Part shown: piece by piece, positions 1 to 55,519 of the stretch
Position numbering within the stretch: position 1 is the first letter of the stretch
How the letters are laid out: every line of letters starts with the position of its first letter
Virus record (IMG/VR): IMGVR_UViG_3300037320_000070
Span: 1 to 55,519 of that record
Direction: 5' to 3' (one strand)
Source of the DNA: a virus
Lineage: Duplodnaviria; Caudoviricetes
Length of the DNA stretch: 55,519 nt
The notes under the pieces: generated by a model
What the model was told of the DNA's origin: nothing
Seen by the model: the letters and a program-made list of their open reading frames with translations, nothing else
Databases searched by the model: none
Made by a program: the position numbers and the translations under genes

Positions 1-2
1 AT

Positions 3-239
3 ATTTGTGAAATTATTTATTTACTTGAATCCGGTGAACATAGAATAAATCTTTATGGTGACGATGATTATATGTTAGGTATAATGGGTAATATCGTTAG
101 TGATAAAAACTATAGCATATTATTATCTACTATCTATGTAGAGCGAAATAGACAAGGTAGAAACAGGATAATCAAGACATCAAAACTCAACTTAAAAACT
201 AAATCAGATTTTTATGAATTAGACCTTGCAAGTGCATAA
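3..239 (+). CDS. 3' end of a hypothetical protein truncated by the window edge
   Basis: Open frame 3 from the window start to TAA at 237-239. Confidence 0.55.
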   Translation: MCEIIYLLESGEHRINLYGDDDYMLGIMGNIVSDKNYSILLSTIYVERNRQGRNRIIKTSKLNLKTKSDFYELDLASA

Positions 240-311
240 CATTTACCGTATACTGATTTTGTTGGGTTGATTCAGACCCCCTTTTTTACCCCTCTTGAGG
301 AATATATTATG
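226..311 (+). promoter_or_regulatory. Early sigma70-type promoter plus conserved leader/RBS cassette
   Basis: TTGCAA-17 nt-TATACT, then GTTGGGTTGA...TTGAGGAATATATTATG; near-identical copy at 20288-20371. Confidence 0.85.
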
Positions 312-1103
312 AATGAATCAAAAGACACTTATTATCTTGGTACTGGCGAAAAAACAATGATGTACACGCTTCGTGTGCAATGGTATGAAACCGTTGTATA
401 TGAGGGTGAAAACGTTGTCCTAGAGCGAGATAGCTATATTCAAAACTTGTCTATCGATTATGATAAGGCGCGCGAAAAAGCCCAAAATATGGGTTATGTA
501 GTTAATACCCCAATGTTTGACCTTGAAGAAATTCGCCGCAATGAGGATGTGAAGCGTACACTTTATCGTTCTGAGTGTGAAGCTTATGATGAATATGACC
601 GAATAGCCAAAGAAGCTAGTTTAATTGAGTATATTAAGTTAGGCAAATTTCCATTCGGCAAATTCCGCGCGCAACCATTCGAAGACGCTGATACTAGTTA
701 CCTAATGTATTGGTTACAGTCTAACCCAGAAGACTCAGTAACAAGATCGCTAGTATCTATGTTGCAAGTCAAATTTCCAAAGCTAGTTGAACTTATGAAT
801 ATGAAGCCCAACGGCGAGTATTATGGTTCACCAAAAACACGTTACCAAACGCTGAAAGGTATCGTAACTACTAGATTCTGCTTTATTGGCTTTTATGGTT
901 GGGTTACTGTTATGAAAGTTATCCTTGAAACTGGCGAATTGGTAGTCTACAAAGGTTCTGGTGACGTTGCATTGCCAAGTGGTGACTATCCACAACTCGG
1001 TAACACTATAACATTCGCGGGTACTGTTAAAGAGCATACCGTATACGAAAAAGTGAATCAAACAATGGTTCAGCGTCTTAAACTTAAAAGCATTGAGGTA
1101 TAA
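309..1103 (+). CDS. Hypothetical early protein with an FPFGKF..YL.YW motif and a probable C-terminal OB-fold
   Basis: ORF track; start moved to ATG 309 behind the GAGG RBS; motif resembles DUF3820/ExoX C-terminal-type modules. Confidence 0.7.
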   Translation: MNESKDTYYLGTGEKTMMYTLRVQWYETVVYEGENVVLERDSYIQNLSIDYDKAREKAQNMGYVVNTPMFDLEEIRRNEDVKRTLYRSECEAYDEYDRIAKEASLIEYIKLGKFPFGKFRAQPFEDADTSYLMYWLQSNPEDSVTRSLVSMLQVKFPKLVELMNMKPNGEYYGSPKTRYQTLKGIVTTRFCFIGFYGWVTVMKVILETGELVVYKGSGDVALPSGDYPQLGNTITFAGTVKEHTVYEKVNQTMVQRLKLKSIEV

Positions 1104-1106
1104 ATT

Positions 1107-1349
1107 ATGAATAAGTCAGATGCTATAGAATTATTGAAACTTGGTAAGAAAATATCTCACCCTTTCTTTTTTGAAGATTGGGAATGGATAAAGTTAGTAA
1201 ACCCATTAGTATGTGGTGTATATGTTAATGAATCCGGTGGTAAATATACCTCTGATAGATTTTGGGGTGATAGAGATCATCCATCTTGGGAAGAGGGTTG
1301 GATCGAATTTGGTATGGGTTCTAATGATGAATACTTTAATTATATTTAA
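1107..1349 (+). CDS. Hypothetical protein
   Basis: 80-aa ORF with GAGG RBS, directly after the previous gene. Confidence 0.7.
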   Translation: MNKSDAIELLKLGKKISHPFFFEDWEWIKLVNPLVCGVYVNESGGKYTSDRFWGDRDHPSWEEGWIEFGMGSNDEYFNYI

Positions 1350-1356
1350 CTTCGTG

Positions 1357-1364
1357 TATAAATA
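1357..1364 (+). promoter_or_regulatory. T4-type late promoter
   Basis: Intergenic TATAAATA 5 nt upstream of ATG 1370. Confidence 0.8.
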
Positions 1365-1369
1365 TAAGT

Positions 1370-1834
1370 ATGAAAACATACAAACAATTTATATCAGAGA
1401 AAAATGACGGCACATATGTTGCCGTTAGGTTCTCTGACGAATCTAATAAAAAACTAAAAGCGTATGCTGAATCCTTGAATCTTAAACCTATCAAGGACTT
1501 TCATGCAACCATAGTATACTCACCAACTACCCTAGACGTACCTATTGGCGATATCTCATTCAATGCTACCCTCATACCTAAGTCACTAAAATATCTTGGT
1601 GAGGTCGGTAATAAGTATCGTGCATTGGCTTTAGTCGTGCATTCCGATGATCTTCAAACTAGATATGACTATTATGTTGATAAAAAGAACTTTAAAAGTC
1701 GATTTGATTCATACATACAACACATTAGTTTAGCATACCAACCAAGTGAAGGTATAAATATAAATGAACTACCGCTACCGGACTTCGAAGTAGAAGTAAT
1801 TAATGAGCGCGTAGAAAAATTAAATAGTGGGTAG
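1370..1834 (+). CDS. acb1: 2H phosphodiesterase, T4 gp57B/Acb1 (anti-CBASS)-like, with N-terminal capsid-targeting sequence
   Basis: GTYVAVRFS, HATIVYS and HISLAY (two HxT/S motifs) match the T4 57B pattern; N-terminus MKTYKQFISE. Confidence 0.85.
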   Translation: MKTYKQFISEKNDGTYVAVRFSDESNKKLKAYAESLNLKPIKDFHATIVYSPTTLDVPIGDISFNATLIPKSLKYLGEVGNKYRALALVVHSDDLQTRYDYYVDKKNFKSRFDSYIQHISLAYQPSEGININELPLPDFEVEVINERVEKLNSG

Positions 1835-1837
1835 TAT

Positions 1838-2272
1838 ATGAAATCTTTTTCTGAATACGTAGAAAGTAAAATAAAAATACCCAAAGGAAATTTAGGCATT
1901 CTTAGAAAAAATATGCCACAAATTAAATCTAATCATGTTCCAGAGTTTATGAAATGGTTGAAAACATTCGGCGTTTCTATGATAACTAAAAGTGTAGCAA
2001 TTAAGACACTAAAAATGACTCAAAAAGAAGTTAGTATGGATAAAATTTTAGGTATGATAAACGATGCCCCAGAGGAATCACTTAGCAAGCCGATAATTCT
2101 ATCTTCGGATAATTATATATTGGATGGACATCATAGATTCGTTGCATTATATAACAAAAATAAAAATATTAAATTGACTGTATATCAGGTGAATGTTAAA
2201 ATAGATGCCTTATTAGAGTTAGCGCATAAATTTCCAAAGGCAATAAAACAGGGCATAAATGAAAACGTTTAA
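1838..2272 (+). CDS. ParB/Sulfiredoxin-like domain protein with capsid-targeting-like N-terminus
   Basis: KPIILSSDNYILDGHHRF ParB/Srx motif; N-terminus MKSFSEYVE. Confidence 0.75.
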   Translation: MKSFSEYVESKIKIPKGNLGILRKNMPQIKSNHVPEFMKWLKTFGVSMITKSVAIKTLKMTQKEVSMDKILGMINDAPEESLSKPIILSSDNYILDGHHRFVALYNKNKNIKLTVYQVNVKIDALLELAHKFPKAIKQGINENV

Positions 2273-2786
2273 AGAATATTTACTAGATGAAAGTGTTGGT
2301 TTAAAGATATACGTAGATATGGATGGAGTCGTTGCCGATTTTGTTGAATATATGGAATCTGTAACTGGTGAAAAAATTGATCAGTTAACTAAAGATGATG
2401 TTGCATTTAAAAAAATTAAACAAAAATTGACGGCTGGTGACTTCTTTTCAAAATTGAAGCCAATGAAGGGATTAAAATTACTTAAAGACTTTCAGGCGGC
2501 TGGTGTCGATTACGAAATATTATCAAGTGTTGGTAAATTTAATTCTGCCAACGTTGCAAATCAAAAAAAGGCATGGCTTAAAAAACACTTGGGATTTGCC
2601 CCAAAATTTAATTACACGACATCTAGTGTGGATAAAGCTAAATATGCTAAACCTAATACTGTCTTGATTGACGATAGAACTAAAAGTACTGGTCCCTTTA
2701 AATCTGCTGGTGGTCAAGTTATATTGCACAAGACATACGAGGATACAAAGAAAAAGATAGACAAATTATTAAAGGATCATAACTAA
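2259..2786 (+). CDS. HAD-family 5'(3')-nucleotidase (NT5C-like) with capsid-targeting-like N-terminus
   Basis: IYVDMDGVVADF motif I and VLIDDR motif IV; N-terminus MKTFKEYLLDE. Confidence 0.85.
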   Translation: MKTFKEYLLDESVGLKIYVDMDGVVADFVEYMESVTGEKIDQLTKDDVAFKKIKQKLTAGDFFSKLKPMKGLKLLKDFQAAGVDYEILSSVGKFNSANVANQKKAWLKKHLGFAPKFNYTTSSVDKAKYAKPNTVLIDDRTKSTGPFKSAGGQVILHKTYEDTKKKIDKLLKDHN

Positions 2787-3769
2787 TGAAAGAGTTCAAC
2801 CAATTTATTTGCGAAATGGATATACTGCAAGAAAAGCTAATAACGTTCGGAAAAAAAGCATATCCTAAATTCGGTAATGTCGTTATTCTAGCTGGCGGTG
2901 CTGGTAGTGGAAAGGGCTTTACTGCTGAACACTTAATGGGTATTGAAGGTAGAACTTTTGACGTAGATGCTGTTAAGAAACTGGTTCAGGCATCTGTAAA
3001 GGTAGCCAAAGTGATTAAAGCTGAATTTGGTGTAGATGTTAAAACACTATCACTTAAAAATCCAGATAATGTTTCTAAGTTACATGCACTATTAAAGAGT
3101 ACTCGATTCTTAGATGGTAATCAAAAAGCATTTTTTAGTAATTTAGAAAATATTCCATTATTAGCCGACAAGGGTGCTGGTGGAACTAAGGGTGCTGAAG
3201 GTAGAAAGCCTAATATGATATTTGATGTAACTTTAAAGGATATGGGTAAGTTAAAGACTATATCTAAGTCAGTTATGGATCTAGGATATGCCAAAGAAAA
3301 TATTCACATTGTTTGGGTTTTAAATGATATAGAAATGGCAAAAACACAAAATCAAAAACGCGATAGAGTAGTACCAGCCGATATATTACTAGATACCCAT
3401 ATTGGAGCTAATCAAACATTTAAAGATTTAATTAGTCGTAGTTCAGATTTGAGATCTTACATGGATGGTGATGTATGGATTAGTTTCAATAAATTTAAAG
3501 TTGACTCAACTCTAATAAATGCCCAAAGTGAGGAAGATTCTGTAATGTGGAAGGGTGCAGAACGCCTAATAACTAAAGTTGGTGATGATGAACGTATACA
3601 ATCAAATGTGTTTAAAACTAAAACCAGTGGTAAGGGTATGTTTATTCCTCAGTCGTTTTTTGTTAAAGTAAAAGAACAAGGTAAATCGACTAGAGGTAAG
3701 CGAGATATTTCAAGGGCATCAATTCGAAAAATTAAAGAATATGTTCCAAATCCTGAAGCTTGGGATTAA
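2786..3769 (+). CDS. P-loop kinase (zeta-toxin/AAA_33-like) with capsid-targeting-like N-terminus
   Basis: Walker A GGAGSGKG, MIFDVT Walker B-like, NQKRDRVVP lid; N-terminus MKEFNQFICE. Confidence 0.75.
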   Translation: MKEFNQFICEMDILQEKLITFGKKAYPKFGNVVILAGGAGSGKGFTAEHLMGIEGRTFDVDAVKKLVQASVKVAKVIKAEFGVDVKTLSLKNPDNVSKLHALLKSTRFLDGNQKAFFSNLENIPLLADKGAGGTKGAEGRKPNMIFDVTLKDMGKLKTISKSVMDLGYAKENIHIVWVLNDIEMAKTQNQKRDRVVPADILLDTHIGANQTFKDLISRSSDLRSYMDGDVWISFNKFKVDSTLINAQSEEDSVMWKGAERLITKVGDDERIQSNVFKTKTSGKGMFIPQSFFVKVKEQGKSTRGKRDISRASIRKIKEYVPNPEAWD

Positions 3770-3781
3770 TAGGAGAAATTT

Positions 3782-3991
3782 ATGTTATCAAATGTTAATA
3801 ATAAAACAGATTATCAAGTTTTTCAAATGTTTAAAAACTTATATGAAACTTATATGAGTGCCAGTGAAAATGACCGAAGGGTATTTCATGATAATGATAT
3901 GGAAGTAATTCTTGAAAGATTGGGTAATGTTGATTATTTGGGTAATAGATTTACCCTAGTTAATGAATCTATAGTTGTAACTAAGCTATGA
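3782..3991 (+). CDS. Hypothetical protein
   Basis: 69-aa ORF with AGGAG RBS. Confidence 0.65.
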   Translation: MLSNVNNKTDYQVFQMFKNLYETYMSASENDRRVFHDNDMEVILERLGNVDYLGNRFTLVNESIVVTKL

Positions 3992-4401
3992 TTGCTGGCG
4001 ATTCTGGTGGCGATCCAAACGCAATTGCATCTGGCACTAACTCTGGGTCTGTGGTACTTGTACCGGACGGTCTTAAAAAGAAAAAACGTAAACCTATAAA
4101 AACCTTTAAAGAATTTAAAAACTCTAATATAGTTGAGCGTTGGAACCCATTCAGCGACCTAGATAATTATAAAATGAGTAAATTCTTCCTTGGTACTGGT
4201 AAATCCGTTGAAGTTGTAACTCTATTTTCTAAAATGACTCAACGTTATAAAGCTGGTAAATGGGAATTCAAAAAGATGCCATTGGAAGTACTCGCAGATA
4301 TCACTAAAATTAAAGTTAAACTTTTAATTCATGACCTAGAACTTGCTGGATTTTCTGATAAACAAATTAATATCGGTAAAGGTAGTGTTAAGTTTAATTA
4401 A
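3988..4401 (+). CDS. T4 61.1-like protein with a C-terminal extension
   Basis: AGDSGGDPNAIASGTNSGSVV resembles the T4-family 61.1 motif; adjacent to the primase as in T4. Confidence 0.65.
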   Translation: MIAGDSGGDPNAIASGTNSGSVVLVPDGLKKKKRKPIKTFKEFKNSNIVERWNPFSDLDNYKMSKFFLGTGKSVEVVTLFSKMTQRYKAGKWEFKKMPLEVLADITKIKVKLLIHDLELAGFSDKQINIGKGSVKFN

Positions 4402-4409
4402 TATATTTA

Positions 4410-4447
4410 TTGAATAATGCCCCATAGTGTGATACCATGGGGCATTA
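4410..4447 (+). promoter_or_regulatory. sigma70-type promoter overlapped by a dyad (possible terminator)
   Basis: TTGAAT-17-TACCAT with TG; arms TAATGCCCCAT/ATGGGGCATTA. Confidence 0.55.
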
Positions 4448-4474
4448 CTTATTAGTTAGATTGAGTTTTTAATA

Positions 4475-5470
4475 ATGGAATTATATGTACAAAAAGACTT
4501 AGCAAAGCAAGTTATGCCTTTGCTGAAATTATCAATTATCACATCTACCAATCCGCTAAAAATTAATTTTAGATGCCCCGCTTGTGGTGACTCAAAAAAA
4601 GACCCATATCTTTGTCGTGGTTGGATGTATGAGAAACAAGGTAACATGAAATTCGGTTGCTTTAATTGTGATGAAGGAACATATCTAGCCCCATTCGTAA
4701 AAAAATACTTTTCTAATGTGTGGGATGGTTTTCGCCTTGAGCATTTTAAAAATAGAAATGTAGAAAAACCACCGGTCGCAATCATAAAACCTAGAAAAAT
4801 AATATATAAGCATCATGATTATAAATCGGTTAAATATTTATCCGATGAACATGATGCTGTCAAGTATTTACTAAATCGAAAAATACCAAGAGGATTCTTC
4901 AAAGATATTTACTACACTAGTCATTGGAAAAAATGCGCCGATGATATATGTAGTGGCATAATGAGAACTATGGATAACGATTATCCTAGAATCGTATTTC
5001 CATTACAGGATAAAAAAGGTGTATTTGGTATTCAAGGTAGAGACTTGGCAAATCACCCCGCAAAATATCAAACTATATTATCTTCACCGGATGCTGTTAA
5101 AGTATGGGGTCTGAGTCGTATAAACAGTTCTAAGCGCGTGTTTATTCTTGAGGGGATACTAGACGCTATGTTTATTGCGAACGCTGTAGCTATGCTAGGC
5201 GGCTCTGCTGACCCTAAATTACTAAAATTCGACAATAAGGTATGGGTACTGGATAATGAACCCAGACACCCAGACACAAAAAAGCGTATGAATAAGCTGA
5301 TAAAGCAAGGCGAACAGGTTATGATTTGGTATAATTGCCCATTTAAAGGTAAAGACGTTAATGAAATGATTCAAAACGGCGCTTCTATAATTGACATTAA
5401 CAAATATATGTGGAAGAATGTATATTCTGGTCTTATGGCTAAGATGAAAATGAGTGATTGGAGTAAATAA
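4475..5470 (+). CDS. 61: DNA primase (T4 gp61)
   Basis: NFRCPACGDS..GCFNC zinc ribbon, ILEGILDAMF TOPRIM, LDNEPR, KDVNEM. Confidence 0.95.
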   Translation: MELYVQKDLAKQVMPLLKLSIITSTNPLKINFRCPACGDSKKDPYLCRGWMYEKQGNMKFGCFNCDEGTYLAPFVKKYFSNVWDGFRLEHFKNRNVEKPPVAIIKPRKIIYKHHDYKSVKYLSDEHDAVKYLLNRKIPRGFFKDIYYTSHWKKCADDICSGIMRTMDNDYPRIVFPLQDKKGVFGIQGRDLANHPAKYQTILSSPDAVKVWGLSRINSSKRVFILEGILDAMFIANAVAMLGGSADPKLLKFDNKVWVLDNEPRHPDTKKRMNKLIKQGEQVMIWYNCPFKGKDVNEMIQNGASIIDINKYMWKNVYSGLMAKMKMSDWSK

Positions 5471-5655
5471 TGAAACTTAAAAAAGCCGAACGAAAGGGGT
5501 ACTATGCTGAAATATTAAGTTTGATATTAGAGGGCAAAAATAAAAAAGCGCATGATAAGTTGATAACTATGTGTGCATTAGACACAGAATGGTTTATTAT
5601 ATCTGATTATGATGTTATAACTAAGCGAATAAAAGAGAGTAAAAATAATGGCTGA
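5470..5655 (+). CDS. Hypothetical protein
   Basis: TAATG coupling to the primase. Confidence 0.6.
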   Translation: MKLKKAERKGYYAEILSLILEGKNKKAHDKLITMCALDTEWFIISDYDVITKRIKESKNNG

Positions 5656-6169
5656 ACAGAATGAATGTGCTTCACTAGTCGATACCAAAGATTACATTGA
5701 AGCGGGGCATATGTATAATAATCTATTGGGCATGGGTAAAGATCCGTATCAAAAGATGTTGGATATGCAATCTAATTTACAATTAAAATTGAGTGAAAAA
5801 TTAGATTGGAATCCGATCCCAGAAGAATTAGAAACTTGTGGTGAAATTTTGACTTGGTTACAGCATAACAATGATGCAATCGATGATGAACGCCGCGAAC
5901 TTTATACCGCACTTGGTGGTATGTCTAATGGTGAAAAAGCGGCTACGGCTGTTTGGAAAACTTGGAAAGCTAATCACTGGGAAATGCAAGACAAACTAAT
6001 GTCTGACTTATCCGAATCTGATCAAAATGAAATTGCATTTGAAATGATTGATCAATTACATTTTATCAAGGCGCAACTATTAGCATTGAAATTAGATGCC
6101 AAGAAAATATTCTGTCTGTATTACGTTAAGAATGCTGAAAACTTTCGCAGATACGAATCTGGTTATTAA
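5648..6169 (+). CDS. 56: dCTP pyrophosphatase/dUTPase (T4 gp56-like)
   Basis: DDERRELYTALGGMSNG, WKTWK, FEMIDQLHF, YYVKNAENFRRYESGY. Confidence 0.9.
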   Translation: MAEQNECASLVDTKDYIEAGHMYNNLLGMGKDPYQKMLDMQSNLQLKLSEKLDWNPIPEELETCGEILTWLQHNNDAIDDERRELYTALGGMSNGEKAATAVWKTWKANHWEMQDKLMSDLSESDQNEIAFEMIDQLHFIKAQLLALKLDAKKIFCLYYVKNAENFRRYESGY

Positions 6170-6180
6170 ATAAGATTTGA

Positions 6181-6237
6181 CTTAATGAGTTATATATAAA
6201 CTATTTAGGGTTAATGGGTTATATATAACTCATTAAG
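6181..6237. repeat. Perfect 19-bp inverted repeat with 19-nt spacer
   Basis: CTTAATGAGTTATATATAA (6181-6199) / TTATATATAACTCATTAAG (6219-6237). Confidence 0.9.
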
Positions 6238-6255
6238 CTAACTAAGGGGTTATAT

Positions 6256-6921
6256 ATGATACAAATAGATTTTGAAACTTTAGCAACCACACCAGATGCA
6301 ATGTTGGTATCACTTGCATTAGTTAGATTTCCAGATGTTGGTGATCAAAATTCTTGGAAATTATTAAACGAAGCTGGGGCGTTTGAGTGTCTAGTTAGAG
6401 ATAATTCCATTAATATTAAATTTGAATTAAAATCCCAACGTGGCTTGCGCGTTATGGATAGTAGGACAATTGCTTGGTGGAAAAAGCAAGGTGAAGCGGC
6501 TAAACAAATTAAACCATCTGATGAAGATCTTACTTTGGCTCAAGCATTGCCTATCATAGTAAAATTCTTTAAAGACCATTTCGATCCACAGACTGATTTA
6601 TTGTATTCTAGGGGTAACGCATTTGACATATCTATGTTTGAGCATTATCTAGTTCAACAAGACTATTTACCTTATGATCTATTCAGATTTTGGAATGTTA
6701 GATGCGTTCGAACTGACATAGGTTCAACGCTAATGAACAGATCATTGGATAAGTGCCATATACGAAAAGAGGATCTTAAGGGCTTTGTTGCGCATAATCC
6801 GGTACATGATTGTTGCAAAGATATTATGATGATGTATTATGCACAACAATATTCGTTAGGAAATATGGAATACCCTGAAGCTGAAGATAGTCACGAAGTC
6901 ACAATAAACTACAGGAAATAA
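6256..6921 (+). CDS. dexA: DexA-like DEDDh 3'-5' exonuclease
   Basis: IDFETL, SRGNAFD, FWNVRCVRTDI, HNPVHDCCKD. Confidence 0.9.
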   Translation: MIQIDFETLATTPDAMLVSLALVRFPDVGDQNSWKLLNEAGAFECLVRDNSINIKFELKSQRGLRVMDSRTIAWWKKQGEAAKQIKPSDEDLTLAQALPIIVKFFKDHFDPQTDLLYSRGNAFDISMFEHYLVQQDYLPYDLFRFWNVRCVRTDIGSTLMNRSLDKCHIRKEDLKGFVAHNPVHDCCKDIMMMYYAQQYSLGNMEYPEAEDSHEVTINYRK

Positions 6922-6924
6922 AAT

Positions 6925-7440
6925 ATGAAGTTAATAGTAATGGGTTATAAACGACATGGTAAAGATGCAGTATGTGAATTAATTAAAGCTAGGCATGGTA
7001 AAACGTTTACTTCTAGTAGCTGGTTTTGTTGTAAAAAATTTATATTTGATGAATTGAAAAATATTCACAATTATGATACACCTGAAGAGTGTTTTGAGGA
7101 TCGGGTGAATCATCGTCAATATTGGTACGAATCAATTAGAAATTACAATAGTAAAGATCGCGCGCGCTTGGGTAGAGATATATTTGCTATTCATGATGTG
7201 TACTGTGGAATTCGTGATCTGCAAGAATTAGACGCTATTAAGGCGGCGGGATTAGTTGATTATGTAATATGGGTTGATGCGTCTGGAAGATTACCACCGG
7301 AAGATCTTAGTAGCATGAACATTTCTACAAAACATGCCGATATGTACATAAATAATAATGGTATTGAGCATGATTTACCTGAGCAAGTAGATATGGTGAT
7401 GAAAACTGCAATCGAAGCACTTTATTATAGGAACGGATAA
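6925..7440 (+). CDS. Deoxynucleoside monophosphate kinase (gp1-like)
   Basis: MGYKRHGKD P-loop, CGIRD..E, D..INNNG. Confidence 0.8.
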   Translation: MKLIVMGYKRHGKDAVCELIKARHGKTFTSSSWFCCKKFIFDELKNIHNYDTPEECFEDRVNHRQYWYESIRNYNSKDRARLGRDIFAIHDVYCGIRDLQELDAIKAAGLVDYVIWVDASGRLPPEDLSSMNISTKHADMYINNNGIEHDLPEQVDMVMKTAIEALYYRNG

Positions 7441-7443
7441 ATT

Positions 7444-7650
7444 ATGGTTAATAGTATATTAGCACTTATTAATGTAGAACTTTATGAAATATTTACATTG
7501 TGGTCTATAGGAATGTTGATTATATTCATTATTAGACATACTGTAAATTGTATTATTAAAGCGAATCAGGGTGATATTGTCGAATTTTCAATCGGAATTA
7601 TTGCCCCACTATTATTATTAAATTTTGCGGTATACCTAATTAAATTCTAA
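7444..7650 (+). CDS. Small membrane protein
   Basis: Two hydrophobic segments. Confidence 0.6.
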   Translation: MVNSILALINVELYEIFTLWSIGMLIIFIIRHTVNCIIKANQGDIVEFSIGIIAPLLLLNFAVYLIKF

Positions 7651-7675
7651 AACTTACAACATAAGGATTTTTTAT

Positions 7676-8125
7676 ATGTCTTGGACAAGCCGAATTTCTA
7701 CTAAATCCTATTATCTGTATCATTATAACGGTACAGATATTATAGACTACTTAGCCACTGGTGATTATTTTTTAATGGTGGCTACTTTAATTTCAAAGTA
7801 TGATGCGTATATGTTTAAAGATTCAAATACTGAAACCGAGCATAAACTAACTTTGAGTATGCACGTAAATCAAGAAATCTTAAAAATAAAATTATCAGTT
7901 AATGACCAAGTTATTATTATAGATGGGGATTTAAATGATATTAATCCTAGAGAACGCTATTGCAATTTGATAGCTCAAGAGTTATTATTTACGTCCGACA
8001 AATGGGGTGATGAAATTACTAGGATTTATAATATGATAGTTGATGCTGATTTAACGCCGCGACAATTAGAACAATCATTTCACTCTTCTTTTAGTAAATT
8101 TGAAGATAATAAGGTAAGCGTATGA
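7676..8125 (+). CDS. Hypothetical protein
   Basis: AAGGA RBS; ATGA overlap with the topoisomerase gene. Confidence 0.7.
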   Translation: MSWTSRISTKSYYLYHYNGTDIIDYLATGDYFLMVATLISKYDAYMFKDSNTETEHKLTLSMHVNQEILKIKLSVNDQVIIIDGDLNDINPRERYCNLIAQELLFTSDKWGDEITRIYNMIVDADLTPRQLEQSFHSSFSKFEDNKVSV

Positions 8126-9915
8126 GTGAATTATTTAAAGTCTTAACGGACAAGGATCATTGTTTAACTAGACCAAATATGTACATAGGCTCAATTGATG
8201 AAGAAATGATTGAGCAATTTGTGTTTGGTAAATATCAGTCGGTTGGTTATGTTGCGGGTCTTGCTAAAATCATTAATGAGATAATTGATAATTCCGTTGA
8301 TGAAGCAATCCGAACTAAATTTAAATATGCAAATGCTATTAATGTTGATGTAAGTTCGCATTCGGTAAAAGTTACCGATAATGGTCGAGGTTTACCGCAA
8401 GACCTAATACTCGACACCGATGGGAGTAAAATACTTTTACCAGTTGCGGCGTGGACTAGAACCAAAGCGGGTTCTAATTTCAACGATGATGATAGAACAA
8501 CAATTGGATTAAATGGTGTAGGTAGCGCATTAACTAATTATTTTTCAATCAAATTTGTTGGAGAAACCAGAAACGGAAAGCAACGAACGACTGTAACTTG
8601 TGTAAATAATGCCGATAGTATTGTTACAGACCAAATTGCTTGTGATGAAGTTGCGGGAACGTCTGTTAGTTTCATTCCAGACTTTGAAAGATTTGGTGTT
8701 AGCGATATCAGTGAAGATTTACAGAATATTATTAATGACCGAATTGCGTCACTGCAAATATGCTACCCGAAAATTGTATTCAAATTTAATAACAAGCGAA
8801 TTACGCACAAAACAATTGGTCTATATCGGTCGCTATATGCTGAACAATCTGTATTGATGAATACCGAAAATTGCAAATTCTTCTTTTTTAATTCCGATGG
8901 ATATAAGCAAAATTCATTTGTCAACGGTGTTCAAACTAAAAGCGGCGGTAGTCATACCGAATATGTATCTAATCAGGTTATAGATTCCCTTATACCAATG
9001 ATTAAGAAAAAATATAAAATTGATATACCTAAATCTATTGTAAAATTAAATCTTGGGCTAGTGTTATTTTTGACCAAATTTAATAATCCAAAATTTGATT
9101 CACAGACAAAGGAAAAGCTAACTAATACACCGACTGAAGTTAAAAATAACATTGGTGATATTGATTTTGTTTCGATAGCTAAACAAATTGTTAATATCGA
9201 CTCTATGATCAATCCAATTGTTGATGCTATTTTGGCTAAAAAGATTGCGGCTGATAATCGCGCGGCGGCATTGGAGCAAAAGAAATTAGGTAAGAAAAAA
9301 GTATCTGGACATATTAAAGCCAACGGCAATAGAAATACGACACTGTTTTTAACTGAAGGTATGAGCGCAAGCGGGTTTTTTATAAATGTTAGGGACTCAG
9401 CTAAACATGGGTTATTTCCATTGCGCGGTAAAGTCTTAAATACTAGAGATATGAAACCGGTTGAAATAATAAAGAACGCTGAACTAGGTAGTATAATGAG
9501 CATTCTTGGATTAGAGTACGGCAAACGATGTATCCTACCCCATTACGATTCAATAGCTATCATGGTTGATGCCGATACAGATGGATTGGGGAGCATATAC
9601 CCACTGTTATTAAATTTCTTTAGTGAGTGGATTGAGTTATTCGAAGATAAGCGGATTAAGTTTATAAAAACGCCTTTGGTTATAGCTAAAAAGAATAAAA
9701 CCATAAAGTGGTACTACAACATAGCGGATTACAACAAGGCTAAATTAGACGGATACAAAATAAGATATATTAAGGGTCTGGGTTCTTTAGAGATTGAAGA
9801 ATATAAAGAAATTATCCACAATCCACAATATGAAGTTGTCGAACTAGATGATATGGATAAACTTGAAATGTTATTTGGTAAAGATAGCCAACGTAGAAAA
9901 GAATGGATGCTATAA
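8122..9915 (+). CDS. 39: DNA topoisomerase II large subunit (fused gp39+gp60)
   Basis: RPNMYIGS, EIIDNSVDE, DNGRGLP, TEGMSA, PLRGKVLN, DADTDG, YIKGLGS. Confidence 0.97.
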   Translation: MSELFKVLTDKDHCLTRPNMYIGSIDEEMIEQFVFGKYQSVGYVAGLAKIINEIIDNSVDEAIRTKFKYANAINVDVSSHSVKVTDNGRGLPQDLILDTDGSKILLPVAAWTRTKAGSNFNDDDRTTIGLNGVGSALTNYFSIKFVGETRNGKQRTTVTCVNNADSIVTDQIACDEVAGTSVSFIPDFERFGVSDISEDLQNIINDRIASLQICYPKIVFKFNNKRITHKTIGLYRSLYAEQSVLMNTENCKFFFFNSDGYKQNSFVNGVQTKSGGSHTEYVSNQVIDSLIPMIKKKYKIDIPKSIVKLNLGLVLFLTKFNNPKFDSQTKEKLTNTPTEVKNNIGDIDFVSIAKQIVNIDSMINPIVDAILAKKIAADNRAAALEQKKLGKKKVSGHIKANGNRNTTLFLTEGMSASGFFINVRDSAKHGLFPLRGKVLNTRDMKPVEIIKNAELGSIMSILGLEYGKRCILPHYDSIAIMVDADTDGLGSIYPLLLNFFSEWIELFEDKRIKFIKTPLVIAKKNKTIKWYYNIADYNKAKLDGYKIRYIKGLGSLEIEEYKEIIHNPQYEVVELDDMDKLEMLFGKDSQRRKEWML

Positions 9916-9926
9916 TTTATTTAGTG

Positions 9927-9934
9927 TATAAATA
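9927..9934 (+). promoter_or_regulatory. T4-type late promoter
   Basis: Intergenic TATAAATA ahead of a structural-looking operon. Confidence 0.8.
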
Positions 9935-9973
9935 TAGTATAATATTAAATAAATAATCCAGAGTGAGTAAATT

Positions 9974-11638
9974 ATGAGTTTTACGCAAGATAGTAACAAC
10001 ATTATTATTACTGATGAAGGTTCAGCCGCATCACCCGTAACATTAGATACTTTAGTATCAGAATATGGCGGTGTTGTAATTAAAACTGAAGATAATACTT
10101 ATTTTATAAGTAAAAACGTACACTTAGATGGTACGACTTTTTGTAACTTCACATTAGCGAATATAACGGTTGACACAAGGAATCACTATATTGCTTTTCG
10201 TGTTTCCAATGATGCAGTTTTACAATTGGGTGAAATTGACGCAGATGGTAATACTTTTAACGGAGTCTCATTTCAACTAATAAATTGTAGTGCTAACGTA
10301 TGGTCGCAAAGTGGTCAAAGTGGTGACCTTCTTTTTTACGGTAGTCGCATTTCCTGTGTTCCTAACTCACCTAGCCAAGATTTTGTTTTTTGGAGAGCCT
10401 ACAGAAATGACAGCCATTTAAACGACCTAATAGATTGTATCATAGAGGGTTTTTCGGGCACAGGTAGGTTACAGGGATTACGATTAAGAAATACTCAAAT
10501 AGTTAACGCTACCCTTGGTTTTCCACCACCTTTGACAGTTAAAGCACCTACCAGAGAAATTGACGCGCTTATTGTTAGAAGATGTAACGCATTTTTTTAC
10601 TGGAACGTAGTACTTTCAGAGTCGATTACGGTTAGAAACTTAAAAGAAAGAGATAATAATAACACAGCGTTATATATGGCCGATTTTACTGGTGCTACTG
10701 CAACGTTTATAAACCCCGATTTTGAAAACCCAACGATAAATTTTACCAATCAAGAGCCTAGTAATAATAACGCTAATGTGTTTGAATTTTATTCATATAA
10801 CGCGGTTGCAGTATTAGACTCTGATAGCTCAGTGCAAGAAGACGTTAAACTTGCTTTCTACCGTTCAAACGGTGATGAAGAATATTCTGAAGTAAGCGAC
10901 TCAGGTGGCGTATTTACAGAAGCGTTACTATTAAAGCAATTTTATAATTCAAGCACCCCAACTACTAGAACGCCTCACGTTTTAAGATTAAGAAAACTAA
11001 ATCTGATTTACGTTGAGCAACCTGTTAATGCGGTTACCCCCGTTGTTAATCAGTTTAGACTTAGAGTTAATAATAGAATTGATAATGCTATTGCTCACGC
11101 TGGAATTACGTTCGATTTTGCAAATAAAACAATATTAATTGACGATGATAATAACTTTCAGACATTGTACGATAGCTATCAATATCACCTGCAATTAACT
11201 GCTAACATGCAATACAGTGAGGTATTAGCATTAGTGGGAGAAAGCTTTAATTTAGATGATTATGATTTAACCGTTGATGACGCAACTTACACAGGTGATT
11301 TAATTACTACCGGAAATTTAACACTGTCTAACGGTGGAAAAATTACTGGTTCTTACACAGATCAAAATGGAACAGTCGCACCATCTGTACAGTTAACAAT
11401 CGCGGTAAATCAAACTGGATGCGATGTAGTTATACTAGAAGCGGGTACTAGTACAGTACTAGCAAGTGTTGATGAGCAAGCCGGAAATGACTTTATTTAT
11501 GTGTACTCTGGAACCCAAACGGTAGATGTTGGCGTAGTTAAACAAGGTTTTGTTGTTAATTACACTTACGGATTTGCTTTGAATGGATTAAGTACAACTC
11601 TACCTGTGAAATTAATAGCTGATCGGAACTACATATGA
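9974..11638 (+). CDS. Putative virion structural/appendage protein (beta-rich)
   Basis: Late promoter; N/T/S/D/G-rich; internal GITFDFANKTILI motif shared with neighbours. Confidence 0.65.
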   Translation: MSFTQDSNNIIITDEGSAASPVTLDTLVSEYGGVVIKTEDNTYFISKNVHLDGTTFCNFTLANITVDTRNHYIAFRVSNDAVLQLGEIDADGNTFNGVSFQLINCSANVWSQSGQSGDLLFYGSRISCVPNSPSQDFVFWRAYRNDSHLNDLIDCIIEGFSGTGRLQGLRLRNTQIVNATLGFPPPLTVKAPTREIDALIVRRCNAFFYWNVVLSESITVRNLKERDNNNTALYMADFTGATATFINPDFENPTINFTNQEPSNNNANVFEFYSYNAVAVLDSDSSVQEDVKLAFYRSNGDEEYSEVSDSGGVFTEALLLKQFYNSSTPTTRTPHVLRLRKLNLIYVEQPVNAVTPVVNQFRLRVNNRIDNAIAHAGITFDFANKTILIDDDNNFQTLYDSYQYHLQLTANMQYSEVLALVGESFNLDDYDLTVDDATYTGDLITTGNLTLSNGGKITGSYTDQNGTVAPSVQLTIAVNQTGCDVVILEAGTSTVLASVDEQAGNDFIYVYSGTQTVDVGVVKQGFVVNYTYGFALNGLSTTLPVKLIADRNYI

Positions 11639-11817
11639 ATAGAAAGATAACAAGAACCACTGATGGTAAATATATAGGTTTGGTATTTGATGATACTAAA
11701 TCATTTATAATTATGGATGGTGTGATGTTTACGCCACAAAAGATCCAAGATGTCGGTGGGGGATTAGTGCAATATTCCAATGTCCACTACGTAATATTAA
11801 CAAAGGAAATAAAATAA
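11635..11817 (+). CDS. Small hypothetical protein in the structural operon
   Basis: ATGA overlap; abuts the next gene. Confidence 0.65.
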   Translation: MNRKITRTTDGKYIGLVFDDTKSFIIMDGVMFTPQKIQDVGGGLVQYSNVHYVILTKEIK

Positions 11818-13164
11818 ATGAGTAAAATAACCGATAGAAGTGATTTAAACGTTGGTGTTGAGCTAATTATAAATGAACCTAACAGAACATTTGAATTAGT
11901 CGAAGCTGGCAATTTAGTTGCTAAAGACGGCGTATCTATTCAGGCATTATATAGTAAATTTGTAGACCTTTGGGCTACAGAAACATATCAAGATTCACCA
12001 TTTCCTATGAACGCCATAGATGCGTTATCTGGACAATATTTAATAGGTGTGGATGCTGGTAACAATGCCAACGGATGGAAGCCATTAAACACTACAACTC
12101 GTCAAATAATGCGTGATGGTGGTTGGCAAGAATTTGATGCATCTGGTGATATACTAAGGATATATGCGGGTATCGTTGGATTGGGAACGGTTAGTTCCGG
12201 CGCTCAATTATACTATCAGTCTACACCAAATGAATCACCAAATAATTTTACCTTTGAAGATCAAGCAAACGAAGGTATTCAAGTATTCGGCAATGCGGAT
12301 AATGGAAACTTTGATAATCGTGCATTTTTTAAAGGATATGTTCGTGAACAAGGTAGATTATATAGAGATTCAATATTAGCCGATACTGGTAAGACCACTA
12401 CTGGCGCATTTATAGTAAATATACTGTTAAGTGATTCTAATGATCTAAAAATCGTAGATGACGACAGTGAAATGACTAATTCACCCTACAGTGGTATTAC
12501 AGTTGAATACTTTGGGTCAGACCAACAACGCGATGTTGGTGGTAGTAACTACAATTATGATATTATCATAGACGGTAACGGCGCATCATTAGAAGAAATT
12601 TACACTAAGGCTCAATTTTTATTGCGTCAAGATAGTGATATAGATTCTGGGAGTGGTACGGTAAATGGTAAGACCGCTGATTTACTATGTGGATTTGTTG
12701 GTGACATACTAGAAACGAATAATGGTGTGTATATAGATAACATATCCGCTTTAGATACCAATAGAATTGTATTCAAAGATACTGCTGGTATAAATAGAGC
12801 AAACGCATTTGTATCGACTGGTACACTAAACTTCAATGCAATAATGGTTGGAGGTGGATCTAGTTATAGATTGATGTTTACCAATGGTCCATCAAGTGAT
12901 GATGATTATGGTGAAGCTGGCGCAATAACGGTTGTTGATGCTTCTGGCGATCCGGTTACTGGTGTAATAAGTAATGGTTCTATTAGCTTTACTTTTGATT
13001 ACGATGGTGATACAGTAGGCGGTACAGCTGGAACTGATAAAAACGTAACTTTGATAGGTATTCGTCCAAATAGTTCTAAATTTGCGGTAGCTACTAGTTC
13101 GTTAAGTCGCTCAAAAACTATAGCAATATCACTTGTGGCTGAAACCGACAGAGCATATTTATAA
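11818..13164 (+). CDS. Putative virion structural protein
   Basis: Acidic, G/D/T-rich 448 aa; C-terminus ISLVAETDRAYL parallels LPVKLIADRNYI of 9974. Confidence 0.7.
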   Translation: MSKITDRSDLNVGVELIINEPNRTFELVEAGNLVAKDGVSIQALYSKFVDLWATETYQDSPFPMNAIDALSGQYLIGVDAGNNANGWKPLNTTTRQIMRDGGWQEFDASGDILRIYAGIVGLGTVSSGAQLYYQSTPNESPNNFTFEDQANEGIQVFGNADNGNFDNRAFFKGYVREQGRLYRDSILADTGKTTTGAFIVNILLSDSNDLKIVDDDSEMTNSPYSGITVEYFGSDQQRDVGGSNYNYDIIIDGNGASLEEIYTKAQFLLRQDSDIDSGSGTVNGKTADLLCGFVGDILETNNGVYIDNISALDTNRIVFKDTAGINRANAFVSTGTLNFNAIMVGGGSSYRLMFTNGPSSDDDYGEAGAITVVDASGDPVTGVISNGSISFTFDYDGDTVGGTAGTDKNVTLIGIRPNSSKFAVATSSLSRSKTIAISLVAETDRAYL

Positions 13165-13171
13165 GGTTATA

Positions 13172-13768
13172 ATGATTACTTTTGACGCAAATAACAAAAT
13201 TATTCAACTGGACTCGTTTTTAGTCTCAGAAAGAGAAATTCTGACAGCTTATGTTGATTGGTCAGTTCTTGACGATCATTTGAAATATGGCGTAGTTATA
13301 GATCAGACTGGCGGTGTTGCCCCAATAGCATTATATTTATTTTTAAATGATGGATGGAAGGTTAGACCTTTAGAATCCGATGGGATAACTACTATAACTG
13401 GTAATTTATTAACCGATGATGGTAGTTCACCCATATCCGCTACATTGGGCAACTTTAATGTACTAGTTAATTTAGAAACTCCTGTATTGGCGGCGGCTAT
13501 TGAAGTTTCCGGTGGTACTACATTAACAGCTAATGCGATTGCATCGGCGGTTTGGGCTAATGCTAATGCTGTAGATTTAATTAATAAAACAGATCAGATA
13601 AATACGGTAACACAAGCACAATCAGATATGATTTTAGAAATTTATAGATTGTATGGGTTAGACCCCAGTAGACCATTAATAGTGACCAATACGTCAAGAA
13701 AAGCTGGAACTGAAATTCAGCAAGTTATAAATTCATCTACTAATACAACTACAATAACCAGATCATGA
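13172..13768 (+). CDS. Putative virion structural protein
   Basis: Start moved to MITFDANNKIIQLD behind AAGG; shares its N-terminal motif with 9974 and 11818. Confidence 0.65.
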   Translation: MITFDANNKIIQLDSFLVSEREILTAYVDWSVLDDHLKYGVVIDQTGGVAPIALYLFLNDGWKVRPLESDGITTITGNLLTDDGSSPISATLGNFNVLVNLETPVLAAAIEVSGGTTLTANAIASAVWANANAVDLINKTDQINTVTQAQSDMILEIYRLYGLDPSRPLIVTNTSRKAGTEIQQVINSSTNTTTITRS

Positions 13769-14202
13769 CAGACCATCCATGCATAGCAACTGAAGGTTTA
13801 ATGCCAAGAGTATTGGCTAAAGTTAAAAAAACTTTAGTTATTGCTACGCTAGGTTTAGTCTGTATACAAATAAATGTACCACCGGATACTGTACAAACAG
13901 GATCGGGTGGCGGTAGTTTCATACAATTAGATGATAGAAATAAATTCTATCAACCGTATGATATATTGAGAAAAAAATCAATTATTTTAGTAATAATTGA
14001 TGGGAAAGAATATCGTGGAGTTATTGACCACAAAATAGGTATAAATAGAGTAAGCGTAGCAATTGAGAATATACGTGTTAAGCATATATCGGAAATAACG
14101 ATATTAGATCTCAATGCTTCGGAATTAAATCCAGTTTTTAAAGTAGAACTACTAGAGGTCCACAATGAGTACACCAATAAAGTTGAAGTTAAATTCATCT
14201 AA
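13765..14202 (+). CDS. Hypothetical protein (structural operon)
   Basis: ATGA overlap. Confidence 0.6.
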   Translation: MTDHPCIATEGLMPRVLAKVKKTLVIATLGLVCIQINVPPDTVQTGSGGGSFIQLDDRNKFYQPYDILRKKSIILVIIDGKEYRGVIDHKIGINRVSVAIENIRVKHISEITILDLNASELNPVFKVELLEVHNEYTNKVEVKFI

Positions 14203-14602
14203 TGAAATCAAAATGTCTATTAAGGCATTTGGTGACATAGATACAATTACAGAAGTTTCGTTAATCGTAGAATCAGATTTTTACGATTATAAATTCACAG
14301 GTAAAATAGTTAATGGGGTGGTACAAGTAAAAATACCAAAATTAGCTGGTATCATAGAATCAGGTACATATTCAGCAAGTTTGAATGTTATTGCCGATGG
14401 TGATAAATTCTTTCAGCCGTACAAGGGTAGTGTTATATTTCCCAGTATAGGAAAAGTCGATGTGTCTGAAACTCGAATTGAAGATATTCAATCTGATATC
14501 GAATGTGAATTAATTCAAGAAGATGAAGACGAAGATCAATATACAGAGCGCGCGCGCAAGAAAGGTGAAACTAAATTTTCTAAATATTTTAACAAAGATT
14601 AA
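14165..14602 (+). CDS. Hypothetical Ig-like/beta-rich protein
   Basis: GAGG RBS; alternating beta pattern. Confidence 0.65.
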   Translation: MSTPIKLKLNSSNEIKMSIKAFGDIDTITEVSLIVESDFYDYKFTGKIVNGVVQVKIPKLAGIIESGTYSASLNVIADGDKFFQPYKGSVIFPSIGKVDVSETRIEDIQSDIECELIQEDEDEDQYTERARKKGETKFSKYFNKD

Positions 14603-14662
14603 TTTGACATACCACCAGAGTTTGTGATAATCTGGTGGTTACATCAATTAAAAGGGTATATT

Positions 14663-14872
14663 ATGTTTACACAACTACAATTTACGCTAGTAGTGTTTGG
14701 ATTTATATTATCATTTGGCGTAATACTCACATTTTCATTCATCGGTGCATCGACTGCATTTGACCCAATTTATGCAACAAAAATAATATTTGGTCTAATG
14801 CTACTAATGCTAATCATATTTTCTTTTTTAATTACCAAGTTAATTAACAATAATAAATTTTTTGAGGAATAG
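14663..14872 (+). CDS. Small two-TM membrane protein
   Basis: Start moved to ATG 14663; TTGACA promoter with ACCACCAGA/TCTGGTGGT dyad upstream. Confidence 0.65.
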   Translation: MFTQLQFTLVVFGFILSFGVILTFSFIGASTAFDPIYATKIIFGLMLLMLIIFSFLITKLINNNKFFEE

Positions 14873-14875
14873 TTA

Positions 14876-15214
14876 TTGATTGCATATAAGATAGTAGAAA
14901 CTTATGATAATGGTTTAAGATCATTATTTCATGGTACGGATGGTACAAGACACTTTTCTGTAGGTGTTTGGCTGGATGCTCAAATAAGATTAAATGCCAA
15001 AGACGGTACAAGTAAAACCACATATCGTTCTGGGTATCATGTATTGCTAACATTAAAAGAATGTGAAGATTATCTAAGTAAATTCAAGAAAAGATTAAAT
15101 AATCTTGTGATTGTAAAAGTAGAAATTGGTGACGAAATTTGGGCTAAAACACATTCACCATCCAATGTTATATTAGCAAGTAAGATGAAGATTATAGAAG
15201 TTGTGTCTAAATAA
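14876..15214 (+). CDS. Hypothetical protein
   Basis: TTG start behind GAGG. Confidence 0.65.
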   Translation: MIAYKIVETYDNGLRSLFHGTDGTRHFSVGVWLDAQIRLNAKDGTSKTTYRSGYHVLLTLKECEDYLSKFKKRLNNLVIVKVEIGDEIWAKTHSPSNVILASKMKIIEVVSK

Positions 15215-15250
15215 ATAAACGATTTAGACAAATTAACGTAAGGATAATAT

Positions 15251-16897
15251 ATGATATTTAACGATGATGATTTAATTGAGATTATTAGGTTGAGTGAACA
15301 GGATGATCTTAGTTCTCGTCAAATAGCTGAAATATATGATTGTGGTAAAACTACCATCAACAATTTCTTAGCTAAAAATACTTACACTGAATTCTGGGAA
15401 CAATACGATAGTAAACCTACAGCTGGCGGTAAAGTAACTGACGCAATAGTTCATAGGGCTTTAATTAGCTCAATTACTGATAAAAAAGTATTCATTTTTA
15501 CCTCCGCACAAAATAACACACACATACATTCTAAATTTTGGGAAAGTCTAAAACAATGCGCTAAACATAGAAATGCCGAAATTATTGTAGGTAGCTATAA
15601 GTACAACATGAATGGATTCCAAAATAAAGAAGATGACGATCTATGGTATGATCCCAAAATTCGAGATTATATTTTAGATGAACCAATTATCTTAACTGAT
15701 GGATTAATATGGTGCGGTGAATTAAATATTTTACCAACAGCGGTAAATCCAATTTCAGGATTGAATAATTACACCGGAAAAGATAGTTGTATAATTCCTC
15801 ATGCTAAGGTTCAATTAGAATCTGTACCCAGTGCTAAACATGCTGATACAAAAATGATTTATACTACCGGATCGATCACCCAATCAAACTACATTCAAAA
15901 GAAAGCTGGTCAAAAAGGCGCACATAATCACATTTATGGTGCAACAATAGTAGAAGTCGATCCAGATGGTACTTGGTTCGCTAGACAGTTAATTGCTGAA
16001 AGTGCCACTGGTGAATTTTATGATTTAGACCATTATTACGAACCAACAATGACTAGAAAGTCTACTGGGGCGTTAGCTATTAACTGGGGCGATATTCATA
16101 TTGAGAAACTGGATAATATTGTAGGAAGAGTTTCATTTGGTGTTGGTATGGATGGTGAAGATAAATTACCATATTCGGTTGAATCTAATAATATGCTGGA
16201 CGACCTAAAACCAAAATATTCTTTTTTCCATGATATTATTGACTTCAAAGTACGAAATCATCATAATAGAAAAAATCCATTATTCAAAATAAAGATGCAA
16301 GTAGATAAGACTGAGGAAGTTGATTTTGGATTAAAGCAGTGTGGCGCTCTACTTAAGTATACTCATAGGGATTTTTGTCAGCAAGTTGTTGTTAATTCTA
16401 ATCATGATGCGGCTTTACAGAAATGGGCGGTTGAATGCAACTGGTGGGATGATCCAGTTAATGCGCAATTCTTATTAGAATGTCAATTAGCCCTAGTTAA
16501 AGCGGTTAAAGGTAAAGACGGCAATTTCTGTATATTTGAAACAATGACTAAATTAAATACCGAAAATATTGAGGGTGTAAAGTTCCTGAGATTAGATGAA
16601 TCATTTATAATCGGCGGTGAAAATGGTATTGAATGTGGATATCATGGTCATACTGGTAATAATGGCGCTAGAGGTGGTACGCAAGGATATAGAACGGCGG
16701 GTATTCGATACAATATTGGACATCAACATTCAGCTGGAATAAAGGATGGGGTTTATATTGCGGGGGTAACGGCGAAACTTGACCTTGGATACAATGTAGG
16801 TATGGGTAGTTGGAGTCAATCACACATTGTGACTTATAATAATAATAAGAGAACAATGGTAACTATTAAAAACGGTAGATATAGAGGTAAAAAATAA
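15251..16897 (+). CDS. N-terminal HTH plus calcineurin-like metallophosphoesterase/nuclease, probably T5 A1-like
   Basis: LSSRQIAEIYDCGKTTIN HTH; TSAQNNT; WGDIH, HDIID, SNHD, YHGH, IGHQH metal motifs. Confidence 0.7.
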   Translation: MIFNDDDLIEIIRLSEQDDLSSRQIAEIYDCGKTTINNFLAKNTYTEFWEQYDSKPTAGGKVTDAIVHRALISSITDKKVFIFTSAQNNTHIHSKFWESLKQCAKHRNAEIIVGSYKYNMNGFQNKEDDDLWYDPKIRDYILDEPIILTDGLIWCGELNILPTAVNPISGLNNYTGKDSCIIPHAKVQLESVPSAKHADTKMIYTTGSITQSNYIQKKAGQKGAHNHIYGATIVEVDPDGTWFARQLIAESATGEFYDLDHYYEPTMTRKSTGALAINWGDIHIEKLDNIVGRVSFGVGMDGEDKLPYSVESNNMLDDLKPKYSFFHDIIDFKVRNHHNRKNPLFKIKMQVDKTEEVDFGLKQCGALLKYTHRDFCQQVVVNSNHDAALQKWAVECNWWDDPVNAQFLLECQLALVKAVKGKDGNFCIFETMTKLNTENIEGVKFLRLDESFIIGGENGIECGYHGHTGNNGARGGTQGYRTAGIRYNIGHQHSAGIKDGVYIAGVTAKLDLGYNVGMGSWSQSHIVTYNNNKRTMVTIKNGRYRGKK

Positions 16898-16920
16898 TTT
16901 AAAATAACTGAAAAAGCCTA

Positions 16921-17002
16921 TTGACTCTATTGTCGATAGGCGTTATTATAAGTGTGTTGGTTACGAAGCAAGTCCATTTATATTATTGAGGTTTATATTA
17001 TG
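16921..17002 (+). promoter_or_regulatory. Early promoter plus leader cassette
   Basis: TTGACT-17-TATTAT, GTGTGTTGGTTACGAAG...TGAGGTTTATATTATG; sister copy at 45554. Confidence 0.8.
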
Positions 17003-17581
17003 TCAAACACAAATTCAGTTACAATCACCACAGCCCTTGCAAAAAAAGCTTACCCAATTCTTAAAGGTGGTGATTCAGCTTGGTACGACTTTGCAGAAAG
17101 CGAGTTAGGTATCAAGAAACTTTATTCTCGATACCTTAACAAAGGTGAAGTTCACGCTAACCCCACTTATGAAGAATCTAGTGCCTATTATACTGAAACC
17201 AGAAATGCGAAATTGGAATGTCGTAGACTTTATAATCCAATTGACGATGCTAAAGTTGGTGATGGTGTTTCAGAGCATGGTTATTCAGATTCACGCGCTG
17301 GAACAATTATCTCAAGAACAGCTAAGTCAATCACTGTTCAATACGACACCGCAACATTACTTAACCCAGAAGACTTAAAGTTTCATGTTGGTGGTTTCTC
17401 GGCTCACTGTAGTACTCAGAATGCTCAAAAGTATTCATACGCACCAAATCCAGAAGCTGGGACTGTTAAGTTCACAAGACGCAAAGACGGTAGTTGGAGA
17501 AATGTCGGCGCTCAACATGTTTCTAACCGTTACAATGATGTAACACTAGGTAGACGCGAGTTTTACGACTACAACTTTTAA
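17000..17581 (+). CDS. Hypothetical early protein
   Basis: Start moved to ATG 17000 behind the cassette RBS. Confidence 0.8.
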   Translation: MSNTNSVTITTALAKKAYPILKGGDSAWYDFAESELGIKKLYSRYLNKGEVHANPTYEESSAYYTETRNAKLECRRLYNPIDDAKVGDGVSEHGYSDSRAGTIISRTAKSITVQYDTATLLNPEDLKFHVGGFSAHCSTQNAQKYSYAPNPEAGTVKFTRRKDGSWRNVGAQHVSNRYNDVTLGRREFYDYNF

Positions 17582-17593
17582 GATTGACAAACT

Positions 17594-17628
17594 AACCATT
17601 AGTCGCTAAATTAGCGGCTAATGGTTTT
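17594..17628 (+). terminator. Intrinsic terminator-like hairpin preceded by TTGACA
   Basis: AACCATTAGTCGCTA-AAT-TAGCGGCTAATGGTT then TT. Confidence 0.7.
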
Positions 17629-17652
17629 ATCGTAAGTATAAGGATAGTAAAT

Positions 17653-18939
17653 TTGGAAACTTCAAGAACAGTAACCAGTATCGTAGACAATGAAGCACTA
17701 GAATATGCTATGTATACGCTACAGAATCGCGCGCTACCGTCTTTAGTTGATGGATTTAAGCCAGTACATCGTTATGTCATGACAATGGCACTCAAGACCG
17801 CTAAGACGGAATTTAACAAAGTCGCGGCAATAGGTGGATCGGTTTCCTCACTAGGCTATAATCACGGTGAAGTTTCGGCGCAAGATGCGTGTAAATTATT
17901 AGCGGCAAATTGGTCTAACAATGTACCATTTTTGCAAGGGAGAGGTAATTTCGGTTCTAGGTTAGTAAATCAATCGGCGGCATCAAGATATGTATATGCC
18001 AAAATTCACGAAAACTTTACTAATCTGTATAAAGACTTTGATATATTACCAGAAAACCCAGATCCAGAGCAAAAAGTCCCATTGTGGTATTTACCAACTA
18101 TACCGACTGTATTGTTAAATGGTATGGAAGGTATCGCCACTGGATTTGCTACCAAAATTTTACCGTACTCACTAAGAGACATTAAACGATGCTGTGCTGA
18201 AATTTTATCTGAAAAAACCTTAACCCCACTTGTGCCAACATTTCCACAATTTAGCGGTGAGGTTACTAGGGACGGTACAGTAGTTACCATGAAAGGAATT
18301 CACAAGTTAACTGGATACTCACTAAAAATCACCGAAGTTCCAATTGGATTTGATAGAGAAAAGTACATCATACTATTGGATAAGCTAGAAGAAGATGGAA
18401 AACTCGTATCGTATCTTGATCAGTGTGATGAAAACGGATTCAATTTTACAATCAAGCTAAAACGAAATCTGAAGTGGACAGATGCAAACGTTGTAAAAAT
18501 GTTTAGATTGGAAAAAACGATAACTGAAAGTCTATCTGTTCTGGATGAAAACGGTAAATTTAAATTGTTTGATTGTCCAGAAGATTTAGTTAATTATTTC
18601 ATCAATTTTAAAATGGTTATATTAGATACTAGAATTAAGTCTAGTATTTTAGCTACCAAGAAATTAATCGATTTTGCGGCTAATAGGGTTAAGTGGATCG
18701 CAGAAAATATCTCAGGAAACATCGAATACGTCAAAGTTACCAAAGCTGAGTTAGAAAAATACATTACAGAAAAATACGGAAAAGATTTTGTATCTAATTT
18801 GATGTCGATGAATATATACCATATGTCTACCGATGAACTAAAAAAGTTAGAAGTTGAATTAGCTAGATTACAGGAATTACTATTGTACTGGAAAAAGCAA
18901 ACACCAAGAATGCAATTTATATCTGACTTAAAAAACTAG
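17653..18939 (+). CDS. 52: DNA topoisomerase II medium subunit (gp52)
   Basis: RALPSLVDGFKPVHR, YNHGE, GNFGSR, AASRY catalytic Tyr, GIATGFAT. Confidence 0.97.
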   Translation: METSRTVTSIVDNEALEYAMYTLQNRALPSLVDGFKPVHRYVMTMALKTAKTEFNKVAAIGGSVSSLGYNHGEVSAQDACKLLAANWSNNVPFLQGRGNFGSRLVNQSAASRYVYAKIHENFTNLYKDFDILPENPDPEQKVPLWYLPTIPTVLLNGMEGIATGFATKILPYSLRDIKRCCAEILSEKTLTPLVPTFPQFSGEVTRDGTVVTMKGIHKLTGYSLKITEVPIGFDREKYIILLDKLEEDGKLVSYLDQCDENGFNFTIKLKRNLKWTDANVVKMFRLEKTITESLSVLDENGKFKLFDCPEDLVNYFINFKMVILDTRIKSSILATKKLIDFAANRVKWIAENISGNIEYVKVTKAELEKYITEKYGKDFVSNLMSMNIYHMSTDELKKLEVELARLQELLLYWKKQTPRMQFISDLKN

Positions 18940-19018
18940 TTGTATCTTAAATAATTATGGGTTACTATATCTGTGTTGTTTGAGTTTTCCTTTTTTTAGA
19001 TTTGAGGTTTATATTATG
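18940..19018 (+). promoter_or_regulatory. Early promoter plus leader cassette
   Basis: TTGTAT-17-TACTAT, CTGTGTTG...TTGAGGTTTATATTATG. Confidence 0.7.
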
Positions 19019-19534
19019 ATTGATGTAGAAGTACAAGCGAAGTATGATGAAGTCAAAGCACTAGCTGAAAAGTTATATGGTATTAATTGCGGTTTACTAA
19101 AATTAAAAACCACATTAGTTGGAACAAGTGCGGGGACTGCTACTATGGCGTTTCCAAATGGATTACCTAAGCTAGAAATAAACTTAAACATAAATGCAAT
19201 TAACGGTACGGATGAACAGCGTGACTTTTTAATAAATAACACTATCGCGCACGAAATGGCGCACATTGTTAACTATCTATTACCTAGTAGCGGCAAAAAT
19301 CATAATCGCGGTTGGCAAAGAGTATGTCGTAATTTAGGTGGTGATGGTAAAACTAGCTACTCTACACAAGTTCTTGGTAACATTAGTTCATCTACTAAGT
19401 ATTCATATATAATTAATGGTAAGCAAGTTATTATGAGTAAAATTAGACATAATAGACTTCAAAGAGGTAGTACAGTTTATTACTATAGTGGTTATAAGAT
19501 AGACCCTTCTATGTGGACTGGTGGTGTTGTATGA
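19016..19534 (+). CDS. SprT-like zinc metalloprotease
   Basis: AG.A, NTIAHEMAH (HExxH), HNRGWQRVC. Confidence 0.85.
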   Translation: MIDVEVQAKYDEVKALAEKLYGINCGLLKLKTTLVGTSAGTATMAFPNGLPKLEINLNINAINGTDEQRDFLINNTIAHEMAHIVNYLLPSSGKNHNRGWQRVCRNLGGDGKTSYSTQVLGNISSSTKYSYIINGKQVIMSKIRHNRLQRGSTVYYYSGYKIDPSMWTGGVV

Positions 19535-19716
19535 ATATTAAAAGTGAATTTATAAAAATATTGGGGTCAGCTATGGCTAGTACAAATAATAAAGGAATAG
19601 ACCCAAACGAGTCTGTTAATAAAAAGTTCGAGTACCAAAAAAGAAAGAAACGTAAAAAAGAAATTAGAGAATACTCTTTAAGGCAAAAACGATTAAATAA
19701 AATTTGGAGAAGATAA
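19531..19716 (+). CDS. Small basic hypothetical protein
   Basis: ATGA overlap with the SprT-like gene. Confidence 0.55.
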   Translation: MNIKSEFIKILGSAMASTNNKGIDPNESVNKKFEYQKRKKRKKEIREYSLRQKRLNKIWRR

Positions 19717-20033
19717 TGTCAAGATTTAGTAAAGTTCCAGAATCATTTCAAAATATAAAAGATGCAATGATTGCAGATGATCCAAGCGCCCTTGGTAGCT
19801 ATGCCCACGGTTGGCATTGTAATATTGCAATGGCTGTATATGATTCATTTGAACACATTGATAAAATATCGAAAAATCGCAAACACGAAATTGGAAATGA
19901 AGCCGCATCGAGATTTATGAAAATATTATTTGACGTAGAAACTACAAACGAGGGTAAGGTTCAACCATCGTCTAAGTATAGGTCTGACGAAGCGGAATTA
20001 TCAGATTCTAAATATGATTGGTCAAAGCTATGA
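19716..20033 (+). CDS. Hypothetical protein
   Basis: TAATG coupling, GGAG RBS. Confidence 0.65.
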   Translation: MSRFSKVPESFQNIKDAMIADDPSALGSYAHGWHCNIAMAVYDSFEHIDKISKNRKHEIGNEAASRFMKILFDVETTNEGKVQPSSKYRSDEAELSDSKYDWSKL

Positions 20034-20284
20034 ACGTACTATTTGACATAGAAACATTTAGAAATATTGGAAATTATGAATTAATGAGTTTATCTCAAAA
20101 AACCCCATCATGTTTTAATGGAAGATTATCGATATTGAAGTATAGGGTTACAGTTGAACAGATAACTGAATCCGATGAAGTAATACGCGCGCGAATTCAA
20201 AAATTGTGGGACGAATGTGACAACCATCATCATCGTTCGGTTTTAATACAAGCCGGTAAAGAATATGGGCTAGAATTAAAATAA
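20030..20284 (+). CDS. Hypothetical protein
   Basis: ATGA overlap. Confidence 0.65.
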   Translation: MNVLFDIETFRNIGNYELMSLSQKTPSCFNGRLSILKYRVTVEQITESDEVIRARIQKLWDECDNHHHRSVLIQAGKEYGLELK

Positions 20285-20287
20285 AGC

Positions 20288-20371
20288 TTGCATTACTTAT
20301 CAACCTACCGTATACTGATTGTGTTGGGTTGATTAAGACCCCTTTTTACCCCCTTTGAGGAATATATTATG
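20288..20371 (+). promoter_or_regulatory. Early promoter plus leader cassette
   Basis: TTGCAT-17-TATACT; near-identical to 226-311. Confidence 0.85.
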
Positions 20372-20950
20372 ACTAACTTAAGACTAACGCGCTACATTCC
20401 AGAAGATGCTACTGAGGTTGCTGTTACGTCAACCGTAGCACGCTGTAGAGCCGTTGTTTACATTTTCGAACAGACTACTAAGGCTGGCACAGTTAACTAC
20501 CTTGCTAAGACTTACATCGGCGCTAAGAAAAAGCAATATTCGTTTTATCGCTATCTGACCCCTGAACAGCGTCAAGAAGCGGTTGATAGATTTATCTCAA
20601 TACAGCAAGCTGAATCGGATCAAGCTGAAGCTAGAAAAGCTGTGGTAAATGACTTTAAGCGTGATGTCGAAGTTGGTGATATTTTACATAGTTCATGGGG
20701 TTATGACCAAACACAAAGTGACTTTTATCAAATAACTGAATTAGTTGGTAAAAAATCTGTCAAATTCCGAGAGATTGCATCAAATAAGACATATGACCAT
20801 TCAATGAGTGGCACTAACACGCCGATAAAAGATGAATTCATCGGCGGCGAATATACCAAGCAGTACGGAATATACGGTGCTAAACTTTCCTCTTTTGAAA
20901 CAGCAAGAAAGTGGGATGGTCGTCCTAAACATTGGTCAAGCTACGCTTAG
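20369..20950 (+). CDS. Hypothetical early protein
   Basis: 193-aa ORF with VGDILHSSWGYDQT..DFYQI, a motif recurrent in phage hypotheticals. Confidence 0.8.
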   Translation: MTNLRLTRYIPEDATEVAVTSTVARCRAVVYIFEQTTKAGTVNYLAKTYIGAKKKQYSFYRYLTPEQRQEAVDRFISIQQAESDQAEARKAVVNDFKRDVEVGDILHSSWGYDQTQSDFYQITELVGKKSVKFREIASNKTYDHSMSGTNTPIKDEFIGGEYTKQYGIYGAKLSSFETARKWDGRPKHWSSYA

Positions 20951-20962
20951 AGCGTAGTTTTT
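20940..20962 (+). terminator. Intrinsic terminator
   Basis: CTACGCT-TAG-AGCGTAG followed by a T run. Confidence 0.65.
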
Positions 20963-21021
20963 CCGTCAACGGTTTTCTGCTCCATTCGTTGTTAATTTAA
21001 GCCCCTTTAAGGCTATAGACG

Positions 21022-21155
21022 GTGGATAGTGGATAGTGGATAGCTAATTTAAGGAAGTAAAATTATGAAATATGATCACCAATAACGGTGATCATATAAA
21101 TTCCATTCACATTTTGATGAATAATAACTAATAACGGTGATCATTCATCAAAATG
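21022..21155. repeat. (GTGGATA)x3 tandem plus nested inverted and direct repeats
   Basis: ATATGATCACC/GGTGATCATAT; CATTTTGATGAAT/ATTCATCAAAATG; AATAACGGTGATCAT twice. Confidence 0.8.
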
Positions 21156-21181
21156 ACTTCCGGTAAAATAGGCATACTATT

Positions 21182-21493
21182 ATGAATACTGAATACTTGA
21201 ATCGTGAAGTTTTAATAAATATATCTTTTGATGGTACGTTAACATCGAGAGCTAAAGGCGAACAGGTTCTTAATAGTGCCGACATATCTGTATATTCAAC
21301 TAATACAAAACGAGAAGCTGATTTAGTTATATTATTAGTTTGTGAAATCCTAAGAGAAAAAAATCCACTACTTTTACCTGAAGATGAATGGAGAGTATTC
21401 CCAAACTTTAATGGTGAAATTGACCAGATGGAACAAATATCTGATAAATTTAATCAATATTACAATGCAATTAATAGAAAACGGTTGCATTAG
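21182..21493 (+). CDS. Hypothetical protein
   Basis: ORF track. Confidence 0.65.
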   Translation: MNTEYLNREVLINISFDGTLTSRAKGEQVLNSADISVYSTNTKREADLVILLVCEILREKNPLLLPEDEWRVFPNFNGEIDQMEQISDKFNQYYNAINRKRLH

Positions 21494-21547
21494 TGGATAT
21501 ATTCTGTTATTGTAAGTACTGAAATTAACTAGTAGAAAAAATATATT

Positions 21548-21889
21548 ATGATTGATTTAAAGCCTATCGAAGATGCAGTAGAAAGTTTTAATGCTGAGTG
21601 GATTAAAGAAAACGGTGACGGTTTATTCGGAATGTGCGGATATGGATACGTAGAGATTAAATTTGGTCGCAAGATTAAATTAAGAAAGCAATTTCAAGAT
21701 GCTGGTTTAATTAAAGAGAGACTATCTTACAGAAAGACCTATGGTTTTAATAGAATTGATGTCGATAATGACCTAAGAATTCAGAATTATAATTATAATA
21801 CTAGTCGCTCCTACGTCATTGTGAATGAACTTAACAAACAGCTGGAACAGTACGGTTTAGAATCTGAGAATCATACTTGGATTGATTAA
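21548..21889 (+). CDS. Hypothetical protein
   Basis: Preceded by TTGCAT-17-TATTGT and a TATATTATG start context. Confidence 0.7.
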   Translation: MIDLKPIEDAVESFNAEWIKENGDGLFGMCGYGYVEIKFGRKIKLRKQFQDAGLIKERLSYRKTYGFNRIDVDNDLRIQNYNYNTSRSYVIVNELNKQLEQYGLESENHTWID

Positions 21890-21897
21890 TAAAAGTC

Positions 21898-21974
21898 TTG
21901 CAATCCTAATCAACATAGGTTAATCTATCTGTGTTGTTTATTTCCCTTTTAAATTATTCGAGGTCTATATTATG
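21898..21974 (+). promoter_or_regulatory. Early promoter plus leader cassette
   Basis: TTGCAA-17-TAATCT, CTGTGTTG...GAGGTCTATATTATG. Confidence 0.7.
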
Positions 21975-22265
21975 AGTTATGCAGAATACAATTCCATCAA
22001 AGAACTTCAAGAAAAATCGCCACTGAGCCACCCTATCTGGTCTGGAATACTTCCAATTCCTTTAGTTGGTGATGCGGTAAAAATATTAATGAATGGACTC
22101 GGTTATGGTATCGTAACCTGTTTATTTATTACAGAGGGTTATTTGGGTATTAAGGTTTCACTTGATAAACCCCCGCAGTGGTTTCTTGACCAAAACCACG
22201 GAAAAAATATAGATTGTCATGTTTTTGGTGTAGAATTTCGATATGTTGAGAGTGTAGGGTCATGA
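21972..22265 (+). CDS. Hypothetical protein
   Basis: Cassette RBS. Confidence 0.7.
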   Translation: MSYAEYNSIKELQEKSPLSHPIWSGILPIPLVGDAVKILMNGLGYGIVTCLFITEGYLGIKVSLDKPPQWFLDQNHGKNIDCHVFGVEFRYVESVGS

Positions 22266-22702
22266 TTACAGATTTAAATTTATTCCCATTAAGATTGGTT
22301 CACGGTGGTACTAACCATGCTGAGTATAGTGGTAATATGTGTACGGAATCGATGTCAATGTTGAAGGATGTTGATTTACAGCAACTTAAACCCATTCAAG
22401 ATCAGTGGATATCAGCAATCGCGAATCCCACCTTTGAACTTATAGATTCTTTGTTATCTACATTAGCTGACAGACATATTAGTATTTGCGGTGGTGTGGA
22501 TGATGATGATAGTGTATATAGCTCTACTGGGCTTAGATCCATATTTAAGTATTTACATAATAATCTTGATAAAACTGATACATTTAAATTTAATATATTT
22601 CCTAGAACCGGTGGTCTTCGAGAAGCTATTATTCGTAGTATCGAATCCGAAGAAGAATCGCTTATTTTAAAAGTATTTATAGGGTATTCAAAAAATGTTT
22701 AA
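22262..22702 (+). CDS. Hypothetical protein
   Basis: ATGA overlap. Confidence 0.65.
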   Translation: MITDLNLFPLRLVHGGTNHAEYSGNMCTESMSMLKDVDLQQLKPIQDQWISAIANPTFELIDSLLSTLADRHISICGGVDDDDSVYSSTGLRSIFKYLHNNLDKTDTFKFNIFPRTGGLREAIIRSIESEEESLILKVFIGYSKNV

Positions 22703-22877
22703 TAAAATTCCAATGCACAGACCGTTTAAAGTTCGAAGACTCACTACAGGACTAATATACACATTTATATGTATTCATGATCCAAATAGTGATAAGTTCG
22801 CATTTAAGGAAATTTATAAACCATTTGAAAAATTAACATCGGCGGCTGAAATGTCAGAGAGTTTTGAATTAGTATAA
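22695..22877 (+). CDS. Hypothetical protein
   Basis: Overlapping start in the operon. Confidence 0.55.
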   Translation: MFNKIPMHRPFKVRRLTTGLIYTFICIHDPNSDKFAFKEIYKPFEKLTSAAEMSESFELV

Positions 22878-22880
22878 ATA
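22873..22880 (+). promoter_or_regulatory. T4-type late promoter
   Basis: TATAAATA 25 nt upstream of ATG 22905, followed by a GAGGA RBS. Confidence 0.75.
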
Positions 22881-22904
22881 GAAAATACTGAGGACTACAC
22901 CACA

Positions 22905-23270
22905 ATGAACAAAAAATTTGATACTTTTTATAAACTGACAATGATGGTATCCATAATTATTATTATAATAATACTTTATCGATGTTGTGGTGGCATTGCT
23001 GACGCTGAGATTATAGATGTCGATACTGCTGAAGAAAGCGTAATACTGATAGAACCGGAAAATTGCACAATAGAAAATGCACCCATATACTCAAAAGACC
23101 CAGATCCTGAAGAGTTGGAATATATGATAGCATTTTCTGATTGCTACAATACTTTAAATTTACCCTATAGTAACTCAGATGTAGTGGTAGTACCAGAACC
23201 AAAAACCATATACCTATTTATTATCATATTAGTCTTTATTATTGGCATGGCAATTAGATTCAAAAAATAA
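22905..23270 (+). CDS. Secreted protein with C-terminal PEP-CTERM (exosortase) sorting signal
   Basis: N-terminal signal peptide ending ADA-EII; C-terminus VPEPKT + hydrophobic helix + RFKK. Confidence 0.8.
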   Translation: MNKKFDTFYKLTMMVSIIIIIIILYRCCGGIADAEIIDVDTAEESVILIEPENCTIENAPIYSKDPDPEELEYMIAFSDCYNTLNLPYSNSDVVVVPEPKTIYLFIIILVFIIGMAIRFKK

Positions 23271-23281
23271 TTAAATAACCC

Positions 23282-23360
23282 TTGCAATAAATTTTATTTT
23301 ACCTTATACTATCTGTGTCGGGTAAGAAAACCTATTTTTGATTTTGAGGAATATATTATG
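23282..23360 (+). promoter_or_regulatory. Early promoter plus leader cassette
   Basis: TTGCAA-17-TATACT, CTGTGTCGGGT...TTGAGGAATATATTATG. Confidence 0.8.
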
Positions 23361-23777
23361 AGTAACCATCTTTACGGTATTGTCGCTAAGAAAATAAACG
23401 CATCAATTAGCGGCATTAAAAGCCCCATCAATCTATCAACCTTCGTTGCATCAACTCTATACACTGACGATTTATGCTCTAGTTACGTTTGTGATTATGA
23501 TAATTCCGAGTGTTCGCCATGGCAGTTGGAAGTAAAAAAGACCATTCAATACATCGGTAGACGTAAAGACTACTTTGAATATCTTTATGAAACTCCACAG
23601 TATTTCGTTGAACAGTTGGGTGAAGTAACTTCTGAGTTAGAAGGTCAAACAGTCTATAAAATTCCTACTGACGTTGTTGGTAAGAAATTCAGTGGTGTCT
23701 ATGACGAATATGACGTTGGCAACTTTGTCGCGGTAGGTAAATTAACTAAACAAGGTCGCGGCTGGATTGTCGCGTAA
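23358..23777 (+). CDS. Hypothetical early protein
   Basis: Cassette RBS. Confidence 0.75.
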   Translation: MSNHLYGIVAKKINASISGIKSPINLSTFVASTLYTDDLCSSYVCDYDNSECSPWQLEVKKTIQYIGRRKDYFEYLYETPQYFVEQLGEVTSELEGQTVYKIPTDVVGKKFSGVYDEYDVGNFVAVGKLTKQGRGWIVA

Positions 23778-23786
23778 GGATTATAT

Positions 23787-24026
23787 ATGTTAGTAGAAAA
23801 AGATAAACGAATTTATATCGACTTAGATTCTGAGGAAGGCAATACATATGTGTTACTTGGTATTGCTAAACAATTTTGCAAGGTACAAGGAATTGATTTT
23901 TCGGAGGTTAATGATAAAATGATATCTAGTAATTATGTCAATTTAGTTAGTGTATTTGAGTCGTATTTTGGGAATTATGTTCAGTTAGCTACCGATAACC
24001 CTCAACTAATTAAGGCATTATCATGA
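23787..24026 (+). CDS. Conserved phage hypothetical protein
   Basis: IDLDSEEGNTYVLLG...M.SSNY..LV.VF..YFG pattern; AAGGA RBS. Confidence 0.7.
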   Translation: MLVEKDKRIYIDLDSEEGNTYVLLGIAKQFCKVQGIDFSEVNDKMISSNYVNLVSVFESYFGNYVQLATDNPQLIKALS

Positions 24027-24208
24027 ATGGTTTACTATTATTGCATATCGGATGCGTTATAATTAATGTTACGGCGGCGGTGAGTAATGTCGTATTTAAT
24101 CAGGTAAGTTACGTTACAGGAATACATATTATTGCAATTGCATTTTCTATCTATTTCTTTATTAGAATTTCGAAAGATAATCAAAAAATTGAGGAAGATA
24201 AATCATGA
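24023..24208 (+). CDS. Small two-TM membrane protein
   Basis: Hydrophobic; ATGA overlaps at both ends. Confidence 0.6.
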   Translation: MNGLLLLHIGCVIINVTAAVSNVVFNQVSYVTGIHIIAIAFSIYFFIRISKDNQKIEEDKS

Positions 24209-24708
24209 ATGGAGCCACACCTAAACCAATTGCCGAAAGATTAATTGAACTTGCCGAAATTGATTCTGGTGATTATGTTTTAGAACCTAGTGCGGGTCAA
24301 GGCGCTATCGTTGAATGTATACCAAGAGTATCTACCTTGCAAATAGTTGAAATTATGCCAGAAAATTGCAAGATATTAGTCGATAAAGGGTATAAGGTAT
24401 TTAACAAAGATTTTTTAACCTTAACTAATGATGATTTTGGTGGTACTTTCAATAAGGTCGTTGCTAACCCACCATTCACGAATAACCAAGACATTGACCA
24501 TATTAAGCATATGCAATCGTTAATGGCTGAGAGTGGCATTCTGGTGTCTATATCGTCTAATTCATGGCGTACAGGAACACAAAAGAAGCAAGCGGCATTT
24601 AGAGAGTGGCTAGATACATTTGATTATAACATTTACGAATTACCCTCCGGCACTTTTAAGGAATCAGGAACAATGGTGGCTACGAATATTCTAGTTATCT
24701 ATACATAG
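24205..24708 (+). CDS. SAM-dependent methyltransferase (N6-adenine DNA MTase-like, compact)
   Basis: VLEPSAGQG motif I, DFL, VANPPF motif IV, FKESGT. Confidence 0.85.
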   Translation: MNGATPKPIAERLIELAEIDSGDYVLEPSAGQGAIVECIPRVSTLQIVEIMPENCKILVDKGYKVFNKDFLTLTNDDFGGTFNKVVANPPFTNNQDIDHIKHMQSLMAESGILVSISSNSWRTGTQKKQAAFREWLDTFDYNIYELPSGTFKESGTMVATNILVIYT

Positions 24709-24811
24709 GCAATCATAATCGGTTGCAATTAGATAAAGCAATCATAATCGGTTGCATTATATGAAATTAAATTAAACATGGGTTGCAATCGCAACCTTTT
24801 TCATGTATTGT
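24709..24811 (+). promoter_or_regulatory. Two 19-nt quasi-palindromic direct repeats plus a palindrome over a promoter
   Basis: GCAATCATAATCGGTTGCA at 24709 and 24738; GGTTGC-AATC-GCAACC at 24781 overlapping TTGCAA-17-TATTGT. Confidence 0.65.
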
Positions 24812-24840
24812 AAATACTAATAAAATATATAGGAGATAAA

Positions 24841-25101
24841 TTGCAAAATCAAAGAATTCACCCAGAGCGTATGCGCCAATTTATAGCCGTTAGATCAATT
24901 ATGTGGAAACATTTAGGTGACTATGTTGAAAATGCGCCAATAGATATTAACAATACTATAACACTAAGCCAGTTAGAGGTTGCCACTAATAGAGCGATAT
25001 CTGAAATAATTAAAGATTATGATTTAATTAGTAACGGTAGCTATGTTACCGGATGCTCATTTAAACACCATAATGGTCAAATTTCGATAGAATTAACCTG
25101 A
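24841..25101 (+). CDS. Hypothetical protein
   Basis: TTG start behind AGGAG. Confidence 0.65.
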   Translation: MQNQRIHPERMRQFIAVRSIMWKHLGDYVENAPIDINNTITLSQLEVATNRAISEIIKDYDLISNGSYVTGCSFKHHNGQISIELT

Positions 25102-25110
25102 GTAAATATT

Positions 25111-25587
25111 ATGACATTATATAATGTAAAAATAAAACGAGTAGAACATGCAATTGTTCAATACGCAATTCAGTATAAGTGTACTCAAGAAATATTGGAA
25201 ATAATCTTTAAAAAACATATAAAGGTAAATCCGTATAAGAAGTATTTTCTAAGACCAAATGTACTTGTTAATGTAGATAATTTTTGGGGTATTTATAATC
25301 CACTGGCTACGAATATATTTTCATCCACTGAATCTATATTTGCAAATGAGATTGATATATTCGCGAAGGAATTCCCGATACATTTTAAAATTTTGAAAAA
25401 TGAGCCAAAATTTATGAATACGATGGTATACTCTAAGTCTCAAATAGATATACTTGATCTATGTGATAAGGCAAACGATACTGTTTTGTTATCTAAGCGA
25501 GATATGGAATTTTTAGTTTTTTGGGAATCGTATTGTCAACCTTATACAAAAAGACATTATCACATGCTAAATATTATAGGACTTTAA
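25111..25587 (+). CDS. Hypothetical protein
   Basis: ORF track. Confidence 0.65.
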   Translation: MTLYNVKIKRVEHAIVQYAIQYKCTQEILEIIFKKHIKVNPYKKYFLRPNVLVNVDNFWGIYNPLATNIFSSTESIFANEIDIFAKEFPIHFKILKNEPKFMNTMVYSKSQIDILDLCDKANDTVLLSKRDMEFLVFWESYCQPYTKRHYHMLNIIGL

Positions 25588-25830
25588 ATGACAAGAATGG
25601 AATTATTATTAGATATATCAGCTACCGCATCAATTCTTTATAAATTTGGATTTGATGAATTAGTAGATAACCAGCGCGCATTTGTTAGAGTGTTAAATCA
25701 ACTTGGGTTTAGAACCATATCAGATAAAAAGATTACACTTATGAATTACCGAATGATGATAAAGAGATTAAACAAATATGACAGAAACCGAGTTGTTGAT
25801 GTTTTAGAAATGGATATAGTGCATATATGA
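25588..25830 (+). CDS. asiA: Anti-sigma70 factor AsiA
   Basis: ASILYKFGFDELVDNQRAFVRVLNQLG parallels T4 AsiA ASILIKFSREDIVENRANFIAFLNEIG; located next to the tail-fibre locus as in T4. Confidence 0.85.
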   Translation: MTRMELLLDISATASILYKFGFDELVDNQRAFVRVLNQLGFRTISDKKITLMNYRMMIKRLNKYDRNRVVDVLEMDIVHI

Positions 25831-26210
25831 AAATTGAACCGAATATGTTAGACAAATTATTAGATGGACACCTGAATTACCTAGTTGCTAAAGGATTAAA
25901 CTATTTTCCTAAGATAAAATACACTGATACTAATATAAGTAATTGTTATGTGGGAACAGAACTTTTCGCTGTAGTGAACAGCACAAATTACGTAACAACA
26001 AATTTAATCCCATATATCGTGATTGACGAAGATATGAAGGTTGATATATCATACACTAAGTATTATGTCATTAGTACCATAACTACGTTGGATAATATAT
26101 CATATATTGGATACGGTGGTTCGATTGCCGATTCAACAGCAAGAGCATTCGTACTAATGAAATTCAACAATCAAGATATAGAAATATTCTATGATGAAGT
26201 ACTACACTAG
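25827..26210 (+). CDS. Hypothetical protein
   Basis: ATGA overlap. Confidence 0.6.
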   Translation: MKIEPNMLDKLLDGHLNYLVAKGLNYFPKIKYTDTNISNCYVGTELFAVVNSTNYVTTNLIPYIVIDEDMKVDISYTKYYVISTITTLDNISYIGYGGSIADSTARAFVLMKFNNQDIEIFYDEVLH

Positions 26211-26219
26211 GAGGGTAAT

Positions 26220-26420
26220 ATGCCACAAATTAATGGACAAGATATAGATAAACGATATATGAAAGATGCCATAGTAAGTGAATACTTGGGGCAAATTACA
26301 TATATTGATAAAAGAATTAAAGAGATTGAAATGGAAAAATCCAGAATAAATGTAGCCAGAATAGTCTATGCAAACTCTTTAATTAGGTACGTTAATGATC
26401 ACCCATTGGATGATCAGTAA
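26220..26420 (+). CDS. Small coiled-coil protein, DUF6447-like
   Basis: QINGQD..., QITYID.RI..., ARIVYANSL pattern; GGAG RBS. Confidence 0.55.
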   Translation: MPQINGQDIDKRYMKDAIVSEYLGQITYIDKRIKEIEMEKSRINVARIVYANSLIRYVNDHPLDDQ

Positions 26421-28051
26421 ACGTACCAACCACCTTTTGATTTAATGTAGATAAATTTGTAAGTTTCACCATGAGATAATGTAAACTCTTCGACTCTTAC
26501 AAATTCATCATAATCATAATCTTCAACTAGTTCCCAAGTTTCATCATCATAAGATTTAAATATACCATCGACTTCATGTTTAAACGTTGGGATATTTGCA
26601 TATTCGACATTATTCAATGTCAACCCAGAACCTTTAAGTGTAACAGTTCCTGAATATTCACACAATATAACCGATACGCTAAATTTAAAATTGTCTTTTG
26701 GTTCAGCGGGTAAATGTGCATTAATATCTTTTTCTGGAAAAATAACTTGACTTTCACCATCAGATACCCATACATCGGTCACTGTCAATACTTTTTCAAC
26801 CTCCGGTGCTAATTCGCATGTTTCATCAACAACTACGTAACATGCATAATCCAACGACTTAACAACATGAATAGTGGATTTCGGTTTCATTGTAAATCCA
26901 TTCAATTTGGTATTCACGTTATTCGCATCAAATTTTGAGATCCATACGCTACCAGATCCAACCGCCAGTAATGATTCACCGTCATTTGTTAATGAAAGAT
27001 TTTCTGCTACCATATCAGTTTTATAATCATTCCAAAATCCTAGCTTAGATGATACAGATAAACTACCTCTGGTTAATAATGCAAGCTTTGTTAAATCGTA
27101 ATTTGCGTCAAATGATTGAAAATAGCCAGTGTATTCCTTTACTAAGGACATTCCATTTTGATCTAGTAAATATATAGAACCCTTTGTCTGTTCATCAGAT
27201 ACAAATATAACCCCTCTTGAGGTTGCCACAGGACATTTTACAGTGCCTTTAACGGTTGCTACCTTACCACCGTATTGAATTTGTTTACCAACGTATATAC
27301 AAGGTTCTAGGTGCGTTGCTATGAGTTTGGTTGCTGGTATTAGTTTATTCATCTTTTTAAATGAATCACCGGAATTATTAGAATAGTGAATTTCGCGTTG
27401 ATTATTTAACGTCGCAATTGAATTACCAATGACATCAACTAATGAACATTCATTTAATAGAATATAATCGGGCTGATCGCGTTGTATATCGGTCTTATAT
27501 AATTTATTATTTTGAACATATACTAATATATTACCAGATGAATTAACGGCAAAATCCTGAATATTTTCTGTTAAAACAGGATTTAATGAAGATGCACCCA
27601 GACCATATAATACTTGATCCTGTCTGCTATACAGTAAATGCCCTTGTGCGCTATTAACCGTATAGGCATGATTAGGTATATCTAACTTATCCCAATTTTT
27701 TCCAACTATCTCACTATTATCTAAAAATGGATTGATAATGCCTAATCTGGATGTTAGGCTAACGTCTGATTTTGCGAGTGTATTGGTAATAATAAATTCA
27801 TCACCCTCAACTAAACTATGTGTTACTGATTCAGTATTAGTGCATAATACAATTCCGGCTACCAAAGTTGAATTTGAATTAACCGCCATAGTTTCTTTAC
27901 GTTTATCTACATTTGAAAATATACTATCAACATATTCTTTCATTTGTGAAAGAACAACTGCATCCGAATCTTCTTTTGCGTTTCCTACATTCTGGATTCG
28001 TTCATTATTTGAATCGAATCCCTTTCTACCCTTAAATGGTTTTGTTGTCAT
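26414..28051 (-). CDS. Tail-fibre-related protein with gp34-like N-terminus and probable beta-propeller
   Basis: PFKGRKGFDSNNERIQNVGNA resembles the T4 gp34 N-terminus; YSNNSGDSF Asp-box-like motif; GAGG RBS. Confidence 0.7.
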   Translation of the reverse strand: MTTKPFKGRKGFDSNNERIQNVGNAKEDSDAVVLSQMKEYVDSIFSNVDKRKETMAVNSNSTLVAGIVLCTNTESVTHSLVEGDEFIITNTLAKSDVSLTSRLGIINPFLDNSEIVGKNWDKLDIPNHAYTVNSAQGHLLYSRQDQVLYGLGASSLNPVLTENIQDFAVNSSGNILVYVQNNKLYKTDIQRDQPDYILLNECSLVDVIGNSIATLNNQREIHYSNNSGDSFKKMNKLIPATKLIATHLEPCIYVGKQIQYGGKVATVKGTVKCPVATSRGVIFVSDEQTKGSIYLLDQNGMSLVKEYTGYFQSFDANYDLTKLALLTRGSLSVSSKLGFWNDYKTDMVAENLSLTNDGESLLAVGSGSVWISKFDANNVNTKLNGFTMKPKSTIHVVKSLDYACYVVVDETCELAPEVEKVLTVTDVWVSDGESQVIFPEKDINAHLPAEPKDNFKFSVSVILCEYSGTVTLKGSGLTLNNVEYANIPTFKHEVDGIFKSYDDETWELVEDYDYDEFVRVEEFTLSHGETYKFIYIKSKGGWYVY

Positions 28052-28095
28052 AAGATTACCCTCTTAATTGCGGTGGCTTTTACACCACCATTTAT

Positions 28096-31000
28096 TTATA
28101 TTTTTGAATCGTTAACTTTTGGTATTATCATCCAACTTGCTGTTATTGCCTTACCTACATCAGCCGAATTAAATGATAGTTCCCCAGTTCCGCGACATAT
28201 GTATACAGTTCCCGCCGTTGGTAAACTTACACCATCGGACGGCAATATATTAGCCTTTACACCATCAAGTAATATTTCACCACTTGCACTAAAATATTCA
28301 TATGATAGCTTTGCGAAGTTGGGATCAAATGCCCCAGTATCCGTACCATCACCAACTTTAACAACGTGTCTAATATCGTCAAATGTTACCGTTGCGTTCC
28401 AAATATTTAAACTGTAATAATCAGTATTAGATTTTATAGTACCCTTCAACACACCAGAAATATTAGTTCCAAATGTATGTATTAATCCACCATTTCTGTT
28501 TAATATTAGCGTATCGCCTACCCTAGAAAATTGATATTCATCGTTGATTGGATCGAAGTCTGTAACGTCAACATCTACTTCCGAACCAATAGTTAATATT
28601 TTTATTCTAGCTCTATCTGGATAATCATTATCATACTGTATTAGCACCCCAAAATCTGCTTCATTAGATTCGGTAGTACTTATCGATGATTTTGTAATAA
28701 GCCCAAAGTAAGTTTTATATATATTTGATAAATTTGTCGGCATATTAAAGGGATAATAACTACAACTCATACCAAAATCAATTACAAAGTCACCATCTAA
28801 ATCAGCACCAATAACCATTCCATCTGAAGGTAATCCTACACTACTTTCATTATTAGTGTCCCCAGAATATGTACCAATATAGTCAATTTCAGCTACAAGT
28901 TTGCAATTCTCACCGTTGTCAATCTGCAAATGACTTTCAAACGCATATGGCATAGTAGTTACACCGATTGGGTTAGGTACGGTTGTTGGAAAAGTTCCAG
29001 TTCCCTTAGCCCCAGCGCCGAACATTACTGTCAATTCAGTAGAAAATTCAGTAGTATCGTCTTTAACAATACCATCATATACATAAGTATCAAATATATC
29101 ATCCGCTACAAATGCTGTAGAACTACCTACACTACCATCCAAATCAAAAAACTGAATAGATAACCCATCTATTGTTTCTTCTTTATCTGAATGTGTAGAC
29201 TTAGTACCCGCATGATCCCGCACCCAAGCTGAACCATTCCATCCATAATATGCCCAAGCATCATCAGCACCAGATATGTAAGCATCATTGTTACCTAATC
29301 CAAGTGGATCACCAACACTGTGATCAAATATATACATTCCACTGACCGTACCATATTCGCCATAAATAAAAGTGTTATCGTCAACTGGTCTATCAGATCT
29401 AATTATAGTTAATCCACCGCCTATTGATATAAAGTTACATGTCGTATATGAGGTTTCATCTTGGGTAAATATCTTAACATTATCTGGCGTTCCTGTTATG
29501 TAACTCTCAATATTATTTAAAGCCCTACCTTTTCTACCATTTTCGGTAAATAAATTTGGTGAACTATATCTAGCAGTTATATAATATAGATATTGTTCCA
29601 GTTCGGCATCGTATGTGAAACATGTTGGGCTACTACTATTCGTTAAAGAACTTCTATTAGTATTAGTGGTAGTTCCCCAAGTAGCCACATCATCTAGTAT
29701 AACCCAGCTATCTGTTCCGAGTATTGCATGAACCGCATTATTTCCATGCAATGGGTATAAAAAAAACCGCGCCCCTGAATTGTCCAATTGACTAGTTGAT
29801 TCATCTGAAGCCGAACTACTTCCACCTACAGACCACCAATGAGCTACAGGATATATTACAGTTGATACAGCCGATGAATACGTTCCATCATCAGTATATA
29901 CTTTGGTACTGGATAAAAAACACATGCGCTCGTCTTCGTGAACACTGTCAACGTGCATTCCAACTAATTTATTATATCCATCTGCATCATCAATACCAGT
30001 TAATACGAATTTTGGTGTAGTTGATGCGTTTAGTACTGTCCAATTCGAACCTTGATCCGTTGAATATGCTAATTCAGTGCTAAATAACGCCCACCATTTA
30101 GTTCCATGTAATCCAGTATGGCTAGGTGAGTTAGCATCGAATGCTTGACATTTCGCATTATCTACTAATCCAGTTGGTTGAATATGGGTAATTGTAGCCG
30201 AACTAGCGGCATCGCCAATATTACGCTCTATTTTCCATAATCCTGTATCACCACAAGCAACAACTATAGTACCATCCAAAAACCCCTCTACACATTTTAT
30301 TTCTGTAACTGGTAGCGATGGGGTTGTGCCAGCACTCCATTCCAAGTAATCATCTTCATCTATCGCATGAATACTTCTAACAAATACCGCATTTCTACCA
30401 GATGGTTTACTATTTACTGATATATATTCTGGAAGTGAATATTGACCTATATACCAACCAATATTAGTGAAATCACTTCTATCTGCTATAAGACCGGTAT
30501 CTTTCGGTTGTGTATTATCATTATTTTTAGTATAATCACTATCACTATCCGTAACAAAGTTCATTCTAGCTGTGGTCCTAGAAATCCATGAATTTTGATC
30601 TCTAAATCCGGTTATAAGCTTTTTTGATATTTTGTATGTACTAGTACCAATAGCCCCAGAGTCTACTATGTGAGTTCTAAATAATTCAGCAAATCCATTT
30701 TTAATTACGTAACTGGTATTACCACTTGATAAATCGTCAGACAATACGGCGCGCCCTAATCCATTCCCAATGAGATCGGTATCTAAGAATGGCGTTGGCA
30801 CTTTGGCAAACTGATCACTACCTAAAGCTTTATGAAACGTGCTATTTATAGTAGTATCCAGAGGTCTTCGAACTTTAGTACTATATAAATTAATCATATT
30901 CCCACGGTAAGTGTTGGTATTGGGCATTGAACCGACCATAGTAAGGTAGGTATTATTGTTATATGGTTGAGCCGTATTAAATAATCTACCAATATGATCG

Positions 31001-31785
31001 GAATTTGTGGCTGAAAAAATATGATTCGAATATCCCTCACTATAATTACGCTTATCGCCGTCTGGTAAAGTAACATCACCACTACTAAAATTAACGGCGG
31101 CATCACTATTGACCGTTATATCAAAACTTGAAAATAATATTGCATTCGGTTCTGAGTACGGATTAGCATAATCACTAGCCATAGCTTGTCTCTTGCTTAT
31201 AAAAGCACTAGCCGTTGGATCAGATATACTAGTGTATAAATCTGAAGAATCGTCATACCAATTATATCTATATTTTATGATTAATAATTCATTAGTTTCT
31301 TGAACACATGGTACATTTAGAGTTACCGAACTTATCGGGTTATTTCTACTGCGTAGGTAGAAGCATCCAATGGTATATATAGTTCTAGCCTGTGAAGTTG
31401 GTGGATTCCATCTTGCTTCAGTGGTTATAGTGTTAGGAGAACCTAATACAAACGTTGGTTCTTCTTTACCAGATGTTTGCCCACCCAAAATAGGCGAGTT
31501 AGTATCTTCACTGCTAGAAGTGTAATCTATTGCATTATTCTTCCATGATTTTGAATATACTTTTATACTACATATAAACAAACGCTGATTATTTGTAAAT
31601 GTCGGATAACCATCATCATTAGTGTTAGTAGCGGCACATACGCCAACAGATCCACCGTTAGCGCCCAACCTAGCGGCAATATTTACATTATTTTTCTCAA
31701 TTCTAGTTTCTATTAATTCTATAGGTATCCATTCACCATCAACTAGTTCTGCTTTGTACTTTTCTATTTCATAATAACCTTGCAT
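28096..31785 (-). CDS. Large putative tail/receptor-binding structural protein
   Basis: 1229 aa, S/T/D/N/G-rich, YSTDQGSNW Asp-box; late operon. Confidence 0.7.
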   Translation of the reverse strand: MQGYYEIEKYKAELVDGEWIPIELIETRIEKNNVNIAARLGANGGSVGVCAATNTNDDGYPTFTNNQRLFICSIKVYSKSWKNNAIDYTSSSEDTNSPILGGQTSGKEEPTFVLGSPNTITTEARWNPPTSQARTIYTIGCFYLRSRNNPISSVTLNVPCVQETNELLIIKYRYNWYDDSSDLYTSISDPTASAFISKRQAMASDYANPYSEPNAILFSSFDITVNSDAAVNFSSGDVTLPDGDKRNYSEGYSNHIFSATNSDHIGRLFNTAQPYNNNTYLTMVGSMPNTNTYRGNMINLYSTKVRRPLDTTINSTFHKALGSDQFAKVPTPFLDTDLIGNGLGRAVLSDDLSSGNTSYVIKNGFAELFRTHIVDSGAIGTSTYKISKKLITGFRDQNSWISRTTARMNFVTDSDSDYTKNNDNTQPKDTGLIADRSDFTNIGWYIGQYSLPEYISVNSKPSGRNAVFVRSIHAIDEDDYLEWSAGTTPSLPVTEIKCVEGFLDGTIVVACGDTGLWKIERNIGDAASSATITHIQPTGLVDNAKCQAFDANSPSHTGLHGTKWWALFSTELAYSTDQGSNWTVLNASTTPKFVLTGIDDADGYNKLVGMHVDSVHEDERMCFLSSTKVYTDDGTYSSAVSTVIYPVAHWWSVGGSSSASDESTSQLDNSGARFFLYPLHGNNAVHAILGTDSWVILDDVATWGTTTNTNRSSLTNSSSPTCFTYDAELEQYLYYITARYSSPNLFTENGRKGRALNNIESYITGTPDNVKIFTQDETSYTTCNFISIGGGLTIIRSDRPVDDNTFIYGEYGTVSGMYIFDHSVGDPLGLGNNDAYISGADDAWAYYGWNGSAWVRDHAGTKSTHSDKEETIDGLSIQFFDLDGSVGSSTAFVADDIFDTYVYDGIVKDDTTEFSTELTVMFGAGAKGTGTFPTTVPNPIGVTTMPYAFESHLQIDNGENCKLVAEIDYIGTYSGDTNNESSVGLPSDGMVIGADLDGDFVIDFGMSCSYYPFNMPTNLSNIYKTYFGLITKSSISTTESNEADFGVLIQYDNDYPDRARIKILTIGSEVDVDVTDFDPINDEYQFSRVGDTLILNRNGGLIHTFGTNISGVLKGTIKSNTDYYSLNIWNATVTFDDIRHVVKVGDGTDTGAFDPNFAKLSYEYFSASGEILLDGVKANILPSDGVSLPTAGTVYICRGTGELSFNSADVGKAITASWMIIPKVNDSKI

Positions 31786-31810
31786 AGATTACCCTCTATT
31801 GTTTACGTTG

Positions 31811-32965
31811 TTAATTTCCAATGGATATACCATTAACTCTTGTTATACTAACTGCGCCGTAATATCTATCAGTTGTCACCCCAGATACTAATGTACTAGA
31901 TGCATTTTGGACTACGACCCCACTTCGATTAATATCTAATTGCGTTACAATCGAACTTGACTGAAATCCAGTTACTACTATATCTTGTGCCAAAATATCA
32001 ACTTTATAATCAGAACCGACCTTATTAAATACATTGGCAACCGCATGTTGGTCTTTGTGTATTGTAAATATTTCACCAGTAATGCTATTTATATATGATA
32101 ATGCAACACTATACACATTGTCACTAACAGGTACAATATAAGACTGAATTTTACTATAGTATGTTTCTACCAAAATTTCATTCTCATAAATCTGTACAGA
32201 ATATAATCTAAAAATATCTTTATATGGTATTATTGACCAGTTTATTTGAGTTAATCCAATATCTTCAATTTTATACGGCGGCAAAGATGCACCTGTTTGG
32301 CTTACCGTACTAGGAATCTGACTAAATTTTCCGATATCAAATGATTCTCTAAGAATTGCAGATGATCTCGTATTACTTAGATATTTTGGATTGGCTGAAA
32401 GTGTATTAATTCCTGATACTAATGTACTAGATGCATTTTGGACTTTGACCCCACTTCGATTAATATTAATACTATCAACCGTTTTTCGCCCCATTGCAAT
32501 AACGCCTGTTATATTAGTTCCTACTGGGGTTCTAATAATAAGTACGTCTGAAAATATTTCCCCATCCGTACCCTTATCAATATATACCCTCATAATAAAG
32601 TCGAATGTTGAGTTAGAACTGTAGGATAATGTCGGATTTTTTAAAGTTGGGTCGTCTATAGTTACGGATGCACCTGTTCGCTGTTCCCAAAAAATATCAA
32701 CATCACCGCTATATGAAATTGGATCAAGAACATAATCAACATTCAATGTAACCCCATCACCACAAAGTGTTACCACATTATCACCCTTAACTGATACAGG
32801 GGCATATTCTGGGGGATATGCGGGACTGGATATTTCGTTTGGTTCAAAATAAACCCAAGGCGCTGACTTTCTACGCGAATAATCACTCAAAGAATATTTT
32901 TTTAATCGTAAAGGACCAGACTCTATTTGAATTATTGAATCATCGAATGTGGTTATAGTGGGCAT
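31811..32965 (-). CDS. Putative structural protein with PKD/Ig-like domain and an internal 18-aa repeat
   Basis: WEQRTGASVTIDDPTLKNPTLS PKD-like motif; INRSGV.VQNASSTLVSG occurs twice. Confidence 0.65.
   Translation of the reverse strand: MPTITTFDDSIIQIESGPLRLKKYSLSDYSRRKSAPWVYFEPNEISSPAYPPEYAPVSVKGDNVVTLCGDGVTLNVDYVLDPISYSGDVDIFWEQRTGASVTIDDPTLKNPTLSYSSNSTFDFIMRVYIDKGTDGEIFSDVLIIRTPVGTNITGVIAMGRKTVDSININRSGVKVQNASSTLVSGINTLSANPKYLSNTRSSAILRESFDIGKFSQIPSTVSQTGASLPPYKIEDIGLTQINWSIIPYKDIFRLYSVQIYENEILVETYYSKIQSYIVPVSDNVYSVALSYINSITGEIFTIHKDQHAVANVFNKVGSDYKVDILAQDIVVTGFQSSSIVTQLDINRSGVVVQNASSTLVSGVTTDRYYGAVSITRVNGISIGN
31881..32466 (-). repeat. 55-nt direct repeat (52/55 identical) at 31881-31935 and 32412-32466
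   Basis: Direct comparison of the two copies. Confidence 0.9.
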
Positions 32966-32973
32966 TTTATATC

Positions 32974-33339
32974 CTAAGCTGGTTCAGTTAATTCGATAAT
33001 ATGAAATACTGGTACTGTATACGACACCCCATTACTTATTGCGAATGGAATAGATACGTCCGAAGTATGAATATGAGTAGACCCCGCAAAGAAATTAGCA
33101 TGTTGAATATTTCCAGTACCTATACCCGCATTATCTAATATCTCCAATAGTGTAATTCGTCTACCAGATGTTGCACCCGCGCGTAGTTCGAAGTTTTCCG
33201 GTGCAAGTGATATACTAATCCGCACACTAGCTGAATTCGCTTCTTCTAAAACGGTTTCTGGCAATACAGTAAATATTACAAGATCACAATTATTAGCCAT
33301 ATATTGTAAGAAAAAATCTTGATTTGTTATTTTGGACAT
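32974..33339 (-). CDS. Putative structural protein
   Basis: First gene after the minus-strand late promoter; GAGGTG RBS. Confidence 0.65.
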   Translation of the reverse strand: MSKITNQDFFLQYMANNCDLVIFTVLPETVLEEANSASVRISISLAPENFELRAGATSGRRITLLEILDNAGIGTGNIQHANFFAGSTHIHTSDVSIPFAISNGVSYTVPVFHIIELTEPA

Positions 33340-33360
33340 TACTACACCTCATTTATATTC

Positions 33361-33368
33361 TATTTATA
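33361..33368 (-). promoter_or_regulatory. T4-type late promoter (minus strand)
   Basis: TATTTATA on the + strand reads TATAAATA on the - strand; same position as the T4 g34 late promoter, divergent from rnh. Confidence 0.85.
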
Positions 33369-33432
33369 CTTGATATTATTTTGATAATGTAGTAAGATTA
33401 CAAAAATCAGAAAATAATAGGATAAATAAATT

Positions 33433-34359
33433 ATGGGATTTAAACGCAAAAGTGAACGAACAGTTGAAGTATTTGACCCCTACGATATTCCAGATGGGAC
33501 GTTACTGGTGGATCTTTCGCAAATAGCAATGTCGATTGTTAGTGAAACTTTTAACCCAAGAGACTTAATTACGGAAGTTGATGTCGAAAGTGTTATATTC
33601 AATACCATTAGGACTAATATAAAGCGATTTAAGGATAACTACCCAGAAGTGGTAATCTGTATCGACTCTAAGCAGAAGTATTGGCGTTTAGACCATGGGT
33701 ACTACTATAAGGGTACTCGAAAACTTAACAGAACTAAAACCGGATTAGACTACGAAACCATTTTTAAAGGATTAGCTAATGTTATTGGCTATCTAAAAAC
33801 TAAATTTCCGTATAAGGTTATTGAGGTTGACAGAATCGAAGCCGATGATACTATTGGATACCTTGCTAGAGAGTTATGTCAAACACGAAAAGTTATGATT
33901 GTATCAGCCGATGGTGATTTTACTCAATTGCATAATAGAAACATTAAGCAATATAGTCCAATGTTAAAAAAACAAATAAGTCACAAATATGGTTCTGGTA
34001 GAAAAGACCTACTTGTTAAAATTATCAAGGGTGATAGAAAGGATTGCATTTCAAATATTAAATCTGTTTCTGATCACTTACTAGTTAATATCAATGGTGG
34101 CGCTAGACAAAAATCCATATCGGCTAAATTTCTGCAAGAGGTTATGGATGATCCTGAAACAGCTTGCACCAAAGAAGAGTATATTCGCTTTCAGGAAAAT
34201 GAAAAAATGTTAAATTTATCATTGACACCAGTTGAATATACTGATAAGATTCAAGAAGAATATCAGATTATGCCGATAGGTACTGAAGCCGATATTTTTA
34301 AATTATTTATGTCTAAAGGTTGGATGCATTTACTTGGTAAAGTAAAGGAATTCTGCTAA
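33433..34359 (+). CDS. rnh: RNase H / 5'-3' exonuclease (T4 Rnh)
   Basis: LVDLSQI, YWR..YYYKGTR, EADDTI, SADGDFTQL, KGDRKD. Confidence 0.95.
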   Translation: MGFKRKSERTVEVFDPYDIPDGTLLVDLSQIAMSIVSETFNPRDLITEVDVESVIFNTIRTNIKRFKDNYPEVVICIDSKQKYWRLDHGYYYKGTRKLNRTKTGLDYETIFKGLANVIGYLKTKFPYKVIEVDRIEADDTIGYLARELCQTRKVMIVSADGDFTQLHNRNIKQYSPMLKKQISHKYGSGRKDLLVKIIKGDRKDCISNIKSVSDHLLVNINGGARQKSISAKFLQEVMDDPETACTKEEYIRFQENEKMLNLSLTPVEYTDKIQEEYQIMPIGTEADIFKLFMSKGWMHLLGKVKEFC

Positions 34360-34383
34360 AGCGTAAATAGTAATAACCCAGTG

Positions 34384-34391
34384 TATAAATA
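34384..34391 (+). promoter_or_regulatory. T4-type late promoter
   Basis: Intergenic TATAAATA before dsbA. Confidence 0.6.
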
Positions 34392-34427
34392 CCCTACACT
34401 ATACATTAAAACCAATAGGAAAATATT

Positions 34428-34688
34428 ATGATATCTTCACTAAGCCCCGCACAATTAAACGAGTTAAAAGGCAATATCAAAGAATCAGCTGGTTCATTGA
34501 CTCGAATCGCCGCCGAGCGAGATCTTCAAAAAGACATTCGTGAAAGTGTTAAAGAAGAGTTTGAGGTTGAACCGAAGCGATACAATCAACTCGTTAAAGC
34601 TTATTACGCGCAAAATTTGTCTGAACTTTCTAGCTCTACCGATGAATTAGTCAATGACTATGAAAAATTATTCGGGAACACCGATTAA
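34428..34688 (+). CDS. dsbA: dsDNA-binding protein DsbA
   Basis: IKES...KDIRE.VKEE..V..K.YNQL...YY.Q; T4 synteny rnh-dsbA-33-59-32. Confidence 0.85.
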   Translation: MISSLSPAQLNELKGNIKESAGSLTRIAAERDLQKDIRESVKEEFEVEPKRYNQLVKAYYAQNLSELSSSTDELVNDYEKLFGNTD

Positions 34689-34927
34689 TGCGGGAAGACC
34701 TAACCAGAATGGGCGTATCTTGTGGTATAGATATGTTAAAGTTTAGGAACCCTGAACTTACATATCTGGAAGCATGTTTGCAGTATGCTGATCAAAATAA
34801 TATAGAGCATATGGATATACATGGCTATATTAACAGTACACTTTTCGAAAAAATCAAAGAAGAGAGTAACCGATTAAATTTATTAAAAGGGAAAAGCTCT
34901 ACTAGCAATCTATCTGAATGGTTGTAA
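34688..34927 (+). CDS. 33: Late transcription coactivator gp33
   Basis: LTYLEAC....NNIE...I...L.EKIKEE...LNLL; synteny. Confidence 0.85.
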   Translation: MREDLTRMGVSCGIDMLKFRNPELTYLEACLQYADQNNIEHMDIHGYINSTLFEKIKEESNRLNLLKGKSSTSNLSEWL

Positions 34928-34928
34928 T

Positions 34929-35612
34929 GTGATTAAAATTAAAAAAATCGATGCTGGTTCTAATGGTGGATTTATGTCGGGATTTACCCTATATAAAATG
35001 CATAACGCGATTATGAACCACTTTAACGGTAGATGTTCCATTGTAAAATATGGTGCAATTAACAATAGGGTGAAGTACGAAACTTATATTTCAAAAAGCT
35101 TTTACAAGATTTACGAAACTATAAGTACTAAATATAATTCTAAGGCTTTGCTGATAATTATATTACACGCTGTTCTTAATAAAAACAGTAAATCGATAGC
35201 CGATATTAACGGTCAGGTTCACAAAGACGCTCTTGAATTTGTTAGAAAATTCGTTATGATTGGGGATAGATTTAAAGAAGATATGGAAAGTATATTTGAA
35301 ATTGTTAATGTGAAAGGTTTACCATTCAAATCAATTTTTTCATCTAAGGATGGACATCCACCAATATTTAAAATGTTGTTAAGTGGTTCTATTGAGTTGG
35401 AGACGTTTATGATATTAGACGCATCCTTAAATCTCATAGAAATATTTGATAAAAATATGATTGGTGACTATACATGGGATGTAGAACGTGTAAGATTAGT
35501 GGCTTATAAAGAGTTGCTAATTTATGATAAGAATCTGATCAATGTTACCATTAATCAGATGTTAAAGAAAAACTGTAGCAAATCAACTGTAGCAAACTGT
35601 AGCAAACTGTAG
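34929..35612 (+). CDS. 59: Helicase loader gp59
   Basis: YKM..AI..HFNG....VKY, IFKMLL...I.LETF.ILD, L.AYK.LL; synteny. Confidence 0.85.
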   Translation: MIKIKKIDAGSNGGFMSGFTLYKMHNAIMNHFNGRCSIVKYGAINNRVKYETYISKSFYKIYETISTKYNSKALLIIILHAVLNKNSKSIADINGQVHKDALEFVRKFVMIGDRFKEDMESIFEIVNVKGLPFKSIFSSKDGHPPIFKMLLSGSIELETFMILDASLNLIEIFDKNMIGDYTWDVERVRLVAYKELLIYDKNLINVTINQMLKKNCSKSTVANCSKL

Positions 35613-35636
35613 CAAATCAACTGTAATCAACTGTAT
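35571..35636 (+). repeat. AACTGTA(GCAA) tandem repeats in the gene 32 leader (probable gp32 translational operator)
   Basis: Six AACTGTA cores directly before the gene 32 RBS. Confidence 0.8.
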
Positions 35637-35650
35637 AGGAAATAGATAAA

Positions 35651-36538
35651 ATGGGTTTTAAAAAACGTAGTGGTTCGGCATTATCTCTAGCTGATAAAGT
35701 TAGCAAATTAACCGAAAAGAAGGCTGTAGAAAAAGATGAAGCTGAGTGGAAGTTAACCGTTGACAAATCTGGTAATGGTAATGCTGTGATTCGATTCCTA
35801 CCCCACAAAGATGAAAAGAAGTTAGCATTCGTAACTATGATTAATCATGGATACAAGCAAAATGGTCGATGGTTTATTGAAAACTGTCCAACGTTGCATG
35901 GTAAAGATTGCCCGATATGTGAAGCCAATAGAGAATTATGGGCTACCGAAGTAGAGTCAAATAGAAAGATTGCGTCACTCCGCAAGCAAAAAACATCTTA
36001 CTGGGCTAATATCTTAGTGTTAAAAGATCCAGCTAACCCAGATTCTGAAAATAAAGTATTTAAATATCGTTTTGGTATTAAGATACTTGAAAAAATCCAA
36101 GCTCATGCCAAAGGTGATGAAGCATTAGGTGAGTCGGAAGTTGATATTGATTGTGTTTTTGAGGGTGCAAACTTTTCATTAAAGGCTCAAAAGAAAGACG
36201 ATTATCAAAACTATGACCTATCTAAATTTGGTAATAGTACCGCATTGTACAATGGTGATGAAACTAAGCTAGACGCATTGTTTGATTCTCTTCATGATAT
36301 CGATGATATTGCAGATGAAAAGCATTGTAAAACTTACGAAGTACTTGCTAAGGAATTTGCCGCATTTAATGGCGCTAAGGATTCTAAAAAAATTGCTAGT
36401 GCATCTGAATCATTACCATCGGAAGATGATGTTGGGGGTGAATCAGCCACTGAAGAAGAAGTTGATGATTTACTCAACGTAGGAAATGCTGATGCTGAAC
36501 TCGATGATCTTGACGAACTAATGGCTGGTCTTGAATAA
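35651..36538 (+). CDS. 32: Single-stranded DNA-binding protein gp32
   Basis: WKL..D..GNG.AVIRFLP, NHG..W.IENC..HG..CP.C, YWANILV.KDP, acidic C-terminus. Confidence 0.97.
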   Translation: MGFKKRSGSALSLADKVSKLTEKKAVEKDEAEWKLTVDKSGNGNAVIRFLPHKDEKKLAFVTMINHGYKQNGRWFIENCPTLHGKDCPICEANRELWATEVESNRKIASLRKQKTSYWANILVLKDPANPDSENKVFKYRFGIKILEKIQAHAKGDEALGESEVDIDCVFEGANFSLKAQKKDDYQNYDLSKFGNSTALYNGDETKLDALFDSLHDIDDIADEKHCKTYEVLAKEFAAFNGAKDSKKIASASESLPSEDDVGGESATEEEVDDLLNVGNADAELDDLDELMAGLE

Positions 36539-36570
36539 AAACATCTAGTAAGTAAAAGTAAATTAATATA

Positions 36571-36600
36571 AAGTGAGGGTAAATATGCCCTCACTTTTTT
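36571..36600 (+). terminator. Intrinsic terminator after gene 32
   Basis: AAGTGAGGGTA-AATA-TGCCCTCACTT followed by a T run. Confidence 0.8.
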
Positions 36601-36617
36601 ATCTCAAAAGGAAAAAC

Positions 36618-39101
36618 ATGTATACAATATACGGAAAAGATAGTTGCCCATACTGTCTTAAAGCTAAAGAATTCCTAAAAAACCGCAAAGAATTATTCAC
36701 CTATGTAGATTTAGATGATCCAGATGATCATTATTCAAATCAATTTCTAATATCAGAAGGTGCTACAACAATACCTCAAATTTATTACGATGATTGGTGT
36801 ATTGGTGGTTATAGTGATTTATTTGCATTGCCAAACAGTCACTTTACTTCGAATTTACCACCAGTTGAGGTTGTTGAATTGGTCAAGGGTATTAAATACG
36901 TATTAAAACGTGATGGTACAACTGAACCATTCCAAGCTAAAAAAATTAATGATATGGTCGAATGGGCGGTTAAAGCCGATAGCTCAGTCCAATGGTCTGA
37001 AGTTGTGATGCTCGCCATGGATAAATTGAGTGGCGATACCTATAAAGTTTCTGATATCCAAAAAGCACTAATTGATGCTTGCCTAGATAAAGAAACCGAA
37101 TCGCATAATAAAGTTGCGGGTAGGTTATTACTTGGTTCAATCCGAAAAACATCTAAAGCAGATCCAGACTTTATTAAATTTTATAAATTTATGGTCGAAG
37201 GTAAGTATTGGCGAAAAATGAAATGGGATCAACTGCAATTACAAGCGTTTGCTTCTCATATCGATCATGATAAGGATTTGGGCTATGGATATCCATCATT
37301 TAGGCAGTTTAGAGATAAGTACAGCATAAAAGATCACGATGGTAACTTATTAGAATTACCCCAATATATGTATATGGGTATTGCTATGGCTAGATTTGAA
37401 AAATCTGGAAATTGGTTAGATGTAATTCATTACTATAAATTAGTTTCAGATCACAAGATCAATTTACCGTCACCACAATTATCAACCACTAGAACCCCAT
37501 CAAATGCGGGTGTATCTTGTGTGTTAATTACCGGCGGCGATAGCCTACATGGAATCGAAGCGGCTAAACATATTGCATTTTTAAGTACAGCGGCATCGGC
37601 GGGAATTGGTATTGAAATGGACGTAAGATCACCCGGTGATTCAGTCCGAAATGGTTACGCAAAGGCTGGCGGCAAAATGCCACATTATCGCACGATATCA
37701 GCTACCGTAAAGGAAGTTAAGCAAAGTAATCGCGGCGGTAGCGCAACAACCAGCTTTACTTGCCTAGATCCTGAAGTAATGGACTTACTAAAGTTAAAGT
37801 TGCCCAGAACCTCAGAAGAACGTAAAATTGATAAATTGGATTATTCATTAATAGTCAATCAATCGTTTTTACGCCGCGCCGCAAAACGTCAGGATTGGGC
37901 ATTAGTTAGTAGAGCCGATTTTCCAGAACTATATTCAGCGTTTTATAAAGAAGATTGTATCGAATTTGACAAAATCATGGATACAATTCTAGCTATGCAA
38001 TGTCGGAAACAAGTTATAGGTGCGTATGATGTATTAGATAGATTCCTAGAATCAAGACAAGAGATTGGTCGATACTATGAAACTAATATTACTCACGCAA
38101 ATAAGCACACACCATTTGACACTAATATAACGCCTATCAGAATTAGTAACTTATGTCAAGAAATTCTTTTGCCAACAAAAGCGTATAACCATATAACTGA
38201 ATTGTATAAGAACCATTATGACTATAATGATGGAATGACGGCACTATGTTTTATATCTGCAATCGATGTATATAAAATTAAATCAGATGAAGAATATGAA
38301 CAAGCATGTTATTATGCCCTTAAATCTTTAGATGATTTGATTGATGATATGGTTTATCCTACACCACAAATTGAATTTGTTGCTAAGGCGTGGCGATCGG
38401 TAGGCGTTGGAATGACCAATGTTGCACAATTAATCGCAAGTGCGGGTAAGTCGTATAAAGACCATGCTTATATACATTGGTTAGCAGAGCGTCATTATTA
38501 CTTCTTACTTAAAGCTAGTATTCAGTTAGCTAAAGAGCGCGGTAAGTTTGATTGGTACGATTATACTAGATGGGGTAATGGTTGGACTCCACTAGAAACG
38601 TATAATAAAAATGTTGATTCGCTATATTCTGAATGCAAATTCGATTGGGAGAATCTTAAATCTGAAGTTGCGCAACATGGTGTTAGATTTAGCGTATTGT
38701 GTGCGCATATGCCCTGTGAGAGTAGTTCGGTAATGACTAATGGTACTAATAGTCTGTACCCAATTCGTAACGATTTGGTATATAAAGATTCTAAGGGTGG
38801 CGATATTCAATTTTTTGCACCTAATTATACTAAATATGATTACGAGGAAGTTTGGGATTTATCATTTAAACATATTGCCGACTTCTATGCGATATGTCAA
38901 AAGTGGTGCGACCAAGCGATATCAGCTGATACATTTGTGGACTTTAGTAAATATCCTAACAAGCAAGTGCCGAAGTCAGAACGAACCAAAAACTACCTTT
39001 ACTGGAACAAAATGGGCATCAAAACCATGTATTACCAAAACCCGAAAACTGGGCGCGGTGAAAAAGGTTCAGAACCCGATTGTGCGGAATGTAGTTTTTA
39101 A
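36618..39101 (+). CDS. nrdA: Class Ia ribonucleotide reductase alpha subunit with N-terminal glutaredoxin fusion
   Basis: IYGKDSCPYC..TIPQIY..IGGYSDL (Grx), VLKRDG (ATP-cone), LPSPQL, SCVL, SNLCQEI, PCESSS, KTMYY, C-terminal CAEC. Confidence 0.95.
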   Translation: MYTIYGKDSCPYCLKAKEFLKNRKELFTYVDLDDPDDHYSNQFLISEGATTIPQIYYDDWCIGGYSDLFALPNSHFTSNLPPVEVVELVKGIKYVLKRDGTTEPFQAKKINDMVEWAVKADSSVQWSEVVMLAMDKLSGDTYKVSDIQKALIDACLDKETESHNKVAGRLLLGSIRKTSKADPDFIKFYKFMVEGKYWRKMKWDQLQLQAFASHIDHDKDLGYGYPSFRQFRDKYSIKDHDGNLLELPQYMYMGIAMARFEKSGNWLDVIHYYKLVSDHKINLPSPQLSTTRTPSNAGVSCVLITGGDSLHGIEAAKHIAFLSTAASAGIGIEMDVRSPGDSVRNGYAKAGGKMPHYRTISATVKEVKQSNRGGSATTSFTCLDPEVMDLLKLKLPRTSEERKIDKLDYSLIVNQSFLRRAAKRQDWALVSRADFPELYSAFYKEDCIEFDKIMDTILAMQCRKQVIGAYDVLDRFLESRQEIGRYYETNITHANKHTPFDTNITPIRISNLCQEILLPTKAYNHITELYKNHYDYNDGMTALCFISAIDVYKIKSDEEYEQACYYALKSLDDLIDDMVYPTPQIEFVAKAWRSVGVGMTNVAQLIASAGKSYKDHAYIHWLAERHYYFLLKASIQLAKERGKFDWYDYTRWGNGWTPLETYNKNVDSLYSECKFDWENLKSEVAQHGVRFSVLCAHMPCESSSVMTNGTNSLYPIRNDLVYKDSKGGDIQFFAPNYTKYDYEEVWDLSFKHIADFYAICQKWCDQAISADTFVDFSKYPNKQVPKSERTKNYLYWNKMGIKTMYYQNPKTGRGEKGSEPDCAECSF

Positions 39102-39110
39102 AAGTAATTC

Positions 39111-39136
39111 GCGGTAGGAATTTTTCCTACCGCTTT
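39111..39136 (+). terminator. Hairpin between nrdA and nrdB
   Basis: GCGGTAGGAA-TTT-TTCCTACCGC then TTT. Confidence 0.6.
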
Positions 39137-39157
39137 AAAAAAGGTAAATTCAGAAAA

Positions 39158-40255
39158 ATGAGCGATTTTTTAAACCTAGATAATGACAATAATAAGTCTG
39201 GTCAGTATCCGCTATTCTTTGGTGAAGACTTAGGCGTTTTTGATAGCTTTAATGTAACATATCCTGAAATAATGCAAGCTGATGAAAAACAAAGGGCGCT
39301 ATTTTGGAAGTCTAATGAGATTGATTTATCAAAAGACTATCATGATATGAAAAATGCACCGAAAGAAATACGTGAATTCGTGATAGAGAACCTATCATTC
39401 CAAATGGCGGGTGATTCCCTAGCCAATACAGCCCTACAAACGCTGTTATTGCCAATTATATCTAATAGTCAAGCATCTAGTCTAGTAAGCTACTGGGGCG
39501 ATACTGAGAGCGTTCACGCGGATACGTACGGTAGAATCATTGCGCAGTGTTTTGACGATCCAAATGAAATATTTGAGAGAATCAAACATAATGCCGAAAT
39601 GTTAAAACGACTAGACTTTTTAAGAACAGTATTTCGCGCTCAATCTCATTTAGTTGGTAAGGTGTTAACTGGTGAGATAAAGGAATTCGGTACAGATGAA
39701 CGTAAGCAGATAATTCGATTCATGGTCACAATGTTATGCCTTGAGGGTATTATGTTCTTAGCATCGTTTACAGCTACATTTGCGGTTACTCACACTACCC
39801 AGATGTTCAACGGATGTTCTAAGGCGGTTGGGCTGATTCATAATGATGAAGCTGGTTCGCATGTTCGCAATGGTTTAACGTTTTTAAATATCATTAAAAA
39901 CAAAGAACAGTATCCAGAGTGGGATGAAATGCGCGGTGAGATTAAAGAAATTATGGATGCCGCCGTTCGAAGTGAGATCGAATGGGGTGAACATTTATTT
40001 AATAAGGTCGGTTCTATTGTTGGGTACAACCAAGAATTACTTAAAAAATATGTATTTCACGTTTCTAAGCCATTGTACGATAGATTAGAAATTCCATTTG
40101 ACTTTCCGGTGGTTGATGCATATCCGTTTCCTTGGATGGACAAATATATCGATCCAGACTTGATGCAAACAGCGCAACAAGAAGCGCAATCTAGTAATTA
40201 TCTGGTGAATGCCACACTGGATGATGTCGGTGATATGGAATTCGACTTCGACTAA
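39158..40255 (+). CDS. nrdB: Ribonucleotide reductase beta subunit
   Basis: FW...EIDL, ESVHADTY (radical Tyr), LEGIMF..SF, DEAGSH, QQEAQ..NY. Confidence 0.95.
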   Translation: MSDFLNLDNDNNKSGQYPLFFGEDLGVFDSFNVTYPEIMQADEKQRALFWKSNEIDLSKDYHDMKNAPKEIREFVIENLSFQMAGDSLANTALQTLLLPIISNSQASSLVSYWGDTESVHADTYGRIIAQCFDDPNEIFERIKHNAEMLKRLDFLRTVFRAQSHLVGKVLTGEIKEFGTDERKQIIRFMVTMLCLEGIMFLASFTATFAVTHTTQMFNGCSKAVGLIHNDEAGSHVRNGLTFLNIIKNKEQYPEWDEMRGEIKEIMDAAVRSEIEWGEHLFNKVGSIVGYNQELLKKYVFHVSKPLYDRLEIPFDFPVVDAYPFPWMDKYIDPDLMQTAQQEAQSSNYLVNATLDDVGDMEFDFD

Positions 40256-40273
40256 ATTAGAGGTTGACACAAG

Positions 40274-40302
40274 AAACCTAGCCGTATAAGCTAGGTTTTT
40301 TT
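40274..40302 (+). terminator. Intrinsic terminator nested in a TTGACA promoter
   Basis: AACCTAGC-CGTATAA-GCTAGGTT followed by a T run. Confidence 0.75.
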
Positions 40303-40373
40303 ATATCTAAAAATACTTAAAATGTCGTTAGACGATGATAAAGTGGGTAAATAAATCAAATAGGTTGTAAATT

Positions 40374-40760
40374 ATGAAATACAGTAACTTTAGAAAAATA
40401 AATCAAGATGTGTTAAATCTGTTCCCATTACCAACTACTCTTAGCCCAACTAAAATGGAATATTATTCCGCTGGTGTTGTTGCATATGCAAAGGCGTTAG
40501 ATTATGAACTTAGTTCGTTAGCTAAAAAACATGATGATGAAAAAGAACTTTATTATAAGGTTTCCTTTATCCCAAAACTAGGTGACGTTGAATTTTCGGT
40601 GTTAACCGATTCATTATCAACGGCTAAGAATCAACTTTCAGCAATATCAGACTACACATTATTTTTACATGACCGTGGATTAATGCCAGATTATTCGAAT
40701 ACTGGATTTATTAGTCAAATTATAGATGGTGAATGGGAGGGTGTCGAAGATGATGAATGA
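40374..40760 (+). CDS. Protein with C-terminal P22 gp17-like domain
   Basis: FIPKL...FSV...S...A...L..I.DY..FL.....PDYSN.G pattern recalled from the P22 gp17 family. Confidence 0.5.
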   Translation: MKYSNFRKINQDVLNLFPLPTTLSPTKMEYYSAGVVAYAKALDYELSSLAKKHDDEKELYYKVSFIPKLGDVEFSVLTDSLSTAKNQLSAISDYTLFLHDRGLMPDYSNTGFISQIIDGEWEGVEDDE

Positions 40761-41136
40761 TGATGAATTAGTACACCTAGAAAAACTTGTAGAAACCGCA
40801 CCCGATGGTTGGTTTTTTGTTTCTAGTACAGGATACTGGAATTTAAAGTATGAACGTTGGGATAAAAAATCTCAAAAATATACCAATAGACTTAAACCAA
40901 CTACACCATTACGCGCGCGGCGCGACATCGAAAGACAAATTGAACTTATTACGGCGCTAAATTTTGCTAGGGTTAGCGGCGCTGTAGAACTTATTGAAGA
41001 ACTTATGGTGGATGCTCAGAGTGCGGCGGTGAATGGGTATCCACAATTGAGTAATTGCTTGATAGATTTAGCGGAATTAACTGATATTTTTTCTCAACAT
41101 GGTGTTGACTTTACTGCAAAACCTACACCGCATTAA
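40750..41136 (+). CDS. Hypothetical protein
   Basis: GGAGG RBS before ATG 40750/40753. Confidence 0.65.
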   Translation: MMNDDELVHLEKLVETAPDGWFFVSSTGYWNLKYERWDKKSQKYTNRLKPTTPLRARRDIERQIELITALNFARVSGAVELIEELMVDAQSAAVNGYPQLSNCLIDLAELTDIFSQHGVDFTAKPTPH

Positions 41137-41233
41137 CTACACTGTACAGCACTGTAGGCATTGCAGTTAATGCGGTGTACTACAATGAGAATCTAAAGTT
41201 AAATACAATAAGCATCTAAAGTTAAATACAATA
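41124..41233. repeat. 15-bp inverted repeat plus 20-nt tandem direct repeat
   Basis: TACACCGCATTAACT (41124) / AGTTAATGCGGTGTA (41165); ATCTAAAGTTAAATACAATA at 41191 and 41214. Confidence 0.85.
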
Positions 41234-41249
41234 TAAGACAAAAATACAA

Positions 41250-41639
41250 ATGATTAAATTTTCACTTAATGCACTGTTTCAGCAAACTGATGAAGAAACG
41301 GTAAGCATGATTAATGAACACAAGACGCAAATTGAATCTTTAACTAGTCGATTGGTTGATGCATTATTAGATATGGATGTATTATGTTTAGAGCGAGATT
41401 GGTTTGCCGAAGAATTAGATAAATGCAATAAACCGCCGATATCGGATATTTTTTGGGACAAAGGCAACTCCGAAGAACTATACCATGATGTTCGTGATAT
41501 ATTCGAAAACGCCATAGACTCAGATACTAAAGTTGGTTTAGAGATTACCGTATTAGAAGCTATGTCTATGCCCACATTAACCTATAGACTAACCGAATTA
41601 AATGATGATTGTAGTTTTGAAATTGAAGAAATTACTTGA
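41250..41639 (+). CDS. Hypothetical acidic protein
   Basis: ORF track. Confidence 0.65.
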   Translation: MIKFSLNALFQQTDEETVSMINEHKTQIESLTSRLVDALLDMDVLCLERDWFAEELDKCNKPPISDIFWDKGNSEELYHDVRDIFENAIDSDTKVGLEITVLEAMSMPTLTYRLTELNDDCSFEIEEIT

Positions 41640-41693
41640 CTTCTATATTTACTATGGTAATCTTACTGTATATTAATTAATCAGAGATTATAA

Positions 41694-41885
41694 ATGCCGT
41701 CTAAACCTTATGACATTCACAAAACAAAGCAGTATGATGGGTCATATAGAGTAAGGGCGCTATCTTTTCCTGATACATTTATCAATGGTTCGAATCCAAA
41801 TAATTCGATAGTTCGATTGATGTTTCCTAGTATTCAAGATGCTAAAAAATTTGCTAATGAATACCAAACTAAATTAAATAAGTGA
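41694..41885 (+). CDS. Hypothetical protein
   Basis: Preceded by a TTGACT-type promoter. Confidence 0.6.
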   Translation: MPSKPYDIHKTKQYDGSYRVRALSFPDTFINGSNPNNSIVRLMFPSIQDAKKFANEYQTKLNK

Positions 41886-41892
41886 GAAATAT

Positions 41893-42231
41893 ATGAGTGG
41901 TTGGTTAGGAGGTAGTCATAAGTATTCAAATGGGTCTTTAAAGGATGCTAAGAAAAATTCCGGCTGGTTAAGGGGTGAAAATACTAAAAAAGCATCGACA
42001 GAAAGAGAAAAATTAGCAGTAACCGTTAAACAAGAATTAATTGAATCTAATGCAAAAGTTATTAGATTTGCTGAGATTATAAGTGCCTTAATGATTGCAG
42101 ATGAAACAGGTTATATTGACGGTGAGGGTTGGCTTGAGGGGTACGATGAAATAGTTAATGAAGCTAATGAGGTATTAGACAATATTGATACCTACAGAAA
42201 AATTAATAATACAATGGAGTTAAAATCATGA
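41893..42231 (+). CDS. Hypothetical protein
   Basis: ORF track. Confidence 0.65.
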   Translation: MSGWLGGSHKYSNGSLKDAKKNSGWLRGENTKKASTEREKLAVTVKQELIESNAKVIRFAEIISALMIADETGYIDGEGWLEGYDEIVNEANEVLDNIDTYRKINNTMELKS

Positions 42232-42410
42232 ATTTTAGAACCGCAATGAACAGAAGAAACGAATTACTAGTTCAGTTAGCCAATTCAAAAAACGTAACAA
42301 AGGATATTGACCGCCAAATATCTGATTTAGAATCGCTAATAGATTCTGCTGATAATGCGGTAGATGATTCGGCAGATATTCAGCCTACCTTTATGTATGG
42401 GAAATGGTAA
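42228..42410 (+). CDS. Hypothetical protein
   Basis: GGAG RBS, ATGA overlap. Confidence 0.6.
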   Translation: MNFRTAMNRRNELLVQLANSKNVTKDIDRQISDLESLIDSADNAVDDSADIQPTFMYGKW

Positions 42411-42412
42411 AT

Positions 42413-42682
42413 ATGACTTTATTTTTAATTATACTATCAATTTACATATCAATGGGTTTAGGTTTTTCCATATGTTCCTATCTACAATATACCGAAATTA
42501 GAGTAAGAACTAATCAACCCTTAGAATCCAAGTTTGTAACTATAAAAATAGCGGCGTTATTTACCCTATTTTGGATGTTTATAGCTATATACTGTTACAG
42601 GTCTGGAATATCAAGAACCATCCCAGAACTAGAATATAGCATAATAGATATGACAAAAGACGCAATTAAACCGAAAGAATAA
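42413..42682 (+). CDS. Two-TM membrane protein
   Basis: Two hydrophobic helices. Confidence 0.6.
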   Translation: MTLFLIILSIYISMGLGFSICSYLQYTEIRVRTNQPLESKFVTIKIAALFTLFWMFIAIYCYRSGISRTIPELEYSIIDMTKDAIKPKE

Positions 42683-42822
42683 CGGAATACATGTGAAAAA
42701 TTATCCTAACCCACCAGAGCCGCCGCCTAAAAGATTATTTAAAGTAACTCTTTTTGGTGGATTAATTGAAACAGAAGAAAGTAAGCGCGATACAGCTAAA
42801 TGGTTGAGTCTAAAAATAAAGC

Positions 42823-42907
42823 TTGCAATCTAAGTAATAACGCTATACACTGACTGTATTGGTTGAGTTAAGACCACTTTGTTTTCCCATTTGAGGTATA
42901 TATTATG
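42823..42907 (+). promoter_or_regulatory. Early promoter plus leader cassette
   Basis: TTGCAA-17-TACACT, TGTATTGGTTGAGTTAAGACC...TTGAGGTATATATTATG. Confidence 0.8.
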
Positions 42908-43228
42908 AAAAAGTTTCTACCAGTTTTTGTTTTCTCTAACGATTTAGGTGACTCTACAAACGGCGGTGTTACGTTTACATCCAGAAGTAAACTTGTCGTT
43001 CCTTGTGAGCGTGGTCATATTACCGAAGCCGATGTAGAAGAACGTGGGTACGTTGTATTGGAATTGACACCTTCCACTTTATTCGTAGCTCCACCGCACT
43101 TCGAGCCAGAAGGTGAAGCTAGGTGGTGTATGTTTGGTGGTAACTTTGTGTATACTTCTGATAGTCGATTTTCAGAAGAATATGGCTATTCACCTATTAA
43201 AGTTCACGATAGAATTGAGGGAAAGTAA
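42905..43228 (+). CDS. Conserved phage hypothetical early protein
   Basis: GDSTNGGVT...MFGGNFVYTSDSRF...IKVHDR pattern. Confidence 0.75.
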   Translation: MKKFLPVFVFSNDLGDSTNGGVTFTSRSKLVVPCERGHITEADVEERGYVVLELTPSTLFVAPPHFEPEGEARWCMFGGNFVYTSDSRFSEEYGYSPIKVHDRIEGK

Positions 43229-43386
43229 TGATTTTAATATTCTTTGTATTATTCGTAGCACTAACAGCCAAAATTGAATATATTGACAATCATGTTGAGA
43301 AACCACTTTGCTTTATATTAAACGTTATTTGGGTTTGTGCATTTGCATTTATGTCTTTTTTCTTAATGGCGGTAACTAGATCATGA
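43228..43386 (+). CDS. Small membrane protein (not in the ORF track)
   Basis: TAATG coupling; MILIFFVLFVAL...FFLMAVTRS*. Confidence 0.5.
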   Translation: MILIFFVLFVALTAKIEYIDNHVEKPLCFILNVIWVCAFAFMSFFLMAVTRS

Positions 43387-43437
43387 ACAATTTATGTCTT
43401 TTTTCTTAATGGCGGTAACTAGATCATGAACAATTTA
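43347..43437 (+). repeat. Perfect 43-nt tandem duplication of a gene junction
   Basis: ATTTATGTCTTTTTTCTTAATGGCGGTAACTAGATCATGAACA x2. Confidence 0.9.
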
Positions 43438-43614
43438 CAGTGGGTAGCAGTTGTGATGATGATGTTACCATTATCTATTGCATTTTTATTTAGTCGAAAG
43501 TTTTACGACCCCAAAAAATCTCCAGTTATACATTTATTAAGTAATATAGTAGTTAGTATATCATACGGATTAGTTGCAATTTGCGCATTCGTAGTTATAC
43601 TTTTGGGGGCATAA
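43426..43614 (+). CDS. Small two-TM membrane protein
   Basis: Hydrophobic ORF coupled to dCMP deaminase. Confidence 0.6.
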   Translation: MNNLQWVAVVMMMLPLSIAFLFSRKFYDPKKSPVIHLLSNIVVSISYGLVAICAFVVILLGA

Positions 43615-44087
43615 TGAAACATCAAACTTGGTTAAACATAGCACACGCCATAGCCGAAGATTCAAAATGTGTCAGTTTAAAAGTTGGTACTGTTTTAGTA
43701 AGGGATGGGCATCAAGTATCTTCAGGAATAAATGGCACACCGAAAGGTTACATTAATTGCAATGAAAAATTTGAAGGGCGTTGTTCCGAGCATCATGATT
43801 GGTCACTGAAATACGAAATTCATTCTGAGCTATCCGCATTAATATATTCCCAAGTCGATGTTAGAGGTTCAGCCGCATATGTCACACACTCACCCTGTTT
43901 TAATTGCACTAAGCACCTAATTGCGGCTGGAATAGTGGGTATATATTTTGTTGAAAAATACCACCGTATGACTGAAGAAGAATTTCAAGAAATTATTGAC
44001 TTTTGTGATAGAATGGGTGTAGAATTAATTCATGCATCTGGTGAAATGGATGATTGGGTAATTTGCAATTCGGAGATATGGGAATGA
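43614..44087 (+). CDS. cd: dCMP deaminase
   Basis: SKC...VG, G.NGTP.G..NC, EIHSE, THSPCFNC. Confidence 0.93.
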   Translation: MKHQTWLNIAHAIAEDSKCVSLKVGTVLVRDGHQVSSGINGTPKGYINCNEKFEGRCSEHHDWSLKYEIHSELSALIYSQVDVRGSAAYVTHSPCFNCTKHLIAAGIVGIYFVEKYHRMTEEEFQEIIDFCDRMGVELIHASGEMDDWVICNSEIWE

Positions 44088-44275
44088 ATACAGAAGCTAA
44101 ACAATGGTTAGCGGTTGCGGCGGGTTTAGCGGAATCTACTGGAATGATACCACCATTCGAGAAAACAAAAAACACTGTAGATATTATTAAGTATAAGCAA
44201 GGCGAATATAAAGACCTATTGCCGCGCGTAGGTAAAAAACCAAAGAAACACAACAAAAAACGTAGAGGTTATTAG
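44084..44275 (+). CDS. Small basic hypothetical protein
   Basis: ATGA overlap, GGAG RBS. Confidence 0.55.
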   Translation: MNTEAKQWLAVAAGLAESTGMIPPFEKTKNTVDIIKYKQGEYKDLLPRVGKKPKKHNKKRRGY

Positions 44276-44276
44276 C

Positions 44277-44627
44277 ATGACAGATATTAAGTTAAGTGAA
44301 GAACAAATTATCAAAGAAAGCGAAATTCTAGTTCAAGAGAAAACTCATAAATCTCTATGTGAGGGATTTCTTACAGGTATATTCGATGTTGAATTTGTAA
44401 AAGCTGATGGTAGTTTTCGTCAAATGCGTTGTACAAGAGACGCTAAGTACATCCCAGTTGATGATAATGAGTTAACTAAGGTGATTGTATTAAAAGAAGG
44501 ACAAGTGCCTAAAAAGCCAAACTACAGCGCCTTACGTGTATACGAACTTAATGTGGGTTGGCGCTCATTTAAAGTTAATTCGTATACTGATATTCAGCAA
44601 GTTCTTCCAGAATCAATTGGACTATAA
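44277..44627 (+). CDS. T4 31.1-like (WYL_2/SH3-fold) protein
   Basis: VEFVKADGSFRQMRCTRD...GWRSFK; near gene 31 as in T4. Confidence 0.8.
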   Translation: MTDIKLSEEQIIKESEILVQEKTHKSLCEGFLTGIFDVEFVKADGSFRQMRCTRDAKYIPVDDNELTKVIVLKEGQVPKKPNYSALRVYELNVGWRSFKVNSYTDIQQVLPESIGL

Positions 44628-44629
44628 TT

Positions 44630-45043
44630 ATGAATACAGTTGCGCGCGGTACTCAAAAAGCACACGAAATTTTAGATTTATTAGTTTCTGGGACTTCGGT
44701 TACTAAAGAGACATTAACTAAAATGTGCGGAAATACCAACTTCAGTTCTCAAATATCTACGGTTAGATGTAATCTTTTCGTACCGATTGAGTGTGGTAAA
44801 AATAGTAAAGGTGAAACTATATGGTACATGACTCATGAGGAAATACGAAGATACTACAGTGATAGAGAATTTCAAGTTGCCGAAATGCAAGTTTATGTAA
44901 CCGAAAAACAAGATTCTAGGGTTGTAAAGAATTTAATTGAGTTATATACTGCCAACTCAGATGGTAAAAGTAGGGTCAATTCTATTATTCGCGAAGCTCT
45001 TACCGCCATTAGATATCATAATCAGTCGGTAAAGGTGAGTTAA
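44630..45043 (+). CDS. Hypothetical protein, possible winged-HTH
   Basis: ILDLL.SG..VT...L......FSSQISTVR pattern. Confidence 0.55.
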   Translation: MNTVARGTQKAHEILDLLVSGTSVTKETLTKMCGNTNFSSQISTVRCNLFVPIECGKNSKGETIWYMTHEEIRRYYSDREFQVAEMQVYVTEKQDSRVVKNLIELYTANSDGKSRVNSIIREALTAIRYHNQSVKVS

Positions 45044-45187
45044 TGGACTTTGAAATGTATGATAAATATATGCATGGGGAATATGATCCCTCCGATTATC
45101 ATATGAGAAAAAAAGCTAGGGCTTGGAAAGACCGCCAAGAAAAGCGAGTAGAAATGATAAAGGCATTTAATAAATCTAGGGAAAAGT

Positions 45188-45550
45188 ATGTCAATAAAGA
45201 ATTATAGCGATATTCAAGCCGCACAAGCCGTTGGTAGTTTTGTAGTCATTGATGCGGGTAGCCCCGCTAAAATGGGCGAAGAAGTACATTCACCAAGTGG
45301 CATTGTTACTGGTAGACGAAGTGCTGGTGAGGTATCACAGTGGGGTGAAATTATTTCAGTCGGTGGTGACGTTACTAAGTTTGAAGTCGGTGACTTAGTG
45401 GTAATGCCATTAATGACAGGTGGTTCTATAAGTGGCGTTCCACATCCAGACTTTTTGGCTGGTATATGTACCGATGTAGAAGCTCCAACAAGATTAGTCG
45501 CGGCGCATGAAGATACAGTTAGAGCGAAATATACCAGAAATATAAAATAA
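45188..45550 (+). CDS. 31: Co-chaperonin gp31 (GroES-like)
   Basis: AVGSFVV...P...GEE..SPSGIVTGRR..GEV...I.SVG.DV...EVGD, VPHP. Confidence 0.9.
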   Translation: MSIKNYSDIQAAQAVGSFVVIDAGSPAKMGEEVHSPSGIVTGRRSAGEVSQWGEIISVGGDVTKFEVGDLVVMPLMTGGSISGVPHPDFLAGICTDVEAPTRLVAAHEDTVRAKYTRNIK

Positions 45551-45553
45551 ATC

Positions 45554-45634
45554 TTGCAATCGTAATCAGCGCGCGCTATTATAGGTGTGTTGGTTACGAA
45601 GTAAGTCTATTAATTATTTGAGGTTTATATTATG
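45554..45634 (+). promoter_or_regulatory. Early promoter plus leader cassette
   Basis: TTGCAA-17-TATTAT, GTGTGTTGGTTACGAAG...TGAGGTTTATATTATG. Confidence 0.8.
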
Positions 45635-45850
45635 ATGAAGACGCAAAGCAAATCTATTACTATCTATGTTCACGGTGTTCCGGTTACAATTGTCAACACA
45701 AAAGGTTTTTGGTGTGTGGTTTATAACGACAAAGAAAATAATCCAGAAAACCGTATCGAAAAATCATTTCGTAAGTCAGAAAACACAGTAGATGAAGCGG
45801 CGGCAAAGGTCGCAATGGCGATAGTAAAGCGCCGTTGTGGTTTCAAATAA
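45632..45850 (+). CDS. Hypothetical early protein
   Basis: Cassette RBS. Confidence 0.7.
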   Translation: MMKTQSKSITIYVHGVPVTIVNTKGFWCVVYNDKENNPENRIEKSFRKSENTVDEAAAKVAMAIVKRRCGFK

Positions 45851-45884
45851 AGTTAATCACAAGATTCATAAGGGTGGAAAAGAA

Positions 45885-46085
45885 ATGAATATATCAATGA
45901 GTTTAACTGAGATAGAAAGTAACTTAATTTTAAATGGAGATGTGGCTATAGTCAGTATTAGTCAAATTAATAAATCAAGTAAGTTTCTAAAAAGTGTATT
46001 ATCCGAAGATGATTTTAAATTATTACAATCTGAGTATAATATAGATTATAATGAAATAGTACCATCGGGAGGTTACAGTGAATAA
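45885..46085 (+). CDS. Hypothetical protein
   Basis: Start moved to ATG 45885. Confidence 0.55.
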   Translation: MNISMSLTEIESNLILNGDVAIVSISQINKSSKFLKSVLSEDDFKLLQSEYNIDYNEIVPSGGYSE

Positions 46086-46257
46086 TATTAAAATGCACAA
46101 CGGTATATTAGAAATCAATATCTATGATATCGAATTTTGTAATAGTTTCCTGAAAAGTGTATTATCCGAACCCAAGTATTTAGAAGTTATGCGTAAGATA
46201 TGTGATGCAAAATACGTTCCTGAAAGATATATTAATGTGGAATGCAAAATACAGTAA
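46078..46257 (+). CDS. Hypothetical protein, partial paralog of the upstream ORF (not in the ORF track)
   Basis: GTG start behind GGAGG; shares FLKSVLSE. Confidence 0.55.
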   Translation: MNNIKMHNGILEINIYDIEFCNSFLKSVLSEPKYLEVMRKICDAKYVPERYINVECKIQ

Positions 46258-46502
46258 TGCAACCGTCATGCAAATTTATAGTTGGCGAAACTGTGGTTAC
46301 TAATTTTCACAAATCAGAATCAAATCTAGTTAGAGTAGTAACCGACATATCAAAATACAAATATTCTCAAACTGGATGGTGCGTTCATAGTTATTGCGCG
46401 CTTAGTAAATCTAAAAACTTATCCATCGACTCAGCTTGGTATACCTCAATAATAGAATATAATTCAGATATTTCCAATTTTAACATTGACAAATTTATGT
46501 AA
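46242..46502 (+). CDS. Hypothetical protein
   Basis: ORF track. Confidence 0.55.
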   Translation: MQNTVMQPSCKFIVGETVVTNFHKSESNLVRVVTDISKYKYSQTGWCVHSYCALSKSKNLSIDSAWYTSIIEYNSDISNFNIDKFM

Positions 46503-47075
46503 ATATTTACGATATGATTCTCTTCGATTATCCCCATTAGATACTTCATCTTCTGTAAATCCTACACCCAGTAAGAACTTTTTTTGGGCGGTTGCGGCTT
46601 TTACTTTCTTCATCCAATCAATTACCGCTTTTTCAAATTTAGCTTGATCAAATGTCATATCATATCTTTCTGCATATGTTTTAATTTCGTGGCATGGCTT
46701 ACAGAATATTTGCAAATCATCTAACGTTACATCTAAAATACTACGTGTAAATTGTTCAGCATCGGCAAGACTCAGCAATTGATGTTCACCCACTTTGTGA
46801 TCGGTTTCAACATCGGTCATTTTAAACATGCCATTGCAATTCTCACACTCACACAGCCACTTTGTACGAGTATCGGGGTTCATATCAGATATACGTGCCA
46901 TTTCTAGCTTGAGTAGGCGTACAGGTGACATCATCCAAGTTTTTCGGACATTACTACGGAGTATTGAACACATTTGTTTTTCTGTTAACCTACCATTGCC
47001 ACCGGAAATCTTTTTTTCTAATGATGCCTTGAAATCTTTCTTCTTTTGTAGGTCAATCGCGCTTGGTAAAGCCAT
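46464..47075 (-). CDS. HNH-type endonuclease
   Basis: CECENC..., VETDH, LQIFCKPCHEIKT; the only minus-strand gene in this block. Confidence 0.75.
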   Translation of the reverse strand: MALPSAIDLQKKKDFKASLEKKISGGNGRLTEKQMCSILRSNVRKTWMMSPVRLLKLEMARISDMNPDTRTKWLCECENCNGMFKMTDVETDHKVGEHQLLSLADAEQFTRSILDVTLDDLQIFCKPCHEIKTYAERYDMTFDQAKFEKAVIDWMKKVKAATAQKKFLLGVGFTEDEVSNGDNRRESYRKYLHKFVNVKIGNI

Positions 47076-47160
47076 TTTAAGCATATCCTAATTTTTCTAT
47101 TGTACAAATATTTATATGTGCTACAATTCGCATTAATTCGAAATATTAGAGAGATATATT

Positions 47161-47358
47161 ATGAAAAAAATAAAGAAAATACTGGCTGGTGTCATATTAT
47201 ACGGAATAATAACTAATTTAGTAGCTACGGTTCACTATTATGATGGTGGTGAAAATGGTGATTATCTTTGGGCATTTATTGTGGCAAACGTGACTGTGCT
47301 TTTTGCTGGATTAATCTTAACACTATGTGTATGGTCAATTGATACTATTATAGAATAA
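47161..47358 (+). CDS. Small two-TM membrane protein
   Basis: Hydrophobic; TATATTATG start context. Confidence 0.6.
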   Translation: MKKIKKILAGVILYGIITNLVATVHYYDGGENGDYLWAFIVANVTVLFAGLILTLCVWSIDTIIE

Positions 47359-47373
47359 AATTTGGAGAAACAT

Positions 47374-47787
47374 ATGTACACAATTGAAGTAGAATATCAA
47401 ACTGGTAACTCATTTCATTCATCGGTAGAAACCAGTGAAATTGGTCTAGTATTCACAACGAGAGAATACGCACAAAAGGCATTAGCCGTTATCAAAGAAC
47501 ATAATGATCTTTATACGAGTAATGAATCTTGGGAAAATCGCCACAAATCATTCAAAGAAGTTAACAAAAATAATAACAAAATGCATTGGTGCATCAAAGC
47601 TGTAGAAATCTCTAATAATAAATATATAAATGATTGTGATGATAGATGGAAATTTCTGTGTGCTGTTGAGGTTGCAGACGGCGAATGGCGTAAAATGAAC
47701 GTTAGTATGTGGACAGGATATTTCGAAGAACTACGTTCAGCCGATGTAATTTCTGTTGGTGATAGTAAAGATTCTATTTCATTTTAG
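47374..47787 (+). CDS. Hypothetical protein
   Basis: GGAG RBS before ATG 47374. Confidence 0.7.
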   Translation: MYTIEVEYQTGNSFHSSVETSEIGLVFTTREYAQKALAVIKEHNDLYTSNESWENRHKSFKEVNKNNNKMHWCIKAVEISNNKYINDCDDRWKFLCAVEVADGEWRKMNVSMWTGYFEELRSADVISVGDSKDSISF

Positions 47788-47789
47788 AG

Positions 47790-47797
47790 TATAAATA
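47790..47797 (+). promoter_or_regulatory. T4-type late promoter
   Basis: Intergenic TATAAATA before 47823. Confidence 0.7.
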
Positions 47798-47822
47798 TTA
47801 TTTTACAAGAGGAATTAAAACA

Positions 47823-48116
47823 ATGTCAGCAAAAGGTTTAAGAAAACGTATTAACTCTGCACCGTTTGGCTTTAGGTATGTTCATTTAGTTAAAGATTGC
47901 GAGAATCCAGATCGACAATATTATTTAGATGTTATCACCGAATTAAATAAATCGCATTGTGGTAAATTGTTTGGTAACATTGCAACTAAGTATTTAGAAA
48001 AAATGGACGAGTTGGAAGCAAGGAACATTTATGAGAAGACGATTAAAAAAGCAAAGAATTCAGAGAAGAAGACTAGCTTGGCAGATCGACTTAAAGGAAA
48101 GTTTTATAAAAAATAA
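47823..48116 (+). CDS. Basic hypothetical late protein
   Basis: GAGGA RBS; late promoter. Confidence 0.7.
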   Translation: MSAKGLRKRINSAPFGFRYVHLVKDCENPDRQYYLDVITELNKSHCGKLFGNIATKYLEKMDELEARNIYEKTIKKAKNSEKKTSLADRLKGKFYKK

Positions 48117-48126
48117 GGTGATTTGA

Positions 48127-49776
48127 ATGGAACAGCAATATATAGATTTATGTAAACGTATTATTAATGATGGAAAGTGGGTAATGAATGAGCGAACTGG
48201 AAAGCGGTGCTTGACAGTTATCAATGCAGACTTCGAATATGACTGTAGTGAGGGCAAAATGCCCATCTTAACCACTAAAAAGGCATATTGGAAGTCTGCT
48301 ATTGCTGAAATGATTGGATACCTCAGAGGGTATACTAGTGCCGCCGATTTTCGCGCACTTGGTTGTAATACTTGGAATGCGAATGCGAATGAAAACGAAG
48401 CTTGGCTAAAAAATCCGCATCGTAAAGGTGTTGATGATATGGGTCGCGCCTATAGATTTAGGGAGTCTGGATACTATAGCAATTCTATAACTATAAAAAA
48501 AGAACCACCAAAAGATATACAAACGCCAAAAGTACAAGAGTTAATAGATCCAGATTATACGTCCAATAAACACAATTTGATAGGAAATCTACACAATTCC
48601 AATAGTTATGGACGTTTTGTTGTTATAAATGAACATACTAAAAATGGTGAATCACTTGAGCTATTTTTTGATATACAATTTTTAAAAACTGGATACATTA
48701 AAAAATCTGTACGTAAAGCTGAAATTTTAAAAGGTGAGATTAGAGATATATATTTTCCGATAGTTTGTGGTATAGGTTGCTATGGAGATCTAAATGCATT
48801 TGATACTTACCTTATCGATATATTAAAACCAGTATGGCGAAATATGATTGGTAGATGTTACGAAGAGTCTAACAATAGAACTGTGTGGTATAAGGATGAA
48901 GGTGTTTTTGTAGATAGCCGATGGTTAGTATTTGAAAACTTCGTTAATGACTTTACCAAACTACCAAGATGGGAATTAAAGAAAGTGTTTCCAGAAGAAT
49001 ATTCATTAGATAAAGATTGGTCGAACTCTAATTATTATTCAATAGATACATGCAGATGGGCTACTAAAAAGGAACAATCTGTAAATTCTCGAAGTACAAA
49101 TACATTTATTGCTAAAAATTTAGAAACTGGTGAAACTGTACTAGCTAAAGGCGCGGCAGAATTTGGAAAAAAATATAATTTACCTAAAAATTTCGCCGCA
49201 AATATTATAGGTAAATATGTTTATGGTGATACATTTGTATATCATAATTGGGAAATTACAAAAAAATGCCCAAGTGATATATTATATACAGAGGTAGACC
49301 AGTTTAAAGAAATATACGCAAAGATTAAATTAGGTATAGACGACCGTAGATTAATAATGACAGCATATCAACCACATAGCAGACAACAAGAATGCTTACC
49401 CGCGTGTATGCACACTCATACCTTTTCTATATTAGATGGTACTTTATACCTAACCAGCTATCAGCGTTCTATTGATGTGCCATTAGGATTAGGATTTAAC
49501 CAAATTCAGTGTTTCTTTTTACTATCAATTATGGCACAAATTACTAATCTAAAAGCGGGTACAGTGTATCACAAATTAGTCAATTGTCATATTTACGAGG
49601 ATCAACTGGATCTGCTCAAAGAACAGATTGAACGTAAACCATTTAAACAACCGACATTCAAAACGAACGCAAACATTAAAACATTATGGGATTTAGAAAA
49701 TTGGGTCACATTAGATGATTTTTCTTTAGAAGGGTATCAACATCATTCAGCCATTAAATTTCCATTCAGCGTATAA
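48127..49776 (+). CDS. td: Thymidylate synthase with in-frame HNH-type endonuclease insertion
   Basis: ThyA N-part (RTGKRCLTVINAD...DDMGRAY) and C-part (DDRR, CLPACMH, QRSIDVPLG..FN, HIYEDQ) separated by ~280 extra aa. Confidence 0.92.
   Translation: MEQQYIDLCKRIINDGKWVMNERTGKRCLTVINADFEYDCSEGKMPILTTKKAYWKSAIAEMIGYLRGYTSAADFRALGCNTWNANANENEAWLKNPHRKGVDDMGRAYRFRESGYYSNSITIKKEPPKDIQTPKVQELIDPDYTSNKHNLIGNLHNSNSYGRFVVINEHTKNGESLELFFDIQFLKTGYIKKSVRKAEILKGEIRDIYFPIVCGIGCYGDLNAFDTYLIDILKPVWRNMIGRCYEESNNRTVWYKDEGVFVDSRWLVFENFVNDFTKLPRWELKKVFPEEYSLDKDWSNSNYYSIDTCRWATKKEQSVNSRSTNTFIAKNLETGETVLAKGAAEFGKKYNLPKNFAANIIGKYVYGDTFVYHNWEITKKCPSDILYTEVDQFKEIYAKIKLGIDDRRLIMTAYQPHSRQQECLPACMHTHTFSILDGTLYLTSYQRSIDVPLGLGFNQIQCFFLLSIMAQITNLKAGTVYHKLVNCHIYEDQLDLLKEQIERKPFKQPTFKTNANIKTLWDLENWVTLDDFSLEGYQHHSAIKFPFSV
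48454..49290 (+). mobile_element. In-frame homing-endonuclease-like (HNH) insertion within td
   Basis: WRNMIGRCY, V.VDSRW..FENF..D, YSLDKD, YS.DTCRWAT..EQ..N motifs typical of phage HNH endonucleases; boundaries approximate. Confidence 0.8.
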
Positions 49777-49788
49777 TTAAAATACCAC

Positions 49789-49841
49789 TTGACACCATAA
49801 GCCTAATTGATTTATAGTAAACATAAGCAATTAGGCTTTTT
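49789..49841 (+). terminator. Hairpin with U-tail nested in a TTGACA promoter
   Basis: AAGCCTAATTG...CAATTAGGCTT then TTT. Confidence 0.55.
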
Positions 49842-49855
49842 ATTGGAGTAATATT

Positions 49856-50074
49856 ATGATTCAGGAATTTGTTAGTACAATGGGTATGCTTGACCAATTC
49901 ATACTTTTTATAGTAATGGCGTATGGAATTTGGATAGGTTTTAGAAACTTTTTTATTACAGTGGTATATACTATTCGCGGTAATGCAAATCAATTGACTT
50001 CGACTACCGCAGTTGAATTTGCTGATTATATATTTTATGTGCTAGTAATATACTTAATTTATAGTTACGTGTAA
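49856..50074 (+). CDS. Small membrane protein
   Basis: GGAG RBS, two hydrophobic segments. Confidence 0.6.
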   Translation: MIQEFVSTMGMLDQFILFIVMAYGIWIGFRNFFITVVYTIRGNANQLTSTTAVEFADYIFYVLVIYLIYSYV

Positions 50075-50084
50075 GGTACTCATA

Positions 50085-50750
50085 ATGAACATTGACCAAA
50101 AATCCAAAAAAATTATTATAACCGATGTTGATGGTGTAATTACATCATGGCAATCAGGTCTACCTTTCTTTTTACATGAGCGAGGTTTATCAACTATACC
50201 CGCCATAGGCAATATATTAGATGAAATATATCTAAAGCCAAGTGAATTATTTAGAGACGCGCGCGGAAAATCCGTATCAGAATGCGCCGCAATGGATCTA
50301 TTTGAAGAATATAATTCATCCGATTACATTCGGACGTTACCCGCATATAATGACGCATTAGATGTAATCAATCAAATGCGACACAGATACAGATTTATAG
50401 CTGTTAGTGCATTATGCGATACCGCAAAAGCGTACAGTAATCGATTGAAAAATCTTGATTGCCTATTTCCAAACGCATTCGATAGTCTACATCTTTCGGG
50501 TGCGGGTAAAACTAAGGTTCATATTTTCTGTAATCTCATTAGCGATATCGGTAAAGAAGATATTGTATGCTATATTGATGATAGGGTAGACCATTTAGAT
50601 CAATTTGATAAAGCTTACAAGAATATAATTGGTGAAGATGCGCCGTTGTTATTCCAAATGAATCGTAGATCGCAACCCAAACATACCAGCCCAAATACAG
50701 TACCAGTTAATAATTGGTATCAAATAGAGGGAAAATTATGTCGTATGTAA
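50085..50750 (+). CDS. HAD-family nucleotidase, T4 30.2-like
   Basis: IITDVDGVITSWQSGLPFF, YNSSDYI..L.AY.DAL..IN, CYIDD. Confidence 0.85.
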   Translation: MNIDQKSKKIIITDVDGVITSWQSGLPFFLHERGLSTIPAIGNILDEIYLKPSELFRDARGKSVSECAAMDLFEEYNSSDYIRTLPAYNDALDVINQMRHRYRFIAVSALCDTAKAYSNRLKNLDCLFPNAFDSLHLSGAGKTKVHIFCNLISDIGKEDIVCYIDDRVDHLDQFDKAYKNIIGEDAPLLFQMNRRSQPKHTSPNTVPVNNWYQIEGKLCRM

Positions 50751-51142
50751 TCCGCGATTCAATCTTAATCCGCAATTCAATGATTACCCCAGATGGTACT
50801 CACATGGAATCCGTTTACGAAAAAGATGAACGGCGATATACGGATGCCAATGGTGAAGAATATTTTCTTGCGGGAGGTTGTGAGTATATTCATAGGTCTG
50901 CTAATATAATTCCAGTTATAAATACATGTATTTTTTCCAATGAAGATTTTGGAAAGGTTCGACTACACTATAAAATAGTTGAATATGGAATTGACAGTGG
51001 GGTAACACCTACCTATACGATATTGGCAAATCTGGCAACTCATATAATTCAAGAAAAATTAGATTCTGGGTGGTGTTCTTCCAAAGAATCTGATAGACTA
51101 CTTGATAATGAATTAAAGTTTAGGAAAAATTATGAAAGGTAA
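50738..51142 (+). CDS. Conserved phage hypothetical protein
   Basis: NSM.TPDGT..ES...Y.DANG.EY...GG.EY..RS. Confidence 0.7.
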   Translation: MSYVIRDSILIRNSMITPDGTHMESVYEKDERRYTDANGEEYFLAGGCEYIHRSANIIPVINTCIFSNEDFGKVRLHYKIVEYGIDSGVTPTYTILANLATHIIQEKLDSGWCSSKESDRLLDNELKFRKNYER

Positions 51143-51731
51143 AGACCAACTAAGCGGCGAATCGGGATTCTTCGACTTTGATTATCCAGACAATGAATTC
51201 ATTTCAAAAGCCGTTGTAATGGGTGGTGGTAATGTATGTATGCGGCTAGTTGCCGATTCAACACTTGGATATGGTGTCAGTTTTGCAGAATCGAATATAG
51301 TAGATGGTGTGCGGGTAGATGGTGAACCCGCCATGGAGGTTTTATCAAAAACGGTTGAACCTTTGGATGCAATTATAGATTCATTTAAAGTTGCTAAACG
51401 GCATCTATTACTTGACTTAGGTAATGCAGATCCGCATGTTGGTATCAATGGCGAAATTCGTGGCGAAGAACGAATTGTATCAGCCGCTAATCGCTTATCG
51501 TGTGGATTGATAGTAACAGGTGCTAGACATTGCGATAAGCTCATGAATGCGCAAGCGCGCGCGGCTGGGCTGAATTTGACTAGGTCCGAACAAGGATTTG
51601 TTAACCAGCGTGGTGAATATCTATCAAGAACCGAAGCTTGGCAAGTAGCAAAAACAGCAAATCAAATTATATTTAGATGTGGCGGTGATACCTCAGATGG
51701 TGGTGCGCTATATTCTGAAAATTTATATTAA
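51132..51731 (+). CDS. Conserved phage hypothetical protein
   Basis: IVSAANR...GARH.D...EQGF.NQ.GEYL.R.EA..A...LYSENLY. Confidence 0.7.
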   Translation: MKGKDQLSGESGFFDFDYPDNEFISKAVVMGGGNVCMRLVADSTLGYGVSFAESNIVDGVRVDGEPAMEVLSKTVEPLDAIIDSFKVAKRHLLLDLGNADPHVGINGEIRGEERIVSAANRLSCGLIVTGARHCDKLMNAQARAAGLNLTRSEQGFVNQRGEYLSRTEAWQVAKTANQIIFRCGGDTSDGGALYSENLY

Positions 51732-51740
51732 GGAATTACG

Positions 51741-52844
51741 ATGGAAGTCTTAGATTATTTAAACAGCCCAGACCGTACGCGAGATCCGATAGCAGACTTG
51801 TACGATCAATTTGCCATAAAATCCAGCTATAACGAGGAATATCAATTACATGTACTCAACTATAGCCAGATTGATAGCCCAAAATTTCACCCAATTACAG
51901 CGGAATGCCGTTCGTTAGTTGTCGAGTGGTGTAAACCATCTAAGCAATTTCAATTAGTCTCGCGCGCGTTCGACCGATTCTTTAATTATGGTGAGGGTGA
52001 ATCTACCGAAGGTGATTCTGGGAGAATGCTCGCATGTGAAAAACTGGATGGTAGCCTAGTTACATTATTCTATTATAATGATGAATGGCTATACCGAACA
52101 AAATCAATGATTATGCCGACATTGGAAATCAACGGATTAACCGCTACTTGGAAAGAGGTTATTGAAGAAGCATTTGATTGGGATAACATGCCAACTGGTA
52201 TGCTGAATAAGTCACATTCGTATATATTTGAAGTCACTTCACCAGAAAATCGTGTGGTTGTTCGATATAAAGAGCGCGCCGCTACATTATTATCAATTCG
52301 TAATAACGACACTGGTGAGTATCTTGATCGTGGGTACGCTGACATTTTCGCCCTACATTTAGCAGTTAACCGACCTAAAATGTATGTGTTCCAAACATTC
52401 GAAGATGTGTTCAAGGCGGTTAAAGAATTACCTAATCTGGAAGAAGGTTATGTGATGTATCTGAATAATGAACCGTATAAAAAGCTAAAGAACCCAGCAT
52501 ATGTTGCGGCGCATCATTTACGTGGTGAAGGGCTTAACCCTAAAAGGCTAATGGATTTACTTATTATGAATGAGGTTGATGAATACCTATCAGTATTTCC
52601 AGAGGATAAGGCGATATTTGAACCATATACTATCGCATTTAATGACGTTTTTGTATATGCTTCGTTTGTGTATAATACTAATAGAGATATCGAAAGTCAA
52701 AAAGACTTTGCTCTACAAGTAAAAGATTCGCCTGTATCTGGGTTAATGTTTGCCATGCGAAAGGGTGTTGAATTAAAGGATGCATTTGAAGCGTTGTCAA
52801 CAAATTCAAAATATGGGCTAATTAATAAGTTTATGACCGTATAA
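51741..52844 (+). CDS. rnlA: RNA ligase 1 (RnlA/gp63-like)
   Basis: ECRSLV, RAFDRFFNYGE, EKLDGS adenylation motif, FEVTSPENRVVV.Y, EEGYV, KLKN..Y. Confidence 0.9.
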   Translation: MEVLDYLNSPDRTRDPIADLYDQFAIKSSYNEEYQLHVLNYSQIDSPKFHPITAECRSLVVEWCKPSKQFQLVSRAFDRFFNYGEGESTEGDSGRMLACEKLDGSLVTLFYYNDEWLYRTKSMIMPTLEINGLTATWKEVIEEAFDWDNMPTGMLNKSHSYIFEVTSPENRVVVRYKERAATLLSIRNNDTGEYLDRGYADIFALHLAVNRPKMYVFQTFEDVFKAVKELPNLEEGYVMYLNNEPYKKLKNPAYVAAHHLRGEGLNPKRLMDLLIMNEVDEYLSVFPEDKAIFEPYTIAFNDVFVYASFVYNTNRDIESQKDFALQVKDSPVSGLMFAMRKGVELKDAFEALSTNSKYGLINKFMTV

Positions 52845-52954
52845 TGAGTAAAATAAACATAGCGATATTATTTTTTAAATTCGTGGGAATCCTTGTTTTG
52901 GGGTGTGTTTTATTCACTATATACAGTCTACTTTCTTTTATATTTACCGGATAA
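52844..52954 (+). CDS. Very small membrane peptide (not in the ORF track)
   Basis: TAATG coupling; 36 hydrophobic aa. Confidence 0.45.
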   Translation: MSKINIAILFFKFVGILVLGCVLFTIYSLLSFIFTG

Positions 52955-52959
52955 GTGAT

Positions 52960-53247
52960 ATGAAAATGATAACCAGAAAAATTGAACTAAGTACCGAAAT
53001 CGATGTTATGTTCACAGATCCTACAAAAGCCACAGAATACTTTAATAGTGGTGAATGGGCTGAAATGTTTCTTACGCATGATGATGATATGGATAAATTA
53101 GCCAATGATCTAGGGATTACGTTTCATCAAATACAAGAAACTCATAGTGATGAAAACATTGACCGATTTGTAGAAGGGGTTCATCCATTTATAAGCGCGC
53201 GGCGGCGCGGCTATCTGGATATTACGTTTCGTTTGACATTGAGATAA
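52960..53247 (+). CDS. Hypothetical protein
   Basis: Start moved to MKMITRK. Confidence 0.55.
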   Translation: MKMITRKIELSTEIDVMFTDPTKATEYFNSGEWAEMFLTHDDDMDKLANDLGITFHQIQETHSDENIDRFVEGVHPFISARRRGYLDITFRLTLR

Positions 53248-53252
53248 ATTAT

Positions 53253-53594
53253 ATGAAAACCAATATTAAGATAACCAGTTTCGAGATTAAAAGCATATTA
53301 GCTGACCTGACCCATGCTATAGAGTTAGTAAACATGCCTTGCTTGCAGATTGTAGAAAAGTCATTTTGTGGGATAACTTGGAAAGGAAAGGGATTATCCA
53401 CAAACAAAATAAACGTTGATAAAAATAAACTTACACATTACTATAATAGTACATTCTTTGGGCATACATTTGGTCTTACTAGTTCTTACATTATACTACG
53501 AGATATAGTGCGCCTTTATTCAGTCAATCCAGAAATGTGCCTTGACCCAGATGAAATTAAGGTACTAAAACCATATTTAGTTAATAGGAATTAA
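53253..53594 (+). CDS. Hypothetical protein
   Basis: ORF track. Confidence 0.6.
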   Translation: MKTNIKITSFEIKSILADLTHAIELVNMPCLQIVEKSFCGITWKGKGLSTNKINVDKNKLTHYYNSTFFGHTFGLTSSYIILRDIVRLYSVNPEMCLDPDEIKVLKPYLVNRN

Positions 53595-53596
53595 TA

Positions 53597-53670
53597 TGCA
53601 AATCAGAAGAGTCGAACTAAGTGCGGAAGTTGATGTTATGAGTAAAATAGTGCTTGCATTCCGAATCTAA
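53597..53670 (+). pseudogene. Truncated remnant paralogous to the start of the 52960 ORF
   Basis: MQIRRVELSAEVDVM vs MITRKIELSTEIDVM; ends after 24 codons inside the next promoter. Confidence 0.45.
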
Positions 53671-53713
53671 GTACTGTATTATATAGTTCTACTAAGGAAT
53701 TAAGGACTACATT

Positions 53714-53941
53714 ATGAGATTGACGTTTGATTCATTAAATTACTCAAGAACTGCTGGAATGTTTACAGTCAGTGGTAAAAACTACTTGAGTGTTGTTGGC
53801 TTATTAAAAAGCGAGCATGGAGTTGATGGAATTGAGCATGATGTTGATAATGAAGAATATACATTTTCCTTTAACAAGACCATATTAGATACGATTTGCA
53901 TTAAAGAATTATATCGTGAAGCCAAAAGGTTGACAAAATGA
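53714..53941 (+). CDS. Hypothetical protein
   Basis: AAGGA RBS; TTGCAT promoter upstream. Confidence 0.65.
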   Translation: MRLTFDSLNYSRTAGMFTVSGKNYLSVVGLLKSEHGVDGIEHDVDNEEYTFSFNKTILDTICIKELYREAKRLTK

Positions 53942-54129
53942 AAGGCATTACTCAATTAACAGCAATGGAAAAAATTAGAGTGTTATCTATTAAGCAATAT
54001 TTGCTAACTGAAGCAAAAAATATTTCAAATATTGAAGAATGTCCGGTAACTAGAACAGCTCTGCGAAGTATAAAATTGGCTATTGACTGTATTGATAGGG
54101 CTTATCAAGGTACGGATTTGGAAAAATAA
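53938..54129 (+). CDS. Hypothetical protein
   Basis: ATGA overlap. Confidence 0.55.
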   Translation: MKGITQLTAMEKIRVLSIKQYLLTEAKNISNIEECPVTRTALRSIKLAIDCIDRAYQGTDLEK

Positions 54130-54131
54130 TT

Positions 54132-54599
54132 ATGAAGGGATTTAGAGAAGTACCATGTAGTAATGTACTACAATCTTTAATTCGTTATACTTTTGAAGAA
54201 AGAAAGCATACTGATGCATATTCCAGTGCTATACAAGATTTTAAAAATGATTATGATGGTGTAACTACCGGAACAATATTTTGGAATAGGCGAGTAATGC
54301 CATTTAATGAAATATTATATAATCATCTTGGTCGAGTTGGGGACGGTAGGAGTGCAGTGTACAGCACAGTGCATGAAAAACTGATTGATCTTCATTACAT
54401 AAGTAATTATTCTGATAATTCTCAATTTTCTAGTGCAGAATTTGAGGAAAATCGTGCAGATTTTCAAAAAATTGCCAACGTATTAGACGATTTATTGACT
54501 ATAGATTTTAATGATGATGAACATTTTGTATCGGTCGATTCAAAAATTTGTAAATTTATATCAACATTTAATAAAAAAACTATTGACACCATGATTTAG
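54132..54599 (+). CDS. Hypothetical protein
   Basis: ORF track. Confidence 0.65.
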   Translation: MKGFREVPCSNVLQSLIRYTFEERKHTDAYSSAIQDFKNDYDGVTTGTIFWNRRVMPFNEILYNHLGRVGDGRSAVYSTVHEKLIDLHYISNYSDNSQFSSAEFEENRADFQKIANVLDDLLTIDFNDDEHFVSVDSKICKFISTFNKKTIDTMI

Positions 54600-54650
54600 T
54601 ATGGTAATATAGGTACTCATTCAGAGACACCAACTAGCGAGAAATATATT

Positions 54651-55010
54651 ATGGCTTATTTTACACAAGAAATGAAAAAAGCAGTTGCATCAAAGTTAAA
54701 GGCAATTGGCAAAAAGTATGGCGTTAAATTATCAATTAGCGTTAGAAATTACAGTAAGCTAGTAATTGTTGTACAATCTGGTAGTGTTGACTTTTCTGAA
54801 AAAGTTGAAGAAGCTAGATTAAGATATACTGGTAAAAGATGGGGCTTCTATGTAAATGAAGATGCTACAAATCTAATGAATGAATTAAATGACACCGCAC
54901 ATGTCGGTAATCATGATAATTCTGACATTATGACTGACTACTTTGATGTTGGTTACTATGTCGATGTTCAGGTTGGAAAGTGGGATAAACCTTACATTCA
55001 AACAAATTAA
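54651..55010 (+). CDS. LPD29-like conserved phage protein
   Basis: GVKLSISVRNYS...DNSDIMTDYFDVGYY...GKWDKPY; TTGACA promoter at 54583. Confidence 0.65.
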   Translation: MAYFTQEMKKAVASKLKAIGKKYGVKLSISVRNYSKLVIVVQSGSVDFSEKVEEARLRYTGKRWGFYVNEDATNLMNELNDTAHVGNHDNSDIMTDYFDVGYYVDVQVGKWDKPYIQTN

Positions 55011-55013
55011 TGC

Positions 55014-55041
55014 TTGACGGCATAACTGAGTATGCTATCAT
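55014..55041 (+). promoter_or_regulatory. sigma70-type promoter for the downstream RNA cluster
   Basis: TTGACG...TGC-TATCAT; shares TAGGTACTCA downstream with the 54583 promoter. Confidence 0.65.
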
Positions 55042-55059
55042 AGGTACTCAATAAAGAAG

Positions 55060-55330
55060 TCGCGGTGTATAGCATATGCTCCACTTACGATTATAAGCGT
55101 GATGTTAAAGACAAAAACTTATGGTGTCTGAATCTAATGCGTAATAGGGATCTGGTGATAAAAAGTTGATAGGTGAACTTACGAAAATCAAAAAGTAGAT
55201 TGGGTTGGGGTGACTAGATATCGAGTATAAAGCCAAATAAATCTAAATTGGTGAATCAGGACACTGAGAATGCTATTATAAGGTTGACAAATTGGAAAGA
55301 CTTTTTGACTGTTAGGAAAGACTAACACAA
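55060..55330 (+). ncRNA. Candidate structured non-coding RNA
   Basis: No ORF in the track; long-range pairings ATAGCAT/ATGCTAT, GGTGTC-TGA/TCA-G-GACACT, AATCTA/TAGATT; TGTTAG-GAAAGA-CTAACA hairpin. Confidence 0.4.
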
Positions 55331-55332
55331 AT

Positions 55333-55459
55333 CGCGGGGTAGCTCAGTTTGGTCAGAGCGTCCTTTTAGCATCGGTCAGGGTTTCTAGATCTCTTTCGCT
55401 GACGAGCAACGATGTGAACATAAGGAAAGTCGGTAGTTCGAATCTGCCCCCCGTGACCA
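55333..55459 (+). ncRNA. tRNA-like RNA (127 nt, encoded CCA) with a 56-nt structured insert replacing the anticodon loop
   Basis: Acceptor CGCGGGG/CCCCGTG+A-CCA; D-arm GCTC-AGTTTGGTCA-GAGC; stem TCCTT/AAGGA; T-arm GGTAG-TTCGAAT-CTGCC. Confidence 0.85.
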
Positions 55460-55519
55460 TTTTTTTGTAAGTTTTATTAGTTGTTGGTGTTTGATGTAAT
55501 ATTTTAAGCGCCAACACCT

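Follow-up and report, generated by a model that had tools for sequence, protein, structure and literature searches.

On the prevailing view, a homing endonuclease gene can persist in an essential gene only within a self-splicing intron or an intein, or at the cost of breaking the gene in two. The I-TevI-bearing group I intron of T4 td and the inteins that bear HNH or LAGLIDADG endonucleases both place an endonuclease inside a gene of nucleotide metabolism and are removed at the RNA or the protein level, mobE splits nrdA in Aeromonas phage Aeh1 such that the host gene gives two polypeptides, and LAGLIDADG ORFs are fused in frame to the end of fungal mitochondrial rps3, the displaced end being duplicated. 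The phage thymidylate synthase gene (thyA) described here probably harbours a homing element of another kind, one that does without splicing and lives as a permanent in-frame domain insertion in the enzyme. As for the td intron and the inteins, co-conversion of the flanks is expected, but the ThyA insert comes without machinery for its removal, and the td intron sits at what we take to be a different site of the gene. As in the mobE/nrdA and rps3 cases, a putative endonuclease gene would lie in a host gene with neither intron nor intein; here, however, the insertion is internal and both halves of the enzyme belong to one chain. The same loop tolerates extra residues in thymidylate synthases (TS) of the L. 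casei type, although that small-domain insert is short (∼50 residues) and has no endonuclease ancestry; insert-less relatives of the present gene have 56–102 residues across the corresponding stretch.

In its modular layout the insert resembles I-HmuI (1u3e), an HNH homing endonuclease from Bacillus phage SPO1 that nicks DNA and in which an N-terminal β domain, a ββα unit and a C-terminal DNA-binding domain follow one another; the matches to the insert are weak. I-HmuI has the canonical His of the catalytic site, whereas the insert clade has Lys at that place and the insert lacks a match to the Pfam family HNH_3. The PHROG 2081 proteins are homologous to the insert in sequence, share its motifs and have relatives with an I-HmuI_NUMOD-like C-terminal domain. 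They are separate ORFs, either free-standing between genes or, as described in PMC11878797, encoded in group I introns of Bastillevirinae DNA polymerase genes, and Table 2 of that paper gives DNA-binding InterPro signatures and no HNH signature for them; the ThyA insert, in contrast, lacks its own start and stop codons and belongs to the ThyA chain. A further comparison is offered by PacI (3m7k/3ldy), a His-Me finger without the His in which, according to the account in PMC5714182, a loop Tyr takes over the role of that residue. The insert likewise has a Tyr (Y304) in the loop between its strands, but PacI has no detectable sequence similarity to the insert and a weak structural score, and its zinc sites are not evidenced in the insert; we infer the equivalence of the two tyrosines by analogy.

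Within the window, i.e. the whole stretch of 55,519 nucleotides that was analysed, the gene forms a single open frame (Table 1). The initial annotation had read it as a Vibrio-type ThyA of 549 aa with an in-frame extra block and an open frame, on which ORF, Pfam, phmmer and PHROG evidence agree; the block is real, and its bounds, placed earlier at residues 110–388, are placed here at 113–385 in the small-domain loop (∼273 extra residues). PF00303 is the only Pfam family in the protein at E ≤ 1 (E 5.4e-67, 226 bits against a gathering cut-off of 24.3) and matches in two stretches, of which residues 378–549 are the best, and in a phmmer search of the PDB the Burkholderia TS 3v8h was aligned by residues 3–111 and 385–549. 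Ten residues (R23, Y109, R407, C427, Q446, R447, D450, N458, H488 and Y490), which we equate with those of E. coli ThyA (catalytic Cys, dUMP-binding Arg, Q-R-S-x-D, uracil Asn, H-x-Y), are invariant in 30/30 aligned carriers, and the fusion is predicted from sequence to be a working thymidylate synthase. We dropped a reading as dCMP or dUMP hydroxymethylase for the sole reason that the protein retains N458, the Asn that reads uracil, along with the full TS catalytic set. A megablast of the thyA region against phage records gave no match.

Table 1. Features of the thyA gene in the window, with predicted insert domains and the basis of each assignment
Feature	Positions	Strand	Basis
Whole thyA ORF, 549 aa + stop; ThyA N-part, insert and ThyA C-part in one frame	48127..49776	+	
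ThyA N-terminal part, residues 1–107, native Vibrio-type backbone	48127..48447	+	run X4 contig and sliding identity
5′ flanking tract, residues 108–112, A-Y-R-F-R vs V-Y-G-V-Q-G-R in insert-less relatives	48448..48462	+	
Insert linker, residues 113–144, extended, conserved K-x-P-P-K-like motif	48463..48558	+	model
Insert domain 1, residues 145–204, small β-barrel, Tudor/SH3-like	48559..48738	+	VIA-align
Insert domain 2, residues 219–324, helical region then ββα unit	48781..49098	+	DSSP of models
Insert domain 3, residues 323–383, I-HmuI C-terminal DNA-binding domain-like	49093..49275	+	VIA-align, Foldseek, relatives' Pfam
3′ flanking tract, residues 386–426 (..EVDQFKEIYAKIKLGIDDRRLIMTAYQPH..)	49282..49404	+	sliding window, motif counts, X4 contig
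ThyA C-terminal part, residues 427–549, native backbone, catalytic Cys427 onward	49405..49776	+	run X4 contig

The AlphaFold (AF2) model of the whole protein is confident (mean pLDDT 92.1, pTM 0.89), as is that of the insert alone (pLDDT 95.1), and in the fusion model the TS fold is intact (Foldseek TMt 0.83–0.87 to solved TS structures). This modelled fold and the invariant catalytic residues support the earlier proposal of a tolerated domain insertion in ThyA. The linker has no regular secondary structure beyond its first strand (block pLDDT 77–93). Domain 1 has weak matches only in VIA-align, namely to 6zn8_F (Z 5.4), the CarD N-domain 4l5g_A (Z 4.6) and the Hpy99I N-domain 3fc3_A (Z 4.2), and occurs in tandem copies in some free-standing relatives. 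The helical region of domain 2 contains a W-x-x-M-x-x-R-C-Y motif and is followed by a putative ββα unit (DSSP strands 293–295 and 310–312, helix 314–319), the key residues of the domain being D295-K296-D297, N302, Y304, C309, W311, E316, Q317 and N320; in the models it resembles a His-Me finger that lacks the His, with a weak VIA-align match to PacI 3m7k_A (Z 4.5, 89 aligned, rmsd 3.5). Domain 3 weakly matches residues 119–174 of the 1u3e_M chain (Z 4.5, VIA-align), the same chain is the top Foldseek match of the insert, again a weak one (E 0.096), and four relatives (P0026, P0145, P0251 and P0261) match the Pfam family PF22083, I-HmuI_NUMOD-like, at this position.

The claim of HNH motifs in the initial annotation stands as far as homology goes: residues 146–363 match positions 22–238 of 433 in the profile of PHROG 2081, 'HNH endonuclease' (E 3.6e-37), and the phage proteins of that family are annotated as HNH. 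It does not stand for the motif itself, as no HNH or other nuclease model of Pfam matches the insert and the canonical His is missing. NCBIfam gave no match to the insert, Foldseek found no structure for it at E ≤ 0.001, phmmer of the insert alone against the PDB gave a single chance-level match (an acetyl xylan esterase, E 0.059), and a profile search of the PDB was uninformative, half of the alignment rows bearing ThyA columns. Because the structural matches are weak, with 5.4 as the best Z and 4.5 for both PacI and I-HmuI, the insert is regarded as a putative nuclease.

At the candidate catalytic site, the stretch with the general-base His position reads S293-L-D-K-D297. K296 occupies the His position in 103/106 embedded and 72/75 free sequences, and any His at all within 292–298 is seen in 1/109 embedded sequences. 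Y304 is kept in 105/106 embedded and 74/75 free sequences, and this or another residue would stand in for the missing His as the Tyr does in PacI. At the candidate metal-ligand position of the helix the protein has Q317, and N320 follows one turn further. These positions covary: the pair is Q/N in 56 embedded and 6 free sequences, and the remainder combine N with a residue other than N, an Asn being retained at one place or the other.

This site bears directly on the main rival explanation, in which the insert is a domesticated DNA-binding domain that has lost catalysis and is kept for a new property of ThyA, for instance autoregulation, a structural role, or the binding of DNA or RNA, by which dTMP synthesis would be tied to DNA under replication; inheritance would be mostly vertical, and ordinary phage recombination would produce the mosaics. 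We consider this rather unlikely, although the absence of the catalytic His anywhere in the clade argues for it, and the high pTM suggests that insert and ThyA are held in a fixed arrangement. Some His-Me fingers are inactive yet still bind DNA, the Smad MH1 domain being an example given in PMC5714182, and the DNA-binding signatures listed for PHROG 2081 members in the absence of an HNH signature (PMC11878797) point the same way. A pure scaffold, however, would not need D295, K296, D297, Y304 and the Asn at 317/320, all of which are conserved, and members of the insert family are found in mobile group I introns (PMC11878797).

The fusion is not the singular oddity it was first taken for. When homologues were surveyed for the insertion site, at least 77 of the best 148 insert relatives proved to be embedded in the same ThyA loop (74 by phmmer and 3 more by Pfam), and every recognised host gene among these 148 is ThyA (77/77), which also favours a domesticated domain. 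The insert alone has 10,986 representatives at E ≤ 1e-3 in an exhaustive HMMER search, which was used in place of a word-based homologue search that gave one protein; likewise, a single protein found no match in the related-locus search and an alignment query was used instead. Among the 120 listed homologues 24 cover 99–100% of the query at 38–67% identity. The motifs of the insert are common to 75 free-standing and 106 embedded sequences. In Vibrio phage K412 thyA has a free-standing homologue immediately upstream, which, like the intron-encoded PHROG 2081 proteins, speaks for homing-endonuclease ancestry; this adjacency is not general, because a free-standing homologue within 6 kb was found at 0/67 insert-less IMG/VR thyA loci, a result that counts against the homing reading.

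A tree of the ThyA core (189 rows) shows 7 changes of insert state, of which at least 4 are forced by starred branches; gains and losses are unevenly sampled on this tree because the insert-less comparators are all ≥282 aa and were picked by similarity to the window protein. Insert-less sequences are nested among carriers, the insert types disagree with the ThyA clades to the point that two types occur inside one clade, and an AU test rejects a single clade of type-II carriers at p 0.0365, a marginal value for a group named after the first tree had been seen. In one relative (P0016) ThyA is 67–73% identical to that of the window's group and the insert only about 30%. In another (P0005) the values are 62% for the insert and 69–74% for ThyA; among close relatives conservation of the insert nearly matches that of ThyA, which suits a domesticated function equally well. 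Decay is also seen: Q317 is lost in 5/5 truncated inserts (P0012, P0020, P0023, P0027 and P0028) and kept in 24/24 full-length inserts of types I and II, and three insert-less genes (P0038, P0041 and P0084) retain carrier-type flanks as footprint alleles. Patchy presence with insert-less genes among carriers, and two insert types in one ThyA clade, argue against a domesticated domain, as do the truncated and footprint alleles, which show that the insert is dispensable and repeatedly lost. These comparisons support the view that the insert is distributed as a mobile element would be.

The initial annotation had also remarked on divergent residues just downstream of the insert and had proposed homing-like behaviour with a co-travelling flank. 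The divergence is real and measurable by motif counts, sliding window and the contigs of run X4. Over its whole length the window ThyA has an identity of 0.59 to insert-less clade-mates versus 0.47 to distant carriers, and sliding identity of the N-part to the former is 0.7–0.8; the exceptions are ∼106–112 and 386–413, where the window ThyA is closer to the distant carriers, and the 3′ tract as a whole resembles distant carriers of the same insert type and not insert-less clade-mates. An insert-less allele from a marine metagenome (run X4), not isogenic and known from two short contigs, has ∼90–93% DNA identity to the thyA of the window outside codons 108–426. It differs at 36 of 342 positions over 48106–48447, continues as insert-less sequence and resumes its likeness only at 49405 (13 differences in 200 over 49405–49604). 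As the likeness of the two alleles extends to 48447 and sets in again at 49405, the insert brings foreign flanks of ∼5 and ∼41 codons. These data support a distinct flanking tract that would travel with the insert, and suggest that the module moves between thyA genes together with a short flanking stretch, on which the patchy tree and the X4 contigs agree. Foreign flanks with sharp DNA boundaries again argue against domestication; the flank differences could instead have arisen as ThyA adapted structurally to the insert, in place of co-conversion.

In the reading that we favour, a splicing-free homing element in ThyA, a homing-endonuclease protein of the PHROG 2081 type would have been inserted whole and in frame in the variable small-domain loop, bringing a module in three parts, of which the first is a Tudor-like barrel, the second a ββα domain that is nuclease-like but His-less, and the third a DNA-binding domain like that of I-HmuI. 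The insert would be transcribed, translated and kept, giving a predicted fusion of ∼63 kDa. During co-infection the embedded module may cleave insert-less thyA, and recombinational repair would then spread the element, such that it behaves like a homing element, patchy among thyA lineages and carrying its own thyA flanks; the tracts would alter the surroundings of the insertion point, the presumed target. Truncated copies and footprints would be what remains where the element has decayed. More tentatively, the in-frame ThyA-loop domain could represent a third lodging for homing endonucleases besides introns and inteins, one in which the dimer pairs nickase modules and the flanks make the carrier immune. 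With two nicking modules brought together in the obligate ThyA dimer, a nickase could come to cut both strands of the insert-less thyA alleles of co-infecting phages. If the element is indeed permanent in a surface loop, the host enzyme itself would be the carrier of the endonuclease.

It is very improbable that the insert is instead removed by an unrecognised splicing or bypass mechanism (protein, RNA or translational) to leave a mature ThyA of ∼33 kDa. The idea has precedent only, as essential phage genes mostly house endonucleases in introns or inteins, and two relatives (P0183 and P0214) do carry, besides the insert, a Pfam-detected intein at a second site (Intein_splicing, LAGLIDADG_3, Hint/Hint_2) that serves as a control. 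In the 549-aa protein, by contrast, Pfam found no intein or Hint family at E ≤ 1, and neither Foldseek nor VIA-align lists a Hint-domain structure in the 50 rows for the insert. Nucleophiles are missing at both junctions (R110 to E113 and Y386 to E389); Y109 is followed by Arg and the sole His-Asn (374–375) by Trp, and therefore intein termini are absent. An Rfam scan of 47900–50000 found no group I or II intron at E ≤ 10, its four matches (E 3.8–9.4) all belonging to unrelated families, and in 10 of 14 related loci (all but L031, L072, L081 and L001) no Rfam intron reached the gathering score, the only match being a tRNA. All 13 long IMG/VR loci with the insert have 0 stops inside the match, conservation at the protein level reaches both junctions in 30 sequences, and the confidently modelled fusion enters and leaves the insert through strands 113–119 and 385–391. 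The earlier statement that no intein or intron is visible is thus upheld by the Pfam and Rfam scans, while the alternative of unrecognised splicing offered beside it finds no support, and the models support a folded, translated domain insertion that is neither intein nor intron. An assembly chimera, or a thyA dead by insertion, is extremely unlikely: the window is a metagenome-derived viral contig, ∼37% complete, but contigs of run X2 span both junctions at ≥99%, cultured phages with complete genomes have a thyA of the same build, and the catalytic residues do not vary in carriers.

Our literature search, which had subscription journals and supplementary files outside its scope, found no description of the thymidylate-synthase-embedded architecture. 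If the homing reading is correct, the family would show that plain in-frame insertion into a tolerant loop suffices, and that it can become widespread, as the tally of at least 77 clusters (50% identity) indicates for phages of Bacillus, E. coli, Klebsiella and marine hosts of the Vibrio-like kind. It would bear on the origin of inteins and intron-borne endonucleases and on the acquisition of domains by enzymes, and would offer a natural enzyme–nuclease fusion with a His-less ββα site. The cultured carriers are the Bacillus phages 015DV002 and Kioshi, Escherichia phage UE-S1 and Klebsiella phage KP13-7, and since E. coli and Bacillus phages are among them the question is testable at the bench. 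Such fused genes are at present annotated just as 'thymidylate synthase'.

The thyA ORF lies in an IMG/VR viral contig of 55.5 kb (completeness ~37%) that also carries the phage nucleotide-metabolism genes nrdA and nrdB and an RNA ligase gene. Thymidylate synthase (PF00303, E 5.4e-67) is its sole Pfam family and is split into two stretches, and phmmer against the PDB aligns Burkholderia ThyA (3v8h) by residues 3–111 and 385–549. The ~273 aa in between match PHROG 2081, annotated 'HNH endonuclease' (E 3.6e-37), and at weaker scores four further PHROGs annotated as HNH or restriction endonucleases; the G+C of the insert is 0.28–0.34, against 0.35–0.43 in the first third of thyA. The interrupted ThyA, open frame and endonuclease-like stretch described in the initial annotation are thus all borne out by the ORF, Pfam, PDB and PHROG data. 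That the long ORF is an artefact is unlikely, as contigs from a second sequencing run bridge both insert junctions at an identity of at least 99%, so that the fusion did not arise in assembly.

Features of the window, parts of the insert in its ThyA, and related phage genes
Feature	Position or gene	Strand	Length	Description
thyA ORF	48127-49776	+	549 open codons	interrupted thymidylate synthase
Insert	residues 113-385			within ThyA
Insert part 1	N-terminal to barrel			extended linker (predicted structure)
Insert part 2	residues 145-204			small beta-barrel (predicted structure)
Insert part 3	residues 219-324			helical region, then beta-beta-alpha unit at its end (predicted structure)
Insert part 4	residues 323-383			small alpha/beta domain (predicted structure)
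HNH endonuclease gene	46464-47084	-	206 aa	canonical, free-standing; PHROG 1985, E 1.6e-52
nrdA	36573-39101	+	842 aa	thioredoxin-like domain (PHROG 22, residues 14-82) before reductase
ORF	28096-31785	-	1229 aa	no PHROG match at E<=1e-5
Bacillus phage 015DV002	gene 207		564 aa	cultured carrier
Bacillus phage Kioshi	gene 41		548 aa	cultured carrier
Escherichia phage UE-S1	gp517		517 aa	cultured carrier
Klebsiella phage KP13-7				cultured carrier (database match row)
Vibrio phage K412	L002:2396-4290		273 aa; 283 aa	free-standing insert homologue immediately upstream of intact thyA

It is likewise unlikely that the insert is removed by an unrecognised splicing mechanism. The initial annotation had seen neither intein nor intron, and Pfam and Rfam searches found no Hint domain and no intron fold: 47900-50000 holds no group I or II intron (Rfam, E≤10; four chance-level matches to unrelated families), ten related loci hold no intron at gathering score (the sole match being a tRNA), and Hint, intein and LAGLIDADG families are absent from the 549-aa protein (Pfam, E≤1). 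The junction residues are neither Cys, Ser nor Thr, the sole His-Asn precedes Trp, and in-frame stop codons are absent from 13/13 IMG/VR loci with a long match. As a positive control for intein detection by Pfam, two relatives (P0183, 909 aa; P0214, 871 aa) combine a PHROG 2081-type insert in the small-domain loop with a second, downstream insertion that is recognised as an intein: each matches Intein_splicing and LAGLIDADG_3, and P0214 additionally matches Hint_2.

Structure prediction, which had been proposed at the outset, gave a confident fused fold in which the TS fold is kept: with a 30-sequence family alignment as input, AlphaFold2 modelled the whole protein at a mean pLDDT of 92.1 and a pTM of 0.89, with no segment below 50, and the closest PDB matches are thymidylate synthases (TMt 0.83–0.87). 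The TS catalytic set (R23, Y109, R407, C427, Q446-R447-S-x-D450, N458 and H488-x-Y490), which we take to correspond to E. coli ThyA residues, is invariant in 30/30 aligned carriers, the ThyAs with the insert. The site of insertion is the variable small-domain loop; over the matching stretch, insert-less relatives already have 56–102 residues. A translated ThyA–insert fusion is well supported and very probably real.

A survey of homologues, also suggested initially, shows that insertion into this same ThyA loop recurs. Of 120 listed homologues, 24 span 99–100% of the 549 aa (identity 38–67%). Exhaustive HMMER with the insert alone retrieved 10,986 representatives (E≤1e-3), 773 of which reach E≤1e-10. 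Among the best 148 insert relatives, phmmer with the window's ThyA halves placed ThyA on both sides in 50, on the C-side only in 20 and on the N-side only in 4, and three more long proteins are ThyA by Pfam; at least 77 are embedded, always in ThyA, and the remainder are free-standing proteins of ~190–340 aa or tandem forms. All four cultured carriers are annotated as plain thymidylate synthase. Several free-standing relatives (P0149, P0182, P0184, P0191, P0192, P0209, P0227) have two to three tandem small N-terminal beta-barrels or repeat the whole module. The K412 ThyA sits on a long branch of the ThyA tree and has an unusually short, atypical loop (Y-G-Y-F-G-H-N-F-G-G), which may be a target site altered beside its endonuclease gene.

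The distinct tract beside the insert that the initial annotation had pointed out is evident in flank motifs, a 15-residue sliding window and metagenomic contigs alike. Insert-less Vibrio-type ThyAs read Y-G-V-Q-G-R upstream (59/90) and D-D-R-G-E downstream (67/90), whereas carriers read Y-R-F-R and D-D-R-R-L. In the sliding window the ThyA is overall nearer its insert-less clade-mates (0.59 vs 0.47), but residues ~106–112 and 386–413 are nearer carriers with distant backbones. Two contigs from a marine metagenome (run X4) differ from the window at 36 of 342 positions in 48106-48447 and 13 of 200 in 49405-49604, and both continue at their inner ends as insert-less Vibrio-type sequence; they are an empty-site allele with ~90–93% DNA identity outside codons 108–426. 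As this similarity stops at 48447 and resumes at 49405, the insert is bordered by foreign codons, ~5 on its upstream side and 41 on its downstream side, fitting the pattern expected of co-conversion during homing. Three other runs (X1–X3) also contain a more distant insert-less thyA, the match being confined to 48359-48446.

On a ThyA-core tree of 99 carriers and 90 insert-less rows, a biased sample in that the latter are all at least 282 aa and were picked by likeness to the window's ThyA, insert presence changes 7 times (insert and loop columns left out), with at least 4 changes forced by well-supported branches; carrier P0014 and insert-less P0107 are sisters. On the insert tree the embedded or free state switches 14 times, at least 6 forced, with three rows scored free that are in fact embedded. 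P0016 and the window's group are 67–73% identical in ThyA and only ~30% in the insert, and P0013 shows the reverse (insert 50%, ThyA 46%). A 53-row mixture-model ML tree loses 50 log-likelihood units when the eight carriers of type-II inserts are constrained to be monophyletic (AU p 0.0365, a marginal value for a group picked after a first tree was seen). Truncated inserts occur (proteins of 411–479 aa), and P0038, P0041 and P0084 are insert-less yet retain carrier-type flanks and a linker remnant. Recombination has thus probably moved the insert between thyA lineages.

Modelled by itself, with 81 sequences as input, the insert gave a pLDDT of 95.1. Its structural matches are weak and so serve as leads rather than proof: the barrel resembles Tudor/SH3-like barrels, namely that of CarD (Z 4.6) and, in the beta-beta-alpha enzyme Hpy99I, the N-domain (Z 4.2), the central domain PacI (Z 4.5, 89 residues), and the last domain the C-terminal DNA-binding domain of I-HmuI (Z 4.5), which is also the first-ranked Foldseek row (E 0.096). 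PF22083 (I-HmuI_NUMOD-like), found at the equivalent place in P0026, P0145, P0251 and P0261, independently supports an I-HmuI-like last domain. Bastillevirinae encode PHROG 2081 proteins within their DNA polymerase genes, in group I introns, and these proteins have DNA-binding InterPro signatures and no HNH signature (PMC11878797); the module's family is thus one with the lifestyle of homing endonucleases.

The main rival to nuclease-driven movement is that the insert is a domesticated DNA-binding domain within ThyA. In favour of this rival, the catalytic His is missing, the insert is conserved nearly as strongly as the enzyme, and embedded forms are associated with ThyA exclusively. Within the motif S-L-D-K-D...N...Y-Y-S-x-x-T-C-R-W...E-Q-x-x-N, Lys296 occupies the place of the HNH general-base His in 103/106 embedded and 72/75 free-standing relatives alike, making the missing His a clade trait and not decay of this copy. 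The loop joining the two strands carries Y304, which is kept in 105/106 embedded and 74/75 free-standing relatives; in PacI, a Tyr of that loop stands in for the His (PMC5714182). The helix Asn lies at either 317 or 320, two positions that covary, and Q317 is lost in 5/5 truncated inserts (P0012, P0020, P0023, P0027, P0028) and kept in 24/24 full-length type I/II inserts, indicating constraint only in the whole module. Judged from Y304, the helix Asn and Q317, a putative nuclease activity is possible. Such an activity may drive the insert's movement between thyA lineages, at slightly less than even odds.

Intron- and intein-borne endonucleases are known relatives of this idea, as are the Aeh1 nrdA gene, split by the endonuclease gene mobE, and the terminal in-frame endonuclease fusions of fungal mitochondrial rps3. 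Unlike these, the ThyA insert is internal and retained in a mature, still-conserved enzyme, and distributed like a mobile element, a new arrangement for an endonuclease-type module. The openly searchable full-text literature yielded no account of an endonuclease-type module inserted in frame into ThyA, and the window's thyA is an ordinary member of a so far undescribed family.

The canonical HNH gene, whose product has Cys pairs and the His, lies ~1 kb upstream of thyA in a stretch where GC skew reverses. No tRNA genes were found across the 55.5-kb window, and the runs containing its stretch are labelled salt lake metagenome.
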